DNA of 63,926 bases, filler included, from Octopus bimaculoides (GCF_001194135.2; 6 parts of 6 records of this genome joined end to end with filler, not necessarily neighbours in it), one strand, 5' to 3'; positions 1-63,926 are shown, numbered from the whole stretch's first letter. Notes: generated by a model from the letters alone, not told the origin. Numbers and translations: made by a program.

Positions 1-163
1 TGAATACTTGTCACTGATTGGTTGAAATTATCGAAATAAGACAATTTTTTACATGAAATAAATTCGAATACAGATAAGTATACGAAGTTTGAAAGTCTTT
101 CCGTACCAAAAACACTACGTAAAACATTAATGAAAAATGTGACCCCCGTTTTAAAAAAGATCC

Positions 164-203
164 TAATAATAATAATAATAATAATGATAATAATAATAAT
201 AAT
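164..203. repeat. (AAT)n microsatellite
   Basis: Direct tandem AAT run with one GAT interruption. Confidence 0.95.
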
Positions 204-979
204 ATAAAAAGAATGAACGGCTTCTCTTATTTTGGGGATAGCTTATAGATTGATTTGGCTCCACTGAGCAGCAACGTACGCGGAATTTTCATCTTTATCT
301 TTAATGTTAAATTTTGTGTATGCGTGTTTGGGTGGGCGGGTATGTGCGTACGCACTAGCTGGATCATTGGAGTGTCATAGCCAAGAAAATTTGGAGAATT
401 TTCAGACGTCTCTCCTATACTGAAACGTATTTCCACCCTTGTATTACAACCTCTTGTGTTTCCATTCATTATATACTTTTCGGTACACACCAGTTTTATG
501 TTCTGAGTCCAGATTCGTCGAGGTCAACCTTGCCTATCAACTTTAAGAAGTCGTTAAAATAAAGTATCAGGCATGTAATGGTGTCGATGGAAGTGATTAA
601 TTCTTCCTCTTAAAACTCTCGGTCATGTGTCTAAATTCGAAACCATTATATCTCTCTCTTATTTCTTATTTGATCATGCTAAATACTATAATAAATAATA
701 AATCATTCAAACAGGATGTGTGGTCAACGCATTCCTCTCGGCAAGCTTGTTTTGTTATTCACAAAAACACAATTCTCACACTTTACTTCCTCCGTATGCT
801 AATGATTTATGATACAAACACTAAGTTCAATATATTGAGAAGTTTGGGAATGAACGTTACGCTATTGTTCGTAATGGCGGAAAAATGGCATCATTGTATA
901 AATATACTAGATATTTAATGAAAATTTTATTTTTTAAGAAATCAACGGTATATCTTAAAATATTGATTTCAATTTTTTG

Positions 980-1150
980 CGCAGGGCCAGAAATTTCGGA
1001 GGAGGGGTTAAATCAATTAGATTCACCCAGTGCTCGACTAGTACTTATTTTATCGACCAGGAAAGGATGAAAGGCAAAGTCGACCTTGGCAGAATTTGAA
1101 CTCAGATTGTAAAGGCGGAGGAAATGCCGCTAAGCATTTTGCCCGACGTA
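980..1150 (-). mobile_element. tRNA-derived SINE fragment (Meta-domain type family)
   Basis: TTTATCGACCAGGAAAGGATGAAAGGCAAAGTCGACCTTGGCAGAATTTGAACTCAGA is the reverse complement of the SINE core also seen at 51125-51518 and 27500-27690. Confidence 0.85.
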
Positions 1151-2356
1151 GCATATTTAAAACAATATTAAAAAGTTATGATTTGTTGTTTTGTCAATTA
1201 TTAACTTTAAAAACATTAGTTTTAGTGTTTCCACTTTGGTGACTGCGCCGAGTCGGACTTTTTACATAGTGGAATAGTTATAGTGGAAAAAATAATAGCT
1301 GAAAGAAGTCCTAGTGACATGTATTCTATTGAAATATATTTTAGTAGAATATATGAATTTGTCTCTAGACAGAATGATCATGACTAAGAATATTAGACTC
1401 TTCTGGTGTAAAATAACTGTAAAACAAAATTAATGAAAAGAACATCAACAAAACAAAAGCAGAGCCTTCGAAGGAACCTCTACGTTATCGTTCGACTTGT
1501 TGGAAATAACATCCTCCCCTCCCTGGTCTTACCTATTATTTTAAAAGCCGTGCGAGGAAAGGATACATTAAATAAGGTAAACCAAGGATAAATAATATCT
1601 GAGAAAAAAAATGTCGGTGCTCTTACGGTTGGAATATTTTTTTACCATAAATCCGTTCGATCAGAACAAACCTAGGGTCATATAAAATCATTAAATCCAA
1701 GAAAAAAAATAAAATAAATTAAAAATTTGAACAAAAATATAGAAGTAAATAAGAAACAAATTAGAACACAAAATAAAATGACATCATGGAATACATGTAG
1801 GACTGAACTGGAAAATAAAACAATACAAGGTCACAACAAACTAAAGAAATAAATGTTTTTTTATACTGTTTTTTTTTTTTAAATATATGTATTTATTCGC
1901 TTTTGTGCCGGGAAAAATAACTCTAAGGAACGGTTTAATGATTATTTTTTTTTCTCCGCAGCCAAATTTTTTCTACGACGGTAACTAGATAAAAGCCAAG
2001 CCATGTGACTTAAACAATAGAAAGTGTGCCATAACAATTAGTAATGAGTGGAGCGGGAACAAAAGAATAAAGAAACTACTACATTGTACGAAAAAACAGC
2101 CAGATGTAATCTTTGTGTTTAAAGCATAGCACTAAATTAAAATGTAAATATTTGAAAGAGAAATACGGATATTGAAGTAAACTAGTGTAACTTATGGTGT
2201 GATAATTATAATATTTTAGTTTAGTAGAGCTTGGTCTTTTGTTTAGTTATGCAGTTGTAGTAATAGTGGAGTAAAATTGTGCAGACTAAGGTCAAGGTAA
2301 CGTCTGTCTATCGTATACTGTAGAGTCCATAATACAGATTCAAGAAATAATGAGCT

Positions 2357-2645
2357 CCATACATACATACATACATACATAAATACATATATACATACAT
2401 ACATACATGCATTTTAATAAAGTATACATGCATATATACTTACATACATGTATATATTCATGCATTCATACATACATACGTGCATACATATATACATGCA
2501 TACATACCTACATAAACACATACATACATACATGCATACATACATGCATACATACATAAATGCATACATAATACTTACATGCATACATACATGCATTCAT
2601 ACATACATGTATACATGTATACATACATGCATATATACATGCATG
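2357..2645. repeat. Degenerate (TACA)n microsatellite
   Basis: Long TACA/TGCA tandem array; it generates the spurious MYVC/HTYI ORFs. Confidence 0.95.
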
Positions 2646-2880
2646 CTCATGTTCGTATTTAAATTTGTCGCTCAGTTTTAGCACCATCATCTGTCAACTT
2701 GGGTTCCTTGAGTGGATTCCACTTTGTTGCAAGCATTCAGGCGCTAGATCTTCGGTTTGAAAGTCAAAATCCCTTTCTCTCTTCGTCCCTTATATTAGTG
2801 TCGGTGGCCCTATTACAGTTCATGGGCTCTACCTTCCCCCCTGCCGAAAAGATAAACACACATACATACACAGACACACA

Positions 2881-2912
<32 letters not shown>

Positions 2913-2915
<3 letters not shown>

Positions 2916-3067
2916 GCGTGGGTGTACGGTAAAAAATGCTTCCTTCTCAACTGCATGGTTTCAGGTTCAGTCCCACTACATGAGACCTAGGAGGAGTTTC
3001 TTCTACTATAGCCCCGCTCCGACCAAAGCGTTGTGAGTGGATTTAGTAAGCGGAAACTGAAAGAAGC

Positions 3068-3148
<81 letters not shown>

Positions 3149-3230
3149 ACCCCAGTAAACACTTGACAATCGGTGCTCGTTTGTTTACAGCCCCGTAACT
3201 TAGCCGTTCGGTGACAGAGTCTCTAGTAAA
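2913..3230 (+). mobile_element. tRNA/CORE-like SINE (second family) with internal (TA)n(TG)n tract
   Basis: Head with GGTTCAGTCC B-box-like motif, body ...GTGAGTGGATTT...GGAAACTGAAAGAAGCCC, then microsatellite, then the conserved 3' part (CCCGTAACTTAGC.GTTCGG). Same layout at 20605-21055. Confidence 0.8.
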
Positions 3231-3308
3231 ACTGAAAAGTCACATCTATGCTACTCGTGTTTTAGAGAACAATCAAGAGATGGCATTGTCCGAAATCGAG
3301 TGACAGCC

Positions 3309-3346
<38 letters not shown>

Positions 3347-3373
3347 TGGTGCGCGCGCGCGTGCGTATATGTA

Positions 3374-4231
3374 CGAGGCCTGATCAATAAGTATCCGAAC
3401 TGTTGCCACAGTAACGCAGCTAAAACACGCAGAGTGAAGCCACTTGGCACAGATTAACCTTGAACTCTGGTGTGCATGTGCACTAAGTTTTAATGTTCTA
3501 GCTCATTTCCACTGTTTACAGCAGTGCTTGGAAGGAAGGTGTGTAGCGTGTGATCGCCGCATTGACTATGACAGAGAAAGTTCTCATGGCAATACCTGCT
3601 CAGAGGCCTGCTCAAACTTGCAGAAAGTGCATGGAGGGAAGTGTATGAACCTTACAGAAATGTACGAGTGATTCAGACGTTTTCAAGATGGCCGAAAAAT
3701 ATCGATATTGATGAACGTTCTGGGAGACCTGCAACCAGCAGAACAGAGGAAAATATCGCAGTTGTGCGTGCAACTGTGAGGGGAAATCGTCGAATCACCA
3801 TCCGTGAGTTATCAGAAGATGTGCAGATTAGTTGCGGTTCGGTCCTGTCCATTATCACTGAAGATTTGGGTATGAGACGCATATCTGTCATGTTTGTGCC
3901 AAAACTGTTTTCAGCTGACGAACAAGACACTCGGGTTTCAGTTGCACAAGATCTCTTTGATTGTGTTGAGAACAATGAAAACTTTTTGAAAACCTTGCAT
4001 AGTCCTCTGAGCCGGCATCGCCAAGCTTTTGGTAAAAATTTGATGCAGATTCTTTGCTCAACTTTTTCTGTCATGGTCAATGCGATGATCACACGTTACA
4101 CACGTTCCTTCCAAGCACTGCTGTAAACAGCGGAAGTGAGTTCAAGATCAATCTGTGTCAAGCCGCTTCACACTCCATACTTTAGCTACGTTACTACAGC
4201 AACAGTCCAGATACTTATTGATCAGACCATG
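3374..4231 (+). mobile_element. Non-autonomous mariner derivative made of two inverted 5' ends
   Basis: TA|CGAGGCCTGATCAATAAGTATC...GATACTTATTGATCAGACCATG|TA. Plus strand encodes a degraded mariner N-terminus (DERSGRP..., LGMRRISVMFVPKL). Minus strand from 4092 encodes the start MTEKVEQRICIKF again. Confidence 0.85.
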
Positions 4232-4402
4232 TATGTATTTATGTATATACCCATTACCTTGAACAAAGGCGGTTCAATTGGTGATGTAATCCTAAAAAGA
4301 CGGGGTTATGATGGGAGTGTCTTTGAGCATAGGATTGCTTAATCTAGATAAACGTCGGCTTAAAGAACGGCAACGATACCTACCACAACGGCAACGACAC
4401 CG

Positions 4403-4436
<34 letters not shown>

Positions 4437-4465
4437 TTACTACTACTACTACTACTGCTACTACA
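4403..4465. repeat. (ACT)n microsatellite
   Basis: Direct tandem ACT run. Confidence 0.95.
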
Positions 4466-5219
4466 ACGATGCTTCTCGTAAGGGAGGTATCTAAACTTAT
4501 CTAATACCATGGCGAAGAAAGGGAAAATCCCAAAGACGCAAACTCTATTTTGTCCTCAGTGTTAAGGTGTGTGCGTGAATTTCACTGACATAGAGGTGTG
4601 TCAGGCATAATACGCGTCAATTTGAGAACCTCTGTTGTAGATGACCTTAGTGGACAAGAATACTTTTTCCCTGTTTTCGTGGTGCAAACAGAATCTTCGA
4701 CTTACCTCTGGCTCTTGTTATCACAGATTAATCCGTTTTTAGAGCTCACGGTTCACAGTTGACTGTACTGTATTATACCGGATTATTGATAAATGGCGCA
4801 GTGATAAACGAGGCTACATGTATAGCTAGCTTTATACATTGGAAGACGAGATATTTGTAACCATATAATTAAGGCTACAAATGTATAAAGCTAGCCATAC
4901 ATGTATGGCAAGCTTTATACATCAGAAGACGAGCTGTCTGAAATTTTCGAATGACAAAAGTACTGCAAAAGGTTGATAGTAAATTAGAGACATTAGCCTC
5001 TCTCTATCACCTTTCAACAAAATTATATATTAAGAAACAGTAGAACAATTAACAACATAATAAAAATAAGTTTTATTTTGGTGATGCTTGGTTTTACAAA
5101 TCCTTTGTCATTCAGCCTAGCAGCCGCTGGTTAACTTGTTGGCATCTGGATATTAAGAGCTTCGTTGAGGCATGCCAAAGGAGCAAGTAGTTGTCACATC
5201 GAAAGCATCGCGCTAAAGA

Positions 5220-5360
5220 GACTTAGAAAGCGCGCGAAGCGCTTTAAGTACTGGTTTTTTTCTACGCATGCGCACTCGAGGGGCTTCCGGGAAGGCAAGT
5301 CCTTTGCGCATGCGTAGATTGTACTTCCTTAATGGCAGCCATAATTTCGCGCCACTACAG
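5220..5360. promoter_or_regulatory. CpG-rich palindromic cluster, candidate promoter (NRF1-like GCGCATGCG sites)
   Basis: Perfect 14-bp inverted repeat TCTACGCATGCGCA (5261-5274) / TGCGCATGCGTAGA (5305-5318) flanking TTCCGGGAA; CpG density well above the flanks. No transcript evidence. Confidence 0.3.
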
Positions 5361-6545
5361 TACTTTCTACATTTTAAGAATTTTACTTAATTTTTTATAC
5401 AAGTAGTTCTTTTCAGAAAAACTCATTTCTTAGCAACAACTTCGTGGATAATAAAGAAAGGAATTGTAATTCTGTGACGCGCAAACAATTTTTCAAGGTA
5501 ATTTTAAACAACTTTCGTGTCAGGAATTTAGACGGAAGTAACTAACGGACTCTGTAGCTGAGTCGTAGGCGCGTTGGATAATATGTCACGTGGTTTTCAT
5601 TTTGCCTTTCATTCTGCGCTATGAGTTCACTCAAACCCCACTGAGGTCAACTTTACCGTTCGTCCTTTCAGAGTCGATAATAAAGTAGCAATTCAAGAGG
5701 ATCGGGCAAGATGCCCTGCAGTACCTGTGGCGACTCTTCGTAACAACACAAATGCGTAACAATCTCGACTCCAGATGGCGCTGTCTTCCTTGGATGAACA
5801 TCGGTATCGCGGAGAGGGCAGACTTGTAGCTAGGGACTAGTCCTCTTCGAAAATGTTAACAGCTTTCAATTTGGTTAAGAACTGAATTAGCGTCAAACTC
5901 TGAAAAATGCTGCGTGTGAATAAATTGCGGCCTTAAGAATATCATTCAACTACTACCGTAGTTGAATGATATATATATATATATATATANNNNNNNNNNN
6001 NNNNNNNNNNNNNNNNNNNNNNNNNNNNNNNNNNNNNNNNNNNNNNNNNNNNNNNNNNNNNNNNNNNNNNNNNNNNNNNNNNNNNNNNNNNNNNNNNNNN
6101 NNNNNNNNNNNNNNNNNNNNNNNNNNNNNNNNNNNNNNNNNNNNNNNNNNNNNNNNNNNNNNNNNNNNNNNNNNNNNNNNNNNNNNNNNNNNNNNNNNNN
6201 NNNNNNNNNNNNNNNNNNNNNNNNNNNNNNNNNNNNNNNNNNNNNNNNNNNNNNNNNNNNNNNNNNNNNNNNNNNNNNNNNNNNNNNNNNNNNNNNNNNN
6301 NNNNNNNNNNNNNNNNNNNNNNNNNNNNNNNNNNNNNNNNNNNNNNNNNNNNNNNNNNNNNNNNNNNNNNNNNNNNNNNNNNNNNNNNNNNNNNNNNNNN
6401 NNNNNNNNNNNNNNNNNNNNNNNNNNNNNNNNNNNNNNNNNNNNNNNNNNNNNNNNNTATATATATATATATATATATATATGTATAAATATATATATGT
6501 ATATGTATGTATATGTATATATATAAATATATATATATATGTATG

Positions 6546-6576
<31 letters not shown>

Positions 6577-6603
6577 ATGCATATATATATATATATATAT
6601 GTA

Positions 6604-6634
<31 letters not shown>

Positions 6635-7179
6635 TAGATATGTTTCGGCCGAAGATTGGCCTAGGCCATGTCTCACTTAATAGCTCCACCCGAACTTCTT
6701 AGCACTACCAAGGAGAAAAGACCAAGGCCATAACTTGGTATTCCTTTATTCCAATTGTTTCAAGTGTCTGACGATGTGTTTGCTCCATGCTGAGTGTATA
6801 AGCTGCATCTGTTGGTTGTATTCATAGTGTGAGGTTATGTGTTGCCGAATACTGAAACATATGTAACAATAGAAATAAAGGAGTACCGAGTTACGCCCAT
6901 ATTCTTTCTTCTTATTATTGCTATGCCCTCTGTATTACGTCAAAGTCATCCTTCAGATTCGGACAACTTGAGTGCACAAGCGAAGGCAGGAGTTTAATAT
7001 GTTTAACATTAGGGCTAAAACCTACGTGGTACACAGTGTACCTGTTTAGACAACGTCGATTTGATGGAGAGAATGAGTTAATGTGCAGCACGAACATTTG
7101 ATCACTATAAACAAATCATTTGTGTAGATCTTTCGGCAAAAGCTGAACATTCATTCGTTGTTTTCGACGGGAGAGTCCA

Positions 7180-7223
<44 letters not shown>

Positions 7224-7323
7224 NNNNNNNNNNNNNNNNNNNNNNNNNNNNNNNNNNNNNNNNNNNNTTAATTAATTAANNNNNNNNNNNNNNNNNNNNN
7301 NNNNNNNNNNNNNNNNNNNNNNN
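7224..7323. other. Artificial 100-nt scaffold joiner (44N-TTAATTAATTAA-44N)
   Basis: Six-frame-stop 12-mer at 7268-7279 centred in N; identical construct occurs five times. Confidence 0.95.
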
Positions 7324-8129
7324 TAACCAGGCCACTAAATACTTTTAGAGACACATTTTTACTGTAAGATGAGTATGCTAATACTGTAAACAATAAAGAA
7401 AAATAACAAAAGGCGATAGAACGGGGTGACAGTCGGAAACAGATGGTAGGATGTAAACTTCTAAATGAAATTTCACCTGGGTTATAAAAGGAGGTTAATA
7501 TCAAAAGAGAATATCAAAAGAAAAATACATTTTTGAGTCCTTACATTTTAAACGTATGTGAGTGCTTGACGGCTCTGCTTTCATGCTTGAGAGAGCAGAG
7601 ATCAAGCGATAACCTGATAGCTCTATTCAAAACACAAATTAGCCGTAGTTTCACATGCCTATTCTCTTATCATTTTTTTTTTAACTCTCCTTTTATACAG
7701 TCTAAGCTTAACCCAGAAACATGTCTACTGCATACATCTGAGTTTTAATTGCTAGCGAGGACACAGTATTTCGTTTCCCAACAATAATAAATTACCGAGT
7801 ATTAAAGGTTTACAAGTTAATATTGTGCCTTGCTTTTGTAGTATCAGTGCGATTTTCTCATTTTTAAAGTTTATCTCTACAGATTTTCAGAGAATTCAGG
7901 TTCAGCATTGCAAGTAAAAAACGCGATGGAAGATAGAGAAATAGGTAATGGGTATACATTTATATACATGCCTGATATAACGGTTCCCTCGTTGGTCTGC
8001 AAGCTCATTAATTATATTTGAAGTTTAATTAAGACTTCCTGGCATTAATTATATTTCCAGGGTTGTAAGCAGGATTTGAAACCGCGGAGCAGATTTTAAT
8101 GGCTGTAAGCGTTTTGTTTTACTTTTTAT

Positions 8130-8405
8130 TTATTCAATTAGTTAGAGGTGCCAGTTAAAGTTTGTCTTAGGGATGTATAAGGCCGGGTCTTAATCTCGAC
8201 TTGCATAAGTAACTGAGCCCAGAACATTCCCCCCAAAACGAGATGCCAGTGTGGCGCAGAGTTGCCTATTTGTGGTGGAGTGAACTGGAGCAACGTGAAA
8301 TGAGGTGCTTTGTTCAAGAACACAATACATCTCAGAAGTCCAAGAATCGAAACCACCATCTTGCAATCGTAAGTGCAACACTCAAACCACTAAGCTACGT
8401 TTCTT
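8130..8405 (-). mobile_element. tRNA-derived SINE (third family)
   Basis: GGAGTGAACTGGAGCAACGTGAAATGAGGTG...GAATCGAAACC...ACCACTAAGCTACG is the reverse complement of a tRNA-like head plus the TTTCACGTTGCTCCAGT motif also present at 53075-53380. Confidence 0.7.
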
Positions 8406-8637
8406 AACAGCCGGAGGTAAAGGGTAGCAAAATGAGCTTTTAAGTCTTCCAAAACTGATGAAATCGATTAACGCTTATAAATCCACTTTGGTAGGGAGAA
8501 AAGCTCAAAGAATTGTTCTTTCGAAGTATGAAGTGTTTAGTACGTGACTGTGACCTCGCTTGCTTCACTTCAAAGTACACATGTACACAAGGTCTGACAT
8601 ATATAAATAAATGCAAAAATAACCAAGTTTATATATA

Positions 8638-9142
8638 CTAGCGAGACCCGTGAATATTTCACGGAATTAATGGTAAACATATCCAATTAATGGTAAACCT
8701 ATCCAAAAAAAAAACTGAAAGCGTAGCCTGTGTTGTGTCTGTTTCAAAAGATAGCCGCTCATCTGCTAATCATTGAAAAATGAAGGAAATTAGAGGACGA
8801 TGGTTACCTAATGTACTTTATATGTACACTTTGTGTACTTTATTCACAGCACTCTCCCTCTTTTTCTCTCCTTCTCTTACCCTCTTTTTCTCTCTCCCTT
8901 TTCTTTCGCTCTTCGCCTTTCCTTTCAAGTAATCACGTAAAAGCGTTACAGATGGGCTAAGTAACGGAGGAAAAAATTTAATTAGAAGCAAATTACACAT
9001 TTCACTCACCACCACCTTTTCCCTCCATCTCCCACTCCCCACCTCTCTCCTCCAGTCTCACTCTCCCTTGCCTTTCAACTAATCACGGGGAAGCATTACG
9101 GACGACCAAAGTAACGGAGAAACAAGCAGAATTATTATAAGA
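8638..9142 (-). mobile_element. Non-autonomous Helitron (~505 bp)
   Basis: On the minus strand: A|TCTTATAATAA... start; subterminal hairpin CCGTGAAATATTCACGG; ...CTAG|T end. Inserted in an AT dinucleotide without TSD. Confidence 0.8.
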
Positions 9143-9174
9143 TATGTATATATTAATAAAAATGGTTGGAACGA

Positions 9175-9225
9175 GGATATATACATGGATATATACATGG
9201 ATATATACATGGATATATACATGGA
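9175..9225. repeat. 12-bp tandem repeat (GGATATATACAT)x4
   Basis: Four exact copies. Confidence 0.9.
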
Positions 9226-10716
9226 CTGGATTAAGAATAGATACGCAAGTGATCGTTTTCAATTTTGCTGGTCACCGTGCATATGATGATTTATATGGCG
9301 TTGAGTTTAAACATTGCATGGACTGTCTGATGAGATATTGTAGGCATGGATGAGAGGAAGCTAAACAGTATGCCAGATGGTGATTTCGAATAGAAATAGA
9401 ATACAAGTAGCCAGTTCAGAGGATTAGAGGTTGTTATAGTTGCGGCAGAAGAGACCAAGAGGAAACCTGTGGTTCTGTGAGCCAATGGTAGGCTCTCAGT
9501 GGCGTGCGAACTAAATTTTCCATTAATAAAACAGCTCCGCTGCTCCGTAGATGTGTGCAGGTTCCCGTATATGGTTTCATATTTTGGGCAGTCAACTCTC
9601 CAGAAATAAAACATTTCTTTATTTTGAAAAGAATCTTATGAGCCTCTTTTGTATAGTTCTGTCCATGTGAGATCGACATGAGATGATCAGGTATTGTGAG
9701 ATCTAACATATATAGTGACACCGAAGGATTCTGGTGTAGAATGATGCAGTCCACATTTCTGGTGCAGTCCTCGATTCCACGACAATTCATCTTATGTAAA
9801 ACGACTGCTTTGTTTTATTTACTCTTTGTTTCGGTTGACAGAAACCACATTGTCATATCCTCAATTAAAGGTGTTTTTAAGCTCTGTTCACAGGGACAAT
9901 TAATGTCTGGAATGAGACATCGAGCCTGTGTTAAATGGTCTGGTTGATCTCTAATTTTTTGAAATTATTTTCATCGTTATTTTTGCATCTAAATCTACAG
10001 GTTCTTACAGTCATCCAATTGATTCTTCCTTTTCTCTCACATCATCGGATTCAACCTTCATTCTCGGATCTCTGCCACTGGATTCTACTTTGCTTCTTGG
10101 AAATCTCCTGGACTACCATCGGATTACAATTGATATTCAGCTCTTTATTTTCTGCGCATCAAATAACTACGACCCAGTTCACTTCACTTTACTTTCACTC
10201 AGATTCTTCCTCCGTGACCACCACAGCTACGTTAAGCAATTCTACTCCATGCTCTTCTCCTTAACTACATCTAATTTCTTGCAACTCTCTCAACTCCTCC
10301 TTAAAATAACTTGATACTCCAACCCGCAACTTACCTTTACTCATCGCGGCTTTCTTCTACATTTCCACCCCCACATCATATATAACTTCCGTTACAGGAC
10401 CCTACCCTCCTACCCTACCCTCCTACCCTACCCTCCTACCCTACCCTACCCTACCCTACCCTACCCCTACTTCCAAAACCTCGTGACCTTCACCAACCAC
10501 CAACCCATCTGCTTCTCCTCTCTCTTCACTGCCACAAGCCTCATTTTCCGCACCCGGCGCACCCACCGTATACTTTCCTCGCAAATCTATAAACCAAACA
10601 ACTTGAGCCGTCCCATCACCTCACCCGGCGATTACTCAACAGAACTTATATTTAAAAGCTTCGATCTCATCCCTACACCCCCACCACACACACACTCCTA
10701 GTAACTNNNNNNNNNN

Positions 10717-10747
10717 GCCGGGCGAAATGCTTAGCGGTATTTCGTCT
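10717..10747 (+). mobile_element. 5' part of SINE head, interrupted by LINE element A
   Basis: GCCGGGCGAAATGCTTAGCGGTATTTCGTCT matches the SINE head at 51463-51495 (reverse complement), then switches to non-SINE sequence. Confidence 0.85.
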
Positions 10748-10974
10748 CCGTGAGTTTTTTTTTGTTACGCGTCGCACATGCGTTCGTGGTGAAAATTGCT
10801 GTTTATTAGTGTTATTATTTATAATAACTACTCTTTTATTAACTGCTGTTTCTGTTAAATTTCTAACTGTTTTCATTTTGAAAACACTAAGTGCTTGTAG
10901 AAAGCACACGTTTGTTCATTCCCCCGTTGGGGAGAAGAATGTCGTCTAGCGAGAGGCCTAACGTTGGCACATAA

Positions 10975-12080
10975 ATGTCTGGTGAGGCGAACAATTTTTT
11001 GTTGTCTGGCGAGGAGCCAACTACGAGCAAAGAACCAATGGATTCCTCTGAAAAAGGAATTTTTGATTCCCCCGTTGCAAAAAAGTATAACAAAATGTAC
11101 GAGATATTTGGAGATGTGTCTGAAAGCTCGTCAGAACTTTCACAAGAAGATTTCCCGAGTTTGACAAAAAATAGTATTGTGTCCAAGAGAATAATCGATG
11201 TACCTAGCGTCCAGACTGAGAAACCAAATAAGGAAAAAAAAAAATTTTGCGTTGGCAGCTGGGGGTGGAACCCGGCTGCTTTCGACGAACAAGTGTGACT
11301 ATATGAAATATAGAAAAATAATGGAAATAAACGATAACGTGGTTAAAATACAACCACCAGAGCAATTAATACAAGAAGAAAACCAGAAGACAATAACATT
11401 TAAAACTTACTGTTTGCGAAAAAGAAAAATTGAGAGAATTACAGAAGAGAAGATAGAGAAGTGCCTGAAGCCAATCTGGAGCGACGTAGTTTATCTGACA
11501 AGAGGCAGGAAGTTTGGTACGGTGGAAGTAAGGTTTACCAACAAACAAATAGCACAAAAACATTCCGTAGAAACACTGAAAACGGACGACGTGGCGCTTA
11601 TCCCCACCTATATGGGGATGAGAACGTCCTGAATTAAAATAACAAGGGTCCCACCGGAAGTGGATCCTATGTGGTTGGTGGAGGCAGTCCTAATCAAACA
11701 GGAAGAGAAAGTTACCCTCCTCCAGGCTGCCGCTACAGAAAACGCTAACTGGACTGGCCAAACAGTTAGTCTCCTCATCCAGGCTGGCCCAAAACTAATT
11801 GAAGCCATTCCCGAGACAATTCAGATAGGGGGGAGACCCTCGTGGTGTTTGTTGAGGGCCGAAAATTCCGATGCTTTTTGTGCGGCCAATTCGAAGGAAC
11901 TGCAAGGAAAATGAGGAAGAGGAGAAAGAAGAAAAAGAAGAAAAGACGAGGAAAAAACAAACAAAAGAAAAATACAATCAGCAACTCAACCGAGAGCGGC
12001 GACTACTACAGAACAACGACCAAAAAAGACTGCAAGAAGAGGAAAAGAGGAGAAAGGCATAATAGCCGTATACACTAAAG
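10975..12080 (+). pseudogene. LINE ORF1 (RRM-like region plus degenerate zinc knuckle), frameshifted
   Basis: Fragments ...IEKCLKPIWSDVVYLTRGRKFGTVEVRF...IPTYMG..*IKITRVPPEVDPMWLVEAVL...EGRKFRCFLCGQF align with ORF1 of elements B, C and D. Frameshift in a poly-A run near 11235 and a stop at 11630. Confidence 0.7.
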
Positions 12081-12449
12081 ATACTGAGCTAATGAGAGAC
12101 ATTCAATTAATTAAGACAGCAAAAAAAATAGATAACCTTTCGGAGAAATACAACAATTATGACGTGTATGAAGTCTCAAATAAGACTCAGAATTTTACAA
12201 AACAAATATCGTTATACAGTATCATCTATGAGACTGGACTTTAATAAGTCTATATTTAATGGACTACCAGCCCCGATCCCGCGAGAAAAGGAAAAGGTGG
12301 AGACCCCCCACCTCTAGCTGATAATTCTGTGTCGGTAATGAAACGGGATTTTAACAAATCTATTTCCCAAGACCTTCCACCTCCGACCCTGTATCAAAAA
12401 AAGGTGGAGGGTCCCCCTCCACCGGACAGCCCTGATTAACAGGTAAGTC

Positions 12450-13006
12450 ATGTCTATTCAAATTGGTTGTATAAATGTTCGTGGCTTGATGTCTAGCTGG
12501 AAGCAAGGACGCTTCCTAAATGACATCAGGTCAAGGAAATTGGATGTGATTGTTGCAACGGAAACCCGAGTAAAGGGGCCAAGAAATCTGTCCCTCCTCC
12601 TGAATGGCTATGAGAAATACGTTTCTCTGAGTCGGGCGGGAGGTGAGGGTAGGGTATTGGTCCTTCTAAAAAGAAACCGGGTAGCCGAGAAAAGGTTGTT
12701 TTTTTCTGATCCAGAAGGCAGGCTGGTCGTTCTTGACCTGACATTCAGTTATGGCAAGATAATCAGGCTAGTTGCTATTTATGCACCCAATATTATGGGC
12801 CCGCAAAGTGAATATTTTCTTGACCTGGGCAAGTTCCTGGCCACGTCACATTCGCTAGTATTGTTAGGAGACTTTAACACAATATGTGAGGCACACACAG
12901 ATTGTGTTGGCTCGAACATGAACAGAAAATGTAACTCAGGCTTATGGGATCTGCTAAGTCACTTTCAGCTAGCAGATCCATATAGGTTGGAACACCCGAA
13001 CACTCC
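12450..13006 (+). pseudogene. LINE ORF2 N-terminus, APE-type endonuclease, truncated
   Basis: IGCINVRGL, LDVIVATETR, EGRLVVLDL, RLVAIYAPN, VLLGDFN, LADPYRLEHP motifs. The ORF runs into antisense SINE sequence at 13007. Confidence 0.9.
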
Positions 13007-13052
13007 ACCTCGGCGGAATTTGAACTCAGAACGTAACGGCAAACGAAATACC
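13007..13052 (-). mobile_element. SINE segment GGTATTTCGTTTGCCGTTACG...CCGAGGT abutting the LINE 3' tail
   Basis: Reverse complement continues the SINE exactly where the head at 10717-10747 was interrupted. Confidence 0.85.
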
Positions 13053-13642
13053 AATTTCTTTATTGCCTACGGGGGGCTAAACGTAGAAATGTACAAAACA
13101 ACTGATTGGGATCAGTAATGCGATATGGTTTACATAAAATATGACTCGAATGATATTAACAGTACATAGACAACACAAATGAAGCGATGATCAGGCCACG
13201 CTCCGACCCCACAAACCCCGATCTATTGCTGGTACCTTTTTTGTTCTCTTTTTTTCCGTCTATTCACACGGTTCCTTGCACGCACAATACTCGTGCAACA
13301 TGCTTCCATCTCTTTTGGAACGTATACTCCGACAGACATCTCCTCTCCAGCCACACTTTCCTTTTCAAATGAAAAGTAAAAAATGAACGTAAATTGTGGC
13401 CAGAGATAAAGTTGCCTGTCTTAATTCCTTTTATCCTAGTCTTCCATACTGCCTCTTTCGCTATTGCTACAACCGTGAGAAAACAATTCTTACCTTCGTT
13501 TGTTAAAACTCCCGGTGGGTCAATTTTTATAATTGACTCAGTCGACAGCTGTACTCTTCCTTCGCCGGACAACAGGTGTTCGGCATAAGCCCACATTTCA
13601 GATATCTCCGGACACTGAACAATAGCGTGAGGGACGGTTTCC
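13053..13642 (-). mobile_element. Inverted 3' end of Tx1-like LINE (ORF2 C-terminus, 3' UTR, tail)
   Basis: Minus strand ETVPHAIVQCPEISEMWAYAEHLL...VAIAKEAVWKTR...KRWKHVAR (end of the ORF2 CCHC region), stop at 13264, tail TTTAGCCCCCCGTAGGCAATAAAGAAATT. Confidence 0.85.
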
Positions 13643-13762
13643 CTTTGCCTTTCATCCTTTCAGGGTCTATTAAATAAGTACCAGTTGCGCACTGGGATCG
13701 ATGTAATCGACTTAATCCCTTTGTCTTTCCCTGTGTGTCCCCTCTATGCTTAGCCCCTTGTG
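13643..13762 (+). mobile_element. 3' part of the interrupted SINE
   Basis: CTTTGCCTTTCATCCTTTC...AAGTACCAGTTGCGCACTGG...TGTCCCCTCTATGCTTAGCCCCTTGTG. Confidence 0.85.
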
Positions 13763-14479
13763 TGTGTATACAAAGTATGGTGGTTTAGTTCACGGGTGAT
13801 CTAAACGATTAAGTACGCTAGGTAAGTGCTGTAACAGATTACTAGGGCTCCAAGGTTATAGCCGAGACGGTAGTTATAGAGCCATTGCAGATTTCCCATG
13901 CAGCGGATATATTCTGTTATTGAACGTTGATATGTTCGCGTCTTTTTTCTCTGGATGTTTACTATATCAAGATTTTAACCCACATGGATTTATGCAGGAT
14001 CGTACCTAAGGACTTATGCTCTTGTTTCTCCAGCATCGGAAAGTTGAACTATGACCTTTTAAACTTCTTTTTTTTCTTCTCTCTCTTCCTCTCCTTATAC
14101 CTTTTCTCCCTTCCTCTATGTCATCATGTCATTAATATATACCATTCTCATTTTCCCTATTTTTCCCTGTTTGCCTCTGATGACAGAATCACGTATCCGG
14201 GGATATCCTAGAAACAGCTGTAAGACTGAATTTTTTCCGATAATAATATTGTATATGACTTGAGATGCTTGCCTTGCCTTAACATTTGTTGTCCTCTTTC
14301 ACAATTATGTATATATATATATTTGGGCAAATTCTCTTGCAGCCCGAGAGAAAATTTAAAGTGCACAGGCACTTAATTTGACGACTATGTTTCATGGGTG
14401 CAGTTCCATTGATCTTGAGAATCAAATATCGATTGCAACGGTTAGAACCGACAATCTTAAGTGTTAAGAAAATACATGT

Positions 14480-14920
14480 TACAACAATCTGAGAATGCTG
14501 AAATAACTGAGGAACCCCACAGCAATTTAGGCCAAGTTTCGTTAATCAGTTAATCAAAAATCATCTTACTCTTTGCTTGAGTGATCTAGGTAAAAATCTA
14601 TTTTTCTCAACCTATCTTTAGCGCATCTGTGTATAAAATTTCAAGAAAATCGGTTGAAAACTTTAAAAGTTATGGCAGAAAATAACATTCATATGAGAAT
14701 TTGCGTTGAAATGTCCTATTGATTTTTGAAAAATCGATGCTGATTAACAATTATCGATTTTTTTGAAATTCCAAGTGCGTAAGTGACCGCATGGGTATAA
14801 GCCCCACACACGTGTCAAGTTTAATCAAGATCGGTTGGATAGTCTCGGAGGAGTTAAAGTAACAAATTCACAAACACACACAGCGACAGACAGAAATTGC
14901 CATTTATGTATATATATAAA
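14480..14920 (-). mobile_element. Probable non-autonomous Helitron-like repeat
   Basis: AAGTTTAATCAAGATCGGTTGGATAGTCTCGGAGGAGTT...ACAGACAGAAATTGCCATTTATGTATATATA layout resembles invertebrate Helitron-derived repeats; other terminus not resolved. Confidence 0.45.
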
Positions 14921-15520
14921 AATATATATATATATATATAATAAATGTGAAAACAAATTTCTGTGAGTCAGTGTGTCACACTTCGACCCCCTCTCTCACT
15001 ATTCATTGACACTCGTACTATTGCTCATGTTGGGGTGATAGTAATAAGTAATAGTATGAGCTGTAGTTGTGATAGAGGCAGAGGCGACGGTGATGATGGT
15101 GGTAGCTGAAGCAGTCAGGGACAATGGTGGTGGTGGCAGCTGAAGCTGAGAGTAAGTGATGTGAAAGACAGTGGTGAAGGTGATGGAGGTGAAGGCGACG
15201 AAGTCAAAGGTATTGATGGTGGTGGCGTGAGAAGTCTGAATGGTGCGTGTATTTCAGTTGTGGTGGTGATGGTGGTGGTACTGGTGATGGTGATGGGTGA
15301 AAACAATCAACAGAAAGTGAGAGAGAAAGAAAGAGTTTAGACAGAAAAACTACGTGTACCGACCCCTGAATGGGAAGACAAAAAATGTTATTTATCATGC
15401 TGCTTTGCTATAAGTTCCAAATCGACAAATTATATCATTGTTTTGATGAAAATTGTTGATTGCTTCAAAAATATTGGTCAAGTATAATAAAATTTAATAT
15501 GTACTTGATGGATACATATG

Positions 15521-15547
15521 GCGAAACGCTTAGCGGTATTTCGTCTG
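15521..15547 (+). mobile_element. SINE-head remnant at the 5' junction of element B
   Basis: GCGAAACGCTTAGCGGTATTTCGTCTG, then TGTGAGTTT. Confidence 0.8.
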
Positions 15548-17371
15548 TGTGAGTTTACTGGTCGGACGTGTTATTACTCGCTGCGATTTTTTTTTTTAGT
15601 ATAACGCCACTATTGTTTGGTGGGCGTTACTGAGATGGAGAAAATGAAGACGTATGCAGCAGCGACGAGGAGTCGAGCTTCCGTCGTCCCAGGCCTGCTG
15701 AAGCAATATGAAATACATTGGAATGAAGACATGGCTGAGAAAATTGGAAAATATAAAGAAATGATAAAGAAGGAGGGGCCAAACGTAAAGTTGACCCTAT
15801 CAGAGGAGGAAAAGACGAAAATGGAAATTGGAGTCGTGGAATATAAATAATTTTCAAGGAAAAATAAAAGAATAGAGAGTACAATGAAAGAGGAGGTGGA
15901 GGAGTGTTTGAAGGAATTGCAAGATGTGTCGTTTTTTTACAAGAGACAAGACATACGCGTCTGTAGAGATCACATTTGTGTCGGAGGAGGCAGTAAAGAA
16001 ATACGCCAATAAGACGTTAACTAAAGGAAATTGGATGCTCTTTCCCAATAAGTTGGGTAGACCTCCAACGTGGATTAAAGTGGGTAAGATCCCACCGAAA
16101 ATAGAGTTGGAAGGGGTAATGGCAGCAGTTTTTCCTGAAGGAGAGGGAGAAGAAGTAAGGATAATTATGATAAGCAGAACCCAACAAATAAATTATTGGG
16201 GGTATAGATTGGAGGTGCTTTTTACGGCAAGTCAGAAAGTTTACAGTGACATACCGGAGACACTGGAACTACCTAACGAGGACAAACTGGACATAATGTT
16301 GGAGGGGAGACCTCCAAAGTGCTATGAATGTGGCAAAAGAGGTCACATTAGAAGAAGGTGCCCAGAAATAATGGAAAACAAAGAAATGGTAACGCAAGAA
16401 GGCGTGATAGAGGAGAGGAAACAGTCACAGGAAGAGGAGTAGAGAGCTGATTTTGAGGAAGCTAAATCAAGGAAGAAAGAAAGGAGGATCTCATCGCCGA
16501 AAGTCGAACAAGGGAAAAAATGCAAATCACAGGATCAAGTGGGATCACTGAGGAAAGAGGATAATAGCAGAACATTACCACAGAACCATACAGTCTCACA
16601 ATCGCACAGACAGATACACAGATGCATAAACACACAGACATACATACACTCGGAAGCGTAGAAGATAACGCAGAATTGCAGAAACCTAAAAGCACAGAAC
16701 CTGAAAACACAGACACACAAACACAACATGCAGACTTACAGTCACACAAACATGGAGACCCACAGACAAACACACAGATATACAGTCACAAAGAAATATA
16801 GAAGAACAGACGCATGGTAGTACAGAATCACAAAAACAAAAAATAACAGACATACAGACGCAGGAGGTACATAGGAACGGCATATATTTAATGTCATATC
16901 GATATACACAAAAAATAGAAAAGAAGATATCCATAATAAAAGACATTGTCAAAGTGGACCTCTCAGACGGTTGCGATAAGGAGATGAGATGAATCTTAAT
17001 AGAAAAAGAAAAGTATAAAAAATTTAAAGAGGCTTCCCGACAGATATAAACCCACTGGGGCCCGAGGTGAATTTCGAACCCAGCGCTCCAGTGGTGAACT
17101 ACGAGGAAATAAAAGATTATATAAAATGGTGAGTAGTTTTATTTTGGATAAATTATTGAGATAATTTTGAAAAGAACTATCGAAGACTGTGAAAGGAACT
17201 ATTGAGAACTGTTGAAATAATTGAAATAACGCTGCCGCCCCGGGGTGGGGCTGGGGTGGCCGTCCCATCATCATTGTTTAATTTCATTGTTCCATTCTAT
17301 CATGTGTTAATTGTCCCCGCATGTGTGTATTGTCCCATCTGTGTTTAACCCCTTGTGGGTAATAAAGAAAT
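15548..17371 (+). mobile_element. ORF1-only non-LTR retroelement (element B, ~1.8 kb, HAL1-like)
   Basis: 5' UTR, ORF1 with CYECGKRGHIRRRC knuckle, no endonuclease or RT, shared 3' tail ...CCCCTTGTGGGTAATAAAGAAAT, followed by CGGTATTT (duplicate of the 5' flank) before a gap. Confidence 0.8.
15635..17035 (+). pseudogene. ORF1 of element B (gag-like CCHC, RRM-like region), with stops and a frameshift
   Basis: MEKMKTYAAA...VEYK*FSRK...FTRDKTYASVEITF...LEGRPPKCYECGKRGHIRRRC..., low-complexity linker, then IEKKISIIKDIVKV...ILIEKEKY. Confidence 0.75.
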
Positions 17372-18011
17372 CGGTATTTNNNNNNNNNNNNNNNNNNNNN
17401 NNNNNNNNNNNNNNNNNNNNNNNNNNNNNNNNNNNNNNNNNNNNNNNNNNNNNNNNNNNNNNNNNNNNNNNNNNNNNNNNNNNNNNNNNNNNNNNNNNNN
17501 NNNNNNNNNNNNNNNNNNNNNNNNNNNNNNNNNNNNNNNNNNNNNNNNNNNNNNNNNNNNNNNNNNNNNNNNNNNNNNNNNNNNNNNNNNNNNNNNNNNN
17601 NNNNNNNNNNNNNNNNNNNNNNNNNNNNNNNNNNNNNNNNNNNNNNNNNNNNNNNNNNNNNNNNNNNNNNNNNNNNNNNNNNNNNNNNNNNNNNNNNNNN
17701 NNNNNNNNNNNNNNNNNNNNNNNNNNNNNNNNNNNNNNNNNNNNNNNNNNNNNNNNNNNNNNNNNNNNNNNNNNNNNNNNNNNNNNNNNNNNNNNNNNNN
17801 NNNNNNNNNNNNNNNNNNNNNNNNNNNNNNNNNNNNNNNNNNNNNNNNNNNNNNNNNNNNNNNNNNNNNNNNNNNNNNNNNNNNNNNNNNNNNNNNNNNN
17901 NNNNNNNNNNNNNNNNNNNNNNNNNNNNNNNNNNNNNNNNNNNNNNNNNNNNNNNNNNNNNNNNNNNNNNNNNNNNNNNNNNNNNNNNNNNNNNNNNNNN
18001 NNNNNNNNNNN

Positions 18012-19651
18012 AATGACTCGTGAACCGAAACGAGCCCTTGCTGGGAGCTGTGCTTCTGCGGCTGGGAGCTGTGCTTCTGCGGCTGGGAGCCGCATCACCG
18101 CGACGGATTCGCTGGAGGTACGAGAAGTCATAATTGAACCTGAGAAGTTGGAAGAGTACAAGGAACTGGTCCAGAAGGAGGAGTCATGTTTGAAGTTGAC
18201 CCCCGCCCGAGGAAGTAACCAACAAAACGAGGACAGTGGTTTACAGAACGCTGTCCATAACCAGTAAGAAGATTGAGATGGCAGCAGAGGAAGCCATTGA
18301 GAAATGTCTGGAAGAAGTAAAGAGTGTTGTAACATTCTATTCTAGAGGAAGAAGATATGGCACAGTGGTAGTGAGGTTTGCCACCGAAGAAGAGGCAATA
18401 AATCACTCCGCTGTGCCGCTTAGATCACAAGAATGGGTGCTCCTGCCGACCCACTCGGCAAAAGAGTCGCAAGAATTAGGATAGGCAGGGTGCCACCTGA
18501 TATTGAAGAAGCGTGGCTGGTAGCAACCGTGATGTACGGAACCCAAGAAGACACAAAGGTAATACAAGTGGCAAGAACAAAAAAAATGAATTGATGAGGT
18601 TACGGCCTGGAAATAGTTATCCAGGCCACCCAGCAAAACCTGAAAGAAATAGCAGAAGAGGCGTTGCTACCTGAAGATATAAGGCTGAGAGGGGTGATAG
18701 AGGGAAGATAGCCCACCTGCTACCACTGTGGAGAAAAGGGGCACATTAAAATAAAGTGCTCCCAGATAAGCAGTAAAACCACAGAAAACCAGCATGAACA
18801 AAGTAGGAGTACATATTATAACGATATTGGTCTGTAAGAAAAACAGCTCCATGACGCAATTCAGCATGAACAAAGTAGGAGTACCCAGCCCAGGAGAAGG
18901 GTATGGAAGACACAGAGGAGGAGGGATTTACCGAAGTACCCAAAAGAAAGAAAAGGGAAACGGTAAATACACCCCCGAAAAGCACAAAGAAGAGGAAAAA
19001 GACTAATACAGAAGACATTGTACAACAAACACACAACACACAAGATACACTCACACAGCATACATCAGCACCAGTAACACAAAAAAAAGGAAACCGCCCC
19101 AGCTAGTCCGAGTTCACCTCGTAGACAAACAGACACAGACAGGCATAACACACAGTCCCTCAAAAGTCCCCGTAAAAACAAAGCGTATATTATGACGTAC
19201 ACAAAAAGCACGGCAATCAAACGAAAAATTACCAAATTCAAATCGGTGATTAAAGTGAAATTACTGGCTGTGGAATATACAGAAGATACTAAATGTATAC
19301 TAATAGACAAGGAAAGGTACGCTAAATTAAGGAAATTGTTCGGATCAAACATTGACCTATTAGTAGTGGAGGCGGTGGATGATGCCCTACCTCCAGTCGT
19401 GGACTTGGACGATTTGAGACCGTATATAAACTGGTAAAATAATGTAAGTTTTAAGATCATATAAAAAGAATAAAAAACTGAAAAGATTTTTTGATAAAAA
19501 ACAGTTAAATCGTACTACTGGAGAGTGGGATTCGAGTAGCCATCGCACCTCCATTTATTTATAATTTATTTTCATTCATTCTTTGTTTTATGACTCCACT
19601 TTGTGTTGTCTGTCCCTTCTATGTTGGGCTCTCAATGGCCAATAAAGAAAT
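18012..19651 (+). mobile_element. ORF1-only non-LTR retroelement (element C; 5' end lies in the gap)
   Basis: ORF1 homologous to B (IEKCLEEVKSVVTFYSRGRRYGTVVVRF; IEGR*PTCYHCGEKGHIKIKC); terminal ORF segment 19192-19437; tail ...GGCCAATAAAGAAAT; no ORF2. Confidence 0.75.
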
Positions 19652-20189
19652 ATTTTATGTGGATGCATATATATGAGAGAGATAGCGAGAGAGAACGAGA
19701 TTATGTGTGTGCGATATGCAAATGGCCGAATACGTGCGCCCCTCTGTATGTGTATTTAAACTGGTTCTGACTGCATAATAAAATATCTAAATTTGTATCT
19801 GGTCACTTTTGTTGAAACGTATTGTGTGTGAAATTAATTTTTAATTTCCACACATTTACATTAACGTCAATGAACTTCAAGGCCCACCCTGAGGTGTCTG
19901 GTGCTATGTGCTATTTGATGTTGCAGCTTGCAAGTTTCCTCACGCAAAACGACTGAAAGTTTTCGACTAAGTGAAAATACTTACTGACAAGATTCTAGTT
20001 CCTTACGGAGAAATAAGCAGACCAATATCGTTTTATGTACTCTTCTACCCGGCTTGTTGTTCGGCACAAAACTGATTCACCGAGGAGATTAAAATGTTTG
20101 TGATTTCTTCAGTATTGTTGACGACTGTAAGAACACTTAACCTTTAAACGGTGAACCTATCATTCGATGCTTCAAACCTTTCACATGGA

Positions 20190-20290
20190 TACGGCCACCA
20201 CGAAAGGGAAGTAAATATTTTTACAGCATTTTTCCATAATGAGATTGTAGATTTTACTGTACGAAAGACTAACAATTATAGTTTTTGGAC
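20190..20290 (+). mobile_element. Possible piggyBac-like transposase N-terminal remnant
   Basis: Translation VNIFTAFFHNEIVDFTVRKTNNY resembles the F..FF..EI...IV..TN.Y motif; short, no catalytic region. Confidence 0.3.
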
Positions 20291-20604
20291 TTATTTAAAG
20301 AGAAAATCGATATAAAAATTGCCCTTAAGAAAAAGNNNNNNNNNNNNNNNNNNNNNNNNNNNNNNNNNNNNNNNNNNNNNNNNNNNNNNNNNNNNNNNNN
20401 NNNNNNNNNNNNNNNNNNNNNNNNNNNNNNGACATACACACTATAAAATAGACATACTCCAGGGCTGAGTACCCAATGAATATTTCTAACTTAAAGCAAT
20501 CAAAAAAATAAAACAGGCAATCGATTTTCTGTTTATATCTACTCGACTTTTATTGGTTCTACTGATCTCCACCTCTGTGATGCTAATCGATGTGAAAATA
20601 TATG

Positions 20605-20771
20605 TAATGGTTGTGTGGTTAAGAAGCTCCCTTTGTGACTATGTGGTTTCAGGTTCATTCCCACTGCGTGGCACCTAAAGCAAGCGTCTTCTGTTATAGT
20701 GCCGGGTTAACCGGTGCCTTGCGAGTGAAAATGAGTAGATGGAAACTGTGTGGATTCCCATCGTGTGTATG

Positions 20772-20806
<35 letters not shown>

Positions 20807-21055
20807 GTATATATGTATATATATATGTGTGTGTGTGTGTGCGAGTGTGTGCAGGCGTGAGTTCGCGTTTGTCCCCATACAGATAGCGGCAACCAGTGTT
20901 GGTTTTTTCCGTCCCTATACATTAGCGGTTCATCAAAAGAAACCGATAAAATAAGTACCAGCTTTAAGAAATAATGGAATCGATTTGTTTACCTAAATCC
21001 CTCCAAAGCAGTGCTCCAGCATGGCTGCAGTCCAGTAGCTGAAACCAGTAAAGAA
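20605..21055 (+). mobile_element. Near full-length second-family SINE with internal microsatellite
   Basis: Head (GGTTCATTCCCACTGCGTGGCACC), (TA)n(TG)n tract, 3' part ending GTGCTCCAGCATGGCTGCAGTC...GAAACCAGTAAAGAATA. Confidence 0.8.
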
Positions 21056-22113
21056 TATAAATTCTTTTACCCAATTCTTTAAAATATTCTTTAATGTTGC
21101 TACTGCAGAAAAAGTTTTAATTCTGACGAGATACTAACTGAAAAATCAAAGCAATGGTAATAAATACCGACAATCATTTAATCCGGCACACTAACCTCCA
21201 TCTCAATTCACATATTTAAACCACAATTTAAGTGCTAATTCTTCTTTTGTTGGTTCGGATTTCTTTTATAATTTCTTACAACGGTGCATGGCCAAAATTT
21301 TATGTGAGGGTATATTCGATTATATCGATCTGTATATATGATTGATACTTTATTTTAGCTGCCCTGAATAGGTGAAAGTCGAAGGAACCAGATTTATAAA
21401 CCGTAAGACATTTTATCCGAAGCTCTGAAGATTTTATCGATCCACCTCTTCACTTCCTTTATATTTTATCTCTAATATAGGTACAAGGTGTGAAATATTA
21501 GAGGTGGAGAGAATAATCGATTAGCTGGACCCTAATAACTGACTGGAATTTTTTAATACTATTGACCTCAAAGTAAGAACGTCAAAATCAACTTTGGTCT
21601 GATTGGAACTCAGAACTTAGAGATCCGTAGACATTTCGTCCAAAGCTCTGAAGACTACTGCATCAATTCATTCTACAGATTTTATTTTTGAAATGTTTTA
21701 CACAGTTCAAATCATGTCAATAGTAACTTTTCCTTTCACACCCCTGAAAACCATAACATGATTCATCGCTAGAACACGCTCCAAGAGAACATTTTCAACA
21801 TGAAACATTATTCTCAATGAAATGTAAAATGTTATAATCAAACTCAAGGCACCGTCACAGTTGCCAAGTTCTTACCCAAAATTCCAATTCTAAAATCAAT
21901 TTGTGTTGAAGCCATTCTGCCAATTCAGCAGAATTTTTCAGGCAACCACAACAACAACTGAAATACAAATAGACCAGCAACAATGCAAACGGGCCGGCTC
22001 GACCGCATAAAGAACAGTAAGAGTCAACACAAAAAGCAAAGTTAAAATTTTTCATACAGCGTTTGTGTCTCATTTCTGAATTTCTTCCTTTTCTTTTTCA
22101 GACTCAAAACTCA

Positions 22114-22273
22114 ATGGTAACACATAAACATGATACAGGAGATGATAAAGATAAATCAGATGATCGTGGGCAGTGGGGCAATAAGGCAGAGTTTATGCTG
22201 TCCTGCATAGGATTATCTGTTGGACTTGGTAACGTTTGGAGATTCCCCTATTTGGCGTTCAAACATGGAGGAG
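22114..22273 (+). CDS. First coding exon of an SLC6 sodium:neurotransmitter symporter family transporter (amino-acid type)
   Basis: [36 protein letters not shown] is the SLC6 TM1 signature. Acceptor TTTTTCAG at 22094-22101; donor G|GTAAAC at 22273/22274 (phase 1). The scaffold ends before downstream exons. Confidence 0.92.
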
Positions 22274-22550
22274 GTAAACATATTCATAATTTCTTTGATT
22301 TCTTTAATAGTTTAATGCGTGTGGTTATAATCTGTCTTGAGTTTACAAACTTGTTTCACTGCAATTTTAGTTGTGTTGAAGCGAGTGAGATATATATATA
22401 TATATATATATAATACAATTGATATGTGAGCTGTGCATATATACATACCTACATCTACATGTATATATAGATGCATATCCGGATACAGGACGTCAAAAAA
22501 ATGTGATAGATGTATATATGTGAGATATATATATATATATGTATATATGT

Positions 22551-22594
<44 letters not shown>

Positions 22595-22694
22595 NNNNNN
22601 NNNNNNNNNNNNNNNNNNNNNNNNNNNNNNNNNNNNNNTTAATTAATTAANNNNNNNNNNNNNNNNNNNNNNNNNNNNNNNNNNNNNNNNNNNN
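22595..22694. other. Artificial 100-nt scaffold joiner
   Basis: 44N-TTAATTAATTAA-44N. Confidence 0.95.
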
Positions 22695-23131
22695 GTCTAC
22701 CCAACTTATTGGGAAAGAGCATCCAATTTCCATTGGCTAGTATTTTATTGGCGTATTTTTTTTTTGCTGCCTCCTCCGATAGAAATGTTATTTCTACAGA
22801 CGCGTATGTCTTGCCTCTTGTAAAAAACGACACATCTTGCAGTTCCTTCAAACACTCCTTCGTTGCACTCTCTATTCTTTTATTTTTCCTTGAAAAGGAT
22901 TTATATTCCACGACTCCAATTTCCATTTTCGTCTTTTCCTCCTCTGATGTGGTCAACTTTACGTTTGGCCCCTCCTTCTTTATCATTTCTTTATATTTTT
23001 CAATTTTCTCAGCCATGTCTTCGTTCCAATGTATTTCATATTGCTTCAGCAGGCCTGGGACGACGGAAGCTCGACTCCCCGTCGCTGCTGCATACGTCTT
23101 CATTTTCTCCATCTCAGCAACGCTCACCAGG
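22695..23131 (-). mobile_element. 5' part of a second copy of the element B family (element E)
   Basis: MEKMKTYAAATGSRASVVPGLLKQYEIHWNEDMAEKI...GNWMLFPNKLGR is nearly identical to B. 5' junction is GGTATTTCGTCT (23132-23143). Cut by scaffold end. Confidence 0.9.
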
Positions 23132-24089
23132 AGACGAAATACCAATACCACCTACTGCAGTGTGTAACTGAAGGAGCCTACGTTTAGATACGTGTTGGTA
23201 GCGTGAGATTCCACCTTCTGTAATGGAATACATGTTGAGAAGAATGGAATTACCACAGGACATTTAATTTGAAAAACTGGAAAAAATAAGTCAAACGTAA
23301 ATTTTGTGAAAAAGGGGGAAAGAAAAAAAAGATTATCAAGAAAAAAAAATGTATATACTTAGACTTTTTATATAAAAGAGAAAAAAACTGTATAAATGTA
23401 ACCACTCGACTTTCGGGATCGAGTGGGCATTGCACCTCATTTTCATTCTTTCATATTATCATTCGTTTCTTTCATTTTTTCTTCTGATTTCATCTTTTTG
23501 TAATTTTTTGTTCCCCGAGTTTATGCTTGTCGCGTATGTATTGTCTTTATGTGTTGTAATAGTCGAAGAGATTTTCTCTGTCGCCTTTTATAGGTAATAA
23601 AAAATCGATTCGCGCCTGTATGGGCAATAATAAAACCAAACCCAATTGTAGTAATATTGCTTTGAGTTCTCGTAACCACCTCCTCCCTTTTCAATTGGAT
23701 ACGTCTACAAAAGTAATGGAGAACAAATTAATACACTACATAAATATAGGTTTTCCGGTAAGTTACAAATAACAAAGGTATTAATGATCAGTGATATACA
23801 AGTTTCACTATCCTTGCTAATATATGAATCATATATTCTTGTTTGACCTGTGACAATGTCAGTACAGTTCAAAAAGCCAGTAATAGTAGCTAATTGAGAT
23901 AGTTTGTTCGTTCGTTTAAATCTTTAAAAAATAGCGGTACCCCCAGACAAATTGATATACCTCACGTACATAAAACGGTCCTGTTCATACATAGTGTGGC
24001 TGAGTAAAACTTAAGTACTATTAGCAAGAGATGTAACATTTTACTACTTCTACACCCGGGCAAATGTCGGAACCCTTAATTCCCTGCAA

Positions 24090-24360
24090 GTAATCATTTA
24101 AAGGCTGCGAATTGGTAATAGTCAATGTCGGATAGATTGCCTTGCAGTGTTCGTTCTGACACCCAGCACTCTTGAGTTCAAATCCCGCCGAGGTTAGCTT
24201 TACAATTCGTTTAAGCCTCTCGCTCACAAGCCAAATCCACACAAGGCTTTGGTCGGCTCGAGGCTATAGTAGACGACACTTGCCCAAAGTGTCACGCAGT
24301 GGGACTGAATCCAGAACTCTGTGGTTGGGAAGCAAAACTCTTGCCACGTCAGCCTATGTT
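24090..24360. mobile_element. Two adjacent SINE fragments (Meta-type plus strand, second family minus strand)
   Basis: GAGTTCAAATCCCGCCGAGGTTAGCTTT followed by CCAAATCCACACAAGGCTTTGGTCGGCTCGAGGCTATAGTAG...TGGTTGGGAAGC. Confidence 0.75.
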
Positions 24361-25111
24361 TAAATTTAAATATTCATTTTCAATTTACTGGAGATTGTAA
24401 ATATAAAATATTTTATGGAATTTTAAATTGGCGAGGGCTGCTGATCAAATCTTTGCGAGTGGATTTGGAAGAGGGAAACTGAAAGAACCCCATTTATATG
24501 TATATACATTCGCTTACCTTTCCCAGAGGCTTAATGCTTTTAACTTAAGTCCCTGGCGCTTGCCGAATTAGAGCAGTCTTGGTGNNNNNNNNNNNNNNNN
24601 NNNNNNNNNNNNNNNNNNNNNNNNNNNNNNNNNNNNNNNNNNNNNNNNNNNNNNNNNNNNNNNNNNNNNNNNNNNNNNNNNNNNNNNNNNNNNNNNNNNN
24701 NNNNNNNNNNNNNNNNNNNNNNNNNNNNNNNNNNNNNNNNNNNNNNNNNNNNNNNNNNNNNNNNNNNNNNNNNNNNNNNNNNNNNNNNNNNNNNNNNNNN
24801 NNNNNNNNNNNNNNNNNNNNNNNNNNNNNNNNNNNNNNNNNNNNNNNNNNNNNNNNNNNNNNNNNNNNNNNNNNNNNNNNNNNNNNNNNNNNNNNNNNNN
24901 NNNNNNNNNNNNNNNNNNNNNNNNNNNNNNNNNNNNNNNNNNNNNNNNNNNNNNNNNNNNNNNNNNNNNNNNNNNNNNNNNNNNNNNNNNNNNNNNNNNN
25001 NNNNNNNNNNNNNNNNNNNNNNNNNNNNNNNNNNNNNNNNNNNNNNNNNNNNNNNNNNNNNNNNNNNNNNNNNNNNNNNNNNNNNNNNNNNNNNNNNNNN
25101 NNNNNNNNNNN

Positions 25112-25144
<33 letters not shown>

Positions 25145-25639
25145 TAGATATGTGTGTAGATATAGTGTTTGTTTTTGTGCTTGACTCCCACTACTGCTTA
25201 ACAACTGGTGCTGGTGTATTTACGTTCGTATAACTTAGCGGTTCGGTAAAAGAGAACCGATGGAATAAGTACAAGACCCAAAGTAAGTACTAGGGTCGAT
25301 TCATTCGTCTAAAATATTCTCTAAGGCGATGCCCCAGCATGGTTGCAGTCTAATGATTGAAACGAGTAAAGAGAAAAAGACGGAAATTACTCTAGAAATT
25401 TGAAAATTATACAAAGAAATGGAACTTCGTTCATGTTTAAATGTTTAGCAATTACAATTCTTATAATGGGCATTAACAGAAAATACTGCCGACAAATGTC
25501 AAAGTAAAAGAATGGCACAAATTGTTAACCTTTAAAATTCACTTCTTTGTAGCGAAATGTGACTAATCTCCGCCTTCCCCTTCTCATAGGAAGAGAGGTA
25601 GATGCAAAATAACTTTTGAAGCTGGTATTTCTTCCAGTT

Positions 25640-26091
25640 ATCTCTCATCTTTTACTTGTTTCAGTCATTAGACTACGGCCATGCTGGGGTACCGCCTTCA
25701 AGGGTTTTAGTCGAACAGATGGATCCCAGGACAACTTTTAAAGCCTGGTGCTTACTTATTCTATCAAAATTCTTTAGCCGAACTGCTAAGTTACGAGGAC
25801 GTAAACACATCAACACCTGTTGCGAAGCACTGGTGGAGGACATACAAAGACAGACACACGTACATACATACATACATACATATATATCGTTGCTATTATG
25901 CAAAAGTGTCGTAAGTTCAAAAACATTGTTCTACACTTTGACAGTTTTTGATATCTTGGCATCTGAAGCAGCTGGAGATACGAAAGTTCGACCAAAAGAA
26001 CCGGCTATTGCAAGCAAAAATAAACAATGAAAAAAAAAACAAAAACGCATTTGACCAAATTTGGACATACGACAGTTTAACATAACAGCAA

Positions 26092-26129
<38 letters not shown>

Positions 26130-26295
26130 TAAACGCACGACGGGCTTCTTTCAGTTTCCGTCTACCAAATCCACTCACAAAGCTTTGGTCGGCCCGAGGC
26201 TATAGTAGAAGACACTTGTCCAAGATGCTACGCGGTACGACTGAACCCAGAACCATGTGGTTGAGAAGCAAGCTTCTTACAACACAACCACGCCT
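25640..26295 (-). mobile_element. Second-family SINE pieces (3' part 25640-25870, head 26130-26295) separated by microsatellite and unique sequence
   Basis: Reverse complements of the motifs in 20605-21055. Confidence 0.7.
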
Positions 26296-26372
26296 CACGT
26301 TCTGATTTGAAATTTCGTCGCCGTCGACTACATTTCATCCTTGTGGGGTCGATAAAATAGGTATCAGTTAAG

Positions 26373-26624
26373 GGTAATCTTCAAGTTTAGGGAGATAAAA
26401 AAATAAATAAAAATATTCAAGGGAAGTAACTGAACGTCTTACCAGTATTCTCCGTACATCTCTGTTTATAAATAAATCACACACGTGATTTGATTGACGT
26501 TAGGGTTAGGGTGTGATTTATTTATAAACAGCTAGAAGAAAACGGATAATACTGGTAAGTCGTTCAGTTATTTCCCTTGAATATTTTTATTTATTTTTGT
26601 ATCCCCCTAAACTTGAAGATTACC
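26373..26624. mobile_element. Palindromic MITE (252 bp), GG...CC termini, 9-bp TSD, inserted in a SINE
   Basis: TCAGTTAAG|GGTAATCTTCAAGTTTAGGG...CCCTAAACTTGAAGATTACC|TCAGTTAAG. Arms about 110 bp; central TTAGGGTTAGGG. Confidence 0.9.
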
Positions 26625-27182
26625 TCAGTTAAGCATTGAGGGCGATGTAAACAACTTCCCCCTCCCCTCAAAAACTGCTAACTCTGTACCGAAGATTAGA
26701 ATGAATATATAATAAAAGTCACTTTATTTAAAACCAGATTTTGAAAATAAAATTATATGATCACGAGTCAACTCTTTCTCAAATCATACACAAATATTTT
26801 TGAAAAGGAGAGATACATAATGCAGCTAGAAATTCAGATAGATGGTCAAAGTCGGAACGCCTTCGATCATAGGTTTGCGCAATTAAATCTGATCTGGTTG
26901 GACGAAACGACAAAATGTTACGTACACAAAACAAGATACACGTATAATTTTCAAGGTTTCTCTATTGACACCACGTAACCATGAATTAAACACCACTAGT
27001 TTGAGAGGAAGTAGGTTATGCTTTATCATTTATCCACATTTAACAAGTTGCAGAGAGGAATCGAAATTATTTTTGCGGTTCCCATATTTCTGATTTACTA
27101 ATGGGAAAAATATTTTCTATGAGAGTTATCTCCCTTACAATACAACGCGCTGACGTACACACAGACAATATGTTTGGAAATA

Positions 27183-27377
27183 TGAGAGGTGCTGAAAAGT
27201 TCCTGGTTTTGAATAAAAGAAAATACAGGAGGATCAGGTGATTATGATTTTATCCAACATATTTCCCTCTCGGATTTACATACTTATTGCAGCGGTCCTT
27301 TAGAGCTCGGAAGGTTGCACCTCCGACCAGGCGTTTAGCGACACCCTTGAAGCCAGGAACGTTTCAACACCCCTTCG
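27183..27377. mobile_element. Mariner-type MITE (~195 bp)
   Basis: TA|TGAGAGGTGCTGAAAAGTTCCTGG...CCAGGAACGTTTCAACACCCCTTCG|TA. Confidence 0.75.
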
Positions 27378-27499
27378 TATCTTCTACATAAATGCGAGTG
27401 TATGTGTTTAGCCCCCGAAACGCTCTGAAACGGTGCATCTTCGAGAAAAACGAATTTGATTTCCGAAATCTGCATCCCAAAGACACGTCCGTAAATAAT

Positions 27500-27690
27500 A
27501 ATAATCCTTTCTACTATAAGCACAAGACCTGAAATTTTGGGGGAGGGGGCCAGTCGATTAGTTCAATTCCAGTACGCAACTGATACTTAATTTATCGACC
27601 CCGAAAGGATGAAAGGCAAAGTCGACCTCAAAACGTGAAGACGGACGAAATGCCGCTAAGCGTTTCGCTCAGCGTGCTAGCGATTCTGCC
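27500..27690 (-). mobile_element. Meta-type SINE, older-tail subfamily
   Basis: Core TTTATCGACCCCGAAAGGATGAAAGGCAAAGTCGACC; tail region CCTTTCTACTATAAGCACAAGACCTGAAATT differs from the Tx1-type tail. Confidence 0.8.
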
Positions 27691-28149
27691 AGTACATACA
27701 CACACACACACACATTTATTTATTTGTAAATAGTTTTCATAATCGCACTTGTTTGTGTCTAAAGATATGTTAGTGAAAAAATTCTACCTGTGTAGTGACG
27801 GCGTAAGAGTCCATTTAGATTTTTAAAAAAATATTGTTTGATTACATACACAACACTGGCGGAGGTTTATACAAAAAAAGTAAAACTCTAGGAGCCTACA
27901 TCTTTGTTGATACACTCCAGGGCAATAACAAAAGCGCGTGCGAGTAAGTGTGGGTCTTCCCTGACCTATTTATTATACCCGGCGTCAGCGAGCATGTCTG
28001 CATAAATACTATATTATTTGAAGCATAACTACATGATGTAAGTCGCCCTAAAATAGGGCAATAGTAGAAAAAAAAATACTGTAACTGAGACTTAAACGTG
28101 AACATTTTTCCTCCGGAATTTAAACAAAAAAAAAATCTGAATTTAAGTT

Positions 28150-28620
28150 TTGGAGGATTCCACCTCGTCTGTCTCTGTTGCTGGTGAAAATGTCGAAGTT
28201 GTTGACTGCTTCACTAATCTCGGCAGTGAGATTCATAGCGGTATTAATTGCTAGTCTGAAATCCTAAAACAACTTGGACGAGCTGACGCATTTGTAGACA
28301 TGTGGTGTTTGGCGATGCCAATATCTGAGCAAGAGGACAAAGAATTCGGGAGCGCCATCTCAGACTGTTTGGCCATGTTCCTCAATTTTCCGAGTCAGGC
28401 CTTGCTTATCGTGATCTCTTCATCGAGGATCTGGTTGGGTTGACAGCTCCTGTTGGTTGACGCCACAGGTCACTGCAGATGGGGCAGTATCTTGCAGAGA
28501 TGGAAACTGACTGAAACTCCGCTCGATGAGTTGCCCCGGAGGATCCGAGAATATACCTACCGACAAACAGTGAATGCAACAACGCGCTGCAACGGCGCAT
28601 AACCCCACATCTGAACCCGA
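28150..28620 (+). mobile_element. RTE-clade LINE 3' fragment, degraded
   Basis: VSVAGENVEVVDCFTNLGSEIH...EILKQLGRA; RERHLRLFGHV: post-RT motifs of RTE elements. Confidence 0.65.
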
Positions 28621-30429
28621 ATATATACATGTATACATATGTGTATATGCATTTATGGATTGTAGTCATGTTGGAACACCGCATTGAAGAGTTTAATGGA
28701 ATATATCTACTCCAATACTAACTTTTTTTATGTTTGATACTTTTCTTTTGCCGAACTGCTTTGTTACGGAGATGTATATGAAGCAGCACCGTTCATCAAG
28801 CGGTGGATGGGAATAAAAGCTCGAAGACACAAACACACACACACGTTTTTTTGTTTGTTTGTCCCTCCTCGCATGACAACCGGTGTTGGTCGATTACGTT
28901 CCCGTAATCTGCCGATTCGGTAAGGACAGATAGAATACATTTTAGGCTTAGAAAAAATAATTACTAGGTTTGATCTGTTTGACTAAAGCCCTTGAAGGTG
29001 GTGCACCAGCATGGCCGTGGTTCAGTGACTGAAACAAGTTGATGATAAAAGATAGCTTCGAAATGATCCAAGCCTTGTATGTGAAGCTGGATGAATGGAA
29101 ACTGTAGCAGCCTGTCGGATAGATTGTATTTGTGACTCAAAGGTCTAACCTTTTCATAAGTTGTGCAACGCTGACTCGGGCTGAGAATTAAATCAGAGGT
29201 AGACGTAACTGTGGAATACTCAGCCACTTACACGCTAAGTAGTTAATTTCTTTAACAATTAAACACTCCTCAGTGAAACGACCGAGAACCCATTGTCATA
29301 CATTGACTCCAAATCGTACTGAAAACCTAAAATCATGAGAATGCTTTGTCACCAATGTCGCGAGTTCTTGTTCACCTCTGTCGTGGTGATTGCTTGTTGG
29401 TATGTGTTGTAGTGCAGAAGACCATCATCGCGTGGTCTTCTTGGCTGGGTGTTTCATAAATGAAGCAACACACGAACTTCTAACTTTCAACATATTCATT
29501 GCTAGACATGATTTATTGCGTTGGCTGTTTACAAAAGAAAAATACCGATAACTACCAACTGGGAGGAGAGGACCGCGCTGTCTTGTAGAAGGCTGGCTGT
29601 GATACATCGTGTGTGAGCGTCCGAAGTCGTTTCTTGCCCAGTGTGGTCTGTCCGAGTGCTCGAGATGGTCTAGTCTTAGCAGTCTACCTTTTGTGAGTGC
29701 TCAAGGTGGTCTACGCGAATGCCCTTAAGCGGTCTGCCGAGACCGTCTGGCTAAGTTAGGCGCTAAACTGTTTTTATAGGGTGAGTAGTGGCGAATTTTA
29801 AATTATCCAAGGAGCTATATCACACTACATCTCCACGCCTGATTGATTGATGTATAAATCAATCACACGAGACTGGTGGCTCACTCGTGATTTCTAACTA
29901 AATACTTTGCAGTTGGGGGTTCAAATTCTTATAAGATGAAACGCATACCGCTGACTTCTACCTCGTTATTATTGTTAAGTGCATAGAAGGCAGCTAGCTG
30001 GCAGAATCGTTAGCACACCAGACAAAATACTTAGCAGCATTTCGTCCGTCTACGTTACAAGTTCGAATTCTTTGTCAGGCATTGTGCTTAAATTAAAAAC
30101 CATTATTATGAAGTGCAGTGGATGGCACAATAGTTGTATGCAAATATTAAGTTACCTCCTGTGTTTCAGTCCTTCCCAAATCGACTTACCTCTCATTCGT
30201 TCGGGTCTGGTAAAGAAATACTAGTTGAACGCATGAATTAATCCCTTCTTTCTCTATGAAGCATAGACATTCGACGACTTTTCTCCACTGTCCTTGACTC
30301 TTGGCCATCTTTTCTGCTTCTTTTCCTCTCTCAGTCTCTTGTTGGTTTTGAATTTTCACACCTTGTGGTGTTCCAAATTCTGTTGAATTCTGTGGTGTTC
30401 CGAATTACCGTTGAAGTTAAAATAATTAC

Positions 30430-31340
30430 CAGTTAAATACTCATTTCCTTGTTCCTTTCCTCAAAATGATTGACCAATATAATTTATTTGTGATGGACGG
30501 CAGAATCTCCGAGCAAAATGTCTTGGAAGTTGTATCAAGTTATTCTTTGAATTGCTTCCTTTATATTCCTGTAAGACATTGATCATTGTATAGCAGGCCC
30601 TACACAATCCTATAGAGAAGCCATATACGTGCTATATTTGTCCGAGACGTATATATTGTTACCTATCTCATGTAGATTAGATTCTACTGGTGTTAGTTCA
30701 ATGATTTCTTTGAGGACTGCTGCGTTGCCTGCATTGCCAGAATTTTAAAACGGTCTTCTGGAGGCACTGTATGTCAAAAGACTCCAAGACATTTATGTAG
30801 CTGTCTATATGTACTTCATGGTTCGTAAGCATACAAGAGAGAGGATACCTTTTGCGTGGTTCTGACTCCCTCCCACTGGTACTGAATATCTAGTATGGAG
30901 GCCGGGGTGTTTATTTCGGAAGGAGAGGGGACCGCACTTTATAAACCTTCCAAATGATGCAGAAACCTTTCTCAGACAGTTTTGGGATTTCTTTTCCAGT
31001 ACTAAAGGTTACCATTTCCTTTTGTATGAAAACGGTGGAGCAGGTTCACTGTGATTTTACAGTGTATTATGAAGAATTTTCTATGGTTTCTGTACAGACC
31101 ATGTGCACGTCATCCAAGACTGTTGGGGTTGTGATGGAGTTTGAGTTTTCAGTTTTGATGCTAATTTTGTCTTCACTCTGACGTTTTCCGCAGCTGTATT
31201 ATCTTCTATAATATAAATTGGACATGGGCAATCGTTGTATTCTTTCTTGTCTTGAGGTTCACAGCCAAATGGCTGCGTGGATTCGCGTGAAAAATGGCAC
31301 ACATGTGGAGACAGGTACATAGATTGGAATGCGATTTGTA
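30430..31340 (-). mobile_element. RTE-clade LINE fragment (RT core to 3' region), degraded
   Basis: Minus-strand remnants VLDDVHMV (RT xADD position), CLRKVSASFGRF, LESFDIQCLQK; many stops and frameshifts. Confidence 0.55.
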
Positions 31341-31489
31341 CTTTTTTCCTAGCCCACCATAGTTACCAAGAAAATCGATTAAAACTTTTTCTAATGGCAT
31401 TCCCCCGCCATTGAAACAACCAGTTGCTCACACAGCCGGCATATACCATTTCGCTAGCATCGAGGGGAGTACAGGATGACAGTCAATAG

Positions 31490-31735
31490 AAAACTGTCAA
31501 TGAACATCCCCATAGCACAAAAGATTCTTTGAAAGCTGCCATAATTAGAGTCAGGTCCGATATGAACAAGGACCACTTAACCCGAGCTTGTAAACGATTT
31601 CGACACCGCGTGGAGGCAGTAATTAATGCTTATGGTGGTTTTATTGTATGAAATTATTAAATTGATAATTTAGCTTTATATTTGTTACTTTTATAACTAT
31701 ACAGTTTTTTTAAAACCATAAATCTGTCCTCAAAT
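31490..31735 (+). mobile_element. Tc1/mariner (maT/DD37D-like) transposase C-terminal remnant
   Basis: VNEHPHSTKDSLKAAIIRVRSDMNKDHLTRACKRFRHRVEAVINAYGGFIV*. Confidence 0.75.
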
Positions 31736-32179
31736 ACCGTCCGCAGTGTGCGTGCGTGTGAGGGAGAGATTATTTACGGAAGCTTCTCGAACTGTGAGTT
31801 TCTCGTGAAATACAGTTATAATATTTTTAGATATATATATAATGAACTTGTGTACAATGCTCAGGTGTACTACAAGTGCTCGTATGATTCAAGCGTCAGT
31901 GAATAATAAAACACACGCACATTGCACATACACAGCCAGACGGCAAGTCTGTAGGTTTGGACAATCCTACATTCTATTAACATTTCATTTATTTAGCAAA
32001 TTAGAAAGCTAATTGCGGAACTATTTACTTAGTTGAGACCCCTTTCGGTCGAAATTCATGGTACACTCATATTAAGTGGTATTTTCTCTCTCAAGTGTAA
32101 ACATATACGTATTGTGTCATAGTGATAAGGCCATTAGTTGATAATGTAAAAAAAAGTTCATTAACAGTTAACTATAAGA

Positions 32180-32630
32180 TGGTGATATGGCCGAATCGTT
32201 AGCATGCCGGACACCAATGCCAAGCGGCATTTCGTCCATCTTTACGTTATGGGTTCAAATACCGCCAAGATCGACTTTGTCTTTCATCGTTTCGGGTTCG
32301 ATAATGTAAGAACCATTGGTCACTGGGGTCGATGTAATCGATTTAACAACTCCCCCTAAATTGCTGGCCTCGTACCAAAATTTGAAACCAATATTTACTG
32401 GCCATAAGTTGGCGAGCTAGCACAATCGTTAGCACGCCGGGCAAAATGCTTAGCAGCATTTAGTTCGCCTATGTTCTGAGTTCTAATTCCACTGAAGTTG
32501 ACTTGGCCTTTCACCCTGTCGGATCGATGAAATAAGTACCAGTTGCGCACTGGAAGCGATGTAATCGACTAGCCCCATTATCCAATATATCAGGCCTTGG
32601 GTCTTTAGTAGAAATGAATATTTACTGGGG
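32180..32630 (+). mobile_element. Two tandem Meta-type SINEs with non-Tx1 tails
   Basis: Both have the tRNA head (GAATCGTTAGCA.GCCGG) and core; tails CTAAATTGCTGGCCTCGTACCAAAATTTGAAACC and TCAGGCCTTGGGTCTTTAGTAGAAA. Confidence 0.8.
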
Positions 32631-33231
32631 GGTTTTTCTTGCCAAATAAACACATGCACTATATATTCGTTTTCCACCCGTTTATTATTACGTTTATTAT
32701 GTCCATTGTCTAGAAATCTTTCGTCACCCACCTGTGACCTCTTTAGCGGATGGACTAACAGAACAGGAAGGGACATGTGGGATGGAAAAGTCACAAGTAT
32801 GTTACGAAATATTTCGAGACAATAGACATGAGATAAAATAAGAACGATAATAAACGAGTGAAGAACGAATATATAGTACGTGTGTTTATTTGACAAGGAA
32901 AAAAAAATGACCGTCCCGAAATATAATATTCACTATTTATCCTGAGTATTTACTCAAGCCCTTTTCTGAGTCAAATCCCATTGTGTACTTGTCATTCACT
33001 TTCTCTTTCTCCTGGTCGAGGAATAAAGTACCCATTATTTATTGGATGAAGTTCAACTAACCGAACTATATACTCCGAGCAAACCTGGTACTATTGCTAA
33101 GAAATCTTCAGCTGTAATTTGTAGATACATCCCATTTATAGTTGAGTTCCAGTTTCAGTTAAGCTTTTATATTATAATCAAGGAAACAAGCCTTCAACAT
33201 TTCTCCTTGCAACATACAAATAATATTTTAA

Positions 33232-33271
<40 letters not shown>

Positions 33272-35089
33272 ACAATTATAAAAATGCTAGGCTTTATAAT
33301 TCCTATACAGTGGCCTTTTATAACTACTATGTATCTATATAACCTAGTAAAACAAGTAGGCAAACAAAATGTTTCTCTTTAAAGGCAGCCAACGAATAAT
33401 CCCCGAGCAGTTTACAAGCCACAAGTACTGCTCATATATTCACGACAATTTAGTTACACCCACGAACTGCATCTTGCCGATAAGAAAGCCTTTACTCACC
33501 GACACGACGATTATTCCCCCACCGACAAGCACTCCTATCTCTTCCACTGTGACTACAGTAGGCAAACTATACTATCCCACATTCTCTGGTATGTTTTATA
33601 CTATATCTCTTATAAACATTTATAAATTTACTACAGTTATTGTTAACCTTCCTTCTCAGAACAGCATAATACTGGAACTCCGTCCCTGTCAAGGTTTTCA
33701 ATACAAATACGGGATGCAGAATTTCTAACTAATCGCTCTGTTTTGACATCTTTCTCCTCCAAGCGAAATAATATAAATATAAATTGAAGAGCGAGGTAGT
33801 GATGAAATTTCACAGTTAAAGAGAAGGAAAACATGCTCAATCTTGTTCCATTTATTTTTTCTTTCATGTCTTTCTCTCTTTATCTCATTCTCCTCTTTAT
33901 TTGCTTTTATAGATATAAGTTCATAGGCAGACGTTGAGTATTACACGATCACGAATATGTGTGCATAGCATTATGACATTTATCCAACATTTTAATTAAT
34001 ACACAAGCGAATGTATGTTGAGAAAGAGATGACGGAAAGAAAGAGATAATAAAAGAGCTTTCACTGAGTTACTCATTACAATCATAAAATAAATATTGAT
34101 ATTATTCGCTGTAGTCATGGAAATTAGTAAAAGGAAGAGCTTGCTTGCTCGTTAGATGACTTTTTAATTCATGTATGAATTAATCGATATTCATTTATCA
34201 CAAGTGTTATAAAAGAGTCGATTGCTTGACTCTATTCTAATGCAAGTATTTCAGTGTCGAGTCACATCTGGGAATACTGTCCAATGCTAGTAATAAGGTT
34301 TACGTTCAGCATAGGATTTGAGCAAAGTGATTGATTGTCCTGCGTTCAAATCTAGTTGAAGTCAAACTTATTCATCCTTCTGCAGTCGATAAAATAAAAT
34401 AGCAGACAAATATTGAGGATCGATTTAATCGCCTATAGCTGTGGCGTTGTTGACAGTTTTATAAATCAATTATAAACTATGATTTTGTTAGACCTGTTAA
34501 TAAGTTGCACGTTCATGTTCTCTTTCCAGAACTAGGTAGAACGGGCGAGTATTATTTGGTGACATATCTTTTGCCTATGCTAAGGTAACAAAAAAAAAAA
34601 ACTGCATGTTTCGACGATGAGTATTTTAGTTGTTCGATCTGAACTACACGCTTATTAAATTATAATGTTCAACTCAGTTCAGTTCTTCCTGTGCTTTCGT
34701 GCACACTGGACAGCAAGTTGATACCACTGGTTTTTGCTGGCTGCAGTTTTCTCTGTATCCAGACAAGTAGTATTGGCTTCTCTGATATCAGTTATGAATA
34801 ATATAATAATGAAATTGTTGTATGCAGTGTTCGGGTGCTCTATAACATAAAAAAAGGCATTAAGTGTATTGTTGGCAAATTTCAGGAAGCATGGAAGTTT
34901 TGAAGGATGTAGTGTCTCGACAGTTAACAACTGATGCGGGTAGCTTATTCTATGCTTCAGCAATTTTGAGCGTGAAAAAAATGTTTCAAAAAGTCATGGG
35001 TGCTGTGTTGTTTTTTGATTTGTAAAGCGTGTCCACGAGTGTTTGGCGAATAGAATTCAAAAAAGTGCCTAAAGAAATGTTGGAAAGAT

Positions 35090-35330
35090 GGTGGATAATC
35101 TTGTGGGTGTCTACCAAGTCAGTTGTGTGACTTGCACCACCAAGTTTTCGGTTTTCCTCCCTTTGCTTTCCCTTCAGGTGGTGTCCATTTGAAAGCTATT
35201 TTAGAATGGCGGTTGTTCAGGTAGCCGGAGTATGTGACCTTTTAATTTTAATCTATGTTCTGTGATGATTTCGCTAAGTAGTCCTGTGTCGTCTCTCTTT
35301 AGAATGTCTTCAATGGTTACATGGTCTTGT
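35090..35330 (-). mobile_element. RTE-clade LINE 3' fragment
   Basis: QDHVTIEDILKR..LLSEIITEHRLKLKGHILRLP...KWTPPEGKAKGGKPKTW. Confidence 0.65.
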
Positions 35331-35331
35331 C

Positions 35332-35491
35332 CAGGCGCGGTCCCATGAATTTTTCAAAGAAAGGGCACACGGTCAGAAGGGAATATAATTCCAGGAGAAA
35401 AGGGCGTAATAACATTATTTAGAAGGGCGCACTTTTCTTGAGGGGGGAATGTGACCCTCATGCCCCACACCCACCCTTGGGTCCACCCCTG
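35332..35491. mobile_element. Small MITE with imperfect CAGG...CCTG TIRs
   Basis: CAGGCGCGGTCCCA / TGGGTCCACCCCTG, flanked by the direct repeat TTGTC. Confidence 0.55.
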
Positions 35492-35700
35492 TTGTCAGTT
35501 CCTTCTCAGAATTCTTCTGAAGCATCTTTGGTGGAACACATCTCGCTTTCTGTCGATTTCCACAGTATTTTTCCCTGCTGCACTGGCATCGAGAACTGTT
35601 GCTAGAATTATGTTATTATAGAATGTAGGCCGACAGTGTTGGAGAACCAGATAGCGTACATTCTCTCAAATACGGCTCAGCTTTGCCAATTCCATGATTT

Positions 35701-37175
35701 GTTTCTTTATTGCCCACAAGGGGCTAACGAAGAGGGGACAATACAAAGACATGTGGGGACAGAACGAACGAAAAAAAAATTTTTTAAACGTATGGTACAA
35801 GATGAATGATAAATGAAAATGAAGCTACTTACCTCACCACCAAATAGCATCACTTACTTCCTTTGTCCTTTAAATTCCGACCTTGCATTATATCCAGTCC
35901 ATATTCTTTTTTGAGTTCCTCATTTTCTATATTATCTGGTAATCCTTTCATGTCGTAATCCACTTTCCAACACTCGTACCCTCCTTTGTATCTTACAATT
36001 TCATTTTCCTGTTCTTCTGTTATTAAAACACATGTATGACCCCCCCCCCCAATAAACGGTGTGTTCCTCCATTTCACAATTTTGTTTACCAGTTCCTTTT
36101 CCACATCCTCAAACAACACACGCAAAACAACTCTCAGTGGGAGAGGGGAAGTTTGTGGGTTCCTGTGTGTCAATGCTTTTCNNNNNNNNNNNNNNNNNNN
36201 NNNNNNNNNNNNNNNNNNNNNNNNNNNNNNNNNNNNNNNNNNNNNNNNNNNNNGTGGGTGGGCGTTGGGTAGTTATGGGGTGGGGTTCTGTGTGTATTGG
36301 ACTCAACCTTTTTCTCTTTCTCTTTTTTCTTTTCCCTGTGGTCTCCTATTCTTTTTCTGTCTCTTCTTCTTCCACCTCTACTGGTAACATTGTTTCGTCC
36401 TTTCCTACTTCTTCTTCCTGTGGTTGTTCAGTCTCTCTGGTCGGTGGAGTGCAGTTAGCTCTAATGTGGTCCTTCAGACTACATTTAAAGTAACGAGGGA
36501 TTCTGCCCTCCACCCTGACCCTCATTATTGCGTTGTTCATCGTTATAGTTTCTGTTATGTTCTCTATAGTCCCGGTCGACCCTGACCCTTCCAGTGTAAA
36601 CTTTTCGTTTTTGTGGCCTGGAGAACAGCTATCTTATCCTCGTTACCAAATAGGACAGCGGCTGCTATCCAGGCTACATCCATTTCCGGTGGAGTCCCTT
36701 CTACCCTAACCCTAGACGCTCTCCATCCAAAGTAAGTGAGTACAAGTACCGCTTCCTCGTTCCTTACTGTGGTTGCTGAATATTTCGGTACTACTAAAGC
36801 AGCGCGGACCCGAACGCGCAGTCGCGCGTCCGCGCTAGCTAGTCTTGAGTGGTCGATCCTAACCCTAACCCTAACCCTGTCCCTAACCCTAACCCTAACC
36901 CTATCCCGCGTGTGCAAATGAATACGTGTTTAGGGTTAGGGTTAGGAATAGGGTTAGGGTTAGGATCGACCACTCACGACTAGCTAGCGCGGACGCGCGA
37001 CTGCGCGTTCGAGTCCGCGCTGCTTTAGTAGTACCAATATTTCTTTGCCTTTGTTTCATCCTTGAACCGAACCTCCACCTCTCCATACTTCACCTCTCTA
37101 GCAAGATACCCCTATCTCTTGCCAGATTGGCCTCAGTGCCTTCTCTATTTGTCCTGTAGTCTATTTTTCCCTCCG
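35701..37175 (-). mobile_element. ORF1-only non-LTR retroelement (element D), 5'-truncated, interrupted by a MITE
   Basis: After removing the MITE the minus strand reads YLAREVKYGEVEVRFKDETKAKKYSATTVRNEEAVLVLTYFG...VEGRIPRYFKCSLKDHIRANC; terminal ORF 35850-36173; tail TTAGCCCCTTGTGGGCAATAAAGAAAC; no ORF2. Confidence 0.75.
36787..37035. mobile_element. Palindromic MITE (249 bp), GG...CC termini, 8-bp TSD, internal (CCCTAA)n/(TTAGGG)n; Merlin-like
   Basis: AATATTTC|GGTACTACTAAAGCAGCGCGG...CCGCGCTGCTTTAGTAGTACC|AATATTTC. The first ~70 bp of the arms are near perfect. Confidence 0.92.
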
Positions 37176-39270
37176 TCACCGAATGTGTTTCATACATTAT
37201 TGAGAAAGCACAAATTACTGCAAAGCAACGCACAACGTTCAAAAAAGCGTTCAAACGAACACACAAATTTTCAAAACTTCAGCACAAAATCAAAAACGTC
37301 CTCACCTCATTAAAATACCACTGAAAATAACCTTTAGAAACCACGATGTTGAAATTATTATTGCTGCCAATTCCACGATTGCCGTCAGTCTCAATATCGC
37401 TTTAAACATCAGTATTATTGTTGCCTTTTAACATAATCCTCGTGCAGATTCAGCGCCGCAATTCAGCGTGTGATAAAACTGTCCTTTAAATTACTAGTAA
37501 ATTACATTCGATTCGCTTTCGTGCAGTGCCTGCCTATGTAACTCCACTCACAAAACTTGAGTCAGCCCGAGTCTATAATAAAAGTTACTTGCCCACGATG
37601 TCTCAGTGGGGTCGAACCCGGGACTTCATAATTTCAAAGCAAACATGCTAACTACTCGGGTCGGGTATACTTGTGCTTATCTTTCAACTTCTACATCTTT
37701 CAGTCATTGGACTGCGGCCATGCTAAGGCACCGCTTTAAAGTGTTTAGTCGAACAAATCGACCCCTGTAATTATTTTTTATCGGTTTGTTTTGCCGAGCC
37801 TCTAAATTTGGGGGTTGTAAACACATCAACACAAGCTATCAAGCGACGGGGGAGGGCGGACACAAAGACAGATACACTCATATGTGTGTCTGTGTGTAAG
37901 TGTATAATAATAATCCTGGATTTGTAGTTTTTCATGGATACCGAAAGAATGTAAAAGAAAATAAAGTTGACCTCGGAGGAATTTAAATTGTGAGCACAAA
38001 TAGTTGTAGTATTGTGAGGATGAGACATTAACGCTTTAACGACTACCAATTCACCGTCTATTTCGCGTTATGAATAAAACGATTAATGTTACCGTTACAC
38101 ACTTTATTTCATTCAATTTGCCATAAAGGCAGTACACAGAGTAGTAGCTACTGGCTGGACAAGCACATTAATGAGATGAGATGGATGATGAGTAAGATGG
38201 TATTAATGGAAGAAGACAGGAGCCGCCCGCCGAACTAAATCATCGTTGTTTTATTAATTTATACATAAATTTACAATTTGAGGCAAAAAACCTCTTACTT
38301 TACAATTTCAATTTATCATGTCTTTGAAATGAGGCCCGTTACATACTTGACATCATATAAGGTACAGAGTTAATTTAAACCTGTGATCTCATGCTTGCTA
38401 AGCAAGCCCTTCTTAACTTCTTAACCATTTGATCACTCTAACCTCACACAAACACTGACCAGCTAGGCTGGTAGCAGAAACCAAACATTAACCGTTATCT
38501 CTTGCTTGTTTTAGTCGTCAGACTGCGGCCATGCTTAATCGAATGAATCAACGCTAGTACATTTTTTAAAGCCTAGTAATTATTTTATCGGTTCTTTTGC
38601 CGAACAGCTCTGCTATAGGTTGTCAAACACACACACGACAAACTTCTTTTAGTTTCCGTCGACCAAATCCACTCTCAAGGCTTTGGTCGGCCCGAGGCTA
38701 TAATAGAAGACACTTGCCCGAGGTGCTACGCTGTGAGACTGAACCCCCAACCATGTGGTTGGAAGCAACCTTCTTACCACAGTCACGCTCACGATTTTTA
38801 TTATTATTTTTTTTACTATTTAGTCACAGCCTTTACTACTTAAATACAAGACTTACCGATTTGCTTTCTAAACTTCTACGGACTTTACAGAATAAGTATC
38901 CATAGATACTTAATTTGTAGTCATGAAGAACTCGTGGGAGTTTCTGAATGACACGCCTAACGAAAAACTTACCTTCAATTTCTTTTTTAGTGCGGTCCAC
39001 CTGACGATGAACCATGTCTCGTGAGGCCCGATTCTCGAAAAAGGTTGCCCATGCATGTTATAGAGGATGATTTAATGACCTACTTTATCTCAGTGCTTCT
39101 AATATCTTTGCTCATAAAAGAAACCGTCGTATATTACTCTTTCGTTACAAAGAAAGAAGAAAGTCTCAATGCGGGCGTATTATTTGCTAGAAATAAGTCA
39201 AATCTCCATCAGATCATACACTGATGTCTTTAAAAAGGAAGGGCGCCAAGGATAAAGTAGCGCTCGATAC

Positions 39271-39320
<50 letters not shown>

Positions 39321-39840
39321 CATCTCGGTTGAAAAAACTTCAATAATGAAAATATGTTAATAGTTACCAGGGTAGCAAAAATCACAAAAACTGGGATATC
39401 ATACCCGGTTAATAGGTAGAAATACCAAGTTAAAGTGATGTATTTTGAATAGATCATAAGCGGAATAATTATAATATAACTATTCGATTAAAGTTATTCT
39501 GGTTCTAAACAACATTCACAATCAGTGGGGGTGGGAGTCTAGGAATTTTGGGATCGGGTGATGTCCAAAAGTTTCGTAAAAGTACTATATAAGGTGACAA
39601 TCGCAATTCGTAACAAATGGACACATTTTTATGTATTCTAACTTTGTTGTAGCAGATCATATGCATATGAAACAGTAATACTGTGAAACTGCTGGAAATA
39701 AAATAAATGTTATTATATTTGCAACGGCTCGCGGCTAGAAAGGGTGTTGCAGGGGTAACCTAGGGCAACACCCGTGCATCCGTCACTGACAATTCATATT
39801 TTCATCAAATAATTTCTGTCTATCAAGCATTTATAGTCTA

Positions 39841-39931
39841 CTAGCAGAAATACCCGGCGTTGCCCGGGTTAAAGAGAATAATGAAATCTAAAAACGCCGT
39901 CTAGACTACGCATCATCTTTATATATAGAGA
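39841..39931 (-). mobile_element. Miniature Helitron (91 bp)
   Basis: Minus strand A|TCTCTATATATAAAG...CCCGGGCAACGCCGGGTATTTCTGCTAG|T: TC start, hairpin, CTAG end, AT target. Confidence 0.85.
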
Positions 39932-40122
39932 TGTATATACACACACGCACCCAAACACACGTATATATATGTATATCAATATAAATATATGAAAGTCAAT
40001 GAAGTTTCGTAAAAGAAGGTGATCATGTACATACTTTCTTGCTGTTGTGATTATAACACCTCATTGTAAACTATGTTCCTTGTTTTCCCTTGTGGAGCAT
40101 ATACAAATAGGTTTTTTTGTTG

Positions 40123-40222
40123 NNNNNNNNNNNNNNNNNNNNNNNNNNNNNNNNNNNNNNNNNNNNTTAATTAATTAANNNNNNNNNNNNNNNNNNNNNN
40201 NNNNNNNNNNNNNNNNNNNNNN
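40123..40222. other. Artificial 100-nt scaffold joiner
   Basis: 44N-TTAATTAATTAA-44N. Confidence 0.95.
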
Positions 40223-40267
40223 ATGAGGGTACTTTGGTTTATTTAGTTTATTTACTTTGTGTTTATT

Positions 40268-40269
40268 CC

Positions 40270-40339
<70 letters not shown>

Positions 40340-40340
40340 G
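40268..40340. repeat. (ATT)n microsatellite
   Basis: Direct tandem run. Confidence 0.95.
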
Positions 40341-40845
40341 TTGTTGTTGTCAGTTGTTACAATTCCTAACAAAGACGAAAGCTAACGAGATCCTAAAGAC
40401 TTAATAATAGTTATGTATGTGTTTTTTCGCGTTTTGTTCGAAAGGTAACCACTCCTGAAGAAGTGCCAAATGTCTAAATCCAATGGACCAGTCACTGGAT
40501 AAGTTTGGCACAGAAATGTTAACATAGAGTGGTGAATAAATCGATATATCGAATTTGAAGTCTCTGTCTCTTTTGAATATGAAAATTTAAAAGTTTAAAA
40601 ACCTTATAATATATGTATATATATATGTATATATATACATATACATATATTTTTGCGTGTATAAATCTGTGTTTTTAGACAGCTAGCTAGCTGGGTAGAT
40701 AGATAGATGATAGNNNNNNNNNNNNNNNNNNNNNNNNNNNNNNNNNNNNNNNNNNNNNNNNNNNNNNNNNNNNNNNNNNNNNNNNNNNNNNNNNNNNNNN
40801 NNNNNNNNNNNNNATATACATACATAATTGCTTATATATGTATAT

Positions 40846-41080
40846 ATTGGATTGGTCCAAAGTTATTGCGGCTTGTTTTCAACAAATTTTATTCAGCAAA
40901 TACAATAACAACATGTAACAAAAGCATCTTTAAATGATTATTCCGGAGCATTTTCACCATCTACTTCAATTACTGCTTCCCATTTGATTGGCAGACGGCA
41001 AAACCCTCATTTAAAGATGCTTTTGTTAAATATTGTTATTATTTGTGTTGAATAAAATTTGCTGAAAAAAAGCCGCACTG
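40846..41080. mobile_element. Foldback mariner-type MITE (Hsmar1/MADE1-like TIR), right end eroded
   Basis: TTGGATTGGTCCAAAAGTTATTGCGG resembles the Hsmar1 TIR. 40868-40936 and 41007-41080 are inverted copies. Confidence 0.7.
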
Positions 41081-41890
41081 CGAAAAAAAAATTACGGACC
41101 ATGAACTTTCTTAGACAACATGTAAAATAAATTATGTAAACTAAGATTGTGATGATTTGTATTATATAGAGAAATATTCTAATAAGACTATATTCCCGAT
41201 AGAAAAGTGCACGAAACGCAAAGCCGCTGCTAATCAGATCCAAATCATTCAATACCATATAGATAACGAAAGGTATGCAAAATCCTCCCCGCGACATTAA
41301 AGCGAAAACATTGTTGTTTTATTTTTCCGTTTCGAGATGTTGCGCTGGTTTTATTGTCTGAAATTTAGTCTTTCCCGAGCTTATGAACCAAGGCAACAGA
41401 AATAGCTATTAAAATCCCTGCTGGTATGAATGAATAACTAGAGAATGAAAGACAAAAGTTATGTGTTATATTATTTGGCAGTAGTGAAATTAAGAAGTAT
41501 GAGCATAACAGCGTACGGTTTGTGTATATTTGAAAAATGTAGCGGCAAAAATGAAGTGTAAATTGCTTACAGACATTCCAGGGATATAACTTCGAATAAC
41601 CATAAGAAATACATGTGAAATGTGAAAGCAATTCTGTCAAAAATTGCATATTAAAACAACGTTCTGAATCCGCATTTTTGAAACTAAATGAAAAACTTAG
41701 ATATATCGTCGAGCTTAGACAGACTATGATCAAATACACACATCCCAAGCAACTGAGACAGGGAGCAACCGCTTTGGTCTGACACATTTCTCTCCTTTGA
41801 AACATTCCAATAACAGCAAAACTACTGAAAGTTCCAAATGTCAATAAAGGTATGAAAATATAAGGTATAATAAAAAAATTTAGCACTGCT
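41081..41890 (-). pseudogene. Rhodopsin-like GPCR pseudogene, paralogue of 46203-47132
   Basis: LLTFGTFSSFAVIGMF..., CLGCV, YSFIPAGILIAISVALVHKL and nucleotide blocks (ACTGAAAGTTCCAAATGTCAATA) shared with the intact gene; frameshifts in TM3-TM4 and after TM5. Confidence 0.85.
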
Positions 41891-42066
41891 TGTGGAATTG
41901 GTTACCCAGATTCTGTTTGGTATTGGAAAATTATATACATCGATCTAGGCGTATATATTAGATAGTAAAAATTCTGGCGAACGTTGGTAGGCTTAAATGA
42001 ATTTTATGAATTTATATTCCGAGTAAAGGATACTATTTCTTATACATACACACAACCTCACACCCA

Positions 42067-42137
<71 letters not shown>

Positions 42138-42473
42138 TTATCTATATATATATATGTATCGGAACGGGATGTGTGCTATGTCCTTCAGCAACACACATTA
42201 TTTCACGTTACTCCAGTTCAATCAGCTGTAGAAATGATTTGCGACGTCTCTGTGGCCAAGCTGTGCACATCGGCCTTTAGCTTTACCATAGACAAAATCG
42301 GTGGAGTGGAGGGAGAAGCTGGTATTCACAGACGATTGCTGGTTTCCCATAAACAACCTTGCCTCGGAGGGAAACTTTCTAGGTGCAATTCCATGGTCAG
42401 TCATGACCCAAGGGGGATCTCTGTCCCACCTTCTCTCTCTCTCCCTTTCTTTCCTTCTCTCTCTGTCTCTGTA

Positions 42474-42550
<77 letters not shown>

Positions 42551-44136
42551 ATATATATATATATACACGCATATACACACATACATATACATATATACTA
42601 AACATTCTTTTTTTCCTCTCCTTACTTCTCTCCATGTTTCTTTCCGTGTTCCTTTCTGTGGAAGAGCGTAGGATCGAAACTTTAAAGACTTTTTCACTTC
42701 CCGAGCGTTGTACTAATACATCCGCTTGTTGTTCTTGGTAATGCGATGCTAATAGGTTGAACACTATGCTGATTATAATCTCAAAACTATGGAAACATAA
42801 AAAAAAAAACTTTTCATTCAACTTTTCCACAATTTAATTGTTTTTCATGCTTTACTGAAAGTTGAAAAAGTCGCAAAGGTTGAAAGTGGTACCAAAATGT
42901 TCTAGGTCTTGGTTCGCTCGAAACTATAAAATAATTAACTTTCCCAATGTGCCAAGGGGTTGGACTGTACACAAACCATGTGGTTGGGAGGCAAACTTCT
43001 GACCACACACCAACTGTGTGTGGGAGGAGAGAGTCTGTGTGTGCGCGTGTGTTTGTTTGTGTGTGCGTGCGTGCAGGCATTCATATTTATTCATATATAT
43101 GTTTGTATGTACGTATCTACAAGTATAGATAATTACAGAAATATAATTCAATGCTTGTCTATTTAAACATGAACCCTACGTGCCTTCGATATTTCTTATC
43201 GTCCATTGTGAATTTACGATATCATCAACATCACTACCAAATCCACCACGACGACCTTGTGTCAATACCTCCATAAGATTACCGCAGTGTACATGCCGGA
43301 AGCGAATTACAGCCGAATCTGGCTCACAATATTTTTTCGCTGAGTAACTTTTATATTATATTTACAGAAAACAAATTTTAAAGTCTGATTTATAATTACT
43401 GTGAAAGTAATGAAAATAATTCAGTCCATCATTCGAACTACGGTAGTATTTTTTGAATAATAAATACTTCACCCCCAAACTCGGAGCCTCATGAAGCATA
43501 GGTTACTATAGAATGTTACGTGAATTTCTAGTACGAATATTCTCGTGAGACATTGTAAAAATTCACATCATTTCAGATGAAAAAGCAGGAACGCATAGAG
43601 AAGCTCAAAAGTATCATTGCGTCATCATTTTACATGATAAAAGTGATATATATGTGCGTTTGTATATATATATATATATATATATNNNNNNNNNNNNNNN
43701 NNNNNNNNNNNNNNNNNNNNNNNNNNNNNNNNNNNNNNNNNNNNNNNNNNNNNNNNNNNNNNNNNNNNNNNNNNNNNNNNNNNNNNNNNNNNNNNNNNNN
43801 NNNNNNNNNNNNNNNNNNNNNNNNNNNNNNNNNNNNNNNNNNNNNNNNNNNNNNNNNNNNNNNNNNNNNNNNNNNNNNNNNNNNNNNNNNNNNNNNNNNN
43901 NNNNNNNNNNNNNNNNNNNNNNNNNNNNNNNNNNNNNNNNNNNNNNNNNNNNNNNNNNNNNNNNNNNNNNNNNNNNNNNNNNNNNNNNNNNNNNNNNNNN
44001 NNNNNNNNNNNNNNNNNNNNNNNNNNNNNNNNNNNNNNNNNNNNNNNNNNNNNNNNNNNNNNNNNNNNNNNNNNNNNNNNNNTATATATATATATATATA
44101 TGTATATACAAATACATACACACACATACATATATA

Positions 44137-45727
44137 AAGTAGTGGCCAACATTATAGAACTAAAATAAATTTACATATATTTACATTTTTGCTTCATTAT
44201 TCCAAATGGGATTTTTACTGTATAAACTTTAAAGTGTGTTCATTATTTACAAAAAATTTCTTGGAAGTGATATGTAACTAAACGTTTATAATAGAGTCAT
44301 GGAGAAAATGTTTGTCTGAAGTTAGAGAATATAATGGTCTAAAACTGAAAACGTAAAATCAGGCAACAATGCAACAGATGTAAAGTGAGTTGTCCTGACA
44401 GTGCGAAGATTTATATCGAATAGTAATGAATTAATGACCATGGAAAGTGGGTGAAAGCCTTAGTTATGGAGTGTCCGTATAGAAAATAGAAGGAATGGCA
44501 AGCTCTGATCAAAGAGTGTTGTTTCAAGAATGCTCAAGCTTAATGAAGAAATGAGTTCGTTTGTGTAATTGAAAAATGAGGGAGTCTATGGAAAACAAGT
44601 GTTCAGCAACACTGTAATTCAGAGGATGTTGTTAAGAGACCGTTTGAATAATAGTGCAGGAATTTCTTGCCAAGTAAATCGTGATTATGGATTGAATGTA
44701 TGTATTATTCATATATATGCATATGTAGATATATTTATATAACTATATATGTAAGTGTATATATATATATATATATATATATACACGTTCAAATATACAT
44801 ATAAGTATNNNNNNNNNNNNNNNNNNNNNNNNNNNNNNNNNNNNNNNNNNNNNNNNNNNNNNNNNNNNNNNNNNNNNNNNNNNNNNNNNNNNNNNNNNNN
44901 NNNNNNNNNNNNNNNNNNNNNNNNNNNNNNNNNNNNNNNNNNNATATATATATATATATATATATAAACCACAGTCTGGGAAGTCGGTGGTTTTCTTTTG
45001 AAGGAAGTTGGACTTTATGCCTATTCACCCACCATAATTTTCCTCATCGGTATGAAGAACCGAAAAGTGAGGTTAGTCTTTGTCATCAACCGTGTAATTT
45101 GAACGGATGAGAACAAGTGGCGTGTGTTCTTCAGCCAGAACAAGACAAAAGCAACGTCAGCTTGGTTTGCTCCGTTGGTAGACAATATGTAAAAGTGAAG
45201 GATTGCTCCGTATATGGATGAAGAAATCAGTGAGTGGCGAATGGTTTCTGCAGCAAGTTTTGGGCCTCTGATCCGGATCCATGGTAATCTCAATTCAACT
45301 ATAGGCAAAAACATCATTCTACAGTATGTTGTGTTAGCTACAGGGTAATCTCCAACTCGTCAGCTAATCTTTATACAGAATAATGCACCATGATACAGTG
45401 ATAAACTAGTTAAGATGGTGTTTGAATCTACAAACATTACTGTGATGTTTTGGGCAGCCCAAAACCCTGACCTTAATCCCATTGAATAATTATGAAAGAT
45501 ACTTGGTGATAAGATCAGCGAGGACTGACCAGCGAATAGTTAAAATTTTGTGGGAAAATTAATAAAATTACGTCAGAATGATCCTGTGGCGGAAGATGTG
45601 CTGAAGTAATTAAAGATAAAAGAACGTACAACCGTATTAATATATTAATGCTAATTGTAAAAAATTCAAGCAAAATTTTGACTTCTTGAATTTTATGTCA
45701 GACGTTCTCTAATATTGACCACTACTG
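44137..45727 (+). mobile_element. Full-span degenerate Tc1 (DD34E) transposon with internal TA microsatellite/gap
   Basis: TIRs AAGTAGTGGCCAACATTATAGAAC / GTTCTCTAATATTGACCACTACTG|TA; remnants I*TDENK, MVSAASFGPLIRIHG, FIQNNAP, WAAQNPDLNPIE, SCGGRCAEVIK. Confidence 0.85.
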
Positions 45728-45745
45728 TACACGCACACACACACG

Positions 45746-45776
<31 letters not shown>

Positions 45777-45795
45777 CACACACACACCCACCCAC

Positions 45796-45862
<67 letters not shown>

Positions 45863-45994
45863 TGTATATATGTATAAATATAAATGTGTATATATGTATG
45901 TATACATATGTATAGATATATATATATATATATATATATATAGATAGATAGGTAAATAGATAAATAGATAGACAGATGGATAGATGGATAGATG

Positions 45995-46042
<48 letters not shown>

Positions 46043-46202
46043 TGTAATTTTGGTACGAAATAAGACAAACAATAATAGCATACAGAAAGGAACAGATAAC
46101 AACGCATACATATACAGACACAGGAATTTCTATTAAAAGGAAAACAAATATATCATTAGATTCAAATATTATGTGAAGTCTACTTACCTTATGTAATATT
46201 TT

Positions 46203-47132
46203 TTAATTACTTCTCTGGTGTAAGGTGTATACGTTCTGTGTTACACTTGAGGGCCTTCGAAAACATGATATTTTGAAATGTTCGCGAAACGCTCTGCTTG
46301 TAGTAATATAACACATGAAATTGAAACTGTTGTTAATCAGAGACAAAGTACTCAACAGAATAAGGAAGTGGAATTTCCTATAGAACAACCTATTGTTCTG
46401 CGATATATAAAAGAAATATGCTGATATAGGAAGTGTCGTTATCAGAAATAAAATATTCATGGCAATTACGACACGAATAGTGGTCCTTCTTCGTGTTGAG
46501 ATGTTGCGTTGAATCTGTTCATTGAGATTCGGTCGTTGTAGTAACTTCGATATCAAGGCGATAGAACTGCCAACTAAAATCACTGATGGTATGAATGAAT
46601 AAAACATGAATAAAGAACCCAAATGAGCCTTTGTGTTACTCGCCATTGTGCTATCTGTTATGTACAATATAGTCACGAATATAAAGAGAAGAACCATAAC
46701 AATGTACGGTTTATATTTATTCGAGTAATTTTGCCGCAGAAATGGAGTGTAAATTGCTAATACGCGTTCCACAGATATAACTACTACTAGCCACGAGGAA
46801 TACATACTTAGTACAAAAGAAATTCCATCAACACTTGAGTATCCAAACAAGAGTCTGACAGTAGTAACATCTTGAAAAACATATGTGTAATATAAATATC
46901 TTATGGAACCCATCCAGACTGTGCTCAAGTCTACACAACCCAAACAAATGAGATATGCAGAAACTTTAAACTGGCGCATATCTTTCTTGCAAAATATTGC
47001 AATAACAGCTACATTACTGAAAGTTCCAAATGTCAATATTGTTATTGAAGCATACCGTATGGAAAGAATGATAGCAATGTTCGTATTATTTATGTGGCTA
47101 CTGTTGAGCAGTGGTACGTTGTATATACCCAT
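46203..47132 (-). CDS. Intact single-exon class A (rhodopsin-like) GPCR, 309 aa, peptide-receptor-like / candidate chemoreceptor
   Basis: Seven hydrophobic segments; FSN (TM1), LGCVD (TM2), SWLVVVISVERVLAI (TM3), FIP (TM5), FLITTLP (TM6), NNSFNFMCY (TM7); N-terminal NSS/NNT sequons. First ATG at 47132 (the ORF track uses an upstream TTG). Confidence 0.9.
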   Translation of the reverse strand: MGIYNVPLLNSSHINNTNIAIILSIRYASITILTFGTFSNVAVIAIFCKKDMRQFKVSAYLICLGCVDLSTVWMGSIRYLYYTYVFQDVTTVRLLFGYSSVDGISFVLSMYSSWLVVVISVERVLAIYTPFLRQNYSNKYKPYIVMVLLFIFVTILYITDSTMASNTKAHLGSLFMFYSFIPSVILVGSSIALISKLLQRPNLNEQIQRNISTRRRTTIRVVIAMNILFLITTLPISAYFFYISQNNRLFYRKFHFLILLSTLSLINNSFNFMCYITTSRAFREHFKISCFRRPSSVTQNVYTLHQRSN

Positions 47133-47229
47133 TTGGTGTATGAAAATAATAGTCACAAGGCAACGCCAACGTCCAATCAATGATTGGCCAGAGATAATTT
47201 ATAAAATGAGAATATCTGAAATAAATTCG

Positions 47230-47450
47230 AAAACTCTCACACACGAGAATACTGAAAATGAAACCGCCCGCTCTGAAAAAGTAAGTAAAAAATCCAGAAA
47301 AATAATCCAAACATCCTTGAAAGTTTCATTTGAATCCATCCAGCGGTTCATGAGATATCTTTTCTACAGACGAAAAAACCCCCCAAAAAACAAACAAACA
47401 AACGCGACTGAAAAACAATACTTCCACCTTCGATAAGGCGGAGGTAATGA
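47230..47450 (+). mobile_element. Probable Helentron-associated/molluscan-type non-autonomous repeat fragment
   Basis: AAAGTTTCATTTGAATCCATCCAGCGGTTC...(CAAA)n...CTTCCACCTTCGATAAGGCGGAGGTAAT (terminal palindrome). Confidence 0.45.
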
Positions 47451-47729
47451 TTCCTGTTTATAAGCGTCTAGAAAGATAAATTAAATGTTTAGCAAATATT
47501 ATTTATGAAATTTGATTCCGATACAAATTCCGATGTAGATACGTGTTTTGATATATGTATCAACAGACGTTTTTGTCACAATTGAAGATTGTAAAACTCT
47601 ATTATGAATGTTACTATCAAATCTTTGCCCTTTATTTTATATTCACTGTTAAAGTACCAAATCTTCAAACAATGCTTTCTACTTGTTATTCACATATAAA
47701 TATATACATTCAGACACACACACACATAT

Positions 47730-47852
<123 letters not shown>

Positions 47853-49262
47853 TCAATAATCTCACTTAATTTTCTTCCACTATACACTAATAAACGCCTA
47901 TAATATATGAGAGTGCTGTGTTTGTAATTAATCATTTTTATACCTCCTTTAAACATCATCACCATATTACATATGTGTGTGTGTGCGTGTGTAAATGTGT
48001 GTAGCTATATTGTTTATAGATAGATAAATAGCTACATTTACGTCCATATTAATCAACAATCTTATTTACATTTGTTCCACGAGTAACGAATAATCACCTA
48101 CCTAAAGTGATATTGGTCCTTCTAACACGGTCCTTTGTATAAATCCTTTTCAAATCATTAGCATATTATACTACACAAATATGAACTGAGTGAACATTTA
48201 ATGTTCTTACAATATCATCTTCGTTATCATTATCGTAATTACTATCATCATCGTCATAAAATTAATCATCATCGTCATCTATATCACAGTTGTTATCAAA
48301 TTTTTATCATTATTACAATCGTCACTAGGGTAGCACTAAAGTGGCACAATTACTCGCGCACCGGGTTTTATTCTAAGCGGCCTTTCATTCATGGTTTCGT
48401 TCATCGTTTCGTCCATCCTTCGTTCACATTCTGCCAAGGTAGATTTTGCGTTTCATCCATTCAGGCTCGATAAATTAAGTACCAGTAAAACACAAGGGCT
48501 GATCTAATCGACTAGTCCCCTCCTCCAACATTTCAGGTCCTGTACCTTTAGTAGAAATGATTATTAATATATTTACAATTAACGTCAATATCATAATTAT
48601 TCTATATTTTATTGACAAGTTTAAATGCTAAATAATCAAAATAGGCTGTGTATTATCCTGCGATTTGGCAATACCATGTCTCCACAAATCTCAAAGATAT
48701 TTCTAAAGATTGAGATTCATGCAGAATCGTACTTCCGAAAAGCTATGTAATAAATTTCTTTTTGGAAATTGTCAATCGCATTTTGGTTTTCATAAACTTA
48801 TCTTCTTGAAGTCTTGCCTCTTATATGTCTCCATCATTAGCTGTCAACTATCTTACGATATGAAGGTTAAAACTTATTTTTTTAAATATATTAATTAGGT
48901 GTCTCTTGGTTTGTGCTGAGCGTTATCCAATAATCATATTAATGATTAAAAATATTCTCAGCGTTAATACATTTATCATTCAGATAAATATTCTAATGTG
49001 ACTTTCCACCCTATATCAAACTAAGCAGGTAGCCTAAATTTCGCGCAAATTAAATCCTAGGATAGACAGATAAGTTAGATCTAGATGTGAATAAAGAATA
49101 TAGAAGCTGAAAGAAGCAACACTACGCAATCAGTGACATATAACTATATATGTCTACATATATACATAATTAAATTACGATTAAAAAACTTACATATACC
49201 TGTAGATTAAAATATTGCGTAAATACCTCGTTTACTTACAAAATATAGTTCAATAGTTTCTC

Positions 49263-49565
49263 TCATGTAGTGTGTACACAGTCTGTCTCAAGCCTGTAGA
49301 CTTTCGGAAAAAAATGTTTTCTGAATATTTTGCGAAACATTCTAATTATATTCATAGAACAAATGAAGTAAAGACTATGTTTAATCAGAGACAAGTTATT
49401 CAACAGAGTGTGGATGGAGAAATTTACCTCAAATCTTTCATGCGACATTGTAAAGGAATATATTGTGGTAGGGAATATTGTCAGCAGAAAAAAAACATTC
49501 ATCGCAATTACAGCACGAACGGTTGTCCTTTTGCGAGGTGTCTGAGGAAAAGAGTTGGAGGTCAA
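49263..49565 (-). pseudogene. GPCR TM6-TM7 fragment, third paralogue
   Basis: RKRTTVRAVIAMNVFFLLTIFP...LLNNLSLIKHSLYF aligns with RRRTTIRVVIAMNILFLITTLP...LLSTLSLINNSFNF. Confidence 0.8.
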
Positions 49566-49736
49566 GATATGTGTGGTGAGATAGTTATTTATATTTATTT
49601 ATATTCTTATTTCTATTTATAAGATCTATGTAGTGTACAACTATTCATAATTAAATGCTTTGGGAGTTGTATATTGTGTTGTAGTTAATGGTGATAAAGC
49701 AATTACATACATACATATATACTTACATATACACAC

Positions 49737-49773
<37 letters not shown>

Positions 49774-50982
49774 AAGTGATGGGAGAAGGAGAGAGAGAGT
49801 GAGTTTATAATTGTGTATTCTATTTACATTATAGGATAATGTCACAATGTGTTCCCTTGTTCTTTTCCTTCCAGTCAATATATGCAATTACATATTTTCA
49901 TATCCTTCCATTATAATTCTTTCTTTCATACGTAGTCTGTATATCTTCATGAAATTGAAGCATTTGTTTCATTTAGGGTTTGTAGTAACTCCTAATAAAT
50001 AGCAGTTTAAATTGCGCTCGTAATAAGACCGGCAAGGAATCCCAGGATATTTGCCCAATATGAATTTCGTCCATTGAGTACAAAGTAGTTTATAAAGATT
50101 ATCTTCATTATGTTTTGAACCCAAACTGGTTGGTTACATAACCTAACTTATTGTGAGATTCAATTAGACCTTATTTTCATTGAACATATATGCCAATCAC
50201 TTTGAGAAGTAAATGTATATACACAATTTAATGCAACGTGATTTGGATATACCTTGGTATTAATAGACCTCCTGTTTTGGTTATTTAAAACAAGAAATCT
50301 CAGATCAAAATGTCATCTTTTATATTTATATCAGGTGAATAGTCTTAAACGCACTTAATTCACATGAGGTATCTCCGGATGTATAATTTCTGCTATGATG
50401 TGAAGTAATTGAATACTGCGCAGCTGAATAATGAAATTGACTATATTGAAAATATTATTAAACTAAAACAATGTTCTCCTCGTTACACATATATATAGGT
50501 ATAAGGTAGAAGTGTTTAAAAACTCTAAAGGGAGGTTACATCCAAAGGCGCTCCTGATGATTACCTGCATAGATACAGTCCTTGGTAAATGGTATACGTA
50601 GCAGGTAATTCAGCTGGTAAATCGTAGTTTAAATTATATGCAAGACGAAGATGGAGGAAATATAACAGGAAGAAGTTGATCGTTTGAACTAGTAAGGCAT
50701 TAATTTAACTAATTAATAAAGAAATATGGTAGAAATAGTACATTTACGATCGATTATGTTTACCAGTTGTACTGGTAGACATCATCAGAATGCAGAGTCA
50801 TATGTAGAGGCAAGAAGAGCGAAAGACATAGGGATACATTGGTGACGAGAATATAGACAAAGAATGCTAATGTCTACCACTACAACTGGTAAACAGAATC
50901 GATCGTAAATGCACCATTAAATTAATGGCTTACAAGCGCAAACGACTAAATATTTCCTGTTATTTTTCCTCTACTTTCTTCT

Positions 50983-51024
<42 letters not shown>

Positions 51025-51124
51025 NNNNNNNNNNNNNNNNNNNNNNNNNNNNNNNNNNNNNNNNNNNNTTAATTAATTAANNNNNNNNNNNNNNNNNNNN
51101 NNNNNNNNNNNNNNNNNNNNNNNN
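51025..51124. other. Artificial 100-nt scaffold joiner
   Basis: 44N-TTAATTAATTAA-44N. Confidence 0.95.
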
Positions 51125-51518
51125 ATGTTTCTTATTTCTTTATTGCCCACAAGGGGCTAAACATAGAGGAGACAAACAAAGACAAAGGGACTAAGTCGAT
51201 TACATCGACCCCAGTGCGTAACTGGTACTTAATTTATCGACCCCGAAAGGCAAAGTCGACCTCGGCGCAATTTGAACTCAGAACGTAACGGCAGACGAAA
51301 TACCTATTTCTTTACTGCCCACAAGGAGCTACACACAGAGGGGACAAACTGATCAAGTCGATTATATCGACTCCAGTGCGTAATTGGTACTTAATTTATC
51401 GACCCCGAAAGGATGAAAGGCAAAGTCGACTTCGGCGGAATTTGAACTCAGAACGCAGTGGCAGACGAAATACCACTTAGCATTTCGCCCGGCGTGCTAA
51501 CGTTTCTGTTGGCTCGCC
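51125..51518 (-). mobile_element. Tandem dimer of the Tx1-tailed Meta-type SINE
   Basis: Full head-body-tail unit (51305-51518) followed directly by a second unit starting at GGTATTTCGTCT (51293-51304). Confidence 0.9.
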
Positions 51519-52155
51519 GTCATTTATGTTTATTATGATCAATTCCTTTCCACTTCATTTTCCTTTTTGCAAAATCAACTTTGAATCTCAGAGATGTTCC
51601 TTGTTTCTTTTCCTCTTGCATAAGAGGATTTGTCTGGGGAGTCTGTTGTTGTTCATCCTGTGTACGTGTCCCACCCAACGTAAGTTCCTATCATTGAGGA
51701 TATTTAAGCTGTAAATATTAAGTCTCAACAACCTTCTACAATCGAAGACTATTGATATTATCAAAACAGTTATACATACACTTACTGTGAAAATGTCTGG
51801 TCTTGCAGCAAATATAGAACGATATATATTAATATTATTGACACGGGAGAAGCAATACAGTTTTAACTATAAAATTATCGTTCGTTGCATGACAAAGTTT
51901 GAGAAAAGAAAAACGTTTAGAAATGATAATGAAATGGAATAAAATAAAATAGAAAACAAATAAAATTCACTTTCTGATTTTAATCTCTATTCGTTTATTT
52001 AATTGTTTATTTATATCATTTATTTATTGGACTCGTTTTATAATTCTTCTCACCAAAAGTAAAAATAAATAAAAAAAACAACGAGAAGATGAATAAAGCG
52101 TTAAATATGAATTTTGAACATTTACATGAAATTTTAAGTGGATTAGTAAATACAC

Positions 52156-52205
<50 letters not shown>

Positions 52206-52795
52206 CAGGCAGTAACGTGAGCTAATGTGTGTGTATGTGTGTATGTATGCACGCTTGTATGTATCTTTGTATGTATGTATATTATGTATATATATATATA
52301 TATATATATACATATCCTCTTATTGATGTGTATATCTATCTATCCATCCATCTATTCTCCCTCTCCCGCTTTCTCTCTGTGTGTATATATNNNNNNNNNN
52401 NNNNNNNNNNNNNNNNNNNNNNNNNNNNNNNNNNNNNNNNNNNNNNNNNNNNNNNNNNNNNNNNNNNNNNNNNNNNNNNNNNNNNNNNNNNNNNNNNNNN
52501 NNNNNNNNNNNNNNNNNNNNNNNNNNNNNNNNNNNNNNNNNNNNNNNNNNNNNNNNNNNNNNNNNNNNNNNNNNNNNNNNNNNNNNNNNNNNNNNNNNNN
52601 NNNNNNNNNNNNNNNNNNNNNNNNNNNNNNNNNNNNNNNNNNNNNNNNNNNNNNNNNNNNNNNNNNNNNNNNNNNNNNNNNNNNNNNNNNNNNNNNNNNN
52701 NNNNNNNNNNNNNNNNNNNNNNNNNNNNNNNNNNNNNNNNNNNNNNNNNNNNNNNNNNNNNNNNNNNNNNNNNNNNNATATATATATATATATTT

Positions 52796-52830
<35 letters not shown>

Positions 52831-52985
52831 CATGCATACATATATATGTGTGTGCTTGTGTGTGTACATACCTATGTATATACATGTGTCTACACACACA
52901 AACGCTCTCTCTCTCTCATACACACACACTCGTACACGAGCGTGCGGGGACACATATACATATCTGTCTGTCTGTCTGTTTGCCG

Positions 52986-53027
<42 letters not shown>

Positions 53028-53074
53028 ATCTATCTGTATGTCTACCGAACACTTATATATAAACTTATATATGT

Positions 53075-53380
53075 GAAGGCACGTGGTATAGTGCTTAGCG
53101 TATTCGATTCGCGTTTGTAAGGTCCTGAGTTCGATTCCCGACTGCAAGATACTTTATTTCACGTTGCTCCAGTCCATTCAGTTGGCAAAAATGAGTTGTA
53201 CCTGTAATTCAAAGGGGCCAGCCTTGTCTCATTCCGTGTCACGCCGAATCTCCCTGAGCAATACGCCGAGGGCACGTGTATTTGTGGAGTACTCAACCAC
53301 CTGCATGTCAATTCCCCGAGCAGGCTGTTACAGTTGATAGGACCAACTAGAACCCTAGTCATTATAACCGACGGAGAGCC
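53075..53380 (+). mobile_element. tRNA-derived SINE (third family)
   Basis: GGCACGTGGTATAGTGCTTAG (A-box-like), GAGTTCGATTCC (B-box), TTTCACGTTGCTCCAGTCCATTCAG. Confidence 0.75.
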
Positions 53381-54612
53381 AGATCGGGCCAGGCCAAATG
53401 CTCACATAACGGTGTATAAAGATAATATCGTATAATGTCTGACTGCGTATGTATTTAGTGAGAGTACCCTACTACTAATCAATAGTCAGTGTCAGGATTA
53501 TGACAAACGTCTTAGTGAAATACATTAATCAATCGCAGATAGAATCATATTATTAAATATGTTTATAATCATTCAGTAACCCTTCCGGGACATCAAGATG
53601 TTTCTGCGCTTATTCGCTTCTTTTTCCGGTGTAGAACAGATAAGTTCCTGTGAAGCCTTCTTTCAATAAATAGCAGTTGGCGATGAGGGGTTGGATAAAA
53701 ATCTACCAGCAATTACAGAAGGATCGATCTGGGAGATTTTATAGTCAACTGTAAAGAAGCTGTGTTACCGAGGTGAGGTGGTTATACAAAGTCAAGAGGG
53801 CTCTGCCAGGAAAACATTATGTTAGAAAACATAAACACTCAGAACGTGCATCATTTAGTAGATTGTGCTATGTTTTTACTGATCGTTTTAGAAACCTTTG
53901 AGGTGGTTGACAGGCATAAACGATATTTTAAAATTAATTCTTAATTTACTAAAATTATTTCCGTTTTTTCTTTGACAGTCGATAAAGACAGCTGCTAGGT
54001 TTTTGATTTCTTTCTCCGACTAAAAAGAAAATTTTACGTCAGTAAGGATTTTTGTATGTAAATCAGCTTGCATTACGTTCCCACTACATTTATGGTTAAT
54101 CAATATCATTGGTTCATTTGAGTTATTTCTCTTTATCACTTCTGTTTAATACGTATCAAATATACTATACCCAGTTATCTCCCTTATACCTCTGTTATCT
54201 GCCTTGTATCTATGTATGTCACACGATAGAGCCAGAATTTCTTCCAGCCAGATAATACCCAAACTGGAACAATGAGAGAACCCTTACGTGCTGGAGTCAT
54301 ACATGTACGCAATACAAACATACTTCACGTCCACGAACCATCCAGGCTTGTTGGAAATAGCAACCAAATCGCCCTCCAATCACACCTTGTCATCTTAAAA
54401 AGGACACGCAACATAGTGAAGGTCATGGTCGAAACGCTTCTGAGCTTAAGTCTCCTCGAGCTTGATAGAGAGATAAAGACCAACAGCCAGAAAGAGTTAC
54501 GTACAAACTGGCTGACAGACAGATACATGAATATATAAATATATAAATAGATGATAGATGGATAGAGATATAGAAAAAAATAGATATATAGATAGGTAGA
54601 CAAATGAATAGC

Positions 54613-54662
<50 letters not shown>

Positions 54663-55399
54663 TGTGTGTGTGTGTNNNNNNNNNNNNNNNNNNNNNNNNN
54701 NNNNNNNNNNNNNNNNNNNNNNNNNNNNNNNNNNNNNNNNNNNNNNNNNNNNNNNNNNNNNNNNNNNNNNNNNNNNNNNNNNNNNNNNNNNNNNNNNNNN
54801 NNNNNNNNNNNNNNNNNNNNNNNNNNNNNNNNNNNNNNNNNNNNNNNNNNNNNNNNNNNNNNNNNNNNNNNNNNNNNNNNNNNNNNNNNNNNNNNNNNNN
54901 NNNNNNNNNNNNNNNNNNNNNNNNNNNNNNNNNNNNNNNNNNNNNNNNNNNNNNNNNNNNNNNNNNNNNNNNNNNNNNNNNNNNNNNNNNNNNNNNNNNN
55001 NNNNNNNNNNNNNNNNNNNNNNNNNNNNNNNNNNNNNNNNNNNNNNNNNNNNNNNNNNNNNNNNNNNNNNNNNNNNNNNNNNNNNNNNNNNNNNNNNNNN
55101 NNNNNNNNNNNNNNNNNNNNNNNNNNNNNNNNNNNNNNNNNNNNNNNNNNNNNNNNNNNNNNNNNNNNNNNNNNNNNNNNNNNNNNNNNNNNNNNNNNNN
55201 NNNNNNNNNNNNNNNNNNNNNNNNNNNNNNNNNNNNNNNNNNNNNNNNNNNNNNNNNNNNNNNNNNNNNNNNNNNNNNNNNNNNNNNNNNNNNNNNNNNN
55301 NNNNNNNNNNNNNNNNNNNNNNNNNNNNNNNNNNNNNNNNNNNNNNNNNNNNNNNNNNNNNNNNNNNNNNNNNNNNTATATATATATATATATATATCA

Positions 55400-55430
<31 letters not shown>

Positions 55431-55779
55431 CATAAAGTCAGGAGGTCTGAGAGGTAAATATATATTTATTTACTCAACCAAGTGATTTCCATAGGCTTAC
55501 GGCCGTTTCGCAACTTTATTTACTATTAGTTTCAGCATGCAAGAAATTATATGTACATGTTTGCATTAATATATATGCTCAGCATTATACAGTACAGTTG
55601 TATATTCCCAAATCTATGCAGATACAGAAAGCTAGCTCATCAGATCACCTGAACACCATGGTTATATCAGCATCTCAACTGTGAACTGTTGATACAACAA
55701 AGATGTTCCGATGATGTGATGAGCTTAGCCTTCTCTATTTATGGATCCTATGGAAACCACTTTATTCTTTTATTCTTTT

Positions 55780-55990
55780 ATTTGTTTTTGTCATTTGATT
55801 GCGGCCATGATGGAGCACCGCTTTTAGTCGAACAAATCGACCCAAGTACTTATTCTTAGTAAGCCTAGTACTTATTCTATCGGTCTGTTTTGCCGAACCG
55901 CTGAGTTACGGGGACGTAAACACACCAGCATCGGTTGTCAAGCGATGTTGGGTGGACAAGCACACACACACACACACACACACACAGACN
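55780..55990 (-). mobile_element. 3' part of second-family SINE, running into (CA)n and a gap
   Basis: CATTTGATTGCGGCCATGATGGAGCACCGC...GGGGACGTAAACACACCAGCATCGGTTGTCAAGCG. Confidence 0.85.
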
Positions 55991-56858
55991 NNNNNNNNNN
56001 NNNNNNNNNNNNNNNNNNNNNNNNNNNNNNNNNNNNNNNNNNNNNNNNNNNNNNNNNNNNNNNNNNNNNNNNNNNNNNNNNNNNNNNNNNNNNNNNNNNN
56101 NNNNNNNNNNNNNNNNNNNNNNNNNNNNNNNNNNNNNNNNNNNNNNNNNNNNNNNNNNNNNNNNNNNNNNNNNNNNNNNNNNNNNNNNNNNNNNNNNNNN
56201 NNNNNNNNNNNNNNNNNNNNNNNNNNNNNNNNNNNNNNNNNNNNNNNNNNNNNNNNNNNNNNNNNNNNNNNNNNNNNNNNNNNNNNNNNNNNNNNNNNNN
56301 NNNNNNNNNNNNNNNNNNNNNNNNNNNNNNNNNNNNNNNNNNNNNNNNNNNNNNNNNNNNNNNNNNNNNNNNNNNNNNNNNNNNNNNNNNNNNNNNNNNN
56401 NNNNNNNNNNNNNNNNNNNNNNNNNNNNNNNNNNNNNNNNNNNNNNNNNNNNNNNNNNNNNNNNNNNNNNNNNNNNNNNNNNNNNNNNNNNNNNNNNNNN
56501 NNNNNNNNNNNNNNNNNNNNNNNNNNNNNNNNNNNNNNNNNNNNNNNNNNNNNNNNNNNNNNNNNNNNNNNNNNNNNNNNNNNNNNNNNNNNNNNNNNNN
56601 NNNNNNNNNNNNNNNNNNNNNNNNNNNNNNNNNNNNNNNNNNNNNNNNNNNNNNNNNNNNNNNNNNNNNNNNNNNNNNNNNNNNNNNNNNNNNNNNNNNN
56701 NNNNNNNNNNNNNNNNNNNNNNNNNNNNNNNNNNNNNNNNNNNNNNNNNNNNNNNNNNNNNNNNNNNNNNNNNNNNNNNNNNNNNNNNNNNNNNNNNNNN
56801 NNNNNNNNNNNNNNNNNNNNNNNNNNNNNNNNNNNNNNNNNNNNNNNNNNNNNNNNNN

Positions 56859-56921
<63 letters not shown>

Positions 56922-57474
56922 TAGATAGAAAGGAAGTGCAACGAGAGGAATAATGGATGGAAGTGGGTAGTAAGAAAGTGATAGAAGCGACAGTTACCAA
57001 AGAGAAGAAAGATGAGGGCAGAGAGGCAGGAAAGAAGGAGTCGGATGAGGCAAACCGGAAGAAGAAGATGGCGAGGGTGAGAAAGTGCGAGAACACAAAT
57101 AAAGAAAAACGATAAAGAAATTGATAGAATAGGGGTGGACTGGAGTGGGGTATGTAAGTAAAAATGGCGGCGCGTGAGTATAGATAGGAGGAAGAGGGGG
57201 AGGAGTAGAATGAAGAGGAGGAGGAGGACGTGAGGTAGGTCTACGGATTCTAACAAGATATCGCTGTTAGGCATTTCTTTAGAAGAAAACATGTGTGTTT
57301 GGTCTACACCAGATGGCGCGCGTGCGTGTGTATGTGTGTGTGTGTGTGTGTGTGTATGTGTGTGAATGTGCGCGTGTGTATATATTTGAGTGCGAAGGTG
57401 TATGGTAAGAGTGCATGTATATGTGTGTGTGTGTGTGTATGAGAGTCTGAGTGTGTGTGTATGCTTCAGTAAAG

Positions 57475-57576
57475 TATCATATCATCACCAGCATCATCAT
57501 CGACATAATCATAATCATCATCATCATCATCATCATCGCCACCACAACCGTTATGGTCATTATCATTATCGTCTGC

Positions 57577-57608
<32 letters not shown>

Positions 57609-57683
57609 ATGGTTTGAGTCTGGCCTGGACATGTACGGCTGCCGGATACATCAATGTAAGTGGTATATTGTTGTTGTTGTTGG

Positions 57684-57714
<31 letters not shown>

Positions 57715-57885
57715 GGTGAAGGTGATGATGATGATGATGATGGTGATGGTGATGATGATGATGATGATGATGATGGTGATGATGGTGATGAAGGTGGTGA
57801 TGATGATGATGATGATGATGATGAAGGTGATGATGATGATGATGATGAAGGTGATGATGATGATGATGATGATGGTGATGATGAT
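57475..57885. repeat. (CAT)n tract followed by inverted (GAT/GGT)n tract
   Basis: Direct reading; the two tracts are complementary and about 70 bp apart. Confidence 0.9.
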
Positions 57886-58236
57886 TGTGCTTGTTTGGGT
57901 AACGCTGATTGTTATCCTAACACAACGAAGGAAAAATCGTGTATGCACATATGTGTATGAGTGTGTATATATATATATATATATATATACTTATATATAT
58001 GTATACACACTCACACACAGACACACACACACACACACAGACACACACACACACACACAGACACACACACACACACATATATGTATATATGCGTATATAT
58101 ACAGACACACATACATACTCACACACGCATATGTATATATAAATACATATGTATATATATATAAATATATATGTGTATGTATATTATATATGTGTATGTA
58201 TATTATATATGTATGCATGAATATGTATGTATACGC

Positions 58237-58300
<64 letters not shown>

Positions 58301-58579
58301 GTGTATGAAATATACATATACACACGTGTGTCTGCATGCATTTGAAGGAAGTAGAATGGTGGCCATGTTCTTAACAAAGCTTCCAAAAATGGGAATATCA
58401 GCGGGAATGATATACAGCTAAGATTACTTTAGGTTGATGCCTGGAGGAACAACATATGCAAAGCTGGTATTCCAGCGGCCAGTTCTGGGGAATAAAGTTA
58501 TCTGTGAGTGTGTGCGTGTGTGTGTCTACTGACAAGTACTATTGCTAGAGAAAACCAGACGAAGAACAATAAACATTAA

Positions 58580-59210
58580 TAATAACTCCAACCATTATAA
58601 AACACATCACAAATAATATTAGTAGACGAATACGAAAACTATTTTCAGATAATGAAATATTTAATGCTGCAGCGACACCTTTGCATGACGTGATTTTAAT
58701 GAGAAACTGAAATATAAATAAATAAAGAAATGCTGAGAGAGCTTTCTGAAAACAGAGACATGAAAATTAATTATAATCGTTCGTATAGAAACCCGAACCG
58801 TATTCAAAAATGTTTCAAGGACCTTGCTGACAGTTGTAAGTATATACTTCATCGCTTTACACAAATGCTACGAAGTATTTAATAGAAATTCTATTAAAAT
58901 CAGGTATACTTGTTGGATAAAGGCACACAAATTTCCAATTACCCCAAACACAACAATACAACTCAACCATTTAAATCTAAATTAAACTCAAGAAATACAT
59001 AAAATGTCAAAAATGTCCGCAGATATGTAGAGCTGATATAAGATCAACTGATGGCGCAAAATTGGTATATAACAGATTGACAGGAAACACTTTCAAAACA
59101 CTTTATACAAAACATATAGGGACAAAAGCAAACCCGCATCGCTATCGCAAGACATATGGTACCTAAATGATAATATTGAAAACGATGTTACTATATAATG
59201 AAGCCTTGCT
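58580..59210 (+). mobile_element. Penelope-like element fragment (RT thumb to GIY-YIG region), degraded
   Basis: PTIIKHITNNISRRIRKLFSDNEIFNAAATP, RNSIKIRYTC, GNTFKTLY, SLSQDIWYL remnants. Confidence 0.7.
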
Positions 59211-59407
59211 CAGTAAGCAAGTTTGCATAACGGACTGAAAGTTCCAGCTGGAACTTATGCACGACTGGGAAAATTAAAATACTAACACCCTTGGATATCC
59301 TATATAGGAGAGATGGCTGAATATTTGCATAGGGAACATTCTTAATCCTTCATTTTTATACATAATCCTGTGCCAGATACATTCGAATTGGTACAGCTAC
59401 ACACACG

Positions 59408-59476
<69 letters not shown>

Positions 59477-60353
59477 NNNNNNNNNNNNNNNNNNNNNNNN
59501 NNNNNNNNNNNNNNNNNNNNNNNNNNNNNNNNNNNNNNNNNNNNNNNNNNNNNNNNNNNNNNNNNNNNNNNNNNNNNNNNNNNNNNNNNNNNNNNNNNNN
59601 NNNNNNNNNNNNNNNNNNNNNNNNNNNNNNNNNNNNNNNNNNNNNNNNNNNNNNNNNNNNNNNNNNNNNNNNNNNNNNNNNNNNNNNNNNNNNNNNNNNN
59701 NNNNNNNNNNNNNNNNNNNNNNNNNNNNNNNNNNNNNNNNNNNNNNNNNNNNNNNNNNNNNNNNNNNNNNNNNNNNNNNNNNNNNNNNNNNNNNNNNNNN
59801 NNNNNNNNNNNNNNNNNNNNNNNNNNNNNNNNNNNNNNNNNNNNNNNNNNNNNNNNNNNNNNNNNNNNNNNNNNNNNNNNNNNNNNNNNNNNNNNNNNNN
59901 NNNNNNNNNNNNNNNNNNNNNNNNNNNNNNNNNNNNNNNNNNNNNNNNNNNNNNNNNNNNNNNNNNNNNNNNNNNNNNNNNNNNNNNNNNNNNNNNNNNN
60001 NNNNNNNNNNNNNNNNNNNNNNNNNNNNNNNNNNNNNNNNNNNNNNNNNNNNNNNNNNNNNNNNNNNNNNNNNNNNNNNNNNNNNNNNNNNNNNNNNNNN
60101 NNNNNNNNNNNNNNNNNNNNNNNNNNNNNNNNNNNNNNNNNNNNNNNNNNNNNNNNNNNNNNNNNNNNNNNNNNNNNNNNNNNNNNNNNNNNNNNNNNNN
60201 NNNNNNNNNNNNNNNNNNNNNNNNNNNNNNNNNNNNNNNNNNNNNNNNNNNNNNNNNNNNNNNNNNNNNNNNNNNNNNNNNNNNNNNNNNNNNNNNNNNN
60301 NNNNNNNNNNNNNNNNNNNNNNNNNNNNNNNNNNNNNNNNNNNNNNNNNNNNN

Positions 60354-60388
<35 letters not shown>

Positions 60389-60444
60389 ACACACATACAT
60401 CGTGATTGTCTACTCCTTATGCGGAATCTGACCACCTCTTGTAC

Positions 60445-60860
60445 TTACACCTTAGATCCATCATGGCGTCTGATGTGGCTTTTTAAACCAGACAATGTAA
60501 TGAAAAGACACCCACATAGATTGCATATTTGATTTGGACCACCAAGAGCTGCAGTTCAGTTCTGATCTTTGTTGATCTTAAAATGTCTTTTGAGGCCTCC
60601 ATTAGATTTGCAGACCTTATGGCATACACAGCATTGGAAGGTGTGCACAGGTAAATAGGCAGAGTGGTTGGTGGAAGGTCGTTTTTCATGGGTCCGCAAA
60701 TGAGATTTGAGCCCAGCAAAAGAAAAGCATGGTCTGTCACAAACTGTGCACACAAAAAGGTCCCCTGAGATTCACCTTCTCGATTGTAACATTCTTTTTA
60801 AAATCGCTCCTGAATCTTGCACGAGTCATCCTGGCCTCCTCAAAAGCTTTCACACCACTC
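60445..60860 (-). mobile_element. 3' end of an RTE-like LINE ORF with three C2H2 zinc fingers
   Basis: AFEEARMTRARFR...CTVCDRPCFSFAGLKSHLRTH...CCVCHKVCKSNGGLKRHFKIN...*...CNLCGCLFITLSGLKSHIRRH..*, all in one frame with one internal stop. Confidence 0.6.
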
Positions 60861-61245
60861 TACACTTTATACATACATACAGACAGACATATTTATAGCT
60901 ATGCGTGTGTGTCTTCGTGTCTGTGTTTGTCTAACACTACCACCACCGCTTGACAGCCTCTTTTTATGCGTTTACATCCCCTTAACTTTAGTGGTTCGGT
61001 GAAAGAGACCCACAGAATAAGCACCAGGCTTAAAAAAAAAAAAAAAAAATTATCGGGGTTGAGTCATTCAACTAAAAAGGGCTAGCTTGAGCATAACCCC
61101 ATGAACCAGAAAAAAAAGGGTAAAAAGAGAATCACTAACTGTAATGTGCTTTTCTGCATGACATTATTGGCCAAAGTTACCGTGGTCCTTTCTGTAGGCT
61201 TTTCTTCCCACGGATAAACCTAATCTGTTTCCCCCTTTACACTTT

Positions 61246-61345
61246 NNNNNNNNNNNNNNNNNNNNNNNNNNNNNNNNNNNNNNNNNNNNTTAATTAATTA
61301 ANNNNNNNNNNNNNNNNNNNNNNNNNNNNNNNNNNNNNNNNNNNN
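61246..61345. other. Artificial 100-nt scaffold joiner
   Basis: 44N-TTAATTAATTAA-44N. Confidence 0.95.
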
Positions 61346-63926
61346 ATGAAATCTTTCGAGCGAGATCATTGCCAGTGCTCCTGGGCTGGCTCTTGTGCGG
61401 ATAACACATGAGGTTTTTCGTGCGAGATCGTTGCCAGTGCCCCTGGACTGGCTNNNNNNNNNNNNNNNNNNNNNNNNNNNNNNNNNNNNNNNNNNNNNNN
61501 NNNNNNNNNNNNNNNNNNNNNNNNNNNNNNNNNNNNNNNNNNNNNNNNNNNNNNNNNNNNNNNNNNNNNNNNNNNNNNNNNNNNNNNNNNNNNNNNNNNN
61601 NNNNNNNNNNNNNNNNNNNNNNNNNNNNNNNNNNNNNNNNNNNNNNNNNNNNNNNNNNNNNNNNNNNNNNNNNNNNNNNNNNNNNNNNNNNNNNNNNNNN
61701 NNNNNNNNNNNNNNNNNNNNNNNNNNNNNNNNNNNNNNNNNNNNNNNNNNNNNNNNNNNNNNNNNNNNNNNNNNNNNNNNNNNNNNNNNNNNNNNNNNNN
61801 NNNNNNNNNNNNNNNNNNNNNNNNNNNNNNNNNNNNNNNNNNNNNNNNNNNNNNNNNCCTGGACTGGCTCATGTGCGGGCGACACATGAAATCTTTCGAG
61901 CGAGGTCATAGCCGGTGCCCCTTGGCTGGTTCTTGTGTGGGGCCGTCGTAGGATTTTCGAGCGAGATCGTTGCCAGTGCCNNNNNNNNNNNNNNNNNNNN
62001 NNNNNNNNNNNNNNNNNNNNNNNNNNNNNNNNNNNNNNNNNNNNNNNNNNNNNNNNNNNNNNNNNNNNNNNNNNNNNNNNNNNNNNNNNNNNNNNNNNNN
62101 NNNNNNNNNNNNNNNNNNNNNNNNNGTGCCACTGAACTGGCTCATTTGCGGGCGACACATGAAATGTTTCGAGCGAGATCGTTTTCGGTGCCCCAGAACT
62201 GGCTCTTGTGGGGGGCCGTCGTAAGATTTTCGAGCGAGGTCGTTGCTAGTGCCCAGAACTGGTCCATGTGCGAGCGGCACATGAAATCTTTCTAGCGAGA
62301 TCGTTGCCAGTGCCCTTGAACTGGGTCNNNNNNNNNNACATGAAATCTTTCTAGCGAGATCGTTGCCAGTGCCCTTGAACTGGGTCTTGTGTGGGGCCGT
62401 CGTAGGATTTTCAATCGAGATCGTTGCCAGTGCCCCTGGACTGGCTCATGTGCGNNNNNNNNNNNNNNNNNNNNNNNNNNNNNNNNNNNNNNNNNNNNNN
62501 NNNNNNNNNNNNNNNNNNNNNNNNNNNNNNNNNNNNNNNNNNNNACATGAAATCTTTCGAGCGGGATCGTTTCCAGTGCCCCTGGATTGGCACATATGTG
62601 GGTGACACATGAGGTTTTTCCAGCGAGATCGTTGCCGGTGACTCTGGACTGCCTTGTGTGCAGGCGACNNNNNNNNNNNNNNNNNNNNNNNNNNNNNNNN
62701 NNNNNNNNNNNNNNNNNNNNNNNNNNNNNNNNNNNNNNNNNNNNNNNNNNNNNNNNNNNNNNNNNNNNNNNNGCGGGCGACCCATGAAATCTTCCGAGCG
62801 GGATCGTTGCCAGTGCCCTGGACTAGCTCATGTGCGGGCGACACGTGAAATCTTTCGAGCGGGATCGTTGGTAGTGCCCCTGGACTGGCTCATGTGCAGG
62901 CGACACATGAAATCCTTCGAGCNNNNNNNNNNGTGCCCCTGGACTGGCTCATGTGCAGGCGACACATGAAATCCTTCGAGCGTGATCGTTGCCAGTGCCC
63001 CTGGACTGGCACTTGTGCGAGTGACATATGAAATCTTTCCAGCGAGATCGTTGCCGGTGCCACTGAAATGGCTCATGTGCGGGCGACACATGAAATCTTT
63101 CGAGCGGGATCGTTGCTANNNNNNNNNNNNNNNNNNNNNNNNNNNNNNNNNNNNNNNNNNNNNNNNNNNNNNNNNNNNNNNNNNNNNNNNNNNNNNNNNN
63201 NNNNNNNNNNNNNNNNNNNNNNNNNNNNNNNNNNNNNNNNNNNNNNNNNNNNNNNNNNNNNNNNNNNNNNNNNNNNNNNNNNNNNNNNNNNNNNNNNNNN
63301 NNNNNNNNNNNNNNNNNNNNNNNNNNNNNNNNNNNNNNNNNNNNNNNNNNNNNNNNNNNNNNNNNNNNNNNNNNNNNNNNNNNNNNNNNNNNNNNNNNNN
63401 NNNNNNNNNNNNNNNNNNNNNNNNNNNNNNNNNNNNNNNNNNNNNNNNNNNNNNNNNNNNNNNNNNNNNNNNNNNNNNNNNNNNNNNNNNNNNNNNNNNN
63501 NNNNNNNNNNNNNNNNNNNNNNNNNNNNNNNNNNNNNNNNNNNNNNNNNNNNNNNNNNNNNNNNNNNNNNNNNNNNNNNNNNNNNNNNNNNNNNNNNNNN
63601 NNNNNNNNNNNNNNNNNNNNNNNNNNNNNNNNNNNNNNNNNNNNNNNNNNNNNNNNNNNNNNNNNNNNNNNNNNNNNNNNNNNNNNNNNNNNNNNNNNNN
63701 NNNNNCGAGATCGTTGCCAGTGCCCCTGGAGTGGCTTCTGTGCGGGTGACACATGAAATGTTTCGAGCGAGATCGTTGCCGGTTCCCCTGAACTGGCTCT
63801 TGTGCGGGGCNNNNNNNNNNACTGGCTCTTGTGCGGGGCCGTCGTGGGATTTTCGAGCGAGATCGTTGCCGGTGCCCCTGGAATGGCTCATTTGCGGCCG
63901 ACAGATGAAATCTTTCGAGCTGGATC
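61346..63926. repeat. GC/CpG-rich satellite, ~62-bp unit with variant monomers
   Basis: CATGAAATCTTTCGAGCGAGATCGTTGCCAGTGCCCCTGGACTGGCTCATGTGCGGGCGACA recurs at 61-62 bp spacing (e.g. 62783, 62844, 62906; 63027, 63089). Confidence 0.95.

What the first reader, a model, noticed from the sequence alone, without database searches (positions are those of the whole stretch)
10717..17379. Tx1-like retroelements that insert at one fixed site inside the SINE they mobilise (self-targeting LINE/SINE system)
Seen in sequence: element A begins right after ...GCTTAGCGGTATTTCGTCT (10747) and element B right after ...GCTTAGCGGTATTTCGTCTG (15547). Both starts read (C/T)GTGAGTTT. Their 3' tails (AATAAAGAAAT) are followed directly by GGTATTTCGTTTGCC (13052-13038, minus) and CGGTATTT (17372-17379), a ~12-13 nt duplication of the same SINE-head sequence. 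The same 12-mer marks the 5' junction of element E (23132-23143) and the SINE-SINE junction at 51293-51304, so four insertions on three scaffolds share it. Established knowledge: Tx1-clade LINEs often have sequence-specific APE endonucleases (Tx1L/Tx2L into Tx1D/Tx2D; Dewa, Keno, Mutsu, Kibi, Koshi into tRNA spacers, U2, 5S or microsatellites). Inference: this family targets the tRNA-derived head of its own SINE between the A and B boxes. That would give it an expanding, harmless landing pad and inactivate that SINE's Pol III promoter at each insertion. I do not know of this being described in cephalopods, but I cannot check.
Basis: partly seen in the sequence, partly recalled or inferred. Interest (0 to 1): 0.92.

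Follow-up and report, generated by a model that had tools for sequence, protein, structure and literature searches.

The report
LINE insertions at one SINE-head site
In this octopus-type DNA, two unrelated-looking copies of a Tx1-like jumping gene sit at exactly the same nucleotide inside a short repeat (SINE) that shares their tail. This is a new target for a known kind of site-preferring retroelement, but strict "self-targeting" is not shown.

Summary
Two independent target-primed insertions share one site, CGGTATTTCGTCTG, which is positions 47-60 of a ~231-nt SINE. The 3' junction is the same to the nucleotide in both, and the target-site duplications are 12-16 bp. One element carries ORF1 plus an APE-type endonuclease. 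Its 3' end lies inverted next to it, which is best read as one insertion later inverted and internally deleted. The other element has ORF1 only. The two share no detectable DNA beyond a GTGAGTTT start and a ~45-nt tail that the SINE also carries.

The endonuclease scores higher against mollusc "YTX2-like" (Tx1 ORF2-like) proteins than against human L1. A Patella relative sits site-specifically in U5 snRNA genes. No reverse transcriptase is in the window, so clade membership stays unproven.

Three results argue against a strict self-targeting system:
- A third ORF1-only element with the same tail end is not followed by SINE sequence.
- The only complete SINE copy I could fetch (Octopus vulgaris) has an empty site and lies in non-SINE DNA.
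- Relatives in another cephalopod have other flanks.

Verdict: a real site preference, a new member of a known kind, moderate interest.

The parts
10717..10747 (+). Head fragment of host SINE copy 1 (about SINE positions 29-59). It ends in the left copy of the target-site duplication, (C)GGTATTTCGTCT at 10735-10747. A 10-N gap hides its 5' end.
   Evidence: Matches the Octopus vulgaris SINE copy in L012.
10748..13006 (+). LINE 'A', 5' portion. It starts CCGTGAGTTT and has a 5' UTR. The decayed ORF1 (frameshifts and stops) has an RRM-like block at 11444-11611 and a broken CCHC region near 11860-11900. ORF2 codes residues 1-186 of the endonuclease, from 12450. It breaks off at about 13002-13009.
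   Evidence: Pfam Exo_endo_phos, E 1e-9. ORF1 similarity to element D by tblastn. Nucleotide homology to Logan LINE copies ends at window 13001.
13007..13053 (-). Middle of the same SINE (positions 47 to about 93), inverted. On the minus strand it reads TGGTATTTCGTTTGCCGTTACGTTCTGAGTTCAAATTCCGCCGAGGT. This is the right copy of the duplication plus the downstream SINE.
   Evidence: (98% over 51 nt).
13054..13641 (-). LINE 3' end. It holds the C-terminal 125 codons of ORF2 (13267-13641, beginning ETVPHAIVQCPE, the His/Cys half of the C-terminal zinc motif), a 3' UTR, and the tail ...TTTAGCCCCCCGTAGGCAATAAAGAAAT (tail end at 13054-13064).
   Evidence: (relatives at 58-61% identity, one with PF13966 zf-RVT).
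13643..13772 (+). 3' part of host SINE copy 1 (CTTTGCCTTTCATCC...TTAGCCCCTTGTG). It resumes 3 nt after the point where the inverted middle fragment stops. Its last ~14 nt of tail are missing.
   Evidence: Compared with the L012 SINE.
15520..15547 (+). Head fragment of host SINE copy 2, 5'-truncated (starts near SINE position 33). It ends in the left duplication copy CGGTATTTCGTCTG (15534-15547).
15548..17371 (+). Element 'B', an ORF1-only non-autonomous LINE derivative. It starts TGTGAGTTT. ORF1 runs 15635-16442 with one stop and one frameshift; the 172-codon ORF at 15924-16442 carries a CCHC knuckle. There is no ORF2. The tail is ...TTTAACCCCTTGTGGGTAATAAAGAAAT.
   Evidence: (zf-CCHC, E 5e-5).
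17372..17379 (+). Right duplication copy of B: CGGTATTT, cut off by a 632-N gap.
18012..19651 (+). Element 'D', a second and more diverged ORF1-only element. Its 5' end is lost in the gap. The tail ...CAATGGCCAATAAAGAAAT is followed by ATTTTATGTGGATGC, which is not SINE. This is a counter-example or a family with another preference.
   Evidence: (38% ORF1 identity to B).

Best explanation
Two separate target-primed reverse-transcription events placed two diverged members of one L1/Tx1-group LINE lineage at the same position of a partner SINE.

The two elements:
- One was originally an ORF2-bearing LINE. It is now inverted and deleted, and is seen as parts A and C.
- The other is an ORF1-only derivative, B.

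Proposed steps:
1. The element-encoded APE-type endonuclease nicks the bottom strand exactly 5' of CGGTATTTCG, at SINE position 47.
2. The LINE RNA, ending ...AAUAAAGAAAU, is reverse-transcribed from that nick.
3. The top strand is cut 12-16 nt downstream, which produces the duplicated CGGTATTTCGTCT(G).

The same SINE carries the same ~45-nt 3' tail, so it is a plausible trans-mobilised partner. Every SINE copy therefore adds a potential landing site. I read this as a strong sequence preference rather than obligate specificity, because elements with this tail also land elsewhere.

Shown: the junctions, the duplications, the independence of the two elements, the endonuclease type and the shared tail. 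Inferred: that the endonuclease itself reads the motif, that B is moved in trans, and that insertion disables the SINE.
For: - Both events have the same 3' junction to the nucleotide: tail | (C/T)GGTATTTCG. Their 5' junctions are within 1-3 nt of each other.
- The motif is over-represented (3 exact hits and one 1-mismatch hit against 0.14 expected at up to one mismatch), and all three exact hits abut element ends.
- A and B share no blastn-detectable DNA, while their SINE flanks are 96-100% alike. They are therefore not copies of one composite.
- All three SINE fragments in the piece that include the site are interrupted there.
- The inverted SINE middle ends at ...GAGGT and the plus-strand SINE resumes at CTTTGCC. 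Only CGA is missing compared with the intact O. vulgaris copy. A's 5' junction and the minus-strand 3' junction therefore belong to one SINE and one insertion.
- Pfam calls the domain Exo_endo_phos.
- Relatives by bit score: 'YTX2-like protein' of Mya arenaria 80 bits; a 1153-aa Patella ORF2 52 bits; human L1 endonuclease structures 33 bits.
- That Patella relative is inserted twice at the same point of U5 snRNA genes in a tandem array.
- In another cephalopod, two related LINEs lie head to tail and each tail is followed by TTATTCTYARTGSAAGT.
- Tx1-clade LINEs are documented to target other transposons, and their SINEs share those targets (PMC4494074).
- The SINE, B, C and D tails align over about 45 nt.
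Against: - There are only two events, in a window chosen because it showed them.
- Element D, with the same tail end, has a non-SINE 3' flank.
- The one intact SINE I could fetch has an empty site. It is itself inserted in unique DNA with a 21-nt duplication, AGTATATTTTCAATGTTTTCA. The machinery that reads this tail is therefore not confined to the site.
- LINE relatives in Logan contigs of another cephalopod have other 3' flanks.
- The assembly is a gapped draft, and B's 3' flank is only 8 nt long.
- There is no RT domain in the window, so Tx1 membership rests on endonuclease similarity and an annotator's name.
- No read-level or genome-wide test was possible (searches found nothing).
Confidence: 0.62

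Rival explanations
1. One reading: an obligately site-specific LINE/SINE system. All members, including the SINE itself, insert only or mainly at this one site in the SINE head, and the SINE serves as an evolved, self-expanding safe haven.
For: The same junction evidence as for the best explanation. The tail is shared with the SINE. There is precedent for a LINE and its SINE sharing a transposon target, and for tandem SINE insertions around a duplication (PMC4494074).
Against: D is not in a SINE. The complete O. vulgaris SINE copy lies in non-SINE DNA with its own 21-nt duplication and has an unoccupied site. SINEs make up about 11.6% of the O. vulgaris genome and are dispersed (PMC13282606), which an obligate SINE-in-SINE mode could not produce.
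Confidence: 0.15
2. One ancestral insertion into a SINE, after which the composite (SINE head - element - SINE rest) was copied by retrotransposition from the SINE's own tail or by segmental duplication. The shared junctions would then be inherited rather than independent.
For: The SINE's 3' end carries the tail that the RT recognises, so a composite could in principle be re-mobilised. B's host SINE is 5'-truncated, as a retro-copied composite could be.
Against: A and B have no detectable nucleotide similarity apart from 8 nt at the start and the tail, whereas the flanking SINE pieces are nearly identical. The 5' junctions differ in filler bases (CC versus T) and in duplication length.
Confidence: 0.08
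3. Template-switch chimeras. RT copying a SINE RNA pauses in the structured head, jumps to the 3' end of a LINE RNA, and later jumps back. This would produce LINE-in-SINE retrocopies in a single event without endonuclease specificity.
For: The junction lies in the head of a Pol III-type RNA, where pausing is plausible. The tail end and the site form a small palindrome, GAAAT-nGGT-ATTTC.
Against: A 12-16-nt direct duplication with a nucleotide-exact 3' junction is what staggered nicking predicts. Two independent jumps would not predict it. Neither of the two diverged elements shows a 5'-truncated insert at the left junction.
Confidence: 0.05
4. Assembly artefact. In a gapped short-read draft, repeats were joined wrongly, so the nesting, and especially the inverted A/C arrangement, is not real.
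For: N gaps lie directly beside two of the four junctions (10707-10716 and 17380-18011). The A/C arrangement needs an inversion plus a ~3-kb deletion.
Against: The junctions have no long shared k-mers that could mislead an assembler (microhomology of 3 nt or less), so these junction sequences must exist in reads somewhere in the genome. The two SINE fragments at the inversion fit to within 3 nt, as one broken SINE would.
Confidence: 0.07

Closest known systems
Tx1L/Tx2L of Xenopus laevis and other target-specific Tx1-clade LINEs (Keno in U2, Mutsu in 5S, Kibi/Koshi in microsatellites; Kojima & Fujiwara 2004, as summarised in PMC4494074)
   Same: ORF1 plus an ORF2 with an N-terminal APE-type endonuclease. 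Insertion at one sequence with a short target-site duplication. The target is often another multicopy element. The best named relative of this endonuclease is 'YTX2-like'.
   Different: The target here is the head of a SINE that shares the LINE's own 3' tail. The 3' end is a defined AATAAAGAAAT tail shared with a SINE. Specificity appears incomplete. RT-based clade placement was not possible.
Tx1-Mar LINEs and SINEU of crocodilians (Kojima 2015, PMC4494074)
   Same: A Tx1 LINE group and the SINEs it mobilises. The target is a transposon family, with tandem insertions sandwiching a duplication. Target preference ranges from 13% to 90% depending on the family.
   Different: There the common target is a third party (Mariner-N4_AMi). 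Here the target lies inside the partner SINE itself, and I found no evidence that the SINE shares the preference.
U5-snRNA-specific LINE of Patella caerulea (cluster of P0137, seen here in L013)
   Same: A mollusc relative of the endonuclease (31% identity, 52 bits) with EN-RT-zf-RVT architecture. It has nucleotide-exact repeated insertion into a small-RNA-type sequence.
   Different: Its target is a functional tandem gene array (U5) and its duplication is 4 nt (TTAC). The relationship to the octopus element is distant.
HAL1 (half-L1) ORF1-only derivatives of mammalian L1
   Same: Elements B and D keep the 5' UTR, ORF1 and 3' tail but lack ORF2, so they must use ORF2 protein in trans.
   Different: Different clade. 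ORF1 here is the RRM-like plus CCHC type. B retains the site preference of the autonomous lineage.
R1/R2 in rDNA; Dictyostelium TRE and yeast Ty3 at tRNA genes
   Same: The 'safe haven' logic of inserting into multicopy or Pol III-type sequence.
   Different: R2 uses a restriction-like endonuclease. TRE and Ty3 are tethered by Pol III factors and land beside the gene, not inside it. None of them targets a SINE.

Membership tests
Tx1 clade of non-LTR retrotransposons | ORF2 with an N-terminal APE-type (Exo_endo_phos) endonuclease | tested here: met
   Pfam PF03372, E 1.1e-9, on residues 22-148 of the 187-aa fragment.
Tx1 clade of non-LTR retrotransposons | RT domain groups with Tx1 in an RT phylogeny (RTclass1-type test) | not testable with these tools
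   No RT sequence is in the window; it was deleted between about 13003 and 13641. No reference Tx1 RT set was available.
Tx1 clade of non-LTR retrotransposons | Endonuclease closer to Tx1-type than to L1-type proteins | tested here: inconclusive
   80 bits to 'YTX2-like protein [Mya arenaria]' against 33 bits to human L1 endonuclease structures. However, 'YTX2-like' is an annotator's name, and no other clades were compared.
Tx1 clade of non-LTR retrotransposons | C-terminal Cys/His motif after the RT (zf-RVT type) | tested here: inconclusive
   The window keeps only the ...ETVPHAIVQCPE half. The relative P0003 carries PF13966. The 110-aa window ORF, which starts just after that motif, gave no Pfam hit.
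Target-specific LINE (criterion of Kojima 2015: one sequence in more than 20% of flanks of a family) | The same target sequence flanks a large share of copies genome-wide | not testable with these tools
   Only 2 events in SINE against 1 (D) not in SINE in the piece.
Target-specific LINE (criterion of Kojima 2015: one sequence in more than 20% of flanks of a family) | Independent insertions at the identical nucleotide, with a target-site duplication | tested here: met
   A/C and B: tail|(C/T)GGTATTTCG in both, with duplications of 12-16 nt. The elements are unrelated at the DNA level.
LINE-SINE partner pair (shared 3' tail) | The SINE's 3' end is homologous to the LINE's 3' end | tested here: met
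   About 45 nt are alignable among the SINE, B, C and D. The O. vulgaris SINE ends TTTAGCCCCTTGTGGGTAGTAAAGAAAT and LINE C ends TTTAGCCCCCCGTAGGCAATAAAGAAAT.
LINE-SINE partner pair (shared 3' tail) | The SINE shows the same target preference as the LINE | tested here: not met
   The single complete SINE copy available (L012 10145-10375) is in non-SINE DNA with the duplication AGTATATTTTCAATGTTTTCA. This is n=1.
tRNA-derived SINE (SINE2) | The head is recognisable as a tRNA, with A and B boxes | tested here: not met
   ARAGORN found nothing. Rfam at E up to 10 found nothing on the intact copy. Only box-like strings are visible by eye (GTTAGCACGCTGG; GAGTTCAAATTCC). Octopus SINEs are reported to be tRNA-derived in the literature (Ohshima & Okada 1994, cited in PMC4758252).
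HAL1-like ORF1-only non-autonomous LINE derivative | 5' UTR, ORF1 and 3' tail retained, ORF2 absent | tested here: met
   B (1824 nt) and D (at least 1640 nt) have an ORF1 with a CCHC knuckle and no EN or RT similarity.

The most novel reading that the evidence does not exclude
A Tx1-like LINE lineage whose endonuclease recognises a motif in the head of the very SINE that parasitises it. SINE amplification would then create the LINE's landing pads, and each LINE insertion would split and silence a SINE copy. This would be a self-referential LINE/SINE feedback loop not described for any Tx1-type element in the papers I could search.
Probability: 0.3. Interest if true: 0.7.

Novelty: new member of a known kind. 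Interest (0 to 1): 0.5.

Why it matters
If the preference holds genome-wide, it adds a SINE head to the list of Tx1-type targets (DNA transposons, snRNA and 5S genes, microsatellites). It would also give a natural case in which a LINE's target is supplied by its own non-autonomous partner. That bears on three questions: how octopus genomes built their very large SINE/LINE load, how nested repeat arrays form, and how APE-type endonucleases acquire new sequence specificities. It also warns annotators that SINE halves flanking LINEs in cephalopod assemblies are real structures and not fragmented hits.

Tried and rejected
**Closed or empty routes**
There is no read support, no allele test and no genome-wide junction census.
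- Exact-pattern scans for the SINE tail and SINE head in metagenome, GTDB genome and viral contigs found nothing.
- An exact look-up of the window's 172-aa ORF1 was not on record.

**Searches with limited yield**
- Protein searches with the EN and the ORF2 C-terminus found only 2 hits each, from another species.
- I built a chimeric query from SINE reading frames across an empty and a filled site, hoping to count the two classes. It found only one protein, an O. vulgaris 'hypothetical protein' that is a SINE read-through. This did give 20 kb of O. vulgaris DNA.
- Logan contigs (L001-L011, L014-L021) all come from one run series of a different cephalopod, whose SINE is diverged at the site. They could not test the site itself.
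- Literature searches found no description of this target in cephalopods. One search was uninformative.

**Ideas considered and dropped**
- Twin priming as the origin of the A/C inversion. Target DNA (duplication plus SINE middle) lies between the two LINE segments, which twin priming does not produce.
- The SINE head being the LINE's own 5' end. The 3' flank continues the SINE from the duplicated bases.
- The AATAAAGAAAT at 9613-9623 (minus) as another tail. No element similarity lies next to it.
- tRNA identity of the head. It was not detectable.

Full report
**Scope and limits**

I worked only on places 7324-22594. That removed any check of the junctions against reads, any census of junctions in the genome, and any test for empty and filled alleles. 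No searchable DNA collection held cephalopod sequence. Extra cephalopod DNA came only indirectly, through protein look-ups.

**What is in the sequence**

The piece is AT-rich, repeat-rich, gapped draft DNA of octopus type. A SINE copy from Octopus vulgaris chromosome OX597819.1 is 92% identical to the SINE pieces here. Three LINE-derived bodies lie within 9 kb.

*Body A/C*
- A SINE head fragment, ...GCCGGGCGAAATGCTTAGCGGTATTTCGTCT, ends at 10747.
- It is followed by CCGTGAGTTT..., a 5' UTR, and an ORF1 riddled with stops and frameshifts.
- From 12450 there are the first 186 codons of an ORF2 that Pfam calls Exo_endo_phos.
- At about 13002-13009 this stops abruptly and the sequence continues on the opposite strand. 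Read on the minus strand it has, in order:
  - the last 125 codons of an ORF2 (from ETVPHAIVQCPE);
  - a 3' UTR;
  - the tail TTTAGCCCCCCGTAGGCAATAAAGAAAT;
  - one T;
  - GGTATTTCGTTTGCCGTTACGTTCTGAGTTCAAATTCCGCCGAGGT, which is SINE sequence.
- On the other side of this inverted block, from 13643, the plus strand resumes with CTTTGCCTTTCATCC...TTAGCCCCTTGTG, the 3' part of the SINE.

In the intact O. vulgaris copy the SINE reads ...CCGAGGTCGACTTTGCC.... The inverted SINE middle and the plus-strand SINE 3' part are therefore contiguous apart from 3 nt. That fit is very unlikely for unrelated fragments. I conclude that there was one SINE and one originally complete LINE insertion with canonical junctions. 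A later inversion took the block [LINE 3' part + duplication + SINE middle], and about 3 kb of LINE (the rest of EN and the RT) was lost. Twin priming does not fit, because target DNA lies between the two LINE segments. A misassembly cannot be excluded without reads, but the breakpoints share 3 nt or less, so a k-mer assembler would not have invented them.

*Body B (15548-17371)*
- It has a 5' UTR, an ORF1 with a CCHC knuckle, no ORF2, and the tail TTTAACCCCTTGTGGGTAATAAAGAAAT.
- It is preceded by ...GGCGAAACGCTTAGCGGTATTTCGTCTG and followed by CGGTATTT and then 632 N.

*Body D (18012-19651)*
- It is a second ORF1-only element. Its ORF1 is 38% identical to B's.
- Its tail ...CCAATAAAGAAAT is followed by ATTTTATGTGGATGC, which is not SINE.

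**Is it more than chance?**

- GGTATTTCGTYT occurs 3 times exactly, plus once with one mismatch, against 0.14 expected at up to one mismatch.
- Each exact occurrence is within 0-2 nt of an element end.
- Both 3' junctions are at the same bond: tail|CGGTATTT in B and tail|TGGTATTT in A/C. The T is a likely CpG-deaminated C.
- The 5' junctions are GTCT|CC-GTGAGTTT and GTCTG|T-GTGAGTTT.
- The duplications are therefore CGGTATTTCGTCT(G), 12-14 nt. For A the duplication could be up to 16 nt if CCG is read as SINE with one base lost.
- On the intact SINE the site is at positions 47-60 of 231.

**Are the two events independent?**

A and B share no blastn-detectable similarity (word size 9, E 1e-3). 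The only exceptions are the 8-nt start and about 45 nt of tail. Their SINE flanks, by contrast, are 96-100% alike. The filler bases and duplication lengths also differ. A single ancestral composite that was later copied is therefore unlikely. Host SINE 2 is 5'-truncated (it starts near position 33) and is flanked by unique DNA.

**What kind of LINE?**

- The endonuclease fragment finds 916 proteins at E<1e-3 among 1.84 billion representatives.
- Named relatives are 'YTX2-like protein' of Mya arenaria (80 bits; YTX2 is the Swiss-Prot name of the Tx1 ORF2 product) and a 1153-aa Patella caerulea ORF2 (52 bits) with EN-RT-zf-RVT architecture.
- Human L1 endonuclease structures score only 33 bits.
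- The Patella proteins have consecutive locus tags. In the fetched locus the element sits in U5 snRNA genes of a 3.4-kb tandem array, twice, at ...CGCCTTTTAC|TAAAG, with a TTAC duplication. U5-targeting Tx1 families are listed in PMC4494074.
- This makes 'Tx1-like, from a lineage prone to site specificity' plausible. With no RT in the window, formal membership is untested.
- L1-Tx1 families are reported as abundant and recently active in O. vulgaris (PMC13282606). I found no paper describing this target.

**LINE-SINE partnership**

The SINE, B, C and D align over the last ~45 nt. The O. vulgaris SINE ends TTTAGCCCCTTGTGGGTAGTAAAGAAAT. That is the classic signature of a SINE using a stringent LINE's RT.

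**Evidence against a strict self-targeting system**

1. D is not in a SINE.
2. The intact O. vulgaris SINE has an unoccupied site. It is itself flanked by a 21-nt duplication of unique DNA, AGTATAT(T/G)TTCAAT(G/A)TTTTCA.
3. In 20 kb of O. vulgaris DNA there is no other copy and no LINE of these families.
4. Relatives in Logan contigs of another cephalopod (67-73% nucleotide identity) end in similar tails but are followed by other sequences. The homologous SINE in that species has a diverged, empty site, CTTAGCGGCATTTAGTTTGGC.
5. SINEs make up about 11.6% of the O. vulgaris genome and are dispersed, so most SINE insertions cannot be SINE-in-SINE.

One of those foreign contigs carries two LINEs head to tail. 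Both tails are followed by TTATTCTYARTGSAAGT (15 of 19 identical). This is the 'tandem insertion sandwiching a duplication' pattern that Kojima describes for target-specific Tx1 and SINEU elements. Site preference thus seems to recur in this lineage with different targets.

**Mechanism proposed**

1. The APE-type endonuclease nicks the bottom strand opposite the G|C step of ...TTAGC|GGTATTT.
2. Reverse transcription starts on the ...AAUAAAGAAAU 3' end.
3. A top-strand nick follows 12-16 nt downstream.
4. Full-length cDNA is joined with 1-2 filler bases.
5. ORF1-only derivatives use ORF2 protein in trans and inherit the preference.

The junction anatomy is shown. The claim that the endonuclease reads the motif is inferred from what is established for Tx1L and other APE-type site-specific LINEs (as summarised in PMC4494074). 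The head could not be confirmed as a tRNA, so 'between the A and B boxes' rests on box-like strings seen by eye.

**Verdict**

It is best explained as a Tx1-like LINE lineage with a strong preference for one site in the head of its partner SINE. This is a new target for a known behaviour. The attractive 'self-targeting system' reading is possible (about 0.3) but unproven, and some of the little outside evidence I could obtain argues against it. Interest is moderate, at 0.5.

Noticed in passing
L013 (Patella caerulea JAZGQO010000002.1, 56394710-56418171), 5' junctions near 2770 and 22054, 3' junction at 14293: A 1153-aa EN-RT-zf-RVT LINE (cluster of P0137, proteins with consecutive locus tags) is inserted at the same point of U5 snRNA genes (...CGCCTTTTAC|TAAAGATTTCC, in the conserved loop 1) in a 3.4-kb tandem array, with a TTAC duplication. 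Intact U5 copies lie at 17624-17738 and 21023-21138.
   Followed up: partly
L019 (Logan SRR11869394 contig), 1-600 and 4400-4960: Two related LINEs lie head to tail in another cephalopod. Both tails (...CTCTTGTGGACCATAGAAAATC and ...CTCTTGTGGGTAATACAAAAC) are followed by TTATTCTYARTGSAAGT (15 of 19 identical). This suggests repeated insertion at one target with a ~20-nt duplication.
   Followed up: partly
window 12995-13010 and 13637-13650: The two breakpoints of an inversion carry the LINE 3' end plus 46 nt of SINE. The SINE pieces on either side fit to within 3 nt (CGA lost), and about 3 kb of LINE (the rest of EN and the RT) is missing. It could be a post-insertion rearrangement or a chimeric assembly.
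   Followed up: partly
window 13040-13064 (minus) and 17361-17379: The tail end and the target form a small palindrome across the 3' junction: GAAAT-(C/T)GGT-ATTTC. I could not tell whether it has any role in target choice.
   Followed up: no
window 22102-22278 (+): This is an exon encoding the N-terminal start of a sodium:neurotransmitter symporter (Pfam SNF, E 1.5e-15; ...[36 protein letters not shown]). The repeat cluster lies a few kb upstream of, or inside, an SLC6-type gene.
   Followed up: partly
window 8170-8400 (minus) and 20598-21050 (plus): Two other SINE families are present. The second shares the central ...AATAAGTACCAG... block with the SINE studied here and ends ...CCAGTAAAGAATAT, a tail end similar to AGTAAAGAAAT. 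Several SINE families may use the same LINE group.
   Followed up: no
window 10385-10470: A run of CCCTA/CCCTACCCTCCTA units, (TAGGG)n-like on the other strand, lies inside a proline/threonine-rich-looking open frame and just before the 10-N gap that precedes the SINE head.
   Followed up: no
L012 10001-10351 (Octopus vulgaris OX597819.1): An annotated 'hypothetical predicted protein' of O. vulgaris (P0173, 116 aa) is half SINE read-through (…AKCLAVFRLPLRSEFKFRRGRLCLSS…). It is almost certainly not a real gene.
   Followed up: yes
window 9613-9623 (minus): A further exact AATAAAGAAAT is followed by GTTTTATTTCTGG. This flank resembles those after D (ATTTTATGTGG) and after some foreign LINE tails (TTTTATT...). 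No LINE or SINE similarity lies next to it.
   Followed up: partly
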